From Arenicellales bacterium (GTDB taxonomy: Bacteria > Pseudomonadota > Gammaproteobacteria > Arenicellales > JAJDZL01), in the NCBI GenBank assembly GCA_965220395.1, contig CBDCPT010000004.1, positions 404,777-468,776 of the forward strand: a stretch of DNA of 64,000 nucleotides, in the 5' to 3' direction. The translations under genes and the position numbers were made by a program. The notes below the pieces were generated by a model. That model worked only from the letters and a program-made list of their open reading frames with translations, was not told the origin of the DNA and searched no databases. Positions within the stretch are counted from its first letter, which is position 1. Every line of letters begins with the position of its first letter. Below are positions 1-64,000 of this stretch, in pieces.

Positions 1-880
1 GATAAGCCCGTATCGAACGCAACGCTTCGTCAATGACCCGCCAGTGTGCCTCCGAGATCTTCACTGTCAATTGCCGAGCATGATGCACCACCTTTGCGCC
101 AACCGCATAAATGTGAAATCGTATTCTCGGTGCCCGTGCCGTGATCCACCGCGACGGCAACATCACACGCATCTGGCATAAAAGGTTATACGCCAACGCA
201 TTGAGTTTCAACCACACCGCATTGGCAGCGAAATCTCCACACGGCAAGTGGGCACCAGCAAAGTCGCTTCGAAGTTGCTTGATCTTGTTCTCGCTGGTCT
301 CGCCGCGAAGGTTATACCACTGCACGATCTCATGATCCGTCTTCTCATCGAAGTTGGTCGCAATCGCACGGTAAATGTGCTCCCCCTGGGTGGCACTGTT
401 ATCTTCCGCTTCAATCAACGTTTCCAGATTTACATTGTCGCCCTTGTGAATGCACTTTCTCTGAACCACCAAAGTGAACGCATCCGTGTTGCCCATCACA
501 TGCACCGTACGAGCCACCTGTTCGGTCTCCGATACCGTGCCATCGGCATACACCAACGTTTCCCACTGATCCGCCTTGATGCTGCTGATCGACTCTTTCA
601 AGGTCGTGTCCATCTTCGCACGAATCGCAAACCGCTTGCCCGTTTCCATCAGGTATTTGATGATACTCGCTTGGTAACCGGCAGCATCAATTCGAACCTT
701 GATCACCGAAACTCCGTGCGGCAACTCTTCCTCACACTGCCGGATGAATTCATAATTATCCTTGTTCGGCGGCTCATTGCCGTCCCGAAAATCAACCGAT
801 ACCACCTGTTCCGTCTCGGCAATATGTCCGACCATCGGAGTGTAGCCGGTGTGCTTTTTGTAGATCCACTTTGCAGCTCC
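1..880 (-). pseudogene. IS1380-family transposase, 5'-truncated, runs off the window start
   Basis: Manual minus-strand translation is open from ~880 to 1: AKWIYKKHTGYTPMVGHIAE..DFRDGN..VRIDAAGY..YRAIATN..WYNLRGETSENKIKQ..FAANAVWL..LAYNL, which are IS1380-type motifs. The N-terminal part is absent. It is not in the ORF track because there is no stop in the window. Confidence 0.8.
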
Positions 881-975
881 CGATTGCAAAAATGCGCGCA
901 CCACCGTAGAGGATGCCGATTACTCCCAGACCCACAGAAACAAATTTTTCTAGAGTGAACAAATCAATGAAGAAA

Positions 976-1011
976 AGACGATACCATAATTAGACGATAC
1001 CATAATTAGAC
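976..1011 (+). repeat. 16-bp tandem duplication AGACGATACCATAATT x2 (+AGAC) at the IS110 left junction
   Basis: Exact copies at 976-991 and 992-1007. Confidence 0.9.
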
Positions 1012-1098
1012 ATCATGGATTGACCTGCCCTGACTCACAACGCATAGGATATGCTTTGGGATCAGTAAATCAAACAAGCCCTTGGAGGAGGACAGGTC

Positions 1099-2235
1099 AT
1101 GGAAAAGTATAGTGCATATGTAGGTCTTGATGTACACAAGGAGACGATTGCGGTCGGCATTGCGCGTGCGGGACGCAGTCAACCGCTGTATTATGGCGAG
1201 ATTCGCAACGATCCAGCTGCAGTGGTTCGATTGGTGCGGCAGCTGCGCCGGGAAATGGGCGCTTTGACATGGTGTTACGAAGCGGGTCCGTGCGGTTACG
1301 CAGTGTATCGTCAGCTGACGGCGTTGGGCGAGCCCTGCGAGGTGGTGGCGCCGGGGTTGATATTGCGCAAGCCCGGTGAGCGAATCAAGAACGACACTCG
1401 GGATGCTTTGATGCTGGCGCGGCAACATCGCAGCGGCGATCTGTCGGCGGTGTGGGTGCCGGACGAACACCAGGAGGCGATGCGTGACCTGAGTCGTGCG
1501 CGTGAAGACATGAAAGCAATCGAGTTGAAGAGTCGGCAGCGCTTGGGCGCCTTTTTGCTGCGTTACGACCGAGTTTACCGGGAAGGTCGAAGTCGCTGGA
1601 CGCAACAGCATTTTCGCTGGCTGGAGCGGCAGCGGTTTGAACTGGAAATTCATCAGCGCGTATTTCAGGAATATGTCGACGCGGTCATCGATGCACAGCG
1701 TCGGGTGGCGGCTTTGGAGTCTGAAATGCGGGTGGCTTTGGAGAACTGGCCGTTGCGTGCGGTGGCCGAAGGTCTAATGTCGCTTCGGGGCGTGGGGATG
1801 ATCACGGCCGTGACCGTGCTGGCGGAGTTGGGAGATATCAGCCGTTTTGATAATGCCCGGCAGCTGATGTGTTTTGTGGGACTGGTTCCCGGGGAGCGTT
1901 CTTCGGGTTCCAAGCGTCGTCAGACCGGCATCACGAAAACCGGCAATGCGCATGTCCGGCGGGTGTTGGTGGAAGCCGCTTGGAGTTATCGCTTCCCGGC
2001 TCGCAAAACCGCGGTGCTGCAGCGCCGCGCGGAACGCGCTTCGCCAGCTGTACAGGCCATCGCCTGGAAGGCGCAGAAACGGCTGTGCAGCCGTTATCGA
2101 CACTTGAACCTTGGTGGCAAGGAAAAATGCAAAGTGACCACGGCCGTAGCCCGTGAACTGGTAGGCTTTGTGTGGGCGATCGCCCGTGAAGTCATGCCTG
2201 CGACACCGCCACAACATGCTCAGGTCAGCACCTGA
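1099..2235 (+). CDS. IS110-family DEDD recombinase/transposase
   Basis: YVGLDVHK, CYEAGPCG and KNDTRDA (DEDD); GLVPGERSSG serine motif; GITKTGN; RBS GGAGGAGG upstream. Confidence 0.95.
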   Translation: MEKYSAYVGLDVHKETIAVGIARAGRSQPLYYGEIRNDPAAVVRLVRQLRREMGALTWCYEAGPCGYAVYRQLTALGEPCEVVAPGLILRKPGERIKNDTRDALMLARQHRSGDLSAVWVPDEHQEAMRDLSRAREDMKAIELKSRQRLGAFLLRYDRVYREGRSRWTQQHFRWLERQRFELEIHQRVFQEYVDAVIDAQRRVAALESEMRVALENWPLRAVAEGLMSLRGVGMITAVTVLAELGDISRFDNARQLMCFVGLVPGERSSGSKRRQTGITKTGNAHVRRVLVEAAWSYRFPARKTAVLQRRAERASPAVQAIAWKAQKRLCSRYRHLNLGGKEKCKVTTAVARELVGFVWAIAREVMPATPPQHAQVST

Positions 2236-2254
2236 TCCGTTACACCCATGGTTT

Positions 2255-2460
2255 CCAAACACGAAATGCAGAAGGTCAGCGGCCGGTCCGGAGAACCCTC
2301 GAGCAATTCTAGAGGGCTCGACCCATTGGGTCGAGCAAACCGCGTAATTAGAGTGAGGCAGCTCCACGACGAAGTGAAGTCAGGCGGTAACCAACCCGCG
2401 GATATCAGTAGGATCCACCGTCGTCATAAGCCGCTGCCTTCTGCTTTCGTGTTCTGGATC
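2255..2460 (+). ncRNA. Putative bridge RNA / seekRNA of the IS110 element (ends approximate)
   Basis: Outer stem 2258-2283 pairs with 2430-2453; inner perfect hairpin 2316-2336; AGCAATTCTA (2302-2311) and TAATTAGA (2345-2352) match the two strands of the reconstructed target; ATATCAG (2402-2408) matches the right end (2506-2512). Confidence 0.8.
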
Positions 2461-2490
2461 AGGAAATGCTGTTTACAATGATAAATAAAT

Positions 2491-2513
2491 TTGACAAGTC
2501 AATCCATATCAGA
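2491..2513 (+). promoter_or_regulatory. Outward -35 box (TTGACA) forming a junction promoter on circularisation
   Basis: TTGACA (2491-2496), then exactly 17 nt to the end of the AGA core, then the left-end CATCAT (1011-1016) as -10 in the predicted circle. Confidence 0.65.
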
Positions 2514-2518
2514 ATTGC

Positions 2519-2565
2519 TGGTTGTGGTAATCGTAACAATTCGTCAAAAGGGATATTGTTGATAG
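2519..2565 (+). repeat. 47-bp direct repeat, copy 1 (copy 2 at 12580-12626)
   Basis: TGGTTGTGGTAATCGTAACAATTCGTCAAAA...TTGTTGATAG; 2 mismatches between copies. Confidence 0.85.
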
Positions 2566-3088
2566 TGCAAAATCGCATGAGGGCGCAATGATGACAACTC
2601 AGTGGGGATTTCTTGTGATTCGCCGATTGAAATCAATTTGGAAACAATGAGGCAAAATTTTGAATTGCCGCTAACGCTGATGGAACACTATAATTTGAAA
2701 CACAAAATCTCGAACTCGCTACTTGATTAGTTTCACTTGTAGTGAACCAGCACTGATAAATTTACCAGAATAAATCACAATTGATATGTGCCATGAACAA
2801 CTGCCTTTGAGAATTTTGAAGGATCGTTCTACGGCCTGTATCATCGCCACTGGCAGGTGCGGTGGAAATTCGGAGTTTTCATTCGAAAACCATCAGATTC
2901 CTTGTTTTCGGGCAATATTGTGGGGTAAGTAAATATCAGGCCTTCAATTTCGCGAGTGGTACCAACAGTTTTTCAAGATCAAAAATGCCTCCTATTTGCG
3001 TGATTAGTTCAGCGTTACGCCGCTCCAAGCGGCGGGAATAATCTCAAAGATCAGCTGGCATTGAACGAAATTTGAAATTGGCATACAG

Positions 3089-4018
3089 ATGACGATCCAG
3101 CTATCAGACATCGATATTCGGCAACTGAAGATATTTCGTGCTGTGGTCGAAAGCAATGGATTTACCAACGCCGAGGTAATTCTGAATATCAGCCAATCCA
3201 CGATCAGCCACCAGATGAGTAATTTGGAAGCCCGTTTAGGAATTAATTTGTGTGAGCGCGGCCGCGCGGGTTTCAGGCTGACTGAAAAAGGCAGGATGGT
3301 GTACGAGGAAACATTGCAGTTGTTCAAGGCTCACGAAAGGTTTCAATATGCCACGGGCGAGTTGAAAGGCAAATTGAGCGGCTACCTGAATATCGTATTG
3401 ATTGACAGTGTGGTAACGGACCCGGAATGCCCGATTGTCTCAGCATTGAACAAATTCAACAATCGCGATCATAACGTCACGATTTCCCTTGAGACCGCGT
3501 TGCCGGGAGATATTGAGCGCTTGCTTCTCGATTCTGCTACAGACATAGCGATCGGAACATTCGAGAGAAAACTCCCCGGATTGACCTATAGAAAGATCTA
3601 TTTGGAAACCAACAATCTGATGTGCGGTTCCGGTCACCCTATTGCACAGTTGAACGATTCGGCTCAAATTAAACTCGCCATCAAGAAGTCTCGCAAGGTA
3701 ACGCGAGGCTACCTGAATAACGAAGACATCAGCATGCTGGATCACGACCCGGAGATTGCCATTGGTGTTGCCCAATCTCTGGAGGCCCAGGCAATACTTA
3801 TCCTGAGTGGCAGCCATATAGGGTTTCTGCCAATTCACTACACGCTCGAATGGGTCAAACAAAAAGGGATGCAGGCAATTGTTCCCGATGAGATTACCTA
3901 CAAATCTCCATTCTACGTTGTGACTCGTAATTCGCCCAGAAAATCCAGGATTATCGACGCATTCACGGCCGATCTCGATTCCGCTATTGCCGAACGGACA
4001 GGGCAAAAATCGTTTTAA
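3089..4018 (+). CDS. LysR-family transcriptional regulator
   Basis: N-terminal HTH (IRQLKIFRAVVE..FTNAEVILNISQSTISHQMSNLEARLG..LTEKG); 309 aa. Confidence 0.93.
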   Translation: MTIQLSDIDIRQLKIFRAVVESNGFTNAEVILNISQSTISHQMSNLEARLGINLCERGRAGFRLTEKGRMVYEETLQLFKAHERFQYATGELKGKLSGYLNIVLIDSVVTDPECPIVSALNKFNNRDHNVTISLETALPGDIERLLLDSATDIAIGTFERKLPGLTYRKIYLETNNLMCGSGHPIAQLNDSAQIKLAIKKSRKVTRGYLNNEDISMLDHDPEIAIGVAQSLEAQAILILSGSHIGFLPIHYTLEWVKQKGMQAIVPDEITYKSPFYVVTRNSPRKSRIIDAFTADLDSAIAERTGQKSF

Positions 4019-4260
4019 CCTTGTGCTGACCGCAGGGCTGTCACCTGGCAGGATCCTTGTCGGAATAATTTGGCTGCAGTGCTCAGACCACTGCCCCCGG
4101 AATCATGCCAATTTCTAACGTATTCCATCAAAAAGCGTGCTTTCGTGTTCACGAAATCCAACCGTCAATTTTCCCATGTTAGCATGGAATATCGGATATG
4201 TATTAGCGTGAACTGATTTGCTACCATGTTAAACGAGTTCAAAATAACGCTTGAACACAA

Positions 4261-5133
4261 TTGGTTAGAATTGTGGAAAATACATTGTCAACTGAACACG
4301 CGGCCAATGGCTCAACGAGTGCCGAGAAGATGAAAAGGAAGCCAGCCCTTAATTTGCTGTCGCCGGTCAGTCCGCGACAGGCCATCATACTCGGGATCAT
4401 CGGTGGTATTGTATTTTTCCTGATTTGGGAAATCGGCCACTATATGACTCCGGAGGAAAGCAAGCGATTTCTTCCATCTCCCCAGCACGTTCTGTCCACA
4501 CTGTATACACTTCTGACCGAAAAGGGATTTCTGTCGGATATTGGAATCAGTCTGTTCCGAATCATCGGTAGTTTTACGGCAGTTTGCCTTGTTGCTGTTC
4601 CCCTTGGGATTTTCATGGGGTGTTTCGACAACATGCGTGCGCTAATCAATCCCGTTGTCTCCGGTGCCCGGTATCTCCCGGCTGCTTCATTCATCCCCTT
4701 ATTGCTTGTCTGGTTCGGGCCGACCGACACACAGAAGATGGCGCTTCTTTTTCTGGGCGTAGTATTTTTTCTGGTCGCCTTGATTCTAGACAATACCAGG
4801 GCTGTGCAGAAAGAACTGATTGAAGCTGCATTAACAATGGGAGCATCCAGGAAACAAATTGTTTTTGGTGTCGTTGCCCGTGCGGCAACCCCTGCTATTT
4901 TGGATTCCATGCGTAACATGATTGCAGTGGGCTGGACCTACCTGGTCATTGCCGAAATCGTGGCAGCGCAGGACGGGATAGGTGCGGTAATGATGAGGGC
5001 AGGCCGATTTTTAAAGGCAGACGTGATCATGGCCGGCATATTGACAATCGGCTTTCTCGGTGTGATGACAGACATTGCGTTTCGTTTAATTTCACACTAT
5101 GCCGTTCCTTGGAATCGAAAACGGTCCAACTAG
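4261..5133 (+). CDS. ABC transporter permease, nitrate/sulfonate/taurine family (start may be ATG 4330)
   Basis: Hydrophobic; LPSP motif; EAA loop ELIEAALTMGAS; WTYLVIAE..GIG. Confidence 0.9.
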   Translation: MVRIVENTLSTEHAANGSTSAEKMKRKPALNLLSPVSPRQAIILGIIGGIVFFLIWEIGHYMTPEESKRFLPSPQHVLSTLYTLLTEKGFLSDIGISLFRIIGSFTAVCLVAVPLGIFMGCFDNMRALINPVVSGARYLPAASFIPLLLVWFGPTDTQKMALLFLGVVFFLVALILDNTRAVQKELIEAALTMGASRKQIVFGVVARAATPAILDSMRNMIAVGWTYLVIAEIVAAQDGIGAVMMRAGRFLKADVIMAGILTIGFLGVMTDIAFRLISHYAVPWNRKRSN

Positions 5134-5145
5134 CTGAGAAATCAC

Positions 5146-5961
5146 ATGAACGCCGGCACTCAAACCCATTCCCATTCATCCCAGAGCGCCGTAATACGTT
5201 CGGTTGATGCGACCCGGCGGTATCTGGGTGGAATGTTCACTGCCATAGAGCATGTTTCCTTAGATTTTATGAAAAGTCAGGTGACCGCGCTCGTGGGCCC
5301 ATCCGGCTGCGGGAAGACCACTGTGCTGCGGCTTATCTCGGGACTTGAGGAGCCAACGGAGGGTCAGATTTTTGCCGGAGGTAAACTCATCGAAGGACCA
5401 GGGCCGGACAGAGGAATGATCTTTCAGGCCTACACTTCCTTTCCGTGGCTTACTGCGCTGGGTAATGTCGAATATGGAATGAACATCCTGAAAGTTCCAA
5501 AAGACGAGGCGCGAGAGCGGGCAATGCAGTGGCTTGAGACTCTTCATCTCGCTAATTTTGCTGACGCTTATCCTGCGGAGTTGTCGGGGGGCATGAAACA
5601 GCGCGTCGCGATTGCCAGAACTCTGGCCCAGAACCCTGCGGTTTTATTGATGGACGAACCCTTTGGGGCGCTGGACGCACAAGTTCGGTGGGAAATGCAG
5701 GAAATGATGATTGAGATACTGTCCAGAGAGGACAAGACGGTGATTCTAGTCACCCACGACATACAGGAAGCAATCTATCTTGCAGACAGAATCGTATTTT
5801 TTAGCAGCAATCCCGGTCGGGTTAAACACGACATTGTTCTTGAGTTTAAAAATGGACACAGATTCGCTCGCAAGGAAGAGATGCTCAAACAGCGCGACTA
5901 TGCAGATGTCGAGGCACAGTTGTTTGTCTGGATGAGAGAGGAAATTCAAAAGACTGGATAA
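5146..5961 (+). CDS. ABC transporter ATP-binding protein, TauB/SsuB-like
   Basis: Walker A GPSGCGKT, LSGGMKQR, LLMDEPFGALD, VTHD. Confidence 0.95.
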   Translation: MNAGTQTHSHSSQSAVIRSVDATRRYLGGMFTAIEHVSLDFMKSQVTALVGPSGCGKTTVLRLISGLEEPTEGQIFAGGKLIEGPGPDRGMIFQAYTSFPWLTALGNVEYGMNILKVPKDEARERAMQWLETLHLANFADAYPAELSGGMKQRVAIARTLAQNPAVLLMDEPFGALDAQVRWEMQEMMIEILSREDKTVILVTHDIQEAIYLADRIVFFSSNPGRVKHDIVLEFKNGHRFARKEEMLKQRDYADVEAQLFVWMREEIQKTG

Positions 5962-6010
5962 AGAACGTCGATTCGTGTGAAGATTAAAAATTACATATCA
6001 AAAATATGAG

Positions 6011-7168
6011 GTGAAAAAAATGAAAAAAATGAAAGCGATTTTCAGGCTGACAGGCTGCGCCGGAGCTGCATTAATGATGTTATTGATGTCCCAAGTTGCA
6101 AATGCAAGGGAGAACGTCGTTGTATCGATCATATCGGTATCGGTCTACGGTGCCTGGTATATCGTTAATGAAAAGGGGTTTGCAGACAATATTGATGTCG
6201 ATGTACAGATTATTGAAGACCTTACCGCGCGAAATGCGGGCATTTCCAGCGGCGATATCCAGTGCATTATGACGACCATGGACTCGACTGTGGTAACCGC
6301 GGCTGCCGGTGTTCCGGTTAGGCACGTTGCCGTGCCCTTGATGTCATACGGACTTGATCAAATGATTGCGGTCGCTGATTTGAAGTCGGACGCTGATTTG
6401 AAGGGCCGGTCCTATGCGGCTGACTATGGGTTTCTTAACCATATGTGGATGCTGCTGACCTTAAAACGCGCCGGGCTGGCTTACGACGACGCGACGCACA
6501 ATATCATGCTGCCCCAGGATGCTGCGGCAGCCTTCGTCAGTGGCAATCTTGACGTGGATGTGAATTTTGTGCCGTTCACTGAACAGTCACTGCAGCTCGC
6601 GGGCTCCCACGTCCTTAAGACAAGTTTGACTGACAAAACCTGGGAACGCGGCTTGATATCTGATTCGATTGCCTGCAACAATAAATTCTTGGACGAATCT
6701 CCAGAGGTTGCCCAGGAATTGATTCGTGCATGGTTCCAGGCGGTGGACTGGTGGAAACAAAACCCCGCCGAAGGAAATGCGATTGTCGCCAAAGGGCTCG
6801 ATTGGCCGGAAGCCGATGTCCGGCTGACTCAGGCGGGCGCGGTGATGCTCAACTTGAACCAGAACCTTGGCGCCCTGGGAATAGGAGACGGGCAGCCGGT
6901 TTGCAACAATCTTCCCGAAGGTGTGCCTCAGCCGCCTGAAGAAGACAGTGGCTGGGGTGCTCTTGTTGGGAGCGACAGCGATTGTGAAGCCGGGTATCTG
7001 GGTGCAACTTGGGATTTGTTCAATGAAGTCTACAAGGACGCCAATGTGATCGATAGCACGATTTCTGCTGAAGACGGCATTGACAACACAATCATTGACG
7101 CACTGTACGCGGCTGGCGCTCACGAGGAGATGAGTTCCAATCTCTGGATTGGGCGTCTAGAACCCTAA
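6011..7168 (+). CDS. ABC transporter substrate-binding protein, NMT1/SsuA-like
   Basis: Signal peptide, SYG.D motif, DLKG motif, operon context. Confidence 0.85.
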   Translation: MKKMKKMKAIFRLTGCAGAALMMLLMSQVANARENVVVSIISVSVYGAWYIVNEKGFADNIDVDVQIIEDLTARNAGISSGDIQCIMTTMDSTVVTAAAGVPVRHVAVPLMSYGLDQMIAVADLKSDADLKGRSYAADYGFLNHMWMLLTLKRAGLAYDDATHNIMLPQDAAAAFVSGNLDVDVNFVPFTEQSLQLAGSHVLKTSLTDKTWERGLISDSIACNNKFLDESPEVAQELIRAWFQAVDWWKQNPAEGNAIVAKGLDWPEADVRLTQAGAVMLNLNQNLGALGIGDGQPVCNNLPEGVPQPPEEDSGWGALVGSDSDCEAGYLGATWDLFNEVYKDANVIDSTISAEDGIDNTIIDALYAAGAHEEMSSNLWIGRLEP

Positions 7169-7186
7169 GCATTGGGAATGCCGGAT

Positions 7187-7248
7187 GGGTCGGAAGACCG
7201 TTGAGTACCGATCTTGATTCGCCTCGACACCCGAGTGACTTTCGACCC
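7187..7248 (+). other. Intergenic stem-loop after the SBP gene
   Basis: GGGTCGGAAG (7187-7196) pairs with CTTTCGACCC (7239-7248); no U-tract, so possibly an mRNA stabiliser. Confidence 0.35.
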
Positions 7249-7304
7249 GGTCCCGGTGAACAATAGTGAGAATGACAAAATCAATTTGATGGTAAAGTAA
7301 GGCA

Positions 7305-8189
7305 ATGCAATCACATTTCGAATACTTAAGGCCGAGTTCGACTAAAGAAGCGGTACAGATGAAGATCGAATTCGGTCAGCGGGCAAAGTATTGGGCTGGC
7401 GGCACAGATATGACGCTTCGCTGGCGCCGTGAGATCGACAGATTTTCGCACTGCATCGACATCACGTACCTGACAGGGCTTGATGATATTGAAGTCGAGG
7501 AAGACTGCATACGAATCGGGGCACTGGTTTCCTTGTCAGCACTGGAACGGGCAGACAAAAGGCATCATCTTCTCAAGACGTTGAGCGATGTCACCAAGCT
7601 GATGTGTACGCCACAGACTCGAACGTTGGCTACAGTGGGAGGAAATTTGAGCAACGCGTCTCCGGCCGCGGATTTAACTCCACCGTTCATTGCCATGGAT
7701 GCCCTGGCAGAAATTACGACCGAGGATGGCATTCGAACAGTTCCGATGGATCAATTTTTTGAAAGCGTCAACAGGACTGTCGTCGGGGATGATCTTTTGA
7801 GCGCGATTAAAATTCCGCTGCCTGAAAGTCAGCATAAAGTTGCTAAATATCATCGGATTGATCGAACTATTGTAGATATTGCGCTGGTTAATACGTCGAC
7901 ATCACTATCGGCAGATCGCTCGAAAACAATCACGCGGGTTGGGGTGGCGTTAGGCGCGGTCGCACCGATTGTCATTCGGTCCCCGGCGGCAGAACGATTA
8001 TTGGAAGGTAAGTCTATTGATTTGGTATCGGCAAGCGATCTCGAGAAAGTTGGAGAAATTGCCTCGGAAGACGCGAAACCGATTTCGGACGTGCGCGCCA
8101 GCGCGGACTACAGGCGAGCCATGATCAAAGTCATGACGGCCAGGTGCATTAAGGATTGCATTGAAGAATTGGGAGGTACGATTTCATGA
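7305..8189 (+). CDS. Xanthine dehydrogenase family FAD-binding (medium) subunit
   Basis: AGGTD, ATVGGN, ASPAAD, PISDVRASADYR. Confidence 0.93.
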   Translation: MQSHFEYLRPSSTKEAVQMKIEFGQRAKYWAGGTDMTLRWRREIDRFSHCIDITYLTGLDDIEVEEDCIRIGALVSLSALERADKRHHLLKTLSDVTKLMCTPQTRTLATVGGNLSNASPAADLTPPFIAMDALAEITTEDGIRTVPMDQFFESVNRTVVGDDLLSAIKIPLPESQHKVAKYHRIDRTIVDIALVNTSTSLSADRSKTITRVGVALGAVAPIVIRSPAAERLLEGKSIDLVSASDLEKVGEIASEDAKPISDVRASADYRRAMIKVMTARCIKDCIEELGGTIS

Positions 8190-8662
8190 GAATAAGACTG
8201 AATGTCAATGGCAATGCAATTGAATTGGAAAGCGCTGCAGACCGTACGCTTGCAGACGTGTTGCGCGATGACCTGGGGCTGATCGGAGTGCGGGTTTCGT
8301 GTTCCGAAGGCGAATGCGGGTCTTGTACCATTTTGGCCGACGGGTTGCCCATGACATCGTGCATGATGCTGGCGAACCAGGGGGAGGGCAAGGAAATCCT
8401 GACGATTGAAGGGTTGGGAACTCCGGAAGACTTACACCCCATCCAGGTGGCATTTATCGAAGAGCAGGGGTTTCAATGTGCGTTTTGCACCCCTGGATTT
8501 ATTTTGAGCGCCAAGGCGTTCTTGGAAGAAAACCCGAATCCGACCGAAGATGAAGTTGCATTCGCAATGAGTGGAAACATCTGTCGTTGCGGTGCGTATC
8601 CGTATATTGTCAAGTCGGTACTGACTGCTGCGGAGAAGCTTCAGGCGGGGTCATCAAGATAA
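8186..8662 (+). CDS. Xanthine dehydrogenase family [2Fe-2S] (small) subunit
   Basis: CSEGECGSCT, QCAFCTPG, GNICRCGAY; ATGA overlap with the medium subunit. Confidence 0.95.
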   Translation: MRIRLNVNGNAIELESAADRTLADVLRDDLGLIGVRVSCSEGECGSCTILADGLPMTSCMMLANQGEGKEILTIEGLGTPEDLHPIQVAFIEEQGFQCAFCTPGFILSAKAFLEENPNPTEDEVAFAMSGNICRCGAYPYIVKSVLTAAEKLQAGSSR

Positions 8663-8683
8663 CGACAAATTAGTGAGGACGAG

Positions 8684-11095
8684 ATGTACAGAGAATTTGA
8701 AATTGAATCGAACGATATAGCCGAAGCGGTGCCGGGTGTGCATGGAGACGCGCAGACTCAGGTAAACGATATGAAGATAGTCGGTCGTGGATTTCCTGTA
8801 AAGGATGCTGTAGAAAAAGTGACCGGTTCCTTGAAATATGCAGTCGATATGACCGTACAGAACATGGTGCATGGGAAGATACTGCGCTGCCCCCATGCGC
8901 ATGCCCGGATCACAAATATCGACACATCCAAGGCCGAAGCGCTTGCCGGTGTAATCGGCGTTTTGACGCATCAGGATGTGCCCCAAAACGATTGGGAAGC
9001 AGCCTGGTTCAACTATCGTGGAAAGGTCTTGGATGGAGTCGGCCGGTTCGTCGGTGACGATCTTGCCGCGGTTGCCGCGGTGAGCGAGGCTGTCGCCCAA
9101 AGGGCCGTGGAACTAATTGAGGTGGAATACGAGATTCTTGACGCAGTCTTCGATATGGAAGAAGCAAGAAATTCGGATGCACCACAAATACGTGTAGAAG
9201 GTAACGAACGAGATCCCTATATCGTCAAATGGGGCGATACGCACGAGGGCATGGCGTTAGCTGACCATACGGTAGAGTGTGATATTTTTTACCACAGTCA
9301 GCAGTATGCCTCCATTGGCCGCAACGCGGCAATCGCAGAGTGGATGGGGGACAAGGTTACGCTTTGGACTTCTTCACAAACGCCGACAGAAACCCGGGAC
9401 GGCATACACGAGGCGCTTGGAATTCCGTTAAGCAAGATTCGCGTTATGGCGCTTCCTGCCGGGAGTTCATTCGGACAGTGGTGGACCAACAACTTCATGA
9501 TGATTACCGTATTGCTGGCAAGGAAGGTTCGGCGACCGGTGAAGATTGAGCTTGATAACGAAGAATGCATGAGTGCCGTAAAACGCCGCCACCTTGAAAG
9601 AACCCGCGGTTTGATGGGTTGTACCGCAGATGGACAGCTAACGGTTGCAAAATTCGATCACCTGATCGACAACGGCGGATATGGCTTTAAAGACGATGTC
9701 GGGTTCTTCTGCGTGGATATGTGGGGCAAGGCTTTGCATGGCCACTACGCAATTCACGGAGTCAATACAAATTTGCTTACCGCCGGCTGTATGCGCGGGG
9801 TTGGTGACTGCACACTAGGCGCCAGTGTCGAACGGATGTGTAACCAACTTGCCGAAAAGATTGACATGGACCCAGTTGAATTCCGTATCAAGAATCAGAT
9901 TAAGCCTGGAGACGAGCTGAGAATGCAGCACTCCAGGGATAATCTGCATCATGACAGTGTGGAAGAATATCTCGCTGCCTTACCCGAGGAATATCGCGAA
10001 AACTGGCCAAAACCGTTTCATCTTTCCAGCGGATCGACGGAGGAGATATTGCGAGAAGGCGCCGAATCCTTTCGGTGGGCCGAGCGATGGAATGGGTGGG
10101 GGAAAGCATCCAGTGTCGATGGGTCCATACATCGGGCGGTAGGCGTAGGTACCGGGGCTCACGTATGCGGCGTCGAGTTCGAAGGCAATGCGTCGGCTAT
10201 GGTTAGGTTAAATCCCGACGGTAGTCTGAAAGTGCATTGCAGCGTGGGCAGACAAGGCCAAGGTAGTGAAACGACTCAGGCCCAGGTGGCTGCGGAAGAG
10301 ATGGGGTTGCCGTTGTCGATGGTCGAAGTCGAGACTGGCGATACGGATTCCTGCCCTTGGAGTCACGGTTCTTTGGCAAGCAACACCATGTTCAGGGTAG
10401 GCTGGGCGACGCGGGAAGCGACCCGGGACGCAAAGCGGCAGTTACTTGAGATTGCGGCTAGGGATATATTCGACAATGCGGAAGCGTCCGACTTGGCTAT
10501 AACTGACGGTTACGTCCACCTTGAAGGATCGATGTCTGACGCGGTTTCTATTTCGGAAGTCCTGAATCTGGTTCGGTCCGACACTTTGGGACAGACTTCT
10601 TCCATCACGGGTAGGCCTACAGTTCCCATGCCTCCTTCAACAACGTTCGCAAGGCACTTCGGTGCTCAGTTCGTCGAGGTGGAAGTCGATGTCGATACCG
10701 GGAAAATTGTATTGCTCGATTACCTGGCATGCCAGGACAGTGGCACGGTGGTCAATCCTCAGGTTTTAAAGAACCAAGTGATCGGCGGTGCGATATGCGG
10801 AGCAGGGTTTGCTATTTATGAGCACTTGATCTTCGACGAGAAAACCGGTGCGATAAAAAATGCAAACCTGCTCGACTACAAAGTACTAAGAGCGGCAGAC
10901 TTTCCGCACAAAGCTGAAGTGCTGTTCGGTGATTCCTACGATCCGGTTGGGCCGTTCGGTGCTCGCGGGGCTGGCGAGGCGCCAATCGCTGCTTCGATCT
11001 CGGCAGTATCGCAAGCGGTCTACAACGCGATAGGTGCTTGGGTCGATTTGCCCATGACACCGGAACGTTTGATCCGAGCGCTAGGGAAAGTGTAG
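8684..11095 (+). CDS. Xanthine dehydrogenase family molybdopterin-binding (large) subunit, substrate unknown
   Basis: KVTG..KYAVD, CPHAHARI, GQGSET, GDTD, ARGAGEAP (catalytic Glu). Confidence 0.93.
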   Translation: MYREFEIESNDIAEAVPGVHGDAQTQVNDMKIVGRGFPVKDAVEKVTGSLKYAVDMTVQNMVHGKILRCPHAHARITNIDTSKAEALAGVIGVLTHQDVPQNDWEAAWFNYRGKVLDGVGRFVGDDLAAVAAVSEAVAQRAVELIEVEYEILDAVFDMEEARNSDAPQIRVEGNERDPYIVKWGDTHEGMALADHTVECDIFYHSQQYASIGRNAAIAEWMGDKVTLWTSSQTPTETRDGIHEALGIPLSKIRVMALPAGSSFGQWWTNNFMMITVLLARKVRRPVKIELDNEECMSAVKRRHLERTRGLMGCTADGQLTVAKFDHLIDNGGYGFKDDVGFFCVDMWGKALHGHYAIHGVNTNLLTAGCMRGVGDCTLGASVERMCNQLAEKIDMDPVEFRIKNQIKPGDELRMQHSRDNLHHDSVEEYLAALPEEYRENWPKPFHLSSGSTEEILREGAESFRWAERWNGWGKASSVDGSIHRAVGVGTGAHVCGVEFEGNASAMVRLNPDGSLKVHCSVGRQGQGSETTQAQVAAEEMGLPLSMVEVETGDTDSCPWSHGSLASNTMFRVGWATREATRDAKRQLLEIAARDIFDNAEASDLAITDGYVHLEGSMSDAVSISEVLNLVRSDTLGQTSSITGRPTVPMPPSTTFARHFGAQFVEVEVDVDTGKIVLLDYLACQDSGTVVNPQVLKNQVIGGAICGAGFAIYEHLIFDEKTGAIKNANLLDYKVLRAADFPHKAEVLFGDSYDPVGPFGARGAGEAPIAASISAVSQAVYNAIGAWVDLPMTPERLIRALGKV

Positions 11096-11143
11096 CCGCC
11101 GCGCAAATGTCAACGGTTGAATTTTAGTGGAGGCGTGCTTGAT

Positions 11144-12031
11144 ATGATAGAAAACCCCGTACCGTGGCCAGACGGCAAACGTTGTGCTGTTGCCTTTACA
11201 TTCGACATGGACGCCGACAGCCTTATTCATCTTGAGCATCCGGAGACCGGCCATCGGCGGGTGTCAGCCATATCGATGTTGCGATATGGTCCGGAAGTGG
11301 CTGTAAAAAGAATCCTGCAGACTTATCGGGAATTCGACATTCAGCAAACCTTTTATGTACCGGCATGGTGCATAGAGCAGTACACGGAATCGGTCAAAGC
11401 GATGGTGGATGGCGGACACGAGGTCGCTCATCATGGCTATATCCACGAAAATCCGAATACTCTTTCTCCAGAGAAGGAATTGTATTGGTTGATACGCGGA
11501 ATCGATATCATCAACAACGTTACGGGGCAGCGTCCTCGCGGATGGCGCGCCCCGCTTTACAACTTTTCTGACGCGTCTGTTGATTTCCTCATAGACGAGG
11601 GATTTAGCTACGACGCTTCACTGATGGGTGACGATATTCCCTATTTGCTTTCCACGGACAAGGGTAAGGTGATGGAATTGCCGTCTTACTGGGGAATGGA
11701 TGATTGGCCCCAGTTTGTCCACTCAGTCGACTTGGACTACATGATGCCTTTGCAATCTCCAAGTCGCGGCATGGACGTGTTTAAAGAAGAATTTGATGCA
11801 ATGTACAAGCACGGCGGCTTATGGGTCACTGTTTGGCATCCCTTTGCTTCAGGGAGGCTTGCGAGATGGGAGAAAGTCGTCGAACTCATTGACTACATGA
11901 AGGGAAAGTGTGATGTGTGGTTTGCGCGAATGGAAGATATTGCTGCACACGTCTACCAATGCATCGAAGACGGAAGCTATGTCCCGAGAGTCGATAAATT
12001 GCCTTACTACGCGGGACCGGTTGAATTCTGA
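11144..12031 (+). CDS. Polysaccharide deacetylase family (CE4), PuuE/allantoinase-like
   Basis: WPDGKRCAVAFTFDMD, HEVAHHGYIHE, GWRAP, YDAS, WHP. Confidence 0.85.
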   Translation: MIENPVPWPDGKRCAVAFTFDMDADSLIHLEHPETGHRRVSAISMLRYGPEVAVKRILQTYREFDIQQTFYVPAWCIEQYTESVKAMVDGGHEVAHHGYIHENPNTLSPEKELYWLIRGIDIINNVTGQRPRGWRAPLYNFSDASVDFLIDEGFSYDASLMGDDIPYLLSTDKGKVMELPSYWGMDDWPQFVHSVDLDYMMPLQSPSRGMDVFKEEFDAMYKHGGLWVTVWHPFASGRLARWEKVVELIDYMKGKCDVWFARMEDIAAHVYQCIEDGSYVPRVDKLPYYAGPVEF

Positions 12032-12419
12032 TTTTCATCATTGGCCATTCGATTTTCCCGCTGTTTTCGATTCGAGCGCGTAAAAACTGCGATCTCCGAT
12101 GTTCGGTTGTGGTGAGTCTAGTGAACCGGATTCGTCAATTGCTGTGACGCTACTACCCACAGTCCTTTGAACCGGAACAAAACTTGTTCCGGCCCTGGGT
12201 CAGACAGATGTAGCAACGAACCTCAACTCCGGCACGCACTCGCAAACTTCGCGAATCACCGGTGTCAAAATCTGTTGAAGAAGCACCTGACTTGCCGCAT
12301 CCACCATCACAACGTATCCGAACCCATTTGGAAGACTTCCGAGTTAATCTGTTTGTCGATGATGGCAAGCGTATTAGAAGGCACAAATTGACGGAAAAAA
12401 TTTTGTAAATATTGACGCC

Positions 12420-12738
12420 ATAGCCGGATTTTTCCTGATCCCTAGTCAGGGGGTTAATTGATTGCACCAGTCGGACCAGGTGTATACGAGTTACGTAACA
12501 GGAGTACCACAGAATTAATGCTATTGGGGATGAGCAAGAACGTTGCGAATAGAATGAGTTCCCTCTTACCCTCCCCCTATGGTTGTGGTAATCGTAACAA
12601 TTCGTCAAAAAGGAAATTGTTGATAGAAAACTTGATGACATCGAATACCGTACAAAAGCCTGTTCAAATGAAGAAGAGGCAAAAAGACAAGAACGAGTAT
12701 TGCGCAAGAACAAGAAGGCCTACATATTTCCAACTTAG
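12420..12738 (+). pseudogene. Degraded small gene, GIY-YIG-like
   Basis: IAPVGPGVYELRN..GMSKNVANRM continues after a frameshift as IEYRTKACSNEEEAKRQERVL..YIFPT*; stops upstream. Confidence 0.4.
12580..12626 (+). repeat. 47-bp direct repeat, copy 2
   Basis: Matches 2519-2565 with 2 mismatches. Confidence 0.85.
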
Positions 12739-12807
12739 AAATTCACGGTCTCAACTATCCTACACAATCTCTGTGCACTGCTGTGGTGTGTGTTTCGATT
12801 GGCGACC

Positions 12808-12895
12808 TGCGTATTCCGATTTAAATGAACACTGATTCCAATAATTTGAACAATGATTCCGACAATTTGATGATTCCAATGAAAATGAACACTTT
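12808..12895 (+). mobile_element. Orphan IS21-like terminus with repeated transposase-binding motifs
   Basis: Starts TGCGTATTCCGAT; recurring ATTCC..TGAACA motifs at roughly 21-bp spacing; no partner end or istAB seen. Confidence 0.45.
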
Positions 12896-13625
12896 CAGTG
12901 ATACAAAATCGGTTTTTGTCGCAGTCAAAATGAATCCGGAGCTATTCCGGCGTTTGTGTGGACTCCTTTTTACCTCAAAATTTGCGTTCGTGTCAAATTC
13001 AAAAACCACCGCTGACACAACCGTGACAGTGTTGCAGTATTTCCCAATTCCAGGGATTGGGTTTTTGTCAGTTGGCACTGAGTGGAAATAAATCTGTGGG
13101 GAAATCTGTGTTAAAAACGCTCGCTTTAGCGAAACGGAAAAGACGCTTGCGTCACTTACGTTTTTCGTTAGTTTTTTGCACAGATTTACACATAGATTTA
13201 TTCTACGGGGCCCAGATACTGCAGTTTGGCCCTGACTGCCGTATCTGGGCATGGCTCTGAAAGCGTTGCAGGTCGCTGTATTCATCCAGCGTGTTCCAGT
13301 CAAATAGAGTATGATTTTCAGGTGTCATAAACGAATCTCCTTGGGACGATTGATGTAGATTGGTTAATCATTGATTATAGTACAAAAGGAATCGTTGTGA
13401 CACTTATTTGTGAATTAAATCAATATGTTGTACATATTTACGAGGGTCTGGCGGCGATGCCATGCAGTGGGGGATATTTAAGGAATTGGCGTGGAAATCC
13501 AGATTTTTGGGCTTTTCTGGCTGATTCTTGGAGGAAAATATTTTCCGACCCTCGAATTTCCTCAATGCTGAAAATCGTTTACAACGATCGAAACTGTCTC
13601 AAGACAGACTTACAAACTAAAGGTT

Positions 13626-14435
13626 TCAGTACTCACTTAATGCAGTAAATCTGCTCCGAATCTCTTCCACACGGCTGGAAGAAATTTCCGTGACCAATAC
13701 CCCATTTTCATCTCTGTTGTAAACCACAAAGTCACCCCAAGGGTCTACGATCATTGAATTCCCATACGTTCTTCGCCCACTGGGGTGTATTCCCCACTGT
13801 GCAGGCGCCACTACGTATGCTCGATTTTCAATAGCACGGGCTCTGAGTAGAATCTCCCAATGATCTCTCCCGGTGGTGTATGCAAATGCCGACGGCACCG
13901 CAAACCAGATTGCTCCTTTTGATACCAGCTTCCTGTAAAGCTGCGGAAACCTGACATCATAGCACACGGTAAGCCCGGCGACCCCGACCGGTGTAGACTG
14001 AACTACTAGCTGATCACCTGGCGTTGTGTAACTTGATTCCGCATATCGTTCGCCACTCGACAAAACGATATCGAAGAGGTTTATCTTGTCGTAGCGAGCA
14101 ACCTGACGGCCCTGCTCATCAAACAAATATGAAGTGTTTCGAACCATTTCAGGTAGCTCGGATTTTACGAAAACTCCGGCAGCTAGAATCCACATCTGAT
14201 TCTCAATCGCGAGTTGCGAAAGAAAGCCTACAATGGGACCTTCACCATCCGCAGATTCGGCACACCCAAGCCGCTGGCCATGGTCTTTTGGCATCATTGC
14301 AAAACACTCCGGCAATACGGCTAGCACTGCGGATTGTTTTTTCGCCTCCTTTACCAGCTCAGATGTCAATCGAAGATTTTGTTCAACATCGTCGCTGGAA
14401 TTCATCTGAATTGCAGCGACTCGAGGCATTATCAA
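13626..14435 (-). CDS. Carbon-nitrogen hydrolase (Nit1-like, deaminated glutathione amidase)
   Basis: E-K-C triad: LPECF, YDKINLFD, VCYDVRFP; ARAIEN; downstream of yhdP. Confidence 0.88.
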   Translation of the reverse strand: MIMPRVAAIQMNSSDDVEQNLRLTSELVKEAKKQSAVLAVLPECFAMMPKDHGQRLGCAESADGEGPIVGFLSQLAIENQMWILAAGVFVKSELPEMVRNTSYLFDEQGRQVARYDKINLFDIVLSSGERYAESSYTTPGDQLVVQSTPVGVAGLTVCYDVRFPQLYRKLVSKGAIWFAVPSAFAYTTGRDHWEILLRARAIENRAYVVAPAQWGIHPSGRRTYGNSMIVDPWGDFVVYNRDENGVLVTEISSSRVEEIRSRFTALSEY

Positions 14436-14791
14436 TACTCGTCGCTGGAAACAATTACCAAGATGGTTTCTTCCACGCCTGACCCAGGTTCCAATGAAAT
14501 ACGACTCGATTCAATGCCAAGGCTTACAAGATTATCGTGTAGCTGGATCGCCCATTCATTGCCTGCGTCACCACCAGGATAACGGACAATCAATTGTGAA
14601 TTTTCTGCTTCAATGAATCGAGCAATCGCTCTTCTTAACTGTGGAATCTGGAGTATGGCATCTGCTGAGTTTTGCTGAGGCCATTCGTAGCGAGCGACTT
14701 GGACTTCGAAATCAGTTTGAGCTTGACTTGCAGTCGATGCAAACAAAGCTCCTAGCAAAATATACTGAGCAAATAATTTCATCAGACTCAA
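14432..14791 (-). CDS. Small secreted hypothetical protein
   Basis: Signal peptide (ASQA|Q); 4-bp overlaps with both neighbours. Confidence 0.7.
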   Translation of the reverse strand: MSLMKLFAQYILLGALFASTASQAQTDFEVQVARYEWPQQNSADAILQIPQLRRAIARFIEAENSQLIVRYPGGDAGNEWAIQLHDNLVSLGIESSRISLEPGSGVEETILVIVSSDEY

Positions 14792-17700
14792 TTGGAATCA
14801 CTCGGTGCTAATAATTTAGCGTTGACCAGCTTGATGTCAGGTTCTGCCCACGATCCAGTTATCTCGTACTGAAGCGGGAAAACGTCAATTTCCAGAGATT
14901 CAAAAACTTTCTTTCCAAGATAAGTTAGCAATCCTGTAGCTGGATTTATAAATAAAGTAGCGATCGTCGTTAAGGTATTACCAATTTGGGGATCGACACC
15001 TGCCTTCAAATGGTGCTGTTTGGTAGTCCAGTCAGTTGTTCCCCGAATAGCGATGTCGGCAGCTGGACCGATGAGAACCGCCCCCTGCACCTCGATAATA
15101 CCATTTTTAATGCTTGCTCTTCCTCCAAGGCGATCAAAAGCAATGCCAGATTTTAAGGTATCAGACACGTCTACTGACAGACGATTCAATAAAGTTTCGT
15201 AATTTAAAGCTCCAACAAATTTTTGTGTAGCACCGCCCGCCGTGTCTGTCCATGATCCGGAAGTCACTACGCCGCTCCGCGCACTGTAATTGACACTGCC
15301 CGATGTCAATTCTGGCAACCATTTAGTAAAAGCATCATCCCATTCAAGATGGCCTGACGCCTTGGCAGTCCCTCCATCAAACGTGCCGGGGTAGCCAAGT
15401 TGTTCCATTGATTGACCAAAATCTACGGAGTTAAATTTGAAGTCGATAACCGAAGAATTCGAATACTTCCAATCTGCAGTGGCTGACACATTAAACGTCA
15501 TCGAATTGAAATTTGCGGAGGTGATTTTCCAGCTGTCTTCGGTTGGTGTCGCAATAATTTTACTTTCTCCAACACTATACTGACCATACTTTGTATCTGA
15601 ACATGTGAGATCCATCGCTGGCAAAACACGCGGGTCCATAGATCGCTTCGAAGAACCGGTTTGAGATTCGTCCATATGACATTTTGAAAGTTGAACGACA
15701 ATCAGCGGAGTTTCGCCTTCGCGTAGAAATTCGGAAGTTCGATAGGTGGCCTGACCCTTAAGTTCATCAGAGTTGATTGTGACTCCCCAGTGTTCTGCCA
15801 ACTTTTCTGCCGACAGGTCAACACCGGTCAACTCGCGCTTTCCTGCTAACCACACTTTATCAAAATTTGCTTGTACCGATTTCAGTCTGGCAAAGCCCAG
15901 CTCGCTTGTTCCTTCGTTTTGCCTGATCAGATTCACCCATTCTTCAAAATCAAAGACTGGGAAATCGACAGCAATGAAAACTCCTGATTCATCCTTTTTC
16001 GGAGGTTTGGCATTGCCAACACCAAGCACCCCGGAATCTATTCTCCACTCTCGGTTTTCGCGCTTTACCAGAAAGTTCCCACTGATCAGCGATTGCACTT
16101 GACCACCAATCCGTTTATCCATCTCGAATTCAAATCTCCGCTCAGATTGGCCAATGGCTCGAATAATAGACTTTAACCGCATTTCCGAATCCGCTTCCTT
16201 CCGCATAGGGAAAGGCAGTTGCGACTCAACACCATCAAATGATGTCGTAAATACAATGTTCTTCTTTTCCGACCAAACCTCGAAGTCGACGTTCCATGGG
16301 AAAAATCCACTCAAACGGGAAGTAAGCGCCGCACCGATTATTGGTTCAAGATCTTGCGCGTCTGAACTACCAATAACACTCCCTGTTATTACGACATTTC
16401 CTAAGGGCCCGGATCCTTTGAAATTGGCTTTGACTGTTCCGCCTAGAAAATTCCCACTCAATTCACCTGTCGTTAAGCCTGCCCGATTGAAATACACTTT
16501 GCCTTCGATATCAGAAACTTGAGGTCCTAGAAAAGTAACTACCGAAACATCATCTACTGGTGTAACAGTGCCGTTTAAGCTAAATTCCTTTCCTCTTTTT
16601 AGGGGAATTTCAATAATTAATGAAATTTCGCTGGTACCCGAACCACTGACAATGCCTTCCGTTTTACCCGGATTGACAATACCTTCAGGTCCAAAGAGCA
16701 CAAAAACGAGTGGTATTGGGGCCGGGAGTTGAGTATTTACGGTGAGCAAGGGATCTGGCAGAGTAAAGTCCTCCACATAGACCAGTGTATGTTCTAACGG
16801 TTGCTCGTGGATAGTGCCTTCTGCCAAGATCGCGTCAAATCGCCTACCACGAAATTCGAATGTGCCTTTTCCATCGAATAGTGGAGGCCATTTCTTGCCA
16901 TATTTCAGAGACAGGTTTTCGAAATCCCCTTCTACCAGAAGATTATCCATCCTCTCCTGTTTGATCAATTGAATGGGATCGCCTGAAAAACTGCCTACAG
17001 CACGAGATACCCACAAAGAATAGAGTCGTTCCGACACGTAATCGTGAAAACGAGGCGGAAACACGCCCGGGTGCTGCTTCAATAGTGCCACAAAATCGAG
17101 TGAGGCCAACTCAAAAGTGGTTTCGATTTGACTAGATTTATCTGGGTTTAACCACCAGCTACCTGCACTCGCAACAAGTGTTTCCTTTGAGTTGGAAATC
17201 GTGCCGTCTAACTCTAAGTCATGTGCTTTCACGGCCCAATCTACCGACTCCAATGATCCCGCTCGCCACAACCCATTAATGTCTGCATCAATCACCGTAG
17301 TAACGTTTGCAATGTCAACATTTCTTTCCTTCAATAGGCCGCCACTCATGACCGCCAGCCATGCCGCATCGACAGATTCGGCATTGATGTGCAGCCTGAC
17401 GGTGTTGATATCGTCTGTCGAATCTGTAAGATCGAATCTGAATTTAACTTCAGATTCATTGTGCAAAGTAGTTACTAGTGAACCCGTAATTGAATTGGCA
17501 TTGTTTCCATGATCGCTTGCAACGTTAAATTGACCCAAGGCATTCACGTCAAATTTATCCGACTTCAAAACTACGTCATACTCTCCTTCCTGAATTGAAA
17601 TTTGCTGAATGCGCAGAAGTGAAGGAAGGTAGCTCCAGATTAGTACGCTTGCACCACGTTTCTGAACCGGTGCAGGTTTTTCTTTTTCCTTTACAAGCGA

Positions 17701-18108
17701 CCACTGCCCTAAAAACCGCGGCTTGACGACACCGACGTACGCTATTTGCCAGCCGTCACGTGAGAAAAATGGCTGAGCAAGTCGAAGTTCCGCGCTTTCA
17801 GCAGAAAACTCAAGCCAGTCACTGTCAAAATTTCGCTTTACCGAAAGATTATGAATTTCTAAGGTTGGAAACGACTCGTGCCACCCCAGCTCAATACTGT
17901 CAAAGGAGAAATTGCCTTCGAATCTCTCAGCGATTTCGCTTAGCAGCCAAGGCGTGAATACATTGAAATTCACTATCAGCAAAGCAGCAAGCAAACCGAA
18001 TAAAACCACCACACTGCTTGCCAGTGCAATAATTCTCAAGGAGAATTTGAGAATTCTGTTGAGAATTTCTTTGCTGCGGGGTGTTAGTTTCTTCATCCGA
18101 ACTGCCAC
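14788..18108 (-). CDS. yhdP: YhdP/AsmA-family membrane-bridging protein
   Basis: 1106 aa; N-terminal TM anchor; beta-rich; C-terminal GIAFD..G..YEITGSWAEP; context between maf and nitrilase. Confidence 0.8.
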   Translation of the reverse strand: MAVRMKKLTPRSKEILNRILKFSLRIIALASSVVVLFGLLAALLIVNFNVFTPWLLSEIAERFEGNFSFDSIELGWHESFPTLEIHNLSVKRNFDSDWLEFSAESAELRLAQPFFSRDGWQIAYVGVVKPRFLGQWSLVKEKEKPAPVQKRGASVLIWSYLPSLLRIQQISIQEGEYDVVLKSDKFDVNALGQFNVASDHGNNANSITGSLVTTLHNESEVKFRFDLTDSTDDINTVRLHINAESVDAAWLAVMSGGLLKERNVDIANVTTVIDADINGLWRAGSLESVDWAVKAHDLELDGTISNSKETLVASAGSWWLNPDKSSQIETTFELASLDFVALLKQHPGVFPPRFHDYVSERLYSLWVSRAVGSFSGDPIQLIKQERMDNLLVEGDFENLSLKYGKKWPPLFDGKGTFEFRGRRFDAILAEGTIHEQPLEHTLVYVEDFTLPDPLLTVNTQLPAPIPLVFVLFGPEGIVNPGKTEGIVSGSGTSEISLIIEIPLKRGKEFSLNGTVTPVDDVSVVTFLGPQVSDIEGKVYFNRAGLTTGELSGNFLGGTVKANFKGSGPLGNVVITGSVIGSSDAQDLEPIIGAALTSRLSGFFPWNVDFEVWSEKKNIVFTTSFDGVESQLPFPMRKEADSEMRLKSIIRAIGQSERRFEFEMDKRIGGQVQSLISGNFLVKRENREWRIDSGVLGVGNAKPPKKDESGVFIAVDFPVFDFEEWVNLIRQNEGTSELGFARLKSVQANFDKVWLAGKRELTGVDLSAEKLAEHWGVTINSDELKGQATYRTSEFLREGETPLIVVQLSKCHMDESQTGSSKRSMDPRVLPAMDLTCSDTKYGQYSVGESKIIATPTEDSWKITSANFNSMTFNVSATADWKYSNSSVIDFKFNSVDFGQSMEQLGYPGTFDGGTAKASGHLEWDDAFTKWLPELTSGSVNYSARSGVVTSGSWTDTAGGATQKFVGALNYETLLNRLSVDVSDTLKSGIAFDRLGGRASIKNGIIEVQGAVLIGPAADIAIRGTTDWTTKQHHLKAGVDPQIGNTLTTIATLFINPATGLLTYLGKKVFESLEIDVFPLQYEITGSWAEPDIKLVNAKLLAPSDSN

Positions 18109-18147
18109 AGATTCTGCCTGTAGATATCAGTAAGTATATATACTAAC

Positions 18148-18807
18148 TCAGATGTAGTACTGCCCATCCCAGACCGGCGGTTCGGTAAACTCATTCTTCA
18201 CTCGTTGCGCCGCTTGATCATAGTTCGGCACCAGAACTCCTGCATCCCGCAGAAGACTGACTGTCTCCCGTATCGGCAATCCAATCACCGAACTCCAAGA
18301 ACCTTCAAGTCGTGTCACAAATTCTGCTGCCTTACCCTGGATTCCGTAAGCACCTGCTCTTTTGTCGGATTCTCCACTATCCAGAAACTTGTCAATCTGC
18401 GTCTGCGTGAGCGTGGCAAATTCAACCTGAGTCAATACTGCCGCACAATGAGTAGTCTGCTTGTCCGTCACCGCTATCGCCGAATACACCTCATGCATTC
18501 GGCCCGACAATGTTCTGAGCATACAAAAGGCATCTGCTCGATTTGTCGGCTTACCTAGTTTGACGTCATCGATTACCACGCAGGTATCTGCACCCACAAC
18601 CACGAAATCATCAATCATGTTTTTTACAAGGGAAGAACCTGTTATCGACTTCTGCACAGCGAGTCTCGATACGTATTCAGAGGCCGCTTCATTATCGACA
18701 GCGGACTCATCGATCTGCGAATGGATTACCTCGAATTCGAGCCCCAAAGCCCGCAGCAGTCGATATCTCTGGGGCGAACCAGATGCCAGATAAAGACTCA
18801 GGCACAC
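18148..18807 (-). CDS. maf: Maf-family nucleoside triphosphate pyrophosphatase
   Basis: LYLASGSPQR, GADT, GKP, AGAYGIQG, VIGLP. Confidence 0.92.
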   Translation of the reverse strand: MCLSLYLASGSPQRYRLLRALGLEFEVIHSQIDESAVDNEAASEYVSRLAVQKSITGSSLVKNMIDDFVVVGADTCVVIDDVKLGKPTNRADAFCMLRTLSGRMHEVYSAIAVTDKQTTHCAAVLTQVEFATLTQTQIDKFLDSGESDKRAGAYGIQGKAAEFVTRLEGSWSSVIGLPIRETVSLLRDAGVLVPNYDQAAQRVKNEFTEPPVWDGQYYI

Positions 18808-18854
18808 GAAAGCTACTCTACTACTTGGTCGAAGGGATTATGGCCGAAGGGGAA

Positions 18855-19220
18855 TCAGTCAGACGATAAATTGCCTGTTGCCGTCGTGGGGATTTTGAGA
18901 GTTTCCTGCCAGAGTCGCTCCAAGTCGTAAAATTCACGTGCTTCTGTGATCATAATGTGCAGTACGACATCACTGTAGTCCAGCAGAATCCACTGTGCAT
19001 ACAGCTCGCCTTCAACGCCAATGGGTTTTCGACCTGCGTCTCTCAGCTCCTGAATGACAGTTTTCATGATGGATTTCACATGACGATTCGAAGAGCCAGT
19101 AACAATTACCATGTAATCTGTAACGTCTGTCATGTCCCTAACGTCCAAAACGTTGATGTTCATGCCTTTTGCATTTCCGATCGCTTCCATGATCGGCTCA
19201 AGTATATGGTTGGATTCCAA
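18855..19220 (-). CDS. rsfS: Ribosome silencing factor
   Basis: DYMVIVTGSSNRHV, WILLDYSDVVLHIM..REFYDLERLW. Confidence 0.93.
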   Translation of the reverse strand: MESNHILEPIMEAIGNAKGMNINVLDVRDMTDVTDYMVIVTGSSNRHVKSIMKTVIQELRDAGRKPIGVEGELYAQWILLDYSDVVLHIMITEAREFYDLERLWQETLKIPTTATGNLSSD

Positions 19221-19865
19221 CTAGGTGTTACCTCCTGAATCAGTATAAATGTGGTGTTCTTCGGCATATCGAGTCACGTTTTCAGGCAGCAAGCCGGCCA
19301 CATTCTCTCTACGAAAAAGCTTTCTCCTCAAATCTGATGCCGATATATCAATTGGTGGTACAACAGCATGAAAGATGCTGCCCGACATTTTCTCGAATAG
19401 CGCACGAGGTTTGTCTTGAACAGCCCGCGACCACCAGCCGGGGAGCTGATGTGGGAAATGAAAACCAGGACGACTCATCACGATGATATTTGCAAGCTGT
19501 AATACACATGCCCACCAATACCACCGATGGATCTGCAGAAATGCGTCAATTCCCAAGATCAAACTCAAGGGGCGCAATGCGTATTCGCTACGCATCGAAC
19601 GAAGAGTCGGTACCATGTAGGAGGTGCCGGGGCGCCTGATCTCCCGATCATCTGCAATCAGCTCCGAATATCCTTCGAGTGCCAATTGCGTCATGTTCCA
19701 ACGGTGTAATGCGTCAGTCTTCGGCAACCCACGATGACCGGGACGTGAGTTGGGAATGTAACGAACTTCAGAAATACCGGTCTGCCTACAGACATCCAAC
19801 ACTGGATTGATGTGTCCAAAATGAATCGGATCAAAAGTTCCGCCGAATACTCCAATCGGATTCAT
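19221..19865 (-). CDS. nadD: Nicotinate-nucleotide adenylyltransferase
   Basis: GGTFDPIHFGH, ILGIDAF, ISASDLR. Confidence 0.93.
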   Translation of the reverse strand: MNPIGVFGGTFDPIHFGHINPVLDVCRQTGISEVRYIPNSRPGHRGLPKTDALHRWNMTQLALEGYSELIADDREIRRPGTSYMVPTLRSMRSEYALRPLSLILGIDAFLQIHRWYWWACVLQLANIIVMSRPGFHFPHQLPGWWSRAVQDKPRALFEKMSGSIFHAVVPPIDISASDLRRKLFRRENVAGLLPENVTRYAEEHHIYTDSGGNT

Positions 19866-19960
19866 GCAACCTAAGCAATGGCGGTCTTGCGACCGGATAT
19901 GGCAAATGGAAGCCTGAGAAAACCTGAGTGGTTAGTAAAGATTCTGTCTACAGCCAAATT

Positions 19961-21241
19961 CTATTCTCTGATGTTGCCATCTCCATATACAACAAACTTC
20001 TGCATTGTCAAACCCTCTAGTCCAACAGGACCTCGAGCGTGCAGTTTGTTGGTACTGATACCTATTTCGGCACCAAGACCGTATTCAAATCCGTCCGCAA
20101 ATCGCGTTGAAGCGTTAACCATGACCGAACTCGAATTCACCTCTCTCAGAAATCTGTTGGCATGATCGATATTGTCCGTAACAATACAGTCCGTGTGTTC
20201 GGAACCGTATTGACGGATATGATCCATCGCCTGATCGGGCCCGTCAACGATCCGTATCGACAGAATTGGCGCAAGATATTCTTCATGCCAATCGTCCTCG
20301 GTTGCGGATGACATATTCGAAAACATACTGCAACTTTCTTCACATCCTCTCAGCTCAACGCCTTTGTCAATAAGCATCGGCACTACGCGGGACAGTACTT
20401 TCCGTGCAACGCTGCGGGCAACCAGCAGGGTTTCTGCTGCATTGCAAACACCATAACGGTGTGTCTTGGAATTCATCACGATAGGAACCGCCTTATCGAT
20501 ATCGGCACTGTCGTCGACATAAACATGACATACGCCGTGCAGATGCTTGATTACGGGAATTCTGGATTGTGAAGAAATTCTTTCAATTAGTCCTTTGCCG
20601 CCGCGGGGAACAATGACATCAACATGCTCTTGCATTGAAATCAACGCATCAATTGCCGAACGATCCGTAGTTTCAATAATCTGTATCACTTGCCTTGGCA
20701 ATCCGACAGACTCCAGGCCGGCAAGCAGACAATTGACGATAGCCTGATTTGAATAAAAAGCCTCGGACCCCCCTCTAAGAATGACCGCATTACCGGACTT
20801 CAGGCACAGACCACCAGCTTCAGACGTCACATTGGGTCTTGATTCATAAATAATGCCGATCACACCGAGGGGCACACGCATGCGACCAACACGAATTCCA
20901 GACGGACGGCTGGTAATGTCGGATATTTCACCAACGGGATCAGGCAACTGTGCAATCTGCCTCAAGCCGTCTGACATCAATCGGATGCGTGCATCCGTCA
21001 ATTCAAGACGATCCAGCATGGCTGCAGAAAGACCAGAGCGACGACCAGCCTCGAGATCAATCCGATTGCTGCTCTGAATGGCTTGTGCTGAAGATTCAAT
21101 CGATTCGGCTGCCGATAGCAAAGCTTTGTTTCTCTTTTTTGTGAAGGAACGCGCGACTGTGCGAGAAGCTTCTCGCGCGGCTAGAGCAATCTCTCTCACG
21201 TGAGATTCAATATCGAATTTCGGTTGTGTCTGAATATTCAT
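19961..21241 (-). CDS. proA: Glutamate-5-semialdehyde dehydrogenase
   Basis: [41 protein letters not shown]. Confidence 0.97.
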
Positions 21242-21658
21242 TTAATGTCGGACGCTCAATGTGTAGATTTCAAGAAATTCCGAAGAACTGCCAACGCAAT
21301 AAACCAGAGTTCTTCCACTTATTTTGCCAGCATAGATTAGTAAAGTCAAAACTGATATATGCTAAATCAGCAAATTTAATTGTGAAATCAATATCGAATT
21401 ACACTACTGTCCCAACGCTGGTTTGAAAATTTCTTCTAATGTATTATTTTTACAAAATAATTGCTGGTTATAGGGTGTCACAGGCTTGAAAACTCCAAGC
21501 AGTTTTGGCGGTGGCATGACAGTGACTGAAATCCCGATTAAGGAGATGGCGTTCAAACGAATTTTGCTGTTGGAGCGATGCGAGGGTGGGAAGAATCTCT
21601 GGAAAAGATGTGATCATTACAAAATTCAATGAAATTACGACGATGATTGTGAAAGAAT

Positions 21659-22687
21659 CTATTTAACTGAACAGATTCCAAGCACAATACGTTCATACTC
21701 ATTCCAGATTGAACCTCCGGCTGAAACTTCGTCTCTCCCTTTCAGAATTCGATCCGCCCTAGCGATCCAGCGCAGCAGTTTTTGACTGCCATTGAAGCCA
21801 AGTCTGTGCGATGCCCGCGTAATCAAGTCTTGACGCGCCTGCCATACTCCCGACTGCCTATAGACTTGATTAGTGGATTTGCCATTGGTCGCAGCAAATG
21901 CCACTTTGTAGACAATTCTGATCTCTCTGGCCAATGCCCACAAAATCAAAATTGGGTCGGTCCCTTCGTTTCTCAGTACCTTTAAAAGACGTACCGCACG
22001 ACTTGAATTTCCAGCTAGGCAGGCATCTGTCAGCGCGTATACATTAAATCGCGCCTGGTCGACTACGATTCGCTCTATTTCCTCAACGGTCAGGGTATTG
22101 CCGTCATAACTCATCATCAGTTTACGAATCTCATTTGCCGCAGCGAGCATGTTTCCTTCAAAATAGTACGCCAGTCGATCGACTACTTCCGGTTCATGCA
22201 GAATTTGATGGCGATCAAGGGAATTCTTAATCCATTCTTGAAACTGCTTGGAATTCAATTCAGGATTGTTGATGACAAGTGCATTTTTACCATCTCCCCA
22301 AGTCTTGAACCACTTCGATCGGCGCACACCCGTCTCTAACGCTCCAGCAATAACCACAACTATGGAACTCTCGTCTTGCGACAGCAGACAGTCCATCAAC
22401 GCTTCCGCACCCTGAGTTCCGGGTCGTCCGCTCGGCGGCAGTCGGAGTTCAATTATCTTTTTTGAGGAAAAAAGGGATTGTGTGTTGATCTCATCATGGA
22501 GAGAACTCCAATTGAAATCGGGCGAGGCCGTCAGCGAAACACGTTCAAGATAATCTAGGCTTCGCGCCCGTTCTCGAATAACATCACAACAGCGCTCAAC
22601 CAAAAACAGTTCTTTTCCATAGACCAGGTATCGATAGTCCAATTCCCTTGCCAACCGCTGAGATAACGCTTTTCTAGTTAGTATCAT
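21659..22687 (-). CDS. holA: DNA polymerase III delta subunit
   Basis: SLFSSKKIIEL, EGNMLAAANEIRKL; leuS-lptE-holA order. Confidence 0.92.
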   Translation of the reverse strand: MILTRKALSQRLARELDYRYLVYGKELFLVERCCDVIRERARSLDYLERVSLTASPDFNWSSLHDEINTQSLFSSKKIIELRLPPSGRPGTQGAEALMDCLLSQDESSIVVVIAGALETGVRRSKWFKTWGDGKNALVINNPELNSKQFQEWIKNSLDRHQILHEPEVVDRLAYYFEGNMLAAANEIRKLMMSYDGNTLTVEEIERIVVDQARFNVYALTDACLAGNSSRAVRLLKVLRNEGTDPILILWALAREIRIVYKVAFAATNGKSTNQVYRQSGVWQARQDLITRASHRLGFNGSQKLLRWIARADRILKGRDEVSAGGSIWNEYERIVLGICSVK

Positions 22688-23221
22688 CTACTCAGACGGG
22701 GAATTTTTCATCTCCTTCGAAATGACGAGGGCCAGACGCTCGACCAGCTGATTTGCTGCCTCCTGTCTGATTCTTTCCCTTGCTGCTAATTTTGCAGTAG
22801 TACGTGCAACCTCACTGCCGCCGATTTCAGTATAGGTCATCGACACTTCGAGTATCTTCGGAGCATATTCACTGGTACTGTGGTCGTGAAATATGGCGTA
22901 TTGAAGTTGATAGTTCAGTGTTTTGGGCAGTAGCCCGTAATCGGAGTTGAGTTCGAGTTCGTCATCATTGATACTTTGCTTGAAGATTTGAATCACAATA
23001 TCGGAATCACTTGACACAACTCCATATCCCTGTGCGCGCAAACTTGCCGCAAGCTTGAACCGTAGATCCGGCTCCGAGCTCTTGATCTGTACGGTGTACC
23101 CATATTTGCCGGACTCCGACAAGTATGGATCAGTACTGCGCAATTTGAAACCGCATCCGCTGAGCATAAACATCAACGCCAAAACTAGCGTAAGGCTCTG
23201 AACTGTCAGTACTCGTTTCAT
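22688..23221 (-). CDS. lptE: LPS assembly lipoprotein
   Basis: Lipobox LSGC-GFKLR; between leuS and holA. Confidence 0.85.
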   Translation of the reverse strand: MKRVLTVQSLTLVLALMFMLSGCGFKLRSTDPYLSESGKYGYTVQIKSSEPDLRFKLAASLRAQGYGVVSSDSDIVIQIFKQSINDDELELNSDYGLLPKTLNYQLQYAIFHDHSTSEYAPKILEVSMTYTEIGGSEVARTTAKLAARERIRQEAANQLVERLALVISKEMKNSPSE

Positions 23222-25719
23222 GTGACAATGTTGACCAGTTTTTCTGGCACGATGATTGTTTTCTTGATCGGCTTTCCTTCTACATGGCGCAGAACTCCTG
23301 GGTTTTCCAGCGCGGCATTGGTAATCTCGTCACGGCCCGCATCAACAGCTACCTCGATCTGTCCTCGAAGACGCCCATTGACCTGTACCGGCATCACTTT
23401 CTTTTCCTGTACCAGCGCAGATTCGTCAACAGTTGGCCAAGATGCGTCAATCACCTGCTCGTGCATGCCGAGCCGAATCCACAATTCATGACAAATGTGA
23501 GGTACGATCGGTGCAAGCACTCTAACCAGTATGAAAACTGCTTCTGCCACTGCATTCAGTCTGTCGGGGGAATCAATGACACTGGAATTTGCCTCGAATG
23601 TTGAAACGCCGTTCACCAGTTCCATGCATGCAGCTATGGCAGTGTTGAACTGATTGCGCTCGAAGTCATTAGAAATTCTCTGCAACAAAGTGTGTGCAAG
23701 CAGTCTTAATTCCTTTACATCGCTATCTGAATCTTCAAACTGACTATTGAAATTGTCGAGTGTAAACTCCCCATTCGCGGTGCACCGCTGGCGAATCGAG
23801 TCTCTGTAACGATGAACGAGATTCCAAAGCCGATTAAGAAAACGATGAGCGCCTGCCAGTGCTTCGTCTTTCCACTCTAGAGTCTGTTGTGGCGGTGAAG
23901 CAAACAGAATGAACAGCCGAACGGTATCCGCGCCATATTGATCGATCATCTCCTGAGGGTCGACAACATTTCCTACCGATTTAGACATTTTCGTTCCATC
24001 TTTTAAAACCATTCCCTGCGTGAGTAGATTTGTAAAAGGTTCGTCGGAATCAATCAGTCCCAGGTCACGCATAAGCTTGTGATATAGCCTCGCATACAGG
24101 AGGTGTAACACCGCGTGCTCAATCCCGCCAATATAGTGATCTACGGGAAGCCAGTAATTGGCGCGTTCATCCACTTTTGCATCGGCATCCGGACAGCAGA
24201 ATCGCGCAAAATACCATGCAGACTCGACAAAAGTGTCAAAGGTGTCGGTTTCTCTTCTTCCAGGCTGTTGCTTTCCTGGAACCTCTACGTTCAGGAAATT
24301 GGGGTCATCTCGAATGGGTGACTGAACACCTTGAAATTCAACATCCTCGGGCAGAATTACTGGCAGTGATTCATCGGGCACAGGATGAACCTGATTATCT
24401 TCATCATAGATGACTGGAACTGGGCACCCCCAATAGCGTTGTCGAGAGACACCCCAGTCACGTAGTCGATAATTTGTCGTTCTTTCTCCATTTGCGTTAC
24501 GAACGAGATACTCCGCGGTAGTGTCGAAACACTCCTGGAAGTTGAGACCGTCGAACTCTCCGGAATTGCACGACTGTGTATTTGTCTTATCGACATACGC
24601 TCCCTGATCGAGATCAACATCTCCATCAACAGGTCGGACGACTTTACGAATTTCAATGTCATACTGTCGAGCGAACTCCCAATCCCGCTGATCATGCCCC
24701 GGAACTGCCATGATGGCTCCAGTTCCATAAGAAACCAGCACAAAATTCGCCACGAAAATCGGAATTTTCTCTCCACTAATCGGATGTATTGCACGAACAG
24801 GCAACCGAACGCCTATTTTTTCCACGGTTTCCATGGCAGCTTCCGAGGTGTTTATATTTTTGCACGATTCTACGAATTCGGCAATTTCGGGGAAGGACTT
24901 TGCATAGTGCTGGACCAGAGGGTATTCGGGTGCAACCGCGGCATAGGTGATTCCCATGACAGTATCCGGGCGCGTCGTAAAAACTCGCAAAGGCGGATGG
25001 CCTTGTTCCACTGGAATATCAAAGTTCACCCCTTCAGATCTTCCGATCCAGTTCCTTTGCATGGTTTTGACAGATTCCGGCCAGCCCGGAAGGTTGTTTA
25101 ATTCATCCAGCAGTTCGTCCGCGTAAGCGGTAGTGCTAATGAACCACTGTGGAATTTCCCGTCTTTCAACGACTGCTCCAGAGCGCCACCCTCTTCCGTT
25201 GCTATCCACTTGTTCATTTGCAAGCACCGTCTGTTCTACTGGGTCCCAGTTGACGGTTCCCATTTTGCGATAAGCCAGATTCTTTTCAATCAGACGCGTG
25301 AAAAACCACTGCTCCCACTTGTAGTATTCGGGAGTACAAGTTGCCAGTTCACGCGACCAGTCATATGCGAAGCCGAGTCGCTTCAACTGGCGCTTCATGT
25401 AAGCGATATTCTCGTAAGTCCACTTCGCTGCAGGAACACCTTTTGCAATGGCGGCGTTTTCTGCTGGCAATCCGAATGCATCCCAACCCATGGGCTGCAG
25501 TACGTTCTTGCCCAGCATTCTCTGATAGCGACTCATCGCATCGCCGATAGAATAGTTACGCACATGCCCCATATGCAGCGCACCGGACGGGTAAGGAAAC
25601 ATTGACAAGCAGTAGAATTTCTCTCTGTCCAGATCTTCCATGACCTTGAAACTTTGATTCTGATCCCAATAATCCTGGGCCGAAGCTTCTACTTCTGAAG
25701 GTTTGTATTCGTCAGTCAT
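23218..25719 (-). CDS. leuS: Leucine--tRNA ligase
   Basis: HMGH and KMSKS motifs, SRQRYWG, 833 aa. Confidence 0.98.
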   Translation of the reverse strand: MTDEYKPSEVEASAQDYWDQNQSFKVMEDLDREKFYCLSMFPYPSGALHMGHVRNYSIGDAMSRYQRMLGKNVLQPMGWDAFGLPAENAAIAKGVPAAKWTYENIAYMKRQLKRLGFAYDWSRELATCTPEYYKWEQWFFTRLIEKNLAYRKMGTVNWDPVEQTVLANEQVDSNGRGWRSGAVVERREIPQWFISTTAYADELLDELNNLPGWPESVKTMQRNWIGRSEGVNFDIPVEQGHPPLRVFTTRPDTVMGITYAAVAPEYPLVQHYAKSFPEIAEFVESCKNINTSEAAMETVEKIGVRLPVRAIHPISGEKIPIFVANFVLVSYGTGAIMAVPGHDQRDWEFARQYDIEIRKVVRPVDGDVDLDQGAYVDKTNTQSCNSGEFDGLNFQECFDTTAEYLVRNANGERTTNYRLRDWGVSRQRYWGCPVPVIYDEDNQVHPVPDESLPVILPEDVEFQGVQSPIRDDPNFLNVEVPGKQQPGRRETDTFDTFVESAWYFARFCCPDADAKVDERANYWLPVDHYIGGIEHAVLHLLYARLYHKLMRDLGLIDSDEPFTNLLTQGMVLKDGTKMSKSVGNVVDPQEMIDQYGADTVRLFILFASPPQQTLEWKDEALAGAHRFLNRLWNLVHRYRDSIRQRCTANGEFTLDNFNSQFEDSDSDVKELRLLAHTLLQRISNDFERNQFNTAIAACMELVNGVSTFEANSSVIDSPDRLNAVAEAVFILVRVLAPIVPHICHELWIRLGMHEQVIDASWPTVDESALVQEKKVMPVQVNGRLRGQIEVAVDAGRDEITNAALENPGVLRHVEGKPIKKTIIVPEKLVNIVT

Positions 25720-25823
25720 AACGGATGATTATTTTATCAGTATTAACTTTAGCAAGCCGTTGATCATACTTGTTGTGTTGGTTGAATTGTGCCAGGGTCT
25801 AGCAACCGTGCCATTGATCGGAT

Positions 25824-28130
25824 TCATTTTCTGGATTTGGCTTCGCAGTTGGAACGTCTTCGAGGAGCGGTTCCATGCAAGAAGGGAATACTCCGAACAT
25901 TCGTACAGCCCGTTGCAGCGATCAATCCTGAATTCAGATCAATGTCGACATAGTCAATTTCGCGTACCGAACTCAAGTTCAGTGTTTGAAGATTCAACTT
26001 TTTCATCATGGAAGCCCAAACGCGCAGCGCACCCGACGACCCAGTCAATCCTGTGGATTTGTTGTCATCCCGTCCGACCCATACTACCGCAAGAAAATTT
26101 CCGGAAATGCCCACAAACCAGCTATCGCGAAAATCGTCCGTCGTTCCAGTCTTGCCCGCGATCTTCAAATCAGCACTGAAAGAATTCAACAATCGTCGTC
26201 CGGTGCCGCGAGCAACCGCCTCCTGCATCGCAAACATAGTCAGATAGGTCGGATCAGCAGGCACCGCGGGTATTGCTTGAACGCTCGAAGCACTGGTTAA
26301 TTCACGAGCATTGGCGGACATGGTCGATATGGCCTTCAATCCAATCCTGTAACCATAGTTCGCCAGTGTTTGGTAGATCTGAGCGACTTGCAGCGGTGAG
26401 AATTCCACAGCACCCAACAGCATGGAGGGGTAGATTGTGCCTTTAAGATCAGCTCCGAGTCTATGCAAATTGTCTGCAACTGACTGTACGCCAACCTTCA
26501 TGCCTACCCGAACAGCAGGCACATTACGGGATTTCACCAGCGCCTCAAGGACCGTGATTTCACCCTGAAACTCTTCGTCGAAATTTTTGGGAGACCATTT
26601 CTGACCATCTTTCAACTTGAATGTGACGGGTTTGTCAGATACCAGCGTACTCAGTGTCCACTTCTTACCCTGCATGAACGCAGTCAGATAAATGAACGGC
26701 TTGACTAGCGACCCTATCGGACGACGAATGTCGATGGCGCGGTTGAATGCGCCGACATAAGAATTCCTGCCGCCCGCTACCGCCAGCAATTCGCCATCGT
26801 CCGGACGCACAACTACAATTCCTCCCTGCAGCGTACCATCCGGTATGCCGTGATTTTTTTCGATTGCAGTCAGTTCAGTTGACAGTACACGTTCCGCCGC
26901 ACGCTGCACTTCTATGTCCATTGTCGTAAATACGGAAAAGTCGCCACGAGTCAAGTCGGATGAGTTAACTTTGTCAGACAATCGGTGAAGTACGACATCA
27001 ACGAAAGATGCGAAATCCCGTTTTTTGCGTTTGTGTGCGGGGATGACATCAAGCGAAGAATTCACGAACTTTTGATAGTCTTGATCGCTTATCAGTCCAT
27101 CGCTCCTCATGATGTTCAGCACAACCTTGCGCCTCTGCTTCGCTCGTTCCGGATTACGTAGCGGATCATAGCTGGAAGGTGCTTTGATCATACCAACCAT
27201 CTGGGCAACTTCTGCGACATTCAACTCTGAAACCGGCCGCCCGAACAGGTACTGGCTTCCAAGTCCGAATCCATGTATCGCACGTTTGCCATCTTGTCCT
27301 AAAAATACTTCATTGCAGTATGCTTCCAGAATTTCATGCTTTTGGAGTCTGTATTCCACTACGAGCGCCATAGCAACTTCTAGAAGTTTGCGTCGATACG
27401 TCCGTTCATCTCTGCCATAGACATTCTTGATCAACTGCTGAGTGAGGGTACTGCCCCCTTCAACGATTCGTCCTGCCATCAGATTTGCCCAACTGGCTCT
27501 AAGAATTGCGCGCAGGTCCACCCCGTGATGCTTCATAAATCGTCGATCTTCCACCGCGATCAAGGTGGCCAGCAACAGTTGCGGCGTATCGCCCAATCGA
27601 ACCAGGTAACGGTCTTCGTGCTGAATCTGGGACAGGCTTCCGATCAGATGCGGCTTCAGCCGCAACACTGGAATCGACTGACCTGAACGACGATCGGCAA
27701 TCGAGCCGATGGTGCTGCCATTGAGCTTCACTCGCACGGAACGGGATTTTTGCGGTCCATCCCAAAAAGTGAATTCCCTTGTAACGAGATCGATGGATTT
27801 ACTGTTCAATCTGAATTCACCCGCGCCTTCAACCGTCGAGACATGACGATATCCCAATCCCTGTAACCGGCTTTCCAGTCGATCTCGCGTTATCGTTAGC
27901 CCAGGATAGAGTTCAAATGATCGACTGTAGATATGTACCGGAATTTCCCATAGCTGACGATCAAAACGATCACGAACAATATTGTCTACCCAAAGGAATC
28001 CGACTACGACTCCAAGCGATACCAAAACAATGCTCCAGACCACAAATCGGAGCAACAGGCTCCGCAATATGCCTGATTTACGACGGCGGCGCTTGGCTCC
28101 TTTAGATCGAGTCCCTGAGCGCCGTGCCAT
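25824..28130 (-). CDS. mrcB: Penicillin-binding protein 1B
   Basis: UB2H-like region, EDRRF..H.GVD, GSTLTQQLIKN, SLVK, SRN, KTGT. Confidence 0.92.
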   Translation of the reverse strand: MARRSGTRSKGAKRRRRKSGILRSLLLRFVVWSIVLVSLGVVVGFLWVDNIVRDRFDRQLWEIPVHIYSRSFELYPGLTITRDRLESRLQGLGYRHVSTVEGAGEFRLNSKSIDLVTREFTFWDGPQKSRSVRVKLNGSTIGSIADRRSGQSIPVLRLKPHLIGSLSQIQHEDRYLVRLGDTPQLLLATLIAVEDRRFMKHHGVDLRAILRASWANLMAGRIVEGGSTLTQQLIKNVYGRDERTYRRKLLEVAMALVVEYRLQKHEILEAYCNEVFLGQDGKRAIHGFGLGSQYLFGRPVSELNVAEVAQMVGMIKAPSSYDPLRNPERAKQRRKVVLNIMRSDGLISDQDYQKFVNSSLDVIPAHKRKKRDFASFVDVVLHRLSDKVNSSDLTRGDFSVFTTMDIEVQRAAERVLSTELTAIEKNHGIPDGTLQGGIVVVRPDDGELLAVAGGRNSYVGAFNRAIDIRRPIGSLVKPFIYLTAFMQGKKWTLSTLVSDKPVTFKLKDGQKWSPKNFDEEFQGEITVLEALVKSRNVPAVRVGMKVGVQSVADNLHRLGADLKGTIYPSMLLGAVEFSPLQVAQIYQTLANYGYRIGLKAISTMSANARELTSASSVQAIPAVPADPTYLTMFAMQEAVARGTGRRLLNSFSADLKIAGKTGTTDDFRDSWFVGISGNFLAVVWVGRDDNKSTGLTGSSGALRVWASMMKKLNLQTLNLSSVREIDYVDIDLNSGLIAATGCTNVRSIPFLHGTAPRRRSNCEAKSRK

Positions 28131-28151
28131 AGTTGTAAGAGTCAGTTGCTT

Positions 28152-28466
28152 TCAATCGGCAGACAAAATTGTTGAACAGTTCCAGCAGATTTCAAAATTG
28201 GCGGGATTTGGCTGATTGCAATCCGGGCAGATGATTTCCTTGCTGCCCGCAACTCTGGATTCAAAACTCTCGACAATCAATTTTGCATTCGCCTCGTCGC
28301 GATCATTTTCCACCCATACTTCTGGATAAGTGTGGGTAAATGGCAATTCACCAACCGCGCCGTGTGAAAATTCATTGAATACTTGGGCAGGAATGCCATT
28401 GTCTCGCATGCGATTGCATACAAGATGGGCGTCAGCCAGATGCTCGGCGATATAGACTCGAATCAA
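28152..28466 (-). CDS. DUF2007-like protein with C-terminal zinc ribbon
   Basis: AHLV...GIPA.V..E..GELPF..PEVWV; CPDC..CWNC. Confidence 0.75.
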   Translation of the reverse strand: MIRVYIAEHLADAHLVCNRMRDNGIPAQVFNEFSHGAVGELPFTHTYPEVWVENDRDEANAKLIVESFESRVAGSKEIICPDCNQPNPANFEICWNCSTILSAD

Positions 28467-28840
28467 AATTTATATTCAGTGTACTTTTTTGAGTTTCCGC
28501 GTACCAGATTCGCAGGATATTTTTTCTGATTGACGGCTAGCTTTCTTTCAACAGCCGCCAGCAGGTCAATATCCAGTCGGTCAGATATTCGAATCAGATA
28601 AGTCATCACGTCTGCAATCTCTTCTTCGGCATATTGTTTCCGCTTCGGATCTAGCTGCTGGCTTTCTTCTTCCGTCATCCACTGAAAAATTTCAACCAGT
28701 TCTGATGCTTCGACCGCCAGTGCCATCGCCAAATTCTTCGGAGAATGAAACTGATCCCAATCTCTTTCTTCCACAAAGTTTCGAATTTTTCGAATTAATT
28801 CATCTAATTCTGGACGGCAAGGATTTTCGGATTCTTGCAT
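28463..28840 (-). CDS. MazG-like nucleotide pyrophosphohydrolase
   Basis: ERDWDQFHSPKNLAMAL.VEASEL, EEIADV, KYP. Confidence 0.9.
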   Translation of the reverse strand: MQESENPCRPELDELIRKIRNFVEERDWDQFHSPKNLAMALAVEASELVEIFQWMTEEESQQLDPKRKQYAEEEIADVMTYLIRISDRLDIDLLAAVERKLAVNQKKYPANLVRGNSKKYTEYKF

Positions 28841-30123
28841 TATCGATCCAGAGTGGGATACAGGTGCTCCCGAGTCATGGCAACACTGTTGTCCACACCG
28901 CGCGCGAATACCATCTGAAACAGTTGCAGCGAACCTACCAGAAACGCAGCAATCGAACCCGTAAGGTACAGCCTCCAGGCACGCACGAACCGTTCGTCGA
29001 ACATCTTTGTCACAACTTCTTCGTTTTCATTGAACCGATCCAGCCAGTGCCTTAGCGTCTCTGCATAGTGAAGGCGTAGATTTTCGATATCGAGAACTGA
29101 GAAGTCATACGGTTCGATAGTGTCCATCATTTCACGAATGGTTGGAGGATACGCTCCCGGGAAGATGCGTTTTTCAGTCCATGTACTCATCAGATTGGGA
29201 ACATTACGACCAATTGAATGTATCAGCGCACGGCCATTGGCAGTCAGGCATCGGTCGATCGTCGAACCCAACACGGAATAATTTCGCTTCCCAACATGCT
29301 CCAGCATTCCGACTGAAATAAACACATCATATGTGCCTTTGATGTTCCTATAGTCATCTTCGACGTACTCTACCTGATTCTGCACTCCGTTGGATTTGGC
29401 ACGCTCAGTCGCATAGACGATCTGTTCGTGGGAAATATTGTATGACCTGACTTTCACTCCATAATTCTTCGCCATGTAGAGTGCGAGTCCACCCCAACCA
29501 CAACCCGCTTCCACGACCGTCTGTCCCGGCCGCAACATCAGCTTTCGGCAGACGTGCTCCATTTTTGCGATCTGCGCCTGCTCAATTGACAAATCATTTT
29601 TCGGGAAATATGCACAGGTATATTGCATTGCTTCCTTATCCAGCCACAACGAATAGAAATCATTACCTAAATCGTAGTGGTGATGGATATTGGACTTTGA
29701 ATCCCTCAGAGTATTATTTTTGGCTTTCTTTTGGCCAAACAGGGCCACCTGCTTTGCGAACCATCGCTTTTCGGATTCTGCATGCTTATTCGCCAAGTAA
29801 ATTTCACAGAGAATATCCAGCAGATCGCCTTCAATTTCGATATGCCCTTCAGAATACCCATCACCAAATCCAATTTCTCTGCTCATTAGGGTTTTCATAA
29901 AAGCCGCACGATTGTTGAATCGCAACACCGCGACGGGCGGCTCTTCGCAGACTGAATAATTTGAGCCATCCCAAAGTTGAATTTCGACACGCGGGATACC
30001 ACTGATCTTGAGCAGTGTCTTGACGAGAAAACGGTCAATCGCGGTCGGCACCGAAGACGGTGGCGCTTTTCTGGGCTTAACTGAATCCATCGCTGACGGC
30101 GTACTTTGTCGTTCGATATCCAT
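28840..30123 (-). CDS. Cyclopropane-fatty-acyl-phospholipid synthase family methyltransferase
   Basis: HHYDLGNDFY, YTCAYF, EAGCGWG, SVGMLEHVG, HYAETLRHW. Confidence 0.9.
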   Translation of the reverse strand: MDIERQSTPSAMDSVKPRKAPPSSVPTAIDRFLVKTLLKISGIPRVEIQLWDGSNYSVCEEPPVAVLRFNNRAAFMKTLMSREIGFGDGYSEGHIEIEGDLLDILCEIYLANKHAESEKRWFAKQVALFGQKKAKNNTLRDSKSNIHHHYDLGNDFYSLWLDKEAMQYTCAYFPKNDLSIEQAQIAKMEHVCRKLMLRPGQTVVEAGCGWGGLALYMAKNYGVKVRSYNISHEQIVYATERAKSNGVQNQVEYVEDDYRNIKGTYDVFISVGMLEHVGKRNYSVLGSTIDRCLTANGRALIHSIGRNVPNLMSTWTEKRIFPGAYPPTIREMMDTIEPYDFSVLDIENLRLHYAETLRHWLDRFNENEEVVTKMFDERFVRAWRLYLTGSIAAFLVGSLQLFQMVFARGVDNSVAMTREHLYPTLDR

Positions 30124-30202
30124 ATATCAACATCTCTGCTTGAATTTGAAGGTTAATAAATTTGCATCCAGACTTCATGAATTTTTAGCGCTCCTGTTTC
30201 AG

Positions 30203-31261
30203 TCAAAACAGTGTTGTCTGGACGCTTTCTGTCACATCCTTACGAAATTGCGTACTGTCGTACTCGGTTGGAGGATTATCCAGCCCATACTTCTTGACAG
30301 CAATCAAAAATCGTTTTGCGATCAAGTCGGCAACCGGACCGGTGCCTCGCATTCTCTCAAAGAAGTGAGAACTGTTGTCCTTGCCTCCTCTAACCTGACG
30401 AATCAGACTCATTACGTGCGATGCCTTGTCCGGATAACTGGTCGCCAGCCACTCTTGAAACAATTCTCGCACTTCCTGAGGTAGGCGAATCATCGTCCAC
30501 TCTGCACGGCGCGCACCCGCATCAGCACAGGTTTTTAGAATCGACTCCATTTCATGTTCGTTCAGCCCCGGAATCACAGGCGCAAAGAATATTGTAACTG
30601 GAATACCGCTCTGCGCGAGTTGAGAGATTGCCTTTATCCGACTGTGCGGAGCACTTGCGCGGGGTTCCATCGTTCGAGAAAGCTTGGAATCAAGGGTTGT
30701 AACTGAAAAGTTGACACTTGCTAAATTCAGACCTGCCATCTCCGACAAGATGTCGATATCACTCACGACAGAAGCTGACTTTGTCGTGATCTGTACGGGA
30801 TGACGATGTTCCAGCAGAACTTCGAGAATTTGACGGGTCAACCCAAATTTTCGCTCGATGGGCTGATAGGGGTCAGTGTTGGCACCGAGTGCAATCATTC
30901 GACATTGGTACTTGTGTGCGCTGATTTCTTTACGGAGTCTTTCAGCTACATCTGGTTTGGCAAAGAGTCTGGTCTCGAAATCCAGACCTGCCGAATAGCC
31001 GAGATAGGTGTGACTCGGGCGAGCGTAGCAATAGGTGCAGCCGTGTTCGCAGCCTCGGTACATGTTGATCGAACGATCAAATGGCAAATCAGGAGATTGA
31101 TTGTATGCAACCGCCGTCCTGGAACTATCAAATTCCACCGATGTTTTGAGAGCTGGCAGCGGTTCGTTGTACCATCCATCGTCAACCAGAGTCCTGGTCC
31201 AGTCTTCATATCGACCAGTCTCGTTTGAACTTGTTCCACGCCCTTTGACTTTCGGTTGCAT
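30203..31261 (-). CDS. PA0069/Rv2578c-family radical SAM protein
   Basis: YRGCEHGCTYCYARP (CxxxCxxC), NTDPYQP, EPRA. Confidence 0.9.
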   Translation of the reverse strand: MQPKVKGRGTSSNETGRYEDWTRTLVDDGWYNEPLPALKTSVEFDSSRTAVAYNQSPDLPFDRSINMYRGCEHGCTYCYARPSHTYLGYSAGLDFETRLFAKPDVAERLRKEISAHKYQCRMIALGANTDPYQPIERKFGLTRQILEVLLEHRHPVQITTKSASVVSDIDILSEMAGLNLASVNFSVTTLDSKLSRTMEPRASAPHSRIKAISQLAQSGIPVTIFFAPVIPGLNEHEMESILKTCADAGARRAEWTMIRLPQEVRELFQEWLATSYPDKASHVMSLIRQVRGGKDNSSHFFERMRGTGPVADLIAKRFLIAVKKYGLDNPPTEYDSTQFRKDVTESVQTTLF

Positions 31262-31273
31262 GACCTCTTTGGT

Positions 31274-32341
31274 TTACTCCTGAACTTTTTCCACGCTGCG
31301 TGGCCAGGAAATTAGGATCGCCTGCACTAATGTGGCGAGAGGAATTGCAAAGAATATGCCCCAGACTCCCCATAGACCCCCAAAAACCAGAACTGCAACG
31401 ACAATGGCAATTGGATGAAGATTAACCACTTCGGAAAAAATTAGCGGTACCAGCACATTTCCATCCAACATCTGAATAATCAAGTAAGCGCCCACAAGAT
31501 AAAAAAACTCGGGCTCAAAACCCCACTGCACAGCAGCAATCACAACAACTGGAATCGTAACTACGGCTGCACCGACAAACGGAATCAGCACGGAAAGACC
31601 GACGATGACACTGAGCAGTGCGGCATACTGCAATCCGAAAATGGAGAATGTGATGAAAGTCACTCCGCCAACGATCAGAATTTCCCAGAATTTGCCGCGG
31701 ATGTAATTCGACATCTGACGGTTGACTTCCTCCCAAACCGCTGCCGTCAATCCATGATCCTCATTCGGGAAAAACCCTTGAAACCAGTGGGTTAGCTTGT
31801 CTTTGTCTTTCAAGAAGAAGAATACCAGAATCGGCACCAGAATAAGGTAAATCACGAGCGTAATGATTCCCAACACGGAAGAAGTTGACAAAGTGACAAC
31901 AATCTGCTGCCCTAGTTCCGTCAAGAATCCGGCTGTAGCTTTGATGAAGTCTCGAATCTGTTGTTCCGACAAAATTTCCGGATATTTATCAGGCAACTGG
32001 AGCAATGCTGCTTGGACATCAGCAATCCACGACGGAATCTGCGCCACGATTTGAAGCGCCTGCTGACTGACTAGCGGTAGAATGCCGAACACCAATGCCA
32101 GCACCAGAATCAGGAATAACAGTAGTACGATGATTACCGCGCCGAGTCGAGGAATTTTGATCGCTTCAAAATTCTTGACGCCACCTTCCAGAATATAGGC
32201 AATCACAATACCCGCGATCACCGGGGCCATCATCTCCCCCGCGTAGACGATCAAGGCAAAAACGATGATCAGAATTACCCCCAGAATGATGATTTGGGGA
32301 TTACTGATCTGACGCTTGAACCAGTTGACTAAATTTTCCAC
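31274..32341 (-). CDS. AI-2E family transporter (PerM-like)
   Basis: Multi-TM; NYIRGK, LDGNVLVP..FSE.VNLHP, GLWGVWG. Confidence 0.88.
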   Translation of the reverse strand: MENLVNWFKRQISNPQIIILGVILIIVFALIVYAGEMMAPVIAGIVIAYILEGGVKNFEAIKIPRLGAVIIVLLLFLILVLALVFGILPLVSQQALQIVAQIPSWIADVQAALLQLPDKYPEILSEQQIRDFIKATAGFLTELGQQIVVTLSTSSVLGIITLVIYLILVPILVFFFLKDKDKLTHWFQGFFPNEDHGLTAAVWEEVNRQMSNYIRGKFWEILIVGGVTFITFSIFGLQYAALLSVIVGLSVLIPFVGAAVVTIPVVVIAAVQWGFEPEFFYLVGAYLIIQMLDGNVLVPLIFSEVVNLHPIAIVVAVLVFGGLWGVWGIFFAIPLATLVQAILISWPRSVEKVQE

Positions 32342-32388
32342 GGTGTTGACCTAATTGGCTGTTGAGAACTGTATCTAATTTATGATGC

Positions 32389-32802
32389 TCAATTCAGGAT
32401 TTCAAATTCGTAAGTCACGGCGGCGGTGGCAGAAAGCATGCGTGTTGCAGAACAGTACTTTTCAATTGAGAGATCAATGGCACGTTGCACTTCTCGTTCG
32501 GTGATGTCGGTTCCTCGTACGCGATATTTTAGATGGATGTGCGTAAATACCTGAGGAATTTCATCGGCCCGTTCCGCCTCAAGTTCAACTTCAAGCATCT
32601 GTGGCTCATGTTTTCGTTTGCGTAAAATTTGCGCAACATCGTATGCAGTGCATCCACCCATACCGAGAAGCATCATCTCCATCGGACGCATGCCGGCATT
32701 TTGCCCGCCGTGATCGGGTGGACCATCAGTAAAGGTACTGTGTCCACTTCCAGAAGTCACCCGGAAACTGACACCATCCACAAGCTGAACTAAACCGTTC
32801 AT
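32389..32802 (-). CDS. OsmC-family protein (YhfA-like)
   Basis: RPMEMMLLGMGGCTAYDV, KYCS. Confidence 0.9.
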   Translation of the reverse strand: MNGLVQLVDGVSFRVTSGSGHSTFTDGPPDHGGQNAGMRPMEMMLLGMGGCTAYDVAQILRKRKHEPQMLEVELEAERADEIPQVFTHIHLKYRVRGTDITEREVQRAIDLSIEKYCSATRMLSATAAVTYEFEILN

Positions 32803-33626
32803 CAGAGCTCAGTCAATTCCTTCTGATCTCGATGAAACAGTTCAGCCAATTGAGTTCCTGGATCGGGTGCTTTCATCAAGGATTCGCCGATGAGGTAGGT
32901 TTCAATTCCTGCATTTCTGAGTCTGTTCACATCGTCAGCGGTATGAATTCCGCTTTCGGAAACAATGATTCGGTCGTCAGGTACGTGCTGACAAAGTTGT
33001 ATGGATGTTTCGAGTCTGGTCTCGAAAGTGCGCAGATTTCTATTATTGATGCCGATCATGCCATGTGTCAATTCAAGCGCCTTCTCAAGCTCTGCGTGCG
33101 AGTGCACTTCTACAAGCACATCCATGCCGAGTTCTTTCGCCAATGCGCCGAGATCAATCAATTCGGCTAAATCGAGTGCCGACACGATCAACAAGATACA
33201 GTCCGCACGGCTGGCCCGAGACTGATAAATCTGATATGCATCGACAATGAAGTCCTTGCGGAGCAGCGGCAACGAACATGAACTGGCTGCTGTCTCCAGA
33301 TCGCGCAGTGACCCCCGAAAGAATTTCTCATCCGTCAGGACTGACAGGCAGGTCGCACCGCCCTTTTCATAACTTTTTGCTAGCTTCTGAACGTCATAAT
33401 TCTCGCGAATCACGCCCTTGCTGGGAGAGGCTTTCTTGCACTCTGCAACTACCGCCGCCTGGCTGACTGCCAAACGTTCCCGTATGTGTCTTTCAAAGCC
33501 TCTGGCTGTGGCAGTATCCGCGACTCGATCTCTCAGTTCTGCAATGGCAACCGCCGACTTTGCAGTGTCAATTTCGAGTCGTTTATTCTGAATGATGGCT
33601 CTCAGAATATCCGGTTGACTTGACAT
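32802..33626 (-). CDS. trpC: Indole-3-glycerol phosphate synthase
   Basis: AECKKASPSKG, SVLTD, LLRKDF, GINNRNL, VSESGI; start reassigned to ATG 33626, just after the trpD stop. Confidence 0.95.
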   Translation of the reverse strand: MSSQPDILRAIIQNKRLEIDTAKSAVAIAELRDRVADTATARGFERHIRERLAVSQAAVVAECKKASPSKGVIRENYDVQKLAKSYEKGGATCLSVLTDEKFFRGSLRDLETAASSCSLPLLRKDFIVDAYQIYQSRASRADCILLIVSALDLAELIDLGALAKELGMDVLVEVHSHAELEKALELTHGMIGINNRNLRTFETRLETSIQLCQHVPDDRIIVSESGIHTADDVNRLRNAGIETYLIGESLMKAPDPGTQLAELFHRDQKELTEL

Positions 33627-33627
33627 T

Positions 33628-34644
33628 TCAAAATCTGTTTGTGAATTCCACATAGAAGTCAAACTTATCCTCAACTGCTCCGGATTGAATGAGGCTCTGA
33701 GCTCGCTCGACACCTTCCGAGAGGTTGTTGGCAAGTCCAGCAACATAGATGGCGGCTCCGGCATTCATCGCCGTAATGTCCGAAGCGGCCGAATGCTTGC
33801 CTGAAAATACTGAACGAACCACTGCCAGGCTCTCATCCGGGTTAGAGACTACGAGATGTTCGCGAGCGGCTGATTTAATACCGAATTCTGCAGGTTCAAT
33901 CGAGTATGTTTTGACTTCCCCATTGTTCAATTCAGCCACTCTGGTCGGCGCACCGGTGCTGATTTCGTCCATACCGTCTTCGGAATGAACGACCATGACA
34001 TGCTCGGACCCCAATTTTCCAAGAACATGTGCAAGAGGTTCGACCAGGTCGGCACCGAACACGCCCATCATTTCCCTGGAAACATGGGCGGGATTCGTGA
34101 GCGGTCCAAGGACATTGAAAATTGTGCGAACGCCCAATTCCTTTCTTGCGCCAATCGCGTGCTTCATCGCAGTGTGATGTGCTGGAGCCAGCATGAAACC
34201 GAACCCTGTGTTGAGCACGCACTGCGCGATCTGTTCCGGATCAAGGTCAATCCGCGCCCCGGCTCTTTCCAGCAAATCGGCACTGCCGCATTTTCCAGAG
34301 GCAGCGCGATTGCCATGCTTGGCAACATGAGCACCGGCAGCGACTGCGACAAAAGCCGCAGCTGTAGAAACATTGAATGATGAAGTACCGTCGCCTCCGG
34401 TTCCCACTACATCCAGCAAATTTGGAGCTGAAACCTTTACACTCGTTACGAGTTCTCTCATCACCGTAGCGGCTGCTGTGATTTCTTCGACGGACTCGCC
34501 TTTCATCTGAAGAGCGATCAGGAAGCCGCCAATTTGGGAGGCTGTGAGTTGACCCGTCATGATCTGCCGCATGACGCCCAACATCTCATCACCGGTCAAA
34601 TTCTGACCATCGGTAATTTTCTTTAACGCTGCCTGAATATTCAT
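33628..34644 (-). CDS. trpD: Anthranilate phosphoribosyltransferase
   Basis: DVVGTGGDG, KHGNR, GSADLLE, RTIFNVLGPLTNP. Confidence 0.97.
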   Translation of the reverse strand: MNIQAALKKITDGQNLTGDEMLGVMRQIMTGQLTASQIGGFLIALQMKGESVEEITAAATVMRELVTSVKVSAPNLLDVVGTGGDGTSSFNVSTAAAFVAVAAGAHVAKHGNRAASGKCGSADLLERAGARIDLDPEQIAQCVLNTGFGFMLAPAHHTAMKHAIGARKELGVRTIFNVLGPLTNPAHVSREMMGVFGADLVEPLAHVLGKLGSEHVMVVHSEDGMDEISTGAPTRVAELNNGEVKTYSIEPAEFGIKSAAREHLVVSNPDESLAVVRSVFSGKHSAASDITAMNAGAAIYVAGLANNLSEGVERAQSLIQSGAVEDKFDFYVEFTNRF

Positions 34645-34663
34645 TGTGTTGGTTGTGTTCGAA

Positions 34664-35242
34664 TCAGGTCGTAATTCCGCTTGCCGTTAGAAAATTTTTT
34701 AACAAGGTATGTCCGCTGGACGTCAGAAACGATTCTGGATGAAATTGAACACCATACACGTCTTGTTCGCGATGTCTGACTCCCATTATGATACCGTCAT
34801 TCGTCCATGCGGTGACTTCCAGGCAATCCGGCAAAGTGCTTTTCTCTGCGATCAGTGAATGGTACCGAGTTGCCGTAAAAGGATTATCAATCCCTTCAAA
34901 GATTTCGCTGCCATTGTGATAAATCTCGGCAACCTTGCCATGCATAACTTTCTTTGCCCTGACAATACTGCCGCCGAAAGCATGGCAAATGCTCTGATGG
35001 CCGAGACAGACTCCTAGAATGGGTATCTTGCCCGAAAATTCCGTTACGCTTTGAACCGAAATGCCGGCTTCTTTGGGAGTGCACGGACCGGGTGAAATGA
35101 CTATGGCAGCAGGATTCTTCTTCTCAATTCCACTTGTGGCGATTTGGTCATTCCGAACAACGTCAGAGCACTGTCCTAACTCACCTAAGTACTGAACTAG
35201 GTTGTAAGTAAAAGAATCATAGTTGTCGATAATCAGCAGCAT
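34664..35242 (-). CDS. trpG: Anthranilate synthase component II (glutamine amidotransferase)
   Basis: [37 protein letters not shown]. Confidence 0.95.
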
Positions 35243-35339
35243 GCGATAGATTCTCAATTGAATTTCGGTTTAAGACTACAGCATCGAATTGCAGGATGAT
35301 AATTCTTGAGCTCAGAAAGAGCATCATCTTACACCTTGT

Positions 35340-36131
35340 TTACAATTTTTTTGCCAGGACTCTAAGAGCATTTAGAGCACGCGCGAGAATTACCCTTAGT
35401 CTTTCGGCTTTTTCAATATCATAGGTCCAAGGCGACCTTTCCTGCATATAGGTGGATTGTGCCAGTTCCATTTGAATTGCGTGAATTCCTTCGGACGGAT
35501 TGCCATAGTGCTGAGTTGTAAATCCGCCTTTGAATCTTCCGTTCAAAACGACTGTGTAATCGCGATTGCGCCGACATACTCCTAGCACAGTATTCTGAAC
35601 AGCTAGTGCACAAGATGTTCCGTGATTAGTACCAATATTCAAATCTGCAAAATTTGAAGAATTGAGATACGACAATGTCGAGCGAACTGAATGGCAGTCG
35701 AAAAGCATCGCAATTCCATGTTTCGCATGCGCGCGGCGTAGGGCTTCTTTCAGCGCATTGTGATACGGAACATAATATCGCTCCAGACGACGACGGATAT
35801 CATTCTTATCGGGCTCAAAGCCCGGAAGGTACAGCGCACCACCTTCAAATGTAGTCAACGGACAAAGTGCAGTGGATGGGTATTCGGCATTCAATGAGGA
35901 ATCCTCGGAACTGCGGTTCGCATCGATGACATAGCGATGAAACATAGCTCTTACTATAGTTGCATTTGGCAATAGCTCGTCATACAACTGGTGAATATTC
36001 CAATCCGTGTCGGCCAGTTGCTTGGCAGAATCTGTAAATGTTTCAAGAATTTCATCCGGAACGTAGCAGCTTGTATGTGGCATCGCAAGCACGATGGGCA
36101 ACTTTCCGCGACTTATTTCAACAGGGGGCAT
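35340..36131 (-). CDS. hutG: N-formylglutamate deformylase/amidohydrolase
   Basis: MPHT, DTDW, RYVIDANR, DCHSVRS, GRFKGG, HAIQMELAQ. Confidence 0.85.
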   Translation of the reverse strand: MPPVEISRGKLPIVLAMPHTSCYVPDEILETFTDSAKQLADTDWNIHQLYDELLPNATIVRAMFHRYVIDANRSSEDSSLNAEYPSTALCPLTTFEGGALYLPGFEPDKNDIRRRLERYYVPYHNALKEALRRAHAKHGIAMLFDCHSVRSTLSYLNSSNFADLNIGTNHGTSCALAVQNTVLGVCRRNRDYTVVLNGRFKGGFTTQHYGNPSEGIHAIQMELAQSTYMQERSPWTYDIEKAERLRVILARALNALRVLAKKL

Positions 36132-36291
36132 GGCAAATTCAATTGTTGTGAATACAATTCGTGTCCACTTTGGTGCAAACGTGGTTTATCGGGTTAATTT
36201 TCATTATAAAGTGTTCACAATGTTATAAGTACTCAAGTTGCGCTTACTGCTTCGAGTGCTCTTATTGTTCGTGATTCTTACCTGGAGGAGT

Positions 36292-36939
36292 ATGACCTTA
36301 CACCAACAGAAATTTGTTTCATTCGCATTTGAGCAAGGTGCTCTTCAATTCGGAGAATTCGTTCTCAACTCGGGGCGCACTAGTCCGTATTTCATCAATA
36401 CGGGTTCATTCTCACGCGGCGCAGGCTTGTCGACACTAGCCAGTTTTTATGCTGCAACGATCACACAGAACATTTTCGTCGACTTCATGCTGTACGGGCC
36501 AGCATACAAGGGCATTCCGCTGGCTGCATCAACTGCAGTCGCGCTGCATCGGGAACATGGGCTTTCCGTACCCTATGCTTTCAACAGAAAAGAAGCCAAG
36601 GACCACGGCGATCAAGGCTGGATTGTCGGATCACCGTTGCGTGGTCAAGTTGTGATTGTTGAAGATGTAGTTACATCTGGAATTTCAATTAACACGGCCG
36701 TTGACATCATACGTAGGCAGGGAGCCGAGCCTGTTGCTGTCATAATTTGTCTCGACAGGATGGAGCGAGCAGTTGATTCAAGAGTGTCAGCCGTAGAACT
36801 GGTGCGACAAACGCACGGAATTGACGTGTTTGCGATTGCTACGGTATGTGATTTACTAGAGTACGTAAAGAGCACAGACAATCTGCAACACCATGCAGCG
36901 TCAATGAAGAGCTATATGGACACATACGTCGCAAATTGA
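36292..36939 (+). CDS. pyrE: Orotate phosphoribosyltransferase
   Basis: SGRTSPYFIN, GPAYKGIP, FNRKEAKDHG, IVEDVVTSG; ATG 36292 follows GGAGGAG. Confidence 0.96.
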   Translation: MTLHQQKFVSFAFEQGALQFGEFVLNSGRTSPYFINTGSFSRGAGLSTLASFYAATITQNIFVDFMLYGPAYKGIPLAASTAVALHREHGLSVPYAFNRKEAKDHGDQGWIVGSPLRGQVVIVEDVVTSGISINTAVDIIRRQGAEPVAVIICLDRMERAVDSRVSAVELVRQTHGIDVFAIATVCDLLEYVKSTDNLQHHAASMKSYMDTYVAN

Positions 36940-36972
36940 AGTACAACTTATTAAAATCGTACAATTTCGAGT

Positions 36973-37929
36973 ATGCGAACAACACACCCAAAACATGCAG
37001 TGATTTTCGGCGGTAGCGGATTTGTCGGGCGCAATCTGGTCACGGCGCTAGTCCGGCTGAATTGGAAAATCACCATAATTACCAGACGCCTGCATCGCCA
37101 TCGGGATCTGTTGGTCATTCCAACCGTAAAGCTGGTTGAGGCAGACAACCTGTCGAGCAAATTTATCGCAGGTCAGTTGCACGAAGCTGACACAGTTGTG
37201 AATCTAGTTGGAATTCTGAATGAATCCGGAAAAAATTCCTTTGATACGGTGCATGCGCGCCTGCCAAAAGACATAGCAGAGGCTTGTCTTGTAAAGAAAG
37301 TCAGACGATTGATACACATCAGCTCTCTTGGCGCTCATGTTGATGCTCCTAGCGGATATCTACAATCCAAAGGTCGTGGCGAGCAGGCAGTATCTGCCGC
37401 ATTCGAGCAAGGACTGGACTGCATAGTCATACGCCCGTCAGTGATTTTCGGAGCCGATGACTCGTTTACGCGCCAGTTCGAGAAACTTCTGAAAATGGCG
37501 AAAGGATTCTTCATGCTGATATCCCCCAATTCACAAATGCAGCCTGTATACGTCGGCGACGTAGTAAATTGCATCGTTCATGCGGCCAGTCAACAGAAAC
37601 TGGTTTGCAATACCTGTGATGTCGCCGGTCCGGAGATTTTCACCCTTTACGAACTTGTCAGTCTAATCGACAGAATGTGCGGCGGGCGGCACAAAATTGT
37701 TGGCTTGAACCGTACGCTTTCGCTAGCGGTCGCGACCCTTGCTCAGTTTCTCCCAGGCAAACCGCTTACGCCTGACAATCTTCTATCTCTGCAGGTTCCG
37801 AACGTCATTCTCGGTGAAAATCCAAAGCCATTCGGTATTCAGTCAGCAAGATTTGAAGATGCCGCAAAAGAATGGCTTGGTCCGCAAGCCGATCGACTTG
37901 ACGCATATCGAACCCAAGCCGGACGCTGA
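36973..37929 (+). CDS. Complex I NDUFA9-like NAD-dependent epimerase/SDR
   Basis: FGGSGFVG, VNLVGIL, YLQSK, RPSVIFG, QPVYVGDV. Confidence 0.88.
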   Translation: MRTTHPKHAVIFGGSGFVGRNLVTALVRLNWKITIITRRLHRHRDLLVIPTVKLVEADNLSSKFIAGQLHEADTVVNLVGILNESGKNSFDTVHARLPKDIAEACLVKKVRRLIHISSLGAHVDAPSGYLQSKGRGEQAVSAAFEQGLDCIVIRPSVIFGADDSFTRQFEKLLKMAKGFFMLISPNSQMQPVYVGDVVNCIVHAASQQKLVCNTCDVAGPEIFTLYELVSLIDRMCGGRHKIVGLNRTLSLAVATLAQFLPGKPLTPDNLLSLQVPNVILGENPKPFGIQSARFEDAAKEWLGPQADRLDAYRTQAGR

Positions 37930-37952
37930 CATTACAAACTAGCCACTATCCG

Positions 37953-39197
37953 ATGGCATCAGTTCGTCCAATCACAAAGATCGAAGATCTCGAATGCTAT
38001 CTCGTTGGCGGAGCGGTTCGCGACAAGTTTCTGGGAATCGAGCGAGCCGATCGAGACTGGGTTGTTGTCGGAGCTAGTCCCGAGATCATGCTGTCACTCG
38101 ATTTCAAAGCCATCGGCAAAGACTTTCCGGTCTATTTACACCCTGAAACTCATGAAGAATACGCTCTCGCACGTAAGGAACTTAAATCAGGCAAGGGATA
38201 CAAGGGATTTGTAGTTGATGTCTCTGAGGAAATCACTTTGGAACAAGATCTGTATCGGCGGGATCTTACAATTAACGCCATGGCGCTTTCGATTGACGGG
38301 AATCTGGTTGACCCTTTTGGCGGCAAGCAGGATCTGGAAAACGGACTTTTGCGTCATGTATCTGATCACTTTGCCGAAGATCCATTACGGGTATTAAGAG
38401 TATCTCGATTTGCAGCGAGATTTTATTCCAGAGGCTTTGTTGTGGAGGATTCAACTCTGGATTTGATGAAACAGCTTTCAAACAGCGGAGAACTTGACGA
38501 TCTTGCAGCGGAACGCATCTGGCAGGAATTTCAAAATGCCATCCTTGAAAGTAACCCAGCCGTCTTTTTCACTACGCTGCGATGCTGCGATGCGCTGCGT
38601 AGACTATTTCCTGAAATCGACCGTCTATTTGATGGTGAAGGCAACGAGTGTAAAACTTCTGCCATGGAACAACTTGACCAAACGGTGGAACTTACCAACA
38701 ATGCAGAGCACCGATTTTCCGTAATTGCTTATGCGATCAGCCGATACACTGTCAGCGCGGCACATGAGCTATCAACCGCAAAAGACTTAAACACACTAGT
38801 TGATGGATCAATCGAAGTGCGACGATTGTGTCGACGCCTCAAGACACCTGCGAGTTTTAGAGATCAGTCCATACGAATTGCCCGTTTTGCAGAAAACATC
38901 CGGCTGCTAAACCAAATGTCGCCTACAGAAGTAGTAGACATGATTCGAGTGTTGAATGGCGTTCGCAACCTCGGGCAGTTTAAGAATTTTCTGCAAGCCT
39001 GTTGGATTTTACTGAAAGTTGTATGCGAAGACTCAAATTATGCAGACAAGGCAGTCGACTTGTTGCAGCAGTGCCGAGACAGCATGGCAAGAGTCGATGC
39101 TCATAAAATTTCTGCGAAGTACTCTGGCAATAAATTAGGAAAGAAAATCCGAAAAGCTCAGATATCCCTCGTAGCAGAGGCAAAAAAAAACATATAA
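37953..39197 (+). CDS. cca: CCA tRNA nucleotidyltransferase
   Basis: YLVGGAVRD..DRDWVV, RRDLTINAMA, EDPLRVLR, ERIWQE. Confidence 0.93.
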   Translation: MASVRPITKIEDLECYLVGGAVRDKFLGIERADRDWVVVGASPEIMLSLDFKAIGKDFPVYLHPETHEEYALARKELKSGKGYKGFVVDVSEEITLEQDLYRRDLTINAMALSIDGNLVDPFGGKQDLENGLLRHVSDHFAEDPLRVLRVSRFAARFYSRGFVVEDSTLDLMKQLSNSGELDDLAAERIWQEFQNAILESNPAVFFTTLRCCDALRRLFPEIDRLFDGEGNECKTSAMEQLDQTVELTNNAEHRFSVIAYAISRYTVSAAHELSTAKDLNTLVDGSIEVRRLCRRLKTPASFRDQSIRIARFAENIRLLNQMSPTEVVDMIRVLNGVRNLGQFKNFLQACWILLKVVCEDSNYADKAVDLLQQCRDSMARVDAHKISAKYSGNKLGKKIRKAQISLVAEAKKNI

Positions 39198-39565
39198 ACA
39201 GAAACACGTTTGCTTTGATGCGAGTGGTTTCTGTATTCCACCAACTAAATGCAATGCAAATTTGGATTGTTAAAATTTCATTGTGTGATAATTGCTTGAT
39301 CCGGAACCAACTAATATAGAGAAAAGATAAATGCCAACAGTACATGAATTTGAGAAATTCAGTTGTGCTGGGCTTTTCCAAATGATTCGGTATACCAACT
39401 TCACATCTACAACGCTCGGCCGGGAATCATCTCACTTCAAGGATAAACTAACACACTAAAATATTTTCTCACGCTGATTATCTGGAATTTTCCTGATTTT
39501 GGAATTTCCGACTACAGCAGGTTTAGAAATATCAAATGTGCTCGTGAATGCTAGTTTCGTAACTG

Positions 39566-40054
39566 CTAAGTCGTCTCAAGAATAAATCGCGCCCGCTCAC
39601 TCCGTAGCATTTCAAACGGTGTCATGCACTTTATATTGAGTCCGATGCAAGCGTTCGGAATTTTTATTTTCCGAGGGGTATTTGCGGGAACTTCATTGGT
39701 TACCACTGTGTGACCGTGAGCCAAAGCATGTGCTACAAGATAATAATCAGCACTACGGAGAAAAATATTCACAGGAGGCATATCGTAGCGATTGATTGCC
39801 CAATTGCTAACACGGTCCATTGCTGGTTGTATGCTTGAATCAGGTGACAGAAAGAAATTCGATCCATGTTTTGCTGCCCACGTCGAGAGTTGATCGTCGA
39901 TAATCTTCAACTCGTCGCCAACTTTCTCAATACTGAATACAATTTCGGATTTGTTTAGTTTGGTCAGCCATTCCCAAAAAGCTGGACAAATATCAAACCC
40001 ATAGTAACGATTTTTTGCGTCGATAAAGATATTTGCATCCAAGAGATAGGTCAT
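39566..40054 (-). CDS. DUF4411 (PIN-like) protein
   Basis: YLLDANIFI..YY.FD..PAFW, ADYYLVAHA, VVTNE, KIPNAC. Confidence 0.8.
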   Translation of the reverse strand: MTYLLDANIFIDAKNRYYGFDICPAFWEWLTKLNKSEIVFSIEKVGDELKIIDDQLSTWAAKHGSNFFLSPDSSIQPAMDRVSNWAINRYDMPPVNIFLRSADYYLVAHALAHGHTVVTNEVPANTPRKIKIPNACIGLNIKCMTPFEMLRSERARFILETT

Positions 40055-41211
40055 CAGAAACGAATCCCCAATTTTTTAGAAAGAGCTCTGAACGTCGACA
40101 TTTTTTTAAATCCGAGAAATTGGAATGCTTCTGTAAATGAGGAGTGACCTTCCACCGTGCTTGCTACGATCGCATGAGTAAATCGTTTGCTGTTTCGAGC
40201 AAACAAATTCGCATAGAAATCACCTCCTGTATCAGATTTAGCGGGTATTAATCCCATGGTTTCGTTTTCAAATATCTCCCTAAATTGCATTTTCGATAGA
40301 TAGCCGGCATCATAGAGTCTATACAGAATGACCAAAGAACTTACTTTGAATCGTGATGCAAGCAGCTTGAGAATCTGCTGCAACTCTTGATTTTTGACGA
40401 TTACGTATTCCTCTTGCAGAGTGGCCAAGGGCACAAGAATTTCTGCTGCGACTTGATTGCACCAATATTCAGTTTGATCGGACGTGGTGCTGAAAAATCC
40501 AACATCTGGAAGACCGGATTCGCCTAGTGCCAAATGTGCCAATTCATGAGCCAGAGTAAATATCTGAGCTGCCTTTGTGTCAGCACCATTGATAAATACA
40601 AGTGGCGCTATATCATCGGCAAGTACAAAGCCTCTGAATTCCTGAGTATCCAATTTACGACTTGTATTGCCGCCGACAACACCATTTACCATAACTAGAA
40701 TTCCCAACTCATCAGCTGCCTTGATGAATTTTCTTAGGGCATCGGTCCACGAGGCTAACTCACGTCTTCTCACTAAATCAAATTTGAGCATCGTTCTAAT
40801 ACTCGCGGCAACAGTCAAAGGGTTTCTTTGTACAGTTTCCGAGGCAACGAAGGGAATTGGTTTTTCACCGTTCATCAGCGCGTAGTTGCGGTACCAATCC
40901 TGTTGCTGTAGACAGAGATATATAGTGTCAAGAAGATTCGGACTCGGGTTTGTAACGGGGAAGTTTCCAATTGTGCGAAAATCTGCTATGGGAACAGATT
41001 CGTTGGGAGGAGTCGAAAGAAAAAAATATCCAACAGGCGTGTGGGTGAAATTTGCAAATTTTTCCAGTTGTTTCAGAGTGGGACGGACGATACCGTTCTC
41101 CCAATCATGGAACTTTGGAAATTTCCTTAGTAGGCCATCAATACCAACATCGGCCCGCTTACAAGCCCATTGCAACAGTTCTGGTTTTATGTCGACTCGC
41201 ACTACAGGCAT
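40054..41211 (-). CDS. XRE-HTH + ImmA/IrrE zinc metallopeptidase fusion
   Basis: WENG..RPTLKQLEKFA (HTH), FRGF, FTLAHELAH (HExxH), E.WCNQVAAE; start set at ATG 41211. Confidence 0.88.
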   Translation of the reverse strand: MPVVRVDIKPELLQWACKRADVGIDGLLRKFPKFHDWENGIVRPTLKQLEKFANFTHTPVGYFFLSTPPNESVPIADFRTIGNFPVTNPSPNLLDTIYLCLQQQDWYRNYALMNGEKPIPFVASETVQRNPLTVAASIRTMLKFDLVRRRELASWTDALRKFIKAADELGILVMVNGVVGGNTSRKLDTQEFRGFVLADDIAPLVFINGADTKAAQIFTLAHELAHLALGESGLPDVGFFSTTSDQTEYWCNQVAAEILVPLATLQEEYVIVKNQELQQILKLLASRFKVSSLVILYRLYDAGYLSKMQFREIFENETMGLIPAKSDTGGDFYANLFARNSKRFTHAIVASTVEGHSSFTEAFQFLGFKKMSTFRALSKKLGIRF

Positions 41212-41651
41212 TGATTCACGGTGCCGTATCGACCAATGGGATGATTTATCTGTTCCGAAATTAAGACAGCTTTGTTTCTGTAGCTTTGGAAGTGCATGGG
41301 AGTCTGTTGGACTCAGGGGGTTGGCTGAAATGGGAACTCGAAATATTTCAGAGTTGCAACAAACCAAGAATAAGAGTTATTCAAGGATTCGAAAAATTAT
41401 AGTGCATTCCCATTTTGTTGTGTAGATGAAATTCATGATGGCATGAATGTGTGACTATACATGACCAATGAGGTTATGAAATATGAATTCACTTGTACGA
41501 TCCAATGAATGGAATCCGCTGAGTCTATATCTGTTTGCAAATTTCAATAACTGAGCGAACTTGGCTCCGCGCACGTTCTTTGATGCACTGGAATTGGTTG
41601 GTCAGCTTATTGCAAGCTGACAATACCGATTCGATAGTTGAATCCGACAAA

Positions 41652-42449
41652 CTACATCAATGTGAAGATTGCGAGTGCGAGAACAACGCGATAGATGACG
41701 AACGGCAGCATTCCAATCTTTTCGATGAATCTCAAAAAGTAGTGGATACACAGATAAGCTACTACTGCAGATACCGTCGTAGCATATCCAAATATCAGCC
41801 AGTTGGTCTCCTGGTTGGATGTAGTCAAACTCAGAAATTGCCAGCCGCCAGCCATTGCAATGACTGGAATTGCGAGCAAGAAAGCAAATTTTGCCGCGTC
41901 TTGTCTTGTTAACCCTAGCATGAGGGCGACGGTGATTGTAATCCCAGATCTTGAAGTTCCCGGAATAATCGCGACAGCCTGACCCAACCCTATCAGAATT
42001 GCATCCCTGAATCTCAAGGTGTTCAGTTGTCGCTCTCCACGTCTAAACCAGTCTGCATACCAAAGTAACACTCCAAAAGCCAATGTTGCCATTGCGATTA
42101 CCTCAACGCTCCGAAGCTCTTTTTCTACAAGTTCGTGAGCGAGGGCACCAGTAATCGCGACCGGAATGCTCGCGACGATAATAAACCAACACAATTTTGA
42201 CTCATCCGTGGGGCCTTCTCCTGTAAAGGATTGGAACCATCCTCGTAAAATTCTGATTAATTCAAGCCGAAAATATGAGACGGAAGCAATCAAAGTACCC
42301 AAGTGAACAGCTATATCAAATGCAAGCCCTTGATCGCGCCAACCGAATAAGTGAGGGATGATTATCAGATGTGCAGAACTTGAGATTGGCAGAAACTCGG
42401 TAGCTCCCTGAATGAGAGCAAGAATACCTGAATTCAAATAATCTGCCAT
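41652..42449 (-). CDS. uppP: Undecaprenyl-diphosphate phosphatase
   Basis: QGATEFLPISSSAH, HLGT, PGTSRSG. Confidence 0.95.
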   Translation of the reverse strand: MADYLNSGILALIQGATEFLPISSSAHLIIIPHLFGWRDQGLAFDIAVHLGTLIASVSYFRLELIRILRGWFQSFTGEGPTDESKLCWFIIVASIPVAITGALAHELVEKELRSVEVIAMATLAFGVLLWYADWFRRGERQLNTLRFRDAILIGLGQAVAIIPGTSRSGITITVALMLGLTRQDAAKFAFLLAIPVIAMAGGWQFLSLTTSNQETNWLIFGYATTVSAVVAYLCIHYFLRFIEKIGMLPFVIYRVVLALAIFTLM

Positions 42450-42477
42450 TCCGTTACCAATAAATCAGCAGGCTGCA

Positions 42478-43674
42478 TCAGACCGAATGTTCAGGAACAA
42501 ATTTATTACTGAAAAGGGAGTGCGACCGATCAGTCGTTGCGAATCCAGTTATAGTCGAATCAAAATTCTTCGTAAATTCTATCACCTTGAAAATCTCTCC
42601 CATTTCAGACGGAGTGACTAGAGCAATAAACTCATTTAGCATTTGCGTTTTCTCTATTTCTGATCTATTTCTCAATTCTCCACATTCTATTCCTGCATCA
42701 ACAAGAAAAGCGGCAAAACTTGTAAATCCATTCACTTCCATTTCTGATTCAACAGCAATTCGAGCCAGATTCGAAAAGTTGATATGAGCGGTAATGTCTT
42801 GACATCCGATGTAGCTCAATGGATCGTAAAGCACGTGATGGCGACGATGACAAATTAGAGTGCCCTGACTTCTCTCACTGTGGTAATACTCATGCGCCGG
42901 AAACCCATAGTCAGTGATCAGGATTGATCCGCAGTCTAAATGATTGGCAATGGTTCTCAACCATGCTTCAGCGCGACAGTGCAACTCGGAAATATAGGGT
43001 TGTGTAACTTCTGGCAAATCCAAGGCAGCGAAAGAAGCCTCGAAATCCGCTTCACATTCATCGCGAAATTCAAGCGCAAATCCTGTATCCGATTCCACCA
43101 CATATCCCTGCAAGAGTTCATTTTTTTCCACGCAGAACAATTCAACCGGCATCGCGTCCAGAACTTCGTTTGCAATCACGATTCCTTTCATTCCCTGCAG
43201 TGGCAAGTGGTCATACCACTTAACTTTCTCACCAAGATGTTTTTCGGCTTGGCGAACGGTATTTTGTTGGACGTTTCTTAAAACCGGACTCAATTCAATA
43301 ATTACGTATTCAGATATTCTGCATTCCAATTTGTCTAATTCATGCAAAATCTGAACGGCGAGCCTGCCACTTCCCGCTCCAAATTCGTACAGATTCAAGG
43401 GGCCGTCAAACCCTGAAAGAGACTCAGCCAGTTTTGATGCCAAGGTTCGGCCAAATAAATTACCCATTTCTGGTGCAGTAATAAAATCCCCTCCTGGCCC
43501 GACGGTTCTAGTGCCTGCTGTGTAATAGCCAAACTCACTATCATATAAGGCGAGATCCATGAACTGGCCAAACGTCAGTGCCTGTCTATGGGTGTTTCGA
43601 GCAGCGTTTAATATTTTTTGAGTTAAGTGTTTGCTGCGTATGATTTCTTCTGGGGTTAAGCTGAGATCTAGCAT
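42478..43674 (-). CDS. MidA/NDUFAF7-like SAM-dependent methyltransferase
   Basis: FMDLALY..GYY, GDFITAPE, EFGAGSG, NEVLDAMP, DYG, QDITAH; start probably ATG 43674. Confidence 0.88.
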   Translation of the reverse strand: MLDLSLTPEEIIRSKHLTQKILNAARNTHRQALTFGQFMDLALYDSEFGYYTAGTRTVGPGGDFITAPEMGNLFGRTLASKLAESLSGFDGPLNLYEFGAGSGRLAVQILHELDKLECRISEYVIIELSPVLRNVQQNTVRQAEKHLGEKVKWYDHLPLQGMKGIVIANEVLDAMPVELFCVEKNELLQGYVVESDTGFALEFRDECEADFEASFAALDLPEVTQPYISELHCRAEAWLRTIANHLDCGSILITDYGFPAHEYYHSERSQGTLICHRRHHVLYDPLSYIGCQDITAHINFSNLARIAVESEMEVNGFTSFAAFLVDAGIECGELRNRSEIEKTQMLNEFIALVTPSEMGEIFKVIEFTKNFDSTITGFATTDRSHSLFSNKFVPEHSV

Positions 43675-43908
43675 GGGGCTGCAAGAGAACTGGGATGGAA
43701 GGAATCGAAGAGGTGCAGTTGAAAGTGATGCGTGGATAGACAATTACAATTCAATATGTGCGAAAGCGATTGGACAGATTAACCCGACGCTACAGCAAGC
43801 GAATTCAAAAAGGTTGCGAAGAAGTTTCATTAAACTATTTGGCGCTCGTCTCCAACTAGTATGGGTTCATAGTATCAGACTTCCTAACCTCGACCAATTT
43901 AACATGTC

Positions 43909-46424
43909 TCATTCTACCGGTTTACGAAGCGAGATTTCATAGAAAAGGGTGAGGTCGGTTCCGGGATATTGGGTAGCGGTGTCATTGAGTTCCTTGATTA
44001 GCGGCAGCAACGCACGGTGCGAGGCATCGTTGGCAAGGCCGAGCAGCTGAACGCGCAGCAGACCCTGTTCAGGTTGCGGAATGACATTCGCTTCGCACTG
44101 GAACAGTTTGCCGAGCAGTTTGCGAGCGTTGTGTTTTTTTACCCTGTGCGGCGTTTGTTGTTTTTCACATTAAATCGTTAAGATTTCCCACAATAGTTTG
44201 TTCACACCGCTGAAATAATGCGGAAACTGAACGTTTAAATGAGCGCTCGCCGCCCCTGCGGCAAAACGTTGATTCTGCATGAATTTAAGGCAAATAGCAC
44301 CATGTTCTGAGTGAGCCAGGCATGGTACTTTGTCACAATTAATCGACGTAAACCGGGAAATCCTGACTTCAGGCAACCAATTAATCTGGGAAATCTGTTC
44401 CATTTAATGTGAAAATCAACAGCGTTGACCGCCGGCATCATTTGGGTTTCCGCCCGGTAGGCAATCATGCGGATGATGTCAAGAAAATGGCGCGGTGCAC
44501 TCGGCAGCGCGTCCAAGCGCTGATGCTGCGGCAGATCGCCGGCGCGCACATGGGAAGGAATCTGCAACCGCTGTGCCTTGAGTCTGGCCAGTTCAAGTTC
44601 ATATTGCTGTGCGGTGCGCTCATATTGTGTGGCGTCTCGGTTCTGGTTGCGGAATTGGATTATTTGTCCCCCTGCACGACTACGCTTGGCGTTGGTGTTC
44701 TTGATTCGCTTTTCCAACTCGCGCCGATCAGGATTGACCACCTTGGCGTTCTCGTCCACGGGAATCAACTGCTGAACACTGAGTGCATCAAGATTGAACT
44801 CCTGACGCATCTGCTTGAAGAAATTCTCCTGTGCCCAGCGCGAGAACAGCGCCGCAACCACCTGTTGCATCGGCAAATTCGGATGGGTGGTGATCAAGGC
44901 AGCCTGGCGACCGCTGTCCATCAGACGACGGATCTGACGCACCTTGTATCCATTGGCCAGTTCAACCTCGTCTTCGGCAATCAGCACCGAACGGACACTG
45001 TGATGCGCCGGGCCATGCAGCGACACCTCGACCGGCTCGAAGCGACTTTGCAGCCAATCGGCGCCGCGATGGTTCTTATGCCAGCTAATGCAGGCGATGC
45101 CCTGCCGAGCCAGTCGCTGAAACAGATCCGGGCTCCAGCCCTCGCGGTCAAACACCAGGGTCAGAACCGGTTCCGCCTCGGCTGCCGTCAGGTCCGGCGC
45201 AGATTGCGGAATCGCACCGATGCATCGCAGTTCCGGCAGCATATCGTGTTCAAGCGTATGAACCATCTTGCGGTCGATCTGCTGGTGCAGGCACAGCAAC
45301 GGCATCCCCCCGAGTGCGTTGATCCAATAGCTGGCGGCAGCCGGCAGGCACAACTTCTGGCGCGCCACGAAATGCTTCGGCAGATTGCCCTTGCGTCCGC
45401 TGTAAACTTTCACGTGACCGTCCACCGACAAGGTGGCGCAGTCGTGCGGATTTTCATTTATCCAGCGCTGTGCCAGTTGCCCCTGCCAGGCTCGAACCCG
45501 GCTTTCATCGCAACTGATCTTGCGCAGTTTGCCACGCAGCGTCTTGACTTCCGGACAGCGGTCCAGTCCAAGCAGTATGCCCCATTCACCGGGACACTGA
45601 TAACGCAATGCTTCCGGGTTGCGGATTCTCGCCAGCATCATCAGGGCGATCAGCACCAGCACTGTGTTCAGTCCGTAGAAGCTGTTTGAAAGTTGAAAAT
45701 AATGCCCGACATTGTCTAGCAGCCCTTGTTTCAGCAACGCTGGAAGCGCAGTGAGAACGCCGCCATTTCGCACCGCACTGGCTGATTCAGTGAATTGCGG
45801 AGCCGCTTCGGTGATCCGTCCCGCACTGGCTGCCAAGCGCGTATCGACATCGTGAGCCGCACGTCCCATTGGCGCTTGTTTGTCACGACGGTCTCGTACC
45901 GCACGATCGACCGCATCGGCAATATCGGAATCTTTTCGTCCGGCTGCAGACGGTTGATCATCAAGCGCAGTGCGGCTCGCGGGCGGTGTGATAATCCCGG
46001 CACGGCGATGCTCGCTGAAAGTGCTTGGCGCAATCCCCAGTTGCCGGGCTGTTGCGCGTCCACTGCAGCCTTCGACCAGAAGTTCGCTGGCGCGTTGGAC
46101 GGTCTGTGCATCCACTGTCACACGCCCGCGTCCGCGGCGCCGGGCATAGAAGGACGGTTCGCCTTCGGTGCGGTATTGTTTCGCAAAGCGCGATACGGTT
46201 TCACGGCGAATCCCATAGGCCTGTGCGATCTCGGCATGCGTGACGCAACCCGCTGCTGCGAACTTCGCGATCCGCAGGTTTCTCGCCGACCTGTCGTCTG
46301 CGCGATGCTGGTCGATCGGCAGCAGATAGTGAAAGTAAGTGGTGGTTCCATCGCAAGTGACCATGCTGAAAAAGGTGCCGATGGGAGTTGCCTCGGGGAC
46401 ATTGATTGGGAGTTGAGCAGTCAT
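43909..46424 (-). pseudogene. Large transposase with two N-terminal HTHs, interrupted by a MITE and a +1 frameshift
   Basis: VDGHVKVY, VFDREGW, RWAQENFFK; native C-terminus (..ARKLLGKLF..LNDTATQYPGTDLTLFYEI..*) resumes beyond the MITE after an A7 run (44134-44140). Confidence 0.82.
44156..44421 (-). mobile_element. 266-bp MITE, copy 1
   Basis: TIR TGTTG(A/T)TTTTCACATTAAAT; 5-bp TSD GCGTT (44151-44155, 44422-44426); identical to 49875-50140 in the opposite orientation. Confidence 0.93.
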
Positions 46425-46620
46425 GAATTTCGGGTTTCGGCGTGAATATATGTGATTTATTATTATAGCCAACTTTCAACCGGAAAAGTTCGAAATATTC
46501 AACAAAATCAGAAGAAAATCCTGTAATATGAACAGGTTACTCTGCTCTGAACGGTACTGGACGACAGGCGGAGGTCAGGAAGTCTGAGTATATTGCAGTA
46601 ATTTGCGTTGGGTTTGGATT

Positions 46621-49001
46621 CTTTCATCTGCCCACAGTTGACTTTGGTCGAAGATTATGCCATCATATTGGCATGCAAGTCGGAATGCGACAATTCAGTG
46701 CCGAAACTGTCACGCGGGTGATCGAGGAATCCAGCAAGCCATCTGTGACCCGCGGTGAACTTGCACGGCTTTTGTGCGAACTTGACCATTGGTATGACAG
46801 CAAAGGTCGCCCTGCGGTAAGTTCGGCACGCAAGGCGTTGGTGAAATTAGCGCACAAGGCGGGCTTTGAGTTGCCACAGGCGTGCGCCGGGGTTCCGCAG
46901 TCGGTGAAAGCGGTTTCGCCGCCTGCGGGATTGGATGCGTTGTCGGGGATGCGGGTGCGGTTATCGGATATGGGTGAGATGAGTGTGGCAGTGGTATCTG
47001 ACAGTCAGCAACGCCGCAGTTGGGATGCGATGATGGAAGCTTGGCATCCATTGGGATTCAAGCGAGCGCCCGGAGGTCAGATGCGGTATTGGGTGATCAG
47101 TTCTCGGTATGGGGTGATTGGCGGGGTAGGTTTTGCGGCTGCGAGCTGGCATCAGAAGGCGCGCGATGAATGGATTGGATGGAGCAGTGATGCGCGAGCT
47201 GTGAATTTGGCAGCGCTGATATGCAATCATCGTTTTTTGCTGATTGCTCGGGTGTATGGTCTGGCATCGAAGGTTTTGGGAGAGGTTTGCGAGCGAGTGG
47301 CAGTGGACTGGGAGGCGTGCTACGGAGTATTGCCGGTACTGGCTTATACGCATGTGGATCAGTGCTATAGCGGTATGAGTTATGAGGCGTCGGGTTGGCG
47401 TCGGTGCCAGCGGTTGAGCAGCGGTCATGCGCAGCGCCGAGCGCAGCCGGGCACGAAAAAGGCGGTATGGATGAAGCCATTGTCGGAGAATTGGCAGGAG
47501 CGTTTATGCACCCCTGCGCATCGGCCGATTGTCAGGCCCAAGTCGGTGTATTTGAGCGAAGATGCGCACTGGGCGGCGCGCGAGTATGCGCGTTCGAGTC
47601 ATCCGGACGGTCGGGTTCGGGAACGGATTGTGCAAATGGGACAGGCGTGGGTTGAGCATCAGGGCGCATCGATACCGGTGCTATTTCCGAGACGGGCGGA
47701 ACGCAAGGGTGCGTATCGGCTGTTATCGAACCAACAGGTGAGTATGGAACATATCTTGGAGCCTCATCAGGCGAGTGTTGCGGAGCGTTGTGCGACGGAG
47801 TCGGTGGTGCTTGCGGTGCAGGACACGACGTCATTGAACTATCACGGTCTGCGCAGCAGCGAAGGATTGGTGGGCATTGGCGGTCGTGGTGCGGGAGCGA
47901 AAGGGATATTGGCGCATTTTGGAGTTGCGATCAGCGAGGTGGGACGTCCGCTGGGGGTGTATGCGCTGGATGCGGGATTTCGCAAGGTGAGCAGCAAAGC
48001 GAGTGAATGCGACGAAGAAGGCGGGAAGGAAAGCGAGCGTTGGCTTGCAGGGCTGACACGTGCGCATGAACTGTCCGAGGCCTGTCCGAACACACGGGTC
48101 ATTACGGTGTGTGATCGGGAGGCGGATTTGTGGTCGATGCTTCGCCAGGCGGTGGTATCAGGTGACAGTTTGCTGGTGCGTTCCAATGGTGCGCGCAAAC
48201 GTAAGGTGATACTGGAAGACGGCACTGCTGAGAAGTTGCCGTTGCATCTGTCAAAGCAGCCGGTGATTGCGCACAAGACGATTCAGATTGAGGCCTGTGG
48301 TGGCAAGCGAAAGCGCAAGGCGCGCAAGGCGCGGTTGGATTTGCGGGCCTGTATGGTGACGCTCGGGGCGCCGGTATTGGCCGAAGATCAGACGCCGACG
48401 CAGATGCTGGCGGTGAGTGTTGACGAGATTCATGCACCGCGAGGTGAAAAGCCACTGCACTGGCTGCTATTGACCACTGAGGGCGAGGCGAGTGCCGAAC
48501 AGGCGCGCAAGGTGGTTCGGTGGTATGAGTTGCGCTGGCACATTGAGACCTGGTTCAGCGTGTTGAAAAACGGCACGCGCATCGGCACGCGCCAGTTCGA
48601 TCATGCGGATGATCTGCGCAAGTGCCTGGTGTTCGATGCGATCACCGCCTGTTACATTCATGATCTGAATTATATGGCACGCAACGATCCGCAGGTTGCA
48701 GCAAAGCAGGTGGTGGGGGACGAGCAGGTCGAATGTCTGTATGATTATTTGTACTATCGCGGCATCCACCGTTCGCGCGGCCCCCCGAATCACAATCCAA
48801 ATATCCGGACATTCGTCATTGACCTTGCGAGCATCGCCGGGTTTGAGTCGAGAAAAAGTCAGCCTTTGCCGGGAACTCGTAAATTGTGGCAAGCCTATGC
48901 ATTGTTCACCCCGGCGTTAATTTATCACCGAGGAATACATGCACAGAAATGATCAGACTAATACGACGTCACTTGCCGAGTCAACTGTGGGTAGATGAAA
49001 G
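46621..49001 (+). mobile_element. Complete IS4-family (IS50-like) element
   Basis: 23-bp TIRs CTTTCATCT(G/A)CCCACAGTTGACT (46621-46643, 48979-49001); 9-bp TSD GTTTGGATT (46612-46620, 49002-49010). Confidence 0.93.
46673..48952 (+). CDS. IS4 transposase with N-terminal DUF4338 (DruA-like) domain
   Basis: N-part: ARDEWIGWS, NHRFLL, LASKVL..DW...YG..PVL..T.VD..Y.G.SY.ASGW. C-part: AYRLLSN, VQDTT, KESERW, VCDREAD, WLLLT, YELRWHIETWFSVLKNG (YREK), PLPG..LW. Confidence 0.88.
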   Translation: MQVGMRQFSAETVTRVIEESSKPSVTRGELARLLCELDHWYDSKGRPAVSSARKALVKLAHKAGFELPQACAGVPQSVKAVSPPAGLDALSGMRVRLSDMGEMSVAVVSDSQQRRSWDAMMEAWHPLGFKRAPGGQMRYWVISSRYGVIGGVGFAAASWHQKARDEWIGWSSDARAVNLAALICNHRFLLIARVYGLASKVLGEVCERVAVDWEACYGVLPVLAYTHVDQCYSGMSYEASGWRRCQRLSSGHAQRRAQPGTKKAVWMKPLSENWQERLCTPAHRPIVRPKSVYLSEDAHWAAREYARSSHPDGRVRERIVQMGQAWVEHQGASIPVLFPRRAERKGAYRLLSNQQVSMEHILEPHQASVAERCATESVVLAVQDTTSLNYHGLRSSEGLVGIGGRGAGAKGILAHFGVAISEVGRPLGVYALDAGFRKVSSKASECDEEGGKESERWLAGLTRAHELSEACPNTRVITVCDREADLWSMLRQAVVSGDSLLVRSNGARKRKVILEDGTAEKLPLHLSKQPVIAHKTIQIEACGGKRKRKARKARLDLRACMVTLGAPVLAEDQTPTQMLAVSVDEIHAPRGEKPLHWLLLTTEGEASAEQARKVVRWYELRWHIETWFSVLKNGTRIGTRQFDHADDLRKCLVFDAITACYIHDLNYMARNDPQVAAKQVVGDEQVECLYDYLYYRGIHRSRGPPNHNPNIRTFVIDLASIAGFESRKSQPLPGTRKLWQAYALFTPALIYHRGIHAQK

Positions 49002-49109
49002 GTTTGGATTGCACATAGGAGGTCAGGGAGGTGAAGTGTTGGAAGGAACCGAAAGAGGGGGAGTGGAGTTATCAAAAGTATTCAATCCAGAAGTACTATC
49101 ATTGGCGGC

Positions 49110-49367
49110 ATGAGTTCTACAACGTTCAACACGCCGGCTGCATCCAAGAACCTGCAGAAAGCAGGCATGGATGCCACGTTGGCCAAATCCGTGGCAATGA
49201 AGATCGAAGCAGGCCAGTGCGAGCTTGCAACGAAATCCGATATTCGAAGCGTAAGAAACGACTTCAACTGGCTGAAGTGGGAGATTGGGGCTGGCGGCCA
49301 CGGCATCGAGTTCGAGCGGTCGGCGGAGTTGACAGCCCTGTTCGGCGCATTCTTCACATGGCTATGA
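49110..49367 (+). CDS. Small CCDC90/DUF1640-like protein, possibly degenerate
   Basis: FNT.AA.K.L..AGM...A; LATKSDI; LKW.IG. Confidence 0.5.
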   Translation: MSSTTFNTPAASKNLQKAGMDATLAKSVAMKIEAGQCELATKSDIRSVRNDFNWLKWEIGAGGHGIEFERSAELTALFGAFFTWL

Positions 49368-49864
49368 TCAGGCACTGCACGCAAAACGATTTCAACCGCA
49401 TACTTGCGATCATCAACGAGGCTGCGCAGGCCTATAGGGGCATTATTCCGGATGATCGGTGGAAGGACCCCTACATGGTCCCCGAGGAGCTAGCCGACGA
49501 GATTGCCGCTGGCGTCGCTTTCGACGGGTATGAGATCGCCGGGACCGGGCTGATCGGCTTGATGGGTGTCCAAACGGTCGAGGACGTCACACTGATTCGC
49601 CACGCCTATGTGGTACCTGGACATCAGCGTTCGGGGATTGGATCGGCACTGCTCACCGAGCTGTGCGCGCGCCTGGATCGTCCGGTCCTGGTCGGTACCT
49701 GGGCTGCCGCCGATTGGGCGATTGCTTTCTACCGTCGGCATGGGTTCAAGCCGGTATCAGCGCCAGAGAAGTCAACATTGCTACGACGGTACTGGACCAT
49801 ACCCGAGCGCCAGATCGAGACTTCGGTGGTACTCACCAATGCACGGTGGCGCCTCGCACCATGA
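49364..49864 (+). CDS. GNAT-family N-acetyltransferase
   Basis: HAYVVPGHQRSGIGSALL (motif A), AIAFYRRHGF; start set at ATG 49364. Confidence 0.88.
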   Translation: MIRHCTQNDFNRILAIINEAAQAYRGIIPDDRWKDPYMVPEELADEIAAGVAFDGYEIAGTGLIGLMGVQTVEDVTLIRHAYVVPGHQRSGIGSALLTELCARLDRPVLVGTWAAADWAIAFYRRHGFKPVSAPEKSTLLRRYWTIPERQIETSVVLTNARWRLAP

Positions 49865-50817
49865 GTGAACCCACTGTTGATTTTCACATTAAATGGAACA
49901 GATTTCCCAGATTAATTGGTTGCCTGAAGTCAGGATTTCCCGGTTTACGTCGATTAATTGTGACAAAGTACCATGCCTGGCTCACTCAGAACATGGTGCT
50001 ATTTGCCTTAAATTCATGCAGAATCAACGTTTTGCCGCAGGGGCGGCGAGCGCTCATTTAAACGTTCAGTTTCCGCATTATTTCAGCGGTGTGAACAAAC
50101 TATTGTGGGAAATCTTAACGATTTAATGTGAAAAACAACACCACCCCGAAACAAGACGCGGCACACGCGCAAGAGGTCTCGGCCATAACGATTGCGAACT
50201 ATAATCGCATGGCGGTTGCTTACTGTCACGGCACGGCAAATCATGACGTCAGCCAGAACATCTCGGCCTTACTCAAGGCGATCAAGGGCGAGGCTCCCCA
50301 CGTCATTCTCGATCTAGGCTGTGGGCCGGGCCGGGATCTGTGCCGGTTCAAAGCACTCGGCCACGAGGCGGTAGGTTTGGACGGTTCGGGCGAGCTCGCC
50401 GGTATCGCGCGCACTAAAACGGATTGTGAGGTGCTGCATCAAAACTTCCTCACGCTTGACCTGCCATTCGCCCACTTCGACGGGATTTTCGCGAACGCCT
50501 CGCTGTTCCACGTGCCAATCAGCCAGCTCGCCCGGGTCCTCGGCGACCTAGCCGCGACCCTCAAGCCCGGCGGCGTCCTGTTGTGCTCGAATCCGCGGGG
50601 CCACAATGAGGAAGGCTGGGCCGATGGGCGCTACGGCTGTTTCCATGATTTAGAAACGTGGTGCACCTACGTTACCGGCGCAGGCTTTCGGGAGCTGCAC
50701 CACTACTACCGCCCGACAGGCCGGCCGCGGGCGGAACAGCCATGGCTCGTCACGGTCTGGCGCAGGAGCCCAGAAATCAGCCCAAATAACGTCCCGGCGC
50801 GCCTATGTCCACCGTAG
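49861..50817 (+). pseudogene. Class I SAM-dependent methyltransferase split by MITE copy 2
   Basis: Removing the MITE and one CCAC restores MSEPTPKQD..; ILDLGCGPGRD, FDGIFANASLFH. Confidence 0.85.
49875..50140 (+). mobile_element. 266-bp MITE, copy 2
   Basis: Same TIRs as copy 1; 4-bp TSD CCAC (49871-49874, 50141-50144). Confidence 0.93.
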
Positions 50818-50819
50818 CG

Positions 50820-50967
50820 ATTCCTAAAGCTAGGTTGAACAGCTAGTGGAAAGGAGCTGCAAAAAAGCAACATGATGAATTTCGAAAATTCGACGCATCA
50901 CTTTTAATCACGCCCCGTGGGGGAGAATTGAGTTATTCGGGCAAAACGCTCCAGAATGCTACATAAT
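50820..50967 (+). repeat. ~145-bp direct repeat, copy 1 (copy 2 at 62658-62800)
   Basis: ATTCCTAAAGCTAGGTT...AATGCTACATAAT; a few substitutions and small indels. Confidence 0.9.
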
Positions 50968-51564
50968 CAAGTACAAACTGATGCAGGTGATTCTGGAACG
51001 AGGCTAGGGCAAGCCGCTGTCGGGCTTGGTTCAAGTCGATGATGCCTATCTCGGCGGCGAGAGGAGCGGCGGCAAGTGCGGTCGTGGCGCGCCGGCAAAA
51101 CCGCATTCGTGACGGCGGCACAGACCAATCAAAAAGGGCATCCCGAGCGGGTCAAACTGAGTATGGTCAAAGGATTTCGCAAGCAGGAGATTGAATCACG
51201 GGCGAAACAGCATCTGACACACGGAAGTGAAGTGGTGTCGGATGGTGTGAACTGCTTCAAGGCGGTTGAAGCTGCCGGATGCCGTCACCAAGGCATTGTC
51301 AGTGGTGGGGGTCGGGCAGCGGTTGAAAAGCCGGAGTTTTACTGGGTGAACACGGTTCTTGGAAATCCCAAGAGCGCACTGCGAAGTTCTTATCATTCGT
51401 TCAGTCCGAAATACGCACAACGTTACCTAGCGGAATTCGAATATCGGATCAATCGCTGCTACAGGACGCCTGAGATCATTCCTCGGTTGGCATACGTCGC
51501 ACTCAGAACGCCGCCCATGCCCGACAAGGCGTTGGTTTCTGGCTTACGTTAAATGGTAGTCAGG
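50968..51564 (+). pseudogene. IS1595-family transposase remnant, 5'-truncated
   Basis: KLMQVILER, VQVDDAYLGG, VVSDG, WVNTVLGN.K, RYLAEFEYR.NR; in-frame TAG and a frameshift; probable end GGTAGTCAGG. Confidence 0.82.
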
Positions 51565-51828
51565 AAACCTTATTGCTCGGCAAACGGCGCCGAATCTGGA
51601 CAGGCGCAGCACGGTCTCCAATACCAACCCACCGCACACGTCCTTCTCTCCGATGATGGGTTGGTCATGTTTACGCCGTACAGAACCGGTCAAAACTAGG
51701 TTTGCGAAGTCGAAGTTCACCCAGAGCTGGAGTTTGGCGACAACGATGAACGACGCCCGCAATCGTAGCGGTCCACTACAAAATGGGATTTGGTATTGGC
51801 AATCCATCCTCAAAGTTCGGATTCCAGC

Positions 51829-53595
51829 ATGAATCGTGACAATTCCGAAGGACGTATGGGCGTTAGCTATCAGCCCGTCGAAAAGCCTCCTGCGGCGCTC
51901 GCTTTCGGTCTCGGCCTGCAACTCGCCGTTCTCAGTGTGGCCGGCATGGTGTTGATCCCAACAATTGTGATCCGGGCCGGTGGCGGGTCCGAAGCCTATC
52001 TGTCATGGGCATTGATCGCCGCAGTTGCGGTCTGCGGCGTAACCACTATGTTACAAGCAATCCGGATCGGTCGGATCGGTGCGGGTTATGTACTCATAAC
52101 GAATGCCTCAGGAGCTTCCATCGCGGTCTCTGTAGCAGCGATTGCCGAGGGAGGTCCGGCGATGCTCGCCACCCTTCTTCTGGTCTCGTCATTTGTCCCG
52201 ATCGTGTTTTCTTCGCGTCTCGCTCTATTCCGACGAATCCTGACCCCGACCGTCTCAGGAACGGTAATTATGCTGATACCGGTAACGGTCATTCCGATCG
52301 TCTTCGGCATGCTGACAGACGTGCCGGACGGGAGCCCGGTGCCAGCCGCTCCGCTGAGCGCTCTTGCGACCTTGCTTGCCATAACCGGCATAGCGCTGAG
52401 AGCGACTGGGGTGATGCGTCTCTGGGCGCCGGTTATCGGTGTCGTCGTCGGCTCCGTGGTTGCCGGATTTTATGGGCTCTACGACATCGGCCGCGTTGCT
52501 GAGGCTCCATGGTTCGGTCTTCCAGAGGGCGGATGGCCTGGCCTCGATCTCGGCTTTGGGCCGGTTTTCTGGACGCTTCTTCCTGGGTTCGTACTAGTAG
52601 CCCTCATCTGCACCGTTCAATCGATGAGCGCTGCCATTGCCATTCAACGCGTGTCTTGGCGCATGCCTCGAGCGGTGGATTTCCAGGCAGTGCAGGGTGC
52701 GGTGGCCGCCGCCGGAATGGGAAACATGCTGTCTGCTTTCGCCGGGACAGTGCCGAATACGACCCATTCGACGAGCGTATCGGTGGTCGAGTTGACCGGG
52801 GTCGCCGCTCGCGGTGTTGGAATTGCCGCTGGGGCGGTGTTCATTGCCTTGTCGTTTCTCCCCAAGGCACTTGTTGTAGTCTTGGCGATTCCGGGTCCGG
52901 TCGCAGCAGCCTACCTCACCGTGCTGTTGGCAATGCTTTTCGTACTTGGTATCAAGATAGTCGTTCGGGACGGGATCGACTATCGCAAAGGCCTTGTCGC
53001 TGGTGTTGCGTTCTGGGTCGGGGTCGGTTTCCAGAGCGGTGTGATATTCCCCGAAATTTTCTCGGAGTTCGCAGGCGGTATTCTACGCAATGGAATGACC
53101 ACTGGCGGGCTCGTTGCCATCCTCATGACCCTGTTCGTCGAGACGGCGAAGCCCCGTCGCAGGCGCATCGAAACGGAATTCGATCTCTCTACCCTACCGA
53201 AAATCAGGGAGTTTCTTGAGGAGTTCGTATCCCGTGGTGATTGGGATGCAACGATGGCTTTCCGCCTTAATGCCGCCGCGGAGGAGACTTTGTTGACGCT
53301 CTTGCAGCAAGATGAGGGGAACGGAAAACACCAACGCCGCCGTCTGCTTCTGATAGTGCACAAGGAAGACGGCGAGGCGGTGCTTGAGTTCGTCGTCTCT
53401 ACCGACGAGGAGAACCTTCAGGACAGAATTGCGCTGCTTGGCGAGTGCAACACCGAAGATCTGATTAATCGAGAAGTTTCACTTCGGCTATTGCGGCACT
53501 TTGCGTCCTCAGTCAAACATCAGAAATACCATGATACGGATATCGTGACCGTCCGCATAAAAGCTTCGGAGTCTATTTACGAGGGTCAACCTTGA
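51829..53595 (+). CDS. NCS2 (xanthine/uracil) permease with C-terminal HATPase-like extension
   Basis: GLQ, TTMLQ, PTVSGTVIMLI, GTVPNTTHSTS..LTGVAAR, IPGPV; soluble C-tail with LPKIREFL..RLNAAAEETL. Confidence 0.8.
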   Translation: MNRDNSEGRMGVSYQPVEKPPAALAFGLGLQLAVLSVAGMVLIPTIVIRAGGGSEAYLSWALIAAVAVCGVTTMLQAIRIGRIGAGYVLITNASGASIAVSVAAIAEGGPAMLATLLLVSSFVPIVFSSRLALFRRILTPTVSGTVIMLIPVTVIPIVFGMLTDVPDGSPVPAAPLSALATLLAITGIALRATGVMRLWAPVIGVVVGSVVAGFYGLYDIGRVAEAPWFGLPEGGWPGLDLGFGPVFWTLLPGFVLVALICTVQSMSAAIAIQRVSWRMPRAVDFQAVQGAVAAAGMGNMLSAFAGTVPNTTHSTSVSVVELTGVAARGVGIAAGAVFIALSFLPKALVVVLAIPGPVAAAYLTVLLAMLFVLGIKIVVRDGIDYRKGLVAGVAFWVGVGFQSGVIFPEIFSEFAGGILRNGMTTGGLVAILMTLFVETAKPRRRRIETEFDLSTLPKIREFLEEFVSRGDWDATMAFRLNAAAEETLLTLLQQDEGNGKHQRRRLLLIVHKEDGEAVLEFVVSTDEENLQDRIALLGECNTEDLINREVSLRLLRHFASSVKHQKYHDTDIVTVRIKASESIYEGQP

Positions 53596-54288
53596 TGAGG
53601 TTAAATTAAGGCTTCCGCATAGTAATCATTTTGTCATTGATTTTGATCTCAAGTGTTGGTATCAAACACCCATGACCAGGCTATTAGTCACTCCGAAAGC
53701 ATGAAACAGGCGTCACGCTCAAATCGCTTATCTTCTTTTATTCACCAGCCAGTTTTTTACGTTTTCATAAAACGTTGAACAAGCTAAAGTAGTAGCGCAG
53801 ACGAAACTGTGACCGATCAATTATTGGTGAAAAAGATGATATTTCCCCTGAACTCAAACTGGCCGAAACGGCTGGTGGAGTGCCCCGAATTGTACCCAAC
53901 TCCAAATGTTGTGAACGTGCGGTGATGGCTACAGCCGCTTGCTCCGCAAAGGTTCTTGACCTCGTGGCGCATCAACACGTGTATTTACCGAGATTTGGGA
54001 CTCTATTGCTAATATTGTTTCGCGGTGAACCATACGGCCGAAATGACCATTGAACTAAGCTGCGTTCCGCAGCGGATTTCTGTGCTGGCGTCATCTGCAA
54101 GCCTTATTCCAACTCGAACATAGCACAACCGCGCCAGTTCGTATCGCACGGTCAGCGAATCAACTCCATCCTCCCTGCATTTTCCACATTTTATTGCTTC
54201 GGTCTGCGAAGTGTGTTTATCTTGACACCGAAGGGCTCGCCACTGCGACGTGCCCAACTTTGTCTTAAACACTTACAGGAGACCTATC

Positions 54289-55143
54289 ATGAGTCCGCTT
54301 CGCAAGAAAATGCTCGACGACATGACCGTTCGCGGTCTGTCCGACAGCACCAAGAATATCTATATCAACGCCGTCACCGGCCTGGTGCGACACTATGGCC
54401 GCCGCCCCGACACCCTTGAAGCCCAGCAGGTTCAAGACTACCTGCTGTTTCTGCATGAGGAGCGAGGCCTGAGCTGGAGTACCTGCAACACCTGTCTTTA
54501 TGGCATCCGGTTTTTCTACCGAATCACACTGCAACGGCCGGAGCCACACTTTTACGTGCCCGCGGCCAAACTGCCGTCAAAGCTGCCCGAAATCCTCAAC
54601 CCCGAACAACTGGTGCGCTTGTTTGCTGCGGTCACCAACCCCAAGCATCGAGTCATCCTAATGACGGCCTACGCGGCCGGACTACGCGCCAGCGAACTGA
54701 CCTGCTTGCGGGTTTGCGACATCGATTCCGGTCGCATGACCATACGTGTGAACCAGGGCAAGGGCAACAAAGACCGCTACGTACCACTGTCGCCCCGGCT
54801 GTTGGACGAACTTCGCACCTATTGGCGAATACGGCGACCTTCGCACTGGCTGTTTCCGGGTCAGCGCGCCGGCCGCCACATCAGCCGTCACAGCATCACC
54901 CATATCTACACAAAGGCCAAGACCAAGGCCGGTATCCACAATGCAGGTGGCATCCATACGCTTCGACACTGCTATGCTACCGCGCTGCTTGACGCCGGCG
55001 TCGGCCTGCACATCATCCAGCGGCGACTCGGACATGCCTCCATCCGTTCCACCATGCGTTACCTGCATCTGGCGATGGATACGGCCGGCGACACCGTGTC
55101 GCCGCTAGATCTGTTGGAATCGATCGATGTAACGCACTCTTGA
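54289..55143 (+). CDS. Tyrosine recombinase with N-terminal SAM-like domain
   Basis: AGLRASE (R), GKGNKDR (K), HTLRH, LGH, TMRY; RBS AGGAG. Confidence 0.93.
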   Translation: MSPLRKKMLDDMTVRGLSDSTKNIYINAVTGLVRHYGRRPDTLEAQQVQDYLLFLHEERGLSWSTCNTCLYGIRFFYRITLQRPEPHFYVPAAKLPSKLPEILNPEQLVRLFAAVTNPKHRVILMTAYAAGLRASELTCLRVCDIDSGRMTIRVNQGKGNKDRYVPLSPRLLDELRTYWRIRRPSHWLFPGQRAGRHISRHSITHIYTKAKTKAGIHNAGGIHTLRHCYATALLDAGVGLHIIQRRLGHASIRSTMRYLHLAMDTAGDTVSPLDLLESIDVTHS

Positions 55144-55147
55144 TCTA

Positions 55148-56347
55148 ATGCACGGCAACTGTCCTCCAGTGCCGGTCGTGCGACCGGCACTGGAGATTGC
55201 TGATATTGTACGCGCGCGCCTCAGGCAGCACAGCCAATTCAGTTGGCTCACACCACTGCGTCTGAAAGTCGCCAACGCTCTGGTCAATTGCCGTACCGCC
55301 GCACTCGGCGGCTTTGTCGCGCGCTGTGACCATTGCGCAACCACGATCGTTCAGTATGCCTCGTGTCGCAACCGCCATTGCCCCAAGTGCCAAACTCTCA
55401 AACAAACCCGCTGGGTCGAGCAACAACGCAGCAGACTCCTCGACATCGACTACTGGCACCTCGTTTTCACACTCCCGCATGACCTCAATCCGCTCGCCCA
55501 GTGCCACCCCCGACTCATCTACAACCTGCTGTTCAAAGCCGCCTCGCAGACCCTGCTCGAGTTCGGCCGCAATCCGCGCTGGCTCGGTGGCGAAATCGGT
55601 GTCACCATGGTGCTGCACACCTGGGGACAGAATCTCAATCAGCATATTCATGTCCACGCGGTGGTCACCGGCGGCGCACTCAGTGCCGACCGCAAACGCT
55701 GGCTACCCGCTCGAAATGGCTTTTTGTTCCCCACCCGAGCCCTGTCCACAGTATTCCGCGGCAAATACCTCGAGTTGCTCGCAACAGCCCACCGAGACGG
55801 TGAGCTGCAACTGCCAGGGGAGGCCGATGCCTTCGCCCGTCTCGAAACTGCACTCCGCACCAACGACTGGGTGGTCTATGCCAAACCCCCGTTCGCCGGC
55901 GCCACAAAGGTGCTGGCCTACCTCGGACGCTACACCCACAAGGTTGCCATCTCCAACCACCGCCTGGTTGATTTCGACCGACAATACGTGCGCTTTCACT
56001 GGCGCGATTACGCCGACCGCAATCGCAAAAAGACCATGCGACTGCACGCCGATGAGTTCATCCGCCGCTTCCTGTTGCATGTCTTGCCGTTCCGATTCAC
56101 CCGCATCCGCCATTATGGCCTGCTCAGCAATCGAGACCGCAACCAGAAACTCGCCGCCTGTCGAGCCTTGCTGGGTCAAGACCCAACCCAACCGCCACCG
56201 CCAGAAACGCCAACAATCATGATGCTGCGCCTGACCGGCATCGATATCACCATGTGCCCGTGTTGCAAACAAGGAACTCTGGTGCGAATTGACACCCTCA
56301 ACCCGCTGCCTCGTGTGTCCATACCCAGGGTCCGCGCACCACCATGA
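55148..56347 (+). CDS. IS91-family rolling-circle (HUH/Y2) transposase
   Basis: CRT..LGG..C..C..SCRNRHCPKC zinc domain, HLVFTLP, LHTWG..HIHVH, YLGRYTHK, RIRHYG. Confidence 0.95.
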   Translation: MHGNCPPVPVVRPALEIADIVRARLRQHSQFSWLTPLRLKVANALVNCRTAALGGFVARCDHCATTIVQYASCRNRHCPKCQTLKQTRWVEQQRSRLLDIDYWHLVFTLPHDLNPLAQCHPRLIYNLLFKAASQTLLEFGRNPRWLGGEIGVTMVLHTWGQNLNQHIHVHAVVTGGALSADRKRWLPARNGFLFPTRALSTVFRGKYLELLATAHRDGELQLPGEADAFARLETALRTNDWVVYAKPPFAGATKVLAYLGRYTHKVAISNHRLVDFDRQYVRFHWRDYADRNRKKTMRLHADEFIRRFLLHVLPFRFTRIRHYGLLSNRDRNQKLAACRALLGQDPTQPPPPETPTIMMLRLTGIDITMCPCCKQGTLVRIDTLNPLPRVSIPRVRAPP

Positions 56348-56704
56348 TCAACTTCACCCAATCCATGATTCGCCAGCCGAACACGCCTAATGGGGTGTTA
56401 CAGGGAGCCTGTTGCCTGGACGCTGCTCACCCCTGTAAAAATGCCGATTGCAGTGCTTTGAGCCGTAGCACATCCGTTCGGAAATCTCGAATTCACGCCC
56501 GCACCACGTTGTCAGGCATGGCTGCTGATCGCATTTTTTGTTGATTAGCTCCGATTCAGCCTATACTTTCCCCATAGCAATTTTGATCGGCTCTCATCGA
56601 CCCGGGCGGCTCGCAGCTTAGCTCAATGATCTTATCGAACATGCTGGCGCACGATCAATAAGAGCCTATTCATTGTGTGCTGTACCTTTTCAATTAATTC
56701 GGGC

Positions 56705-57130
56705 CGGTCTGACGCTTATGCCAACAAGAGCCTGTCATGGGTCAAAAGCGAACTTCGATCCTTGTAAATGGTGTAACTCCAAGTCAGCCGAGTTTTCATC
56801 TACAAGCAGGTCGTATGAGGGGACATATGCTCTTTTGCGTACTCGCCTATTACGTAGCATGGCACTTGTGAAGACGATCGTTGGCGAATTTGTTCCAAGA
56901 CTGCAGACCCGAAAAGCTTCAGGTCGTGCAAAGCTCTGCGGGGCAACAAGAACGGGGCTCCAAAAACGCCAGGCAAATCGCAAATTCTACAAAATCGCGT
57001 ACGGATTCGGTGTCCACAGTTTCGCGACTGTACTCGGTAATTTCCCACCCTTTGACTGACCAAGGTGAACCTGCAAGGATATCCCGAACACTTATTACAA
57101 TGTCTGCAAAGTCGATGGATTTGCAACAAT
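56705..57130 (+). pseudogene. IS1634-family transposase C-terminal remnant
   Basis: Fragments KSLSWVKSELRSL, VFHLQAGRMRGHMLFCVLAYYVAWHL and GVHSFATVL, with stops and frameshifts. Confidence 0.65.
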
Positions 57131-57270
57131 AGACGTTTGAGCTACCGAAAACTGATCTCTTCATGCTTGTTTTCAGTACAACTGCAGGTGGATTTTCCCT
57201 ATATCGCCGACATGGCGCCAGATTTGGGGGAAATTCGATGAAATTCTGGTTTGAGGAATTCCACTAGCCG

Positions 57271-59160
57271 CTATTTCCCGAAGTTACCCTTCGATCTAAT
57301 AAATCGTTTCTGAGCCGCGATCCGGAAAGGGGCATTTGCGATATCATATCCATCGTAACCGTTTTTCCTTTCAACGATCTCAAAAAACATTGCATCGCCA
57401 TAGGGTAAGCTGTAGTAGTGGAAAAATTCGCCGTTTTCACTCTTGTCATAAAGCACGTTCGCCGCTTTCATTCGGTTCAGCAGATCGGCCGAAAGGTCGT
57501 AGCGGGCTGCAAGGTCTTCGTAATAGTTCAGCGAAATCGACAGAGGTACAAACCCGTTGGCAGCCATGCACTCTGCACTGGCGAAGATGTCGTTGGTTAC
57601 AAACGCGATATGTTGGGTTGTTGAGCCTAATCTGTCGGCCAGAGATTGCGTTTCAATAGTTCGTTGTGACGCCGCGCTCGACAGGCTCCAACGCAGATTC
57701 TTGTCATAAGTCTCAATCGCCTGAGACTGGTACAGTCCATCAAGACCAATCACTTCGACAATGGGAGTTTTTTTCACATTGAAAATGGACGAATAGAAAA
57801 GTGACCAGCTCATCATTTCGTCGTAGTCCATGGTTGCGCCAAGATGATCAATCCGGACCAGCGTCGCGCCTTTATCACTCGGTAGATCTATCTGGACAAA
57901 CTCGTTTTTCCAGATATCGGAAAGTTCACGGGAGTTGTCAATGAAATGCATGACAGAACCTCCGACGCTGCGGAAGGCAGGGATTTCCAACTCGCCAGGA
58001 CCAATAGGCTGAGCGAACGGGTAGGCTTCCATTGCGTCCGCACGGGTGACCGTCGCAGTCGTGTCAGCAACACGAAAACCAATATCACACACGCTCGTGC
58101 CATGGATCAAATAGACGGAATGGGCAAAGCCGGAAGTTTCAGTATTTACGACGATATTAATGGCGTTCTGCTGCCAGAGCTCCATAGACTTTGACTTATG
58201 TGTGCCGACATGAGCAAAACCCATGGTCCCAAGGATTTTCGTCATCTGATGCGCTTTCTCGGTGGTGCTTGTGAACTCGACGTATTCAACACCTTCAATA
58301 TCAATTCTGGACGGGATGTCAGGGAACCCGAGCGGTGCCTTAGGCTCTGCCCGACGAACTTGATCCATCACGTACATGAGCGATCGATGCCCGTCCCGGT
58401 ACAGGCTCTTTGGTCTGCCACCGCGAATCTGATCGTAGAAGATCTCAAGACTGATCGGGCCGTTGTATCCCGTCGCAGCAACCGCACGCATGAAATCAAG
58501 TACAGGCAGGTTGCCCTCTCCGGGCATGCATCTGAAATGGCTTGAACAGTACAGCAGATCCATCTCGATTGCAGGGGCGTCAGCCAGTTGAACGCAGAAG
58601 ATCCGGTCGTCTGGAATGCGACGGATCGTTTCCGGGTCAATTCGGCGGGCAAGTGTATGAAAACTGTCGAGGGCTAGACCGATATTGGGATGATTGGCAC
58701 GACGCACCACCTCCCACGCGTCACGATGATCATTGACGTGCCGACCCCAGGCTAGCGCCTCGTAACCTACGCGCAACTTACGTGCGGCAGCCCGCTCTCC
58801 AAACTCGGCGAAGTCATCGGCAGCACGATCTATCCCGCCATAGGCGTCTGGGTTTATCGAAGAACAAACCAGAAGAAGATCAGTACCAAGTTCCTGCATG
58901 AGGTCAAATTTGCGCTCGGCACGGTCAAAGGCTTTCCGTCTTAGCGCGGTCGGTAGACCTTCGAAATCTCGGAACGGCTGGAACAGTATGATCTCTAACC
59001 CATAGTCTCGAACCCGTTGACCGACCTCGCGTGGTGAGCCTGCATCGGCGAGAAAATCCTGTTCGAAAATCTCAATCCCATCAAAACCGGCGGCGGTGAT
59101 GGCTTCAAGTTTTTCGTTCAGGTTGCCAGAAATTGAGACGGTGGCGATACCGGTGCGCAT
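57271..59160 (-). CDS. quiC: 3-dehydroshikimate dehydratase (sugar-phosphate isomerase + HPPD-like fusion)
   Basis: GFDGIEIFE, QPFRDFEG, YEALAWG, LDSFH, VQLAD, SLEIF; C-terminal IDH, QHIAF, FFEIVER; 629 aa. Confidence 0.85.
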   Translation of the reverse strand: MRTGIATVSISGNLNEKLEAITAAGFDGIEIFEQDFLADAGSPREVGQRVRDYGLEIILFQPFRDFEGLPTALRRKAFDRAERKFDLMQELGTDLLLVCSSINPDAYGGIDRAADDFAEFGERAAARKLRVGYEALAWGRHVNDHRDAWEVVRRANHPNIGLALDSFHTLARRIDPETIRRIPDDRIFCVQLADAPAIEMDLLYCSSHFRCMPGEGNLPVLDFMRAVAATGYNGPISLEIFYDQIRGGRPKSLYRDGHRSLMYVMDQVRRAEPKAPLGFPDIPSRIDIEGVEYVEFTSTTEKAHQMTKILGTMGFAHVGTHKSKSMELWQQNAINIVVNTETSGFAHSVYLIHGTSVCDIGFRVADTTATVTRADAMEAYPFAQPIGPGELEIPAFRSVGGSVMHFIDNSRELSDIWKNEFVQIDLPSDKGATLVRIDHLGATMDYDEMMSWSLFYSSIFNVKKTPIVEVIGLDGLYQSQAIETYDKNLRWSLSSAASQRTIETQSLADRLGSTTQHIAFVTNDIFASAECMAANGFVPLSISLNYYEDLAARYDLSADLLNRMKAANVLYDKSENGEFFHYYSLPYGDAMFFEIVERKNGYDGYDIANAPFRIAAQKRFIRSKGNFGK

Positions 59161-59168
59161 GACTCACT

Positions 59169-59410
59169 CCGTTCCGTTAAACTAACTCAAACCTGTCTAA
59201 TCAGGTTTAAGCGAACTTTCTGCTTCACCGGGGCTGGCTTCTTTCTGATCTTGTGACCCAAAACAGTTACTTCCGCTCCACAGGCAGAAACCGTGGAACT
59301 TACGGTGCAATTCTCTAGGTTGATCGCAGCATCCCTGTCCCGATCATGTTTCGTGCCGCGTTGAGGGCACGCCCAACCAAACTTGGAGGTGCACATGTGA
59401 CACCCATCAA
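59169..59410 (-). pseudogene. TnpB C-terminal remnant with IS607/IS605-type right end
   Basis: WACP..G.KHDRDRDAAINL..TVSSTVSACG..KPA.VKQ; hairpin AAACCTG-N6-CAGGTTT (59189-59208); end TTTAACGGAACGG. Confidence 0.72.
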
Positions 59411-59499
59411 CACTATATTGGTGGTGGTCAAGTCCTAGAATTCCTGTAAATGCGGAAACGCGGTACATCAGTGATTACCTCGAATTTGTGAAATTTATT

Positions 59500-60125
59500 C
59501 TACACCAGTTCGACGGGAAACATACGATCCACCAAGCTTGGTTGCACTTCGGCGTTTCTTGACCGGTTTCTTGGGTTGTTCATTGTTTGGTTCAGTCGGA
59601 TACATTTCCAGACGCAGTTGTTGAATCTACTGGCACTCGATTTCACTGAACTGATGACGGCTCCAGAAATCAATAAGCCAGATCTGCACCGCGATCACCA
59701 GTTTCGTCAGCTGCGTTTTCTGCTGCAGGTGCAGGCCCACCTTGGTTCGTCGACGCTCTTCAACGAAACTGCGCTCCACCAGATTCTTTGTGCGCACCTG
59801 CCGACGATGACGCGGTGGAACCACAAGATGATTTAGCGATGCATCTTGATCATCACTCAAACAACGATAGGCCTCTGGAAACTGAGTCCGATACCTTTTG
59901 ATCAACCGATCAAGACGACGATTCGCCACTTTGATCGTCGGTGTATCCCGCCTGTCAACCACCAAGGCTCGAAACTCAGACCAATGTTTGGGCGGAACTT
60001 TCTGTTGCAGATTTTGCAATATGTGAAACCAACAATACAGCCATGTGCCGTTTCCAATCGCTTCCATCCAAGTCGATGGTGATTGCTGTAAATTCTTCGA
60101 GGACGACGGTCACACACAGGATTTG
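59500..60125 (-). pseudogene. IS256-family transposase remnant
   Basis: CWFH..NL..KVP, VRTKNLVERSFVEERRRTKV; 5' part missing; frameshifted. Confidence 0.75.
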
Positions 60126-60171
60126 CTGTTAAAATATTTCCACGAAATCACAAAGTAGAGGTGTTTCGGAA

Positions 60172-61116
60172 TTGAAATTATGTGTTGCCGGTCAAGGTGC
60201 TTTTGGACAGAAGCATCTTCAGGGGCTGGCGCGGATCGATGGGGTGGAAGTAGTATCTTTGGCCGGTGGGTCGCCCGCTACGACGAAGGCTGTGGCCAAA
60301 AAGTTCGGTATTCCTCACTGGAGCACGGATTTGGCGGAGAGTCTGGAGCAGCCTGGTGTTGAGGCCGCAATCCTGACCACGCCGACACAGATTCATGCCG
60401 AGCAGGCGGAAAAGTGCATGCGGGCTGGCAAGCACGTTGAGGTCGAGATTCCGATGGCCGATGGGCTCGCCGACTCCGAGCGCCTGGTTCGGGTACAGGA
60501 AGAGACCGGGCTAGTCGCGATGGTCGGACACACCCGACGCTTCAATCCCAGCCACCAGTGGATACATCGGAGAATTCAGTCGGGAGAATTGACGATCCAG
60601 CAGATGGATGTGCGGACCTATTTTTTTCGACGTGCCAATATCAACGCGGCGGGCCAGCCTAGAAGCTGGACCGACCATCTGCTCTGGCATCACGCCTGCC
60701 ACACCGTGGATCTCTTCCAGTATCAAACGGGGGAAGTGGCCTCGGAAGCGTATGCCCTGCAAGGCCCCATGCATCGAGAATTGGGGATTGCTATGGACAT
60801 GAGCATCGGCCTGAAAGTGCCCTCGGGGGCGATCTGCACGCTTTCTCTGTCTTTCAACAACGATGGACCTCTAGGTACTTTCTTCCGTTACATTTGCGAC
60901 AACGGAACGTTTATCGCCCGGTATGATGATCTGTTCGATGGGAAGGAGAATCCCATCGACGTCTCGAACGTCGACGTTTCCACAGACGGTATTGAGCTCC
61001 AGGACCGAGAGTTCCTGGCGGCAATCAGAGAGGGTCGCGAGCCAAACGCGAGCTTCGCACAGTGTTTACACACTATGCAGACATTGGATCGTTTGGAGCA
61101 GAGTCTCAAGAGTTGA
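60172..61116 (+). CDS. ligC: 4-carboxy-2-hydroxymuconate-6-semialdehyde dehydrogenase (Gfo/Idh/MocA)
   Basis: GQGAFG, VEIPMAD, GHTRRFNPSHQW, WTDHLLWHHACH, SLSFNNDGPLG. Confidence 0.92.
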   Translation: MKLCVAGQGAFGQKHLQGLARIDGVEVVSLAGGSPATTKAVAKKFGIPHWSTDLAESLEQPGVEAAILTTPTQIHAEQAEKCMRAGKHVEVEIPMADGLADSERLVRVQEETGLVAMVGHTRRFNPSHQWIHRRIQSGELTIQQMDVRTYFFRRANINAAGQPRSWTDHLLWHHACHTVDLFQYQTGEVASEAYALQGPMHRELGIAMDMSIGLKVPSGAICTLSLSFNNDGPLGTFFRYICDNGTFIARYDDLFDGKENPIDVSNVDVSTDGIELQDREFLAAIREGREPNASFAQCLHTMQTLDRLEQSLKS

Positions 61117-61133
61117 ATCTGCGTAGTGACATT

Positions 61134-62365
<1,232 letters not shown>

Positions 62366-62399
62366 TTTTTGACGCGGGCGAACACGATACCCGTGTTAC

Positions 62400-62657
62400 G
62401 GTATTGATCGAGGTGTAGTCGATATTTCACTGACCCGAGCGGCGGGTTCGCGCCCACATCCGCATCTGCGTTTCAACTCTGGCGCTGCTTCGTATTCTGC
62501 GCTGGCGCTATGAACACCAGCATGGCGGTGAAAGCTTGAGTGAAGAAAGAATCCGGGCTGAGTTGTGAAAAGTGGATGCAACCATCGTGCACAACGGAAA
62601 CAATGGCAGACGCTGCTTGATTCCGTACCGCACATCACTGAACAGAGATACATCTAC
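62400..62657 (+). pseudogene. Second IS1634-like transposase remnant
   Basis: IFH*PERRVRAHIRIC..LLRILR..LSEERIRAEL*. Confidence 0.55.
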
Positions 62658-62800
62658 ATTCCTAAAGCTAGGTTAGCTAGTGGAAGGGAGCTGCAAAAAA
62701 GCAACATGATGAATTTCGAAAATTCGACGCATCACTTTTAATCACACCCCGTGGAGAGAATTGAGTAATTCAGGTAAAACGCTCCTGAATGCTACATAAT
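62658..62800 (+). repeat. ~145-bp direct repeat, copy 2
   Basis: Near-identical to 50820-50967. Confidence 0.9.
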
Positions 62801-62884
62801 GCTCGAATATCGGGCTTCTTTGTGGAATCGATATTTTACGTTTGCTGTTTCGTGTAGACCCTACGCGAGTTTGCGAGCAAAAAA

Positions 62885-63321
62885 ATTCTCTCATTGGAAG
62901 CTCACTTGGGAGGATGGCTGGGATTGGGCACCGTTTGACTGTAAACACACTTCGTATACCAAGCTGGAAACCAAGCGGTCGGCAACAAAACATCCATGGC
63001 ACCAGGAGGGCACCTTGCGAAAAACCAATCTGCGCGCTTCGACATTGCTCCCCTTAAAGGCTACTATGAGAAGGACGGAAGCACATGGATCGATCCCGGC
63101 CGCCAGCACGCGGACATTTACGTCTTTGCTTGACACGAGCACCGGGACGGACATACTGACCACCGCGACGCCGGGCAGTGGAGTTTCTTTGTCGTGGCGG
63201 AAAGGGATATTCCGCCAATCAGAAGAGCATCGGATTGTCGAAACTCAAGCAAATCGCCGCTCGGTGCGGCATGGCTGACCTTCGGCAAGCGATTGAAAAA
63301 GTAATCGCCGATTGCGCGTAA
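62885..63321 (+). pseudogene. Degraded hypothetical gene, possibly nuclease-like
   Basis: WDWAPFD..KLETKRSA..PW, frameshift to RFDIAP..ADIYVFA*H..DHRDAGQWSFFVV, then QKSIGLSKL. Confidence 0.45.
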
Positions 63322-63322
63322 G

Positions 63323-64000
63323 ATGACGACATCAGAAAAAGTTGCCCTGGTTACTGGAAGCGGTCAACGAATCGGTGCGGCAATCGTTCAGGGCTTGCAT
63401 TCTCGAGGGATGAAAGTTGCCATTCACTATCGAAACTCAAAAAGTGAAGCACTATCGCTTCAGCAGAAACTGAACAAAATACGACCCAACTCCGCCACTG
63501 TTTTTCAGGCGGATTTGTTAGACAAAAAATCGGTCTTCCAACTAGGTGAGAGAGTTGTCAATGAGCTTGGCCGACTTGATGCACTAGTCAACAACGCTTC
63601 ATTGTTTCGTAGCGAAACTAGCAAATTATCATCAATTGAGAACTTTGAAGAGCTTGCGGGAATCCACATTCTAGCTCCGTATACTCTTACGTTGTCTGTA
63701 TTGCCGGAGTTAAGAAAATCCAAAGGCTGTGTTGTAAACGTCACTGACATATATGCACAGCGACCGAAAAAACATCTCGCACTTTACAGCGCAACGAAAG
63801 CCGCCTTGGAATCTTTGACAAAATCAATGGCACTAGAATTTGCGCCAGACGTAAGGGTTAATGCGGTTGCGCCCGGAGCCATTCTATGGCCGAAAGAAGA
63901 GCCTGCCGAAAAAGAAATTCTTGGCAGAACACCGCTCAAACGTCTGGGAAACATTGATGATGTTGCCAAAGCCATCGAATATCTTGTGTTCGACGCTACG
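63323..64000 (+). CDS. Pteridine reductase (FolM/PTR1-like SDR), partial, runs off the window end
   Basis: MTTSEKVALVTGSGQRIG..IHYRNS, LVNNAS, YSATK, VRVNAVAPG; no stop within the window. Confidence 0.88.
   Translation, partial: MTTSEKVALVTGSGQRIGAAIVQGLHSRGMKVAIHYRNSKSEALSLQQKLNKIRPNSATVFQADLLDKKSVFQLGERVVNELGRLDALVNNASLFRSETSKLSSIENFEELAGIHILAPYTLTLSVLPELRKSKGCVVNVTDIYAQRPKKHLALYSATKAALESLTKSMALEFAPDVRVNAVAPGAILWPKEEPAEKEILGRTPLKRLGNIDDVAKAIEYLVFDAT

Follow-up and report, generated by a model that had tools for sequence, protein, structure and literature searches.

Does the non-coding DNA behind an IS110-type transposase gene encode an RNA that reads the element's own insertion site? The question is raised by a window of 64,000 nucleotides from an Arenicellales bacterium (contig CBDCPT010000004.1 of assembly GCA_965220395.1), the whole stretch analysed here. 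An original prediction had described two guide segments around a hairpin, enclosed by a long outer stem, as an RNA whose loops match the flanks of the element. All the sequences and coordinates given there hold (Table 1). In IS1111 and IS110 elements, RNAs of this kind are described as pairing with both strands of the target, which is the bridge/seekRNA principle (PMC11187229, PMC11208160). We propose that the region 1010-2512 is very probably an intact IS110/IS1111-type insertion sequence with a two-loop RNA, a predicted bridge/seekRNA.

Table 1. Features of the element, its predicted RNA and its target, in window coordinates
Feature	Position	Strand	Remark
Left target flank	978-1009	+	two tandem copies of ACGATACCATAATTAG: 978-993, 994-1009
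Left core AG	1008-1009	+	target T at 1007 precedes
Left extension AG+ACATC	1008-1014		7 bp, core counted on left
Insertion sequence	1010-2512	+	1,503 bp, ACATC... to ...CATATC-AG, right core copy included
Left subterminal inverted repeat ATGGATTGAC	1015-1024	+	ATGxATTGAC conserved across homologues
DEDD transposase/recombinase gene	1099-2235	+	open reading frame, 378 aa
Predicted bridge/seek RNA	2256-2457	+	closing stem, 2256-2279 with 2434-2457, encloses two internal-loop modules
Outer closing stem	about 2256-2283 with 2430-2457		roughly 24 bp
Target-binding module	2290-2365	+	stems GGAG/CUCC and CCUCG/UGAGG around internal loop
5' guide AGCAATTCTA (AGCAATT-CT-A)	2302-2311	+	complementary to top-strand T-AG-AATTGCT, core and right flank
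Inner hairpin of target module	2316-2336		GCTCGACCC-ATT-GGGTCGAGC
3' guide TAATTAGA (TAATT-AG-A)	2345-2352	+	identical to top-strand left flank and core
Donor-binding module	2365-2424	+	stem CACGACG/CGUCGU, inner hairpin 2384-2399
Donor loop, 5' side TGAAGTC	2375-2381	+	partly complementary to left-end G+ACATCA
Donor loop, 3' side ATATCAG	2402-2408	+	identical to right end and core
TTGACA in right end	2491-2496	+	TTGAC before right repeat conserved in homologues
Right subterminal inverted repeat GTCAATCCAT	2498-2507	+	followed by extension ATC, 2508-2510 (3 bp)
Right core AG	2511-2512		directly after ATC extension
Right target half AATTGCTG	2513-2520	+	same or nearly same 8-mer behind 7/7 clade right ends read

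The boundaries come from comparison of copies and junctions. A second copy (L008) matches the window over 1004-2521 only, and loose ends in two public runs, X1 and X2, diverge past 2520. Between these limits the left end comprises 89 nt (1010-1098) and the right end 277 nt (2236-2512), non-coding and downstream of the gene. The homologues provide 103 unique left junctions; AG stands directly before the left end in 101 to 103 of these, and position -3 is T in 98. Of the AGA core proposed earlier, AG is indeed shared, but the third A is fortuitous at this insertion site; it is a preceding T that goes with the core across homologues.

The reconstructed empty site could be seen directly. The sequence CCATAATT-AGA-ATTGCTG runs uninterrupted through one contig each of X1 and X2, which belong to two studies, and occupied and empty alleles are found side by side in both runs. 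The joint passes from 991 to 2511 and skips 1,519 bases, that is, the 1,503 of the element plus 16; its shorter side has 38 letters, and three letters (AGA) are ambiguous. The insertion thus lacks a target-site duplication, only AGA being ambiguous at the empty joint and AG standing at both junctions. The left flank of the window holds a 16-bp tandem duplication (two exact copies, 0.02 expected), and this unit is present only once in the empty-site contigs and at the orthologous locus (L009). Only one of 40 relatives has the right flank, a genome also holding the element, and no empty-site relative was found among assemblies.

These contigs also bear on a different placing of the right boundary. 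If AGAAYTGCTG were the true right terminus and no part of the target, then the first loop would recognise the donor. All seven right ends of the clade carry identical or almost identical bases in the ten positions that follow CATATC, and beyond them the sequences are unrelated, just as a terminus would have it. However, in the empty-site contigs AGAATTGCTG stays attached to CCATAATT with the element absent, and AGAAYTGCTG occurs 70 times in the genome with no element attached. Further, the bases after CATATC-AG differ in other families and follow each family's own guide. We find this placing barely credible and treat the bases after the right core as target.

The transposase belongs to a known class, as had been predicted. 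It contains PF01548 (DEDD_Tnp_IS110, RuvC-like, N-terminal; 2.8e-13) and PF02371 (Transposase_20, C-terminal; 1e-25), and it scores 268 bits (cut-off 140) with NCBIfam NF033542, a model already named 'IS110 family RNA-guided transposase'. The motif GLVPGERSSG, of the GL-P----SG type, lies at residues 261-270. D11, E61 and D99/D102 are likely candidates for catalytic residues; they align with acidic residues of ISCro4, in an N-terminal stretch that scores only 10 bits. Relatives with solved structures are ISCro4 (9t56) and IS621 (8wt6; E 1e-8, similarity limited to the C-terminal domain). The transposase of IS4321/IS5075 shares 27% identity over 64% of the protein length. Nearer named relatives are ISSfr2 (52%) and ISSso6 (46.5%), and the best plasmid match (Cupriavidus) reaches 58%.

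Hallmarks of IS1111 elements, as described in PMC11187229, are subterminal repeats, extensions of 7 (or 6) bp on the left and 3 bp on the right, and a long downstream non-coding region. The window element has such repeats, the asymmetric 7/3-bp extensions and the long 3' non-coding region, and it would belong to the IS1111 group by this organisation, not by a tree. Its transposase of 378 aa differs from the 330-350 aa given for the family there, and its repeats are perfect over 10 bp (13/15 if extended), where the group has 7-17 bp and usually 11-13.

The 3' region folds much better than its composition would suggest. The predicted RNA fold of 2236-2515 has -97.6 kcal/mol against -73.6 +/- 4.85 for shuffled sequences (z = -4.95), and none of 200 shuffles was as good. 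For 42 aligned homologues, RNAalifold gives 41 pairs, 25 of them with compensatory changes; the closing stem contributes 16 pairs with compensatory changes in all 16, and many G-U pairs fit the + strand only. In the conserved fold 93.7% of cells are paired versus 83.8% after shuffling (reached in 0/500), and pairing drops to 38-48% with slid partners. An Rfam scan of 900-2700 gave no match at E up to 1. Likewise, a promoter and terminator scan of 950-2600 returned no sigma-70-like promoter, and nothing else, on the + strand; a promoter-like site on the minus strand (2334-2306) was attributed to chance, one being seen and 1.1 expected. The TTGACA in the right end is possibly a putative promoter -35 that would be completed only in the circle junction, and an analogous circle-junction promoter is described for ISEc11 (PMC11187229).

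In two metatranscriptome runs (X18, X19), contigs extend over 2273-2432 (depth 11.1) and 2186-2511 (depth 9.6), with a depth of 2-8 across the transposase gene. They offer a weak hint of transcription of the 3' region; cover derived from contigs cannot give transcription, ends or strand, and may come from DNA. The uncovered parts of the element and the higher depth of its non-coding part are contig-level data and were set aside as evidence for transcription. The guide variant in these contigs is that of a sister genome, not that of the window.

The two guides face each other across the internal loop of the target module. The 5' guide AGCAATTCTA is the reverse complement of TAGAATTGCT, spanning core and right flank. 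The sequence of the 3' guide, TAATTAGA, recurs at the left junction (1003-1010), so placed that TAATT-AG (1003-1009), the last 7 nt of the left flank, forms left target half plus core; the predicted partner of this guide is the target's bottom strand. Against the empty site, the guides thus give a 10-nt antisense and an 8-nt sense match. Both are short, and chance in a GC-rich structured region might be thought sufficient to produce them. When 2236-2496 was shuffled 5,000 times with dinucleotides preserved and compared with the reconstructed empty site, a sense match of at least 8 nt did appear in 233 shuffles and an antisense match of at least 10 nt in 16, but the two appeared together in none. 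Moreover, the matches occupy the two sides of one internal loop, and it is in this loop that the otherwise conserved structure varies.

Family-wide covariation also speaks against chance. At the genome loci, the 5' guide agrees with the right flank at 4.57 of 6 positions on average (28 distinct guides), versus 1.99 +/- 0.23 when flanks and guides are permuted, and the 3' guide agrees with the left flank at 3.18 of 5 (22 guides; permuted 1.76 +/- 0.18); neither value was reached in 10,000 permutations. An independent metagenome set repeats this for the 5' guide (5.08/6 over 12 guides; permuted 2.56 +/- 0.48; 0/10,000). There, the 4 nt beyond T-AG on the left match marginally, 428 of 10,000 permutations reaching the observed value, and left position -4 matches in 18 of the 21 pairs listed. 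Within the genome itself, the remnant at C1:1550850 has guide AGCAGTT with flank AACTGCT where the window has AGCAATT with AATTGCT, which makes a compensatory pair. The probability that both matches are accidental is negligible in our opinion, and the central claim of the original prediction, guide loops that match the insertion site, is borne out by shuffling and by covariation in two sets.

The match is not universal. Seven of 43 scored guide/flank pairs agree at 3 or fewer of 6 positions. The orthologous copy (L009) occupies the same site with a guide, ATTTATC, that does not match it; the site of L027 fits the guide of L070 in the same genome; for L067 and L079 the fit is poor.

As to the target, the same non-coding RNA was not found in unrelated sites: all six other clade right ends read (five from the same genome, one from the sister genome) continue with AG-AAYTGC[T/C]G. 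Of the readable target that had been proposed, the right half is common to the clade, and the left half is missing from the clade's other insertions. For L008 and L010, setting the left flank against the guide in register gives no fit, and the 5-nt left-half match in the window is unusually long for the family. Specificity across clade insertions would thus lie mainly in the right half, AG-AAYTGCT.

The original prediction recognised the target loop but overlooked a second one, which would bind the donor. The 3' side of this loop repeats the right end with its core as ATATCAG, present in 37 of 42 aligned homologues. Its 5' side is complementary to the left end in part only, at 4.68 of 7 positions (permuted 3.84 +/- 0.14; 0/10,000), and among the matched classes, left ends with ACATC go with AAGTC or ATGTC, ACCTT with AGGAC, and AGAAG with TTCTC.

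The two loops also help to judge whether the structure acts in cis. It follows the stop codon immediately, the scan of 950-2600 gave no promoter of its own, and the RNA role of the element rests on sequence; the structure might then be a terminator, stabiliser or translational control element of the mRNA, with the protein alone reading the target and the loop matches as by-products. But such an element does not predict unpaired loop nucleotides that change with DNA outside the element, as they do in two independent sets, nor a second loop copying the element's own ends. Related IS1111 elements, moreover, are described as needing the RNA in trans in order to move (PMC11187229). We consider a purely cis-acting structure very unlikely, and infer that the element encodes an intact RNA-guided recombinase together with its guide RNA.

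A possible mechanism follows work on IS621 and ISEc11. Processing of the transposase transcript would release the RNA, which would then associate with a tetramer of the recombinase. Excision would yield a circular form of the element with the junction ...GTCAATCCATATC-AG-ACATCATGGATTGAC..., i.e. ...CATATC-AG-ACATC.... While the donor loop would hold this junction, the target loop would hold T-AG-AAYTGCT, and exchange of strands at the AG core would complete the insertion with no duplication of the target. The predicted target site is TAATTAGAATTGCT; the uninterrupted target TAATT-AG-AATTGCT is present in public reads. Because the guides match their own flanks perfectly, and because such a match is described as needed for movement of ISEc11 (PMC11187229), the window copy is likely still mobile.

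The same element could nevertheless be a resident relic, its guide/flank match recording the last insertion only. The genome contains one full copy, with no second of full length, and five truncated right ends, one of them cut by another repeated element. The insertion is common to a sister genome at about 95% identity and is therefore not recent. Further, no perfect unoccupied target exists in the genome; the best of 16 matches with at most 2 mismatches has one mismatch (C1:1836714). On the other hand, the 378-aa frame is open with its motifs present, neither the ends nor the repeats are damaged, X1 and X2 each contain occupied as well as empty alleles, and the window guides still match their flanks perfectly where the orthologous copy has drifted. 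A relic is in our view rather unlikely, though a reading to be taken seriously, and we keep to a probably mobile copy.

The element lineage may all the same be dying out in this genome. The five solo right ends are cut at five different places, four of them lack the target loop, and their appearance points to decay rather than to a mobile module. Their left borders were searched for the AG core or left-target-like sequence; because only one (C4:1435246) has TCAG at its border, we take them to be ordinary deletions. Only in another genome (L079) was the RNA module seen as a true tandem array. Other element ends adjoining AGAACTGCTG (C1:300574, 733844, 12455, 688959) turned out to be nested repeats of other families, unlinked to the element, and a second IS110-family element in the genome is not linked to it either.

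The orthologous copy in the sister genome differs at 9 non-coding positions, 5 of them within the 12 guide nucleotides, and its guide variant is the one seen in the RNA libraries. A search for the new target predicted by its changed guides gave 24 near-matches versus 21 for a control pattern, hence no signal. We tentatively suggest, and think it unlikely, that the locus records two evolutionary steps, a rewriting of the guide in place and a boundary slip. In the latter, the recombinase would once have used a look-alike left end, AG|ACGAT, 16 bp upstream, so that a circle with 16 bp of flank would have been excised and then returned to an unoccupied copy of that target. The tandem duplication at 978-1009 is what such a slip would produce.

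Among known systems, the element closely resembles ISEc11, ISPa11, ISKpn4 and ISPst6 (Siddiquee et al. 2024, PMC11187229), a likeness drawn from their descriptions and not from direct sequence comparison. As described there, these elements share with ours the GL-P----S(T)G motif in a DEDD transposase, extensions of 7 bp (left) and 3 bp (right) outside subterminal repeats, and the downstream non-coding region. Of the two target-matching segments, the one that complements the top strand is situated 5' of that for the bottom strand, the matches overlapping at the insertion point; target duplication is absent, and so is a promoter other than a possible one at the circle junction. In contrast to these four, the predicted RNA of the window element is closed by the outer stem of roughly 24 bp, and a separate loop that matches the donor can be read.

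IS621 (Durrant et al. 2024, PMC11208160; Hiraizumi et al. 2024, PMC11208158) has a recombinase of the same Pfam families and is described with two internal loops, target 5' and donor 3', each reading one strand either side of a 2-nt core (PMC11208160). Its RNA, by the same account, is encoded ahead of the gene, within the left end, and its repeats have only 2-3 bp. The window element differs also by a core that is AG on the gene strand and by shorter, lopsided guides (right 6-7 nt, left 1-5 nt). IS4321/IS5075, described as IS1111-family elements that target the ends of Tn21-type transposons (PMC11208160), share the IS110-family annotation and the IS1111-type organisation. ISPpu9/Ssr9 is likewise described with an RNA gene behind the transposase gene and solo right-hand copies elsewhere in the genome (PMC12288879); unlike that module, the solo right ends in our genome appear decayed, not mobile.

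Taken together, the element is by its sequence an uncharted, ordinary representative of the already known bridge/seekRNA recombinases. It provides a natural example with exact ends, core, verified empty site and readable target and donor loops, and from the alignment of over 40 diverse homologues one can read which loop positions may vary freely. The 80 homologous loci lie in contig records labelled Gammaproteobacteria, Nitrospirota, Latescibacterota, Bryobacterales and others; the lineage is widespread in environmental genomes, and its sequence is distant from those of the IS4321-type and IS621 proteins that have been tested. For annotation, the 3' region of such elements, missed by Rfam models, should be called as an RNA gene. 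Given its short, lopsided guides and closed RNA, at this distance from tested proteins, the lineage could be of interest in searches for programmable recombinases.

The 378-aa protein encoded by the element contains both Pfam domains of IS110-family transposases (PF01548, 2.8e-13; PF02371, 1e-25); on the NCBIfam model NF033542, 'IS110 family RNA-guided transposase', it reaches 268 bits (cut-off 140). Its nearest relatives of solved structure are ISCro4 (9t56) and IS621 (8wt6), with most of the similarity in the C-terminal domain. Among named relatives, ISSfr2 (52%) and ISSso6 (46.5%) are the closest, the best cultured relative belongs to Cupriavidus (58%), and IS4321/IS5075 share 27% identity over 64% of the length. 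The motif GLVPGERSSG (residues 261-270) agrees with the pattern GL-P----S(T)G given for IS1111 transposases (PMC11187229). The element shows the organisational features of the IS1111 group. SeekRNAs of IS1111 and IS110 elements have been described (PMC11187229), as have bridge RNAs of IS621; for 93% of IS1111 elements, a bridge RNA has been predicted in the right end (PMC11208160). Published work already covers the principle and the organisation, and natural retargeting as well; experiments on this lineage were not found in a literature search that covered the class rather than the lineage, and we do not claim their absence from print.

Features of the element and of related copies in the same genome (unprefixed positions refer to the window)
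Feature	Position	Strand	Description and basis
Element	1010-2512		1,503 bp, ACATC to CATATC-AG; second copy, family-wide ends, empty site
Left inverted repeat	1015-1024		ATGGATTGAC; brackets gene
Transposase ORF	1099-2235	+	378 aa; open reading frame
Closing stem of predicted RNA	2256-2279 with 2434-2457	+	A1 fold
First module	2290-2365		Stems GGAG/CUCC and CCUCG/UGAGG, internal loop, inner hairpin 2316-2336
5' guide	2302-2311		AGCAAUU-CU-A; complementary to top strand T-AG-AATTGCT
3' guide	2345-2352		UAAUU-AG-A; equals top strand TAATT-AG-A
Second module	2365-2424		Stem CACGACG/CGUCGU, internal loop, inner hairpin 2384-2399
Right inverted repeat	2498-2507		GTCAATCCAT, inverted copy of ATGGATTGAC; brackets gene
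Remnant	C1:1550850-1551478		Last third of gene and whole RNA kept; preceded by another multi-copy repeat
Remnant	C4:1435246-1435386		About 140 nt kept
Remnant	C1:571180-571318		About 140 nt kept
Remnant	C3:179523-179556		34 nt kept
Remnant	C1:1507466-1507489		24 nt kept
Second IS110-family element, example copies	C4:509397-510146; C1:605518-606267; C3:244151-244900

A second copy, in a sister genome (locus L008), matches the window only over 1004-2521 and is surrounded by unrelated DNA. In the recovered homologues AG precedes a left end that reads ACAT(C/T/A) and then ATGxATTGAC, the right end reads TTGACA.GTCAAxxCATATC followed by AG, and the DNA outside varies from family to family. At 103 unique left junctions from metagenome contigs the core AG is invariant or nearly so (101/103 and 103/103), with T before it in 98. 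The empty site reconstructed in the original prediction is seen directly in one contig from each of two public runs belonging to two studies (X1, X2). Both join window position 991 to 2511 and skip 1,519 bases, the three letters AGA at the joint being ambiguous; they read ...ACGATACCATAATT-AGA-ATTGCTGG... and hold one copy only of a 16-mer that is doubled in the window. The skipped length equals the 1,503 bp of the element plus these 16 bp. On the evidence of the ends, there is no target duplication beyond the shared core. As for that core, first given as AGA, AG is shared by the family and the third letter is specific to this site. With the core counted on the left, the ends extend past the inverted repeats by 7 bp (AGACATC) on the left and 3 bp (ATC) on the right; IS1111-family elements have been described with this same asymmetry (PMC11187229).

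The doubled 16-mer forms a perfect tandem duplication of the left flank (978-1009, ACGATACCATAATTAG twice, with the core AG at its end). It is found neither at the orthologous locus of a sister genome (L009) nor in the empty-site contigs, and each unit is bounded by AG-AC, the core followed by the two bases that open the left end. Replication slippage on this 4-bp repeat could have produced it; it could also be the footprint left when a circle, excised at a look-alike left end lying 16 bp upstream, went back into an empty target. The two are indistinguishable from sequence alone.

The fold of 2236-2515 is better than that of all 200 shuffles (z = -4.95), and Rfam holds no family matching the RNA region. 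A 76-nt stretch of it (2349-2424) keeps 80-89% identity where the transposase DNA of the same elements drops to about 65-67%. RNAalifold, run on an alignment of 42 different homologues (A1), predicts 41 pairs, of which 25 show compensatory changes. Cells pair in 93.7% of cases, compared with 83.8% after shuffling of partners (observed value reached by 0/500 shuffles) and 38-48% after sliding them by 1-3 columns. In the closing stem 16/16 pairs have changes on both sides, and the frequent G-U pairs are compatible with the + strand only. Contigs from two metatranscriptome runs (labelled sponge metagenome) cover 2273-2432 (depth 11) and 2186-2511 (depth 10), the gene being covered at 2-8; as these contigs are possibly DNA-derived and carry the sister-genome variant, they give a weak hint of transcription.

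Variable nucleotides of the first module coincide exactly with the two sides of its internal loop, N6-7 followed by conserved CU-A on the 5' side and N4-5 followed by conserved U-AG-AG on the 3' side. These sides hold the two segments originally noticed to match the element's own insertion site, and both matches occur together in 0/5,000 dinucleotide-preserving shuffles of the region. Since the 3' guide equals the top strand, it would pair with the bottom strand. The top-strand match thus lies 5' of the bottom-strand match, as in IS1111 elements and in reverse of the IS110 type (PMC11187229).

The guides covary with the flanks. Eighty loci in genome contigs, 57 of them scorable (RNA and right end present), gave 44 unique guide-flank pairs, or 43 after exclusion of L021, which is without the CU anchor. 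In these the 5' guide matches the right flank at 4.35 of 6 positions on average, against 1.95 in cross-family pairs (two pairs match at one position, four at two, one at three, 14 at four, 14 at five and eight at six). With one row per guide (28), the mean is 4.57 against 1.99 +/- 0.23 permuted (0/10,000), and for the 3' guide and left flank (22 guides) 3.18/5 against 1.76 +/- 0.18 (0/10,000). An independent scan of metagenome contigs with the left-end motif returned 119 stretches, yielding 20 unique pairs with 12 distinct guides. There the 5' guide and right flank reach 5.08/6 against 2.56 +/- 0.48 (12 guides; 0/10,000); beyond T-AG, agreement at the four positions of the left flank is only marginal (428/10,000 permutations reach the observed value), and the position adjoining T agrees with the guide in 18 of the 21 pairs counted. 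The guides would therefore read 5-7 nt of the right half of the target and 1-5 nt of the left half; with 7 right and 5 left, the readable target of the window element is among the longest found. Sites that misfit their guides are L009, L027, L067 and L079; that of L027 fits the guide of L070, another element in the same genome. Separately, right flanks at seven loci from several unrelated genomes (L013, L016, L019, L029, L030, L044, L071) are near-identical, AG-GAG(G/C/T)CTGTCGGACTT, and the longer sequence they share as a target is probably either a conserved repeat or the terminus of a different mobile element.

The second module escaped the original prediction. Its 3' side reads AUAUCAG, the right end plus core, in 37/42 homologues, and its 5' side ends in GUC with partial complementarity to the left-end G+ACAUC. 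Over 22 distinct pairs, this 5' side agrees with the left end at 4.68/7 positions against 3.84 +/- 0.14 permuted (0/10,000), and rarer left ends are accompanied by matching changes (ACCTT with AGGAC, AGAAG with TTCTC). We regard it as a candidate donor loop whose complementarity to the left end is partial, its exact register being unsettled.

At L009, which occupies the same site as the window copy, 74/1,503 positions differ. Five of the nine non-coding differences fall within the 12 guide nucleotides (2303, 2304, 2305, 2308, 2349), giving guides ATTTATC-CT and TAATA-AG (L009:2657-2861) in place of AGCAATT-CT and TAATT-AG; the variant letters recur in contigs from two RNA libraries. Drift that is fastest in the guides after a copy has been fixed would account for this, as would ongoing retargeting; the new target that its guides predict is not enriched in its genome. 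At L079 (2583-3925), in another genome, a 335-bp unit of gene 3' end, RNA module and right end, beginning at AG, stands in a 4.0x perfect tandem (100% matches). The array has the look of an RNA module amplified by itself and recalls the RNA-only circles of ISPpu9 (PMC12288879).

The window copy can probably still move, three points favouring this and three opposing it. Its reading frame is uninterrupted, neither end is damaged, and the guides match its own flanks, a match needed for movement of ISEc11 (PMC11187229). Two runs contain the site in both occupied and empty form. Finally, a conserved right-end TTGACA (2491-2496) would come to lie 17 nt before the left-end CATCAT once the ends are joined, and together they would give a junction promoter like that reported for ISEc11 (PMC11187229). 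On the other hand, there is a single copy only, the insertion is common to a sister genome at about 95% identity, and scanning of 950-2600 found no + strand promoter in the integrated state.

Insertion sequences are very abundant across the genome. On the - strand at 2-904, a gene for a DDE transposase from another family (DDE_Tnp_1_4) comes to within about 100 bp of the insertion site; it matches only profile positions 157-417 of 435, hence its N-terminal third is missing, and it has no close paralogue in the genome. Directly right of the insertion site, 47 nt (2519-2565) are repeated 10 kb downstream (12580-12626, 96% identity), a pair that the sister genome shares. The genome's second IS110-family element is distant (25% protein identity) and has at least 8 copies, which are nested within other repeats.

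Besides the one full copy, the genome containing the window harbors five right-end remnants, each with a different 5' cut point. In every one, AG-AACTGCTG or AG-AATTGCCG (AG-AAYTGC[T/C]G) comes next, with unrelated DNA after it; the right end of L008 is followed by AG-AATTGCTGG, and the ends of the X1 and X2 contigs diverge past 2520. The remnant at C1:1550850, with guide AGCAGUU and flank AACTGCT, forms a compensatory pair with the AGCAAUU and AATTGCT of the window, and in L008 the guide AGCAGUU meets AATTGCT through a G-T wobble. Left flanks are unlike: CATAATT in the window, TGAATTC at L008, TCAATTA at the homologous locus L010 and AACCGTT in a contig of RNA library X19. One-sided matches of such kind are termed half-match recombination in two recent preprints (10.64898/2026.08.31.748434, 10.64898/2026.08.14.744561). 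With left flanks that differ, the specificity of the clade is in practice T?-AG-AAYTGCT.
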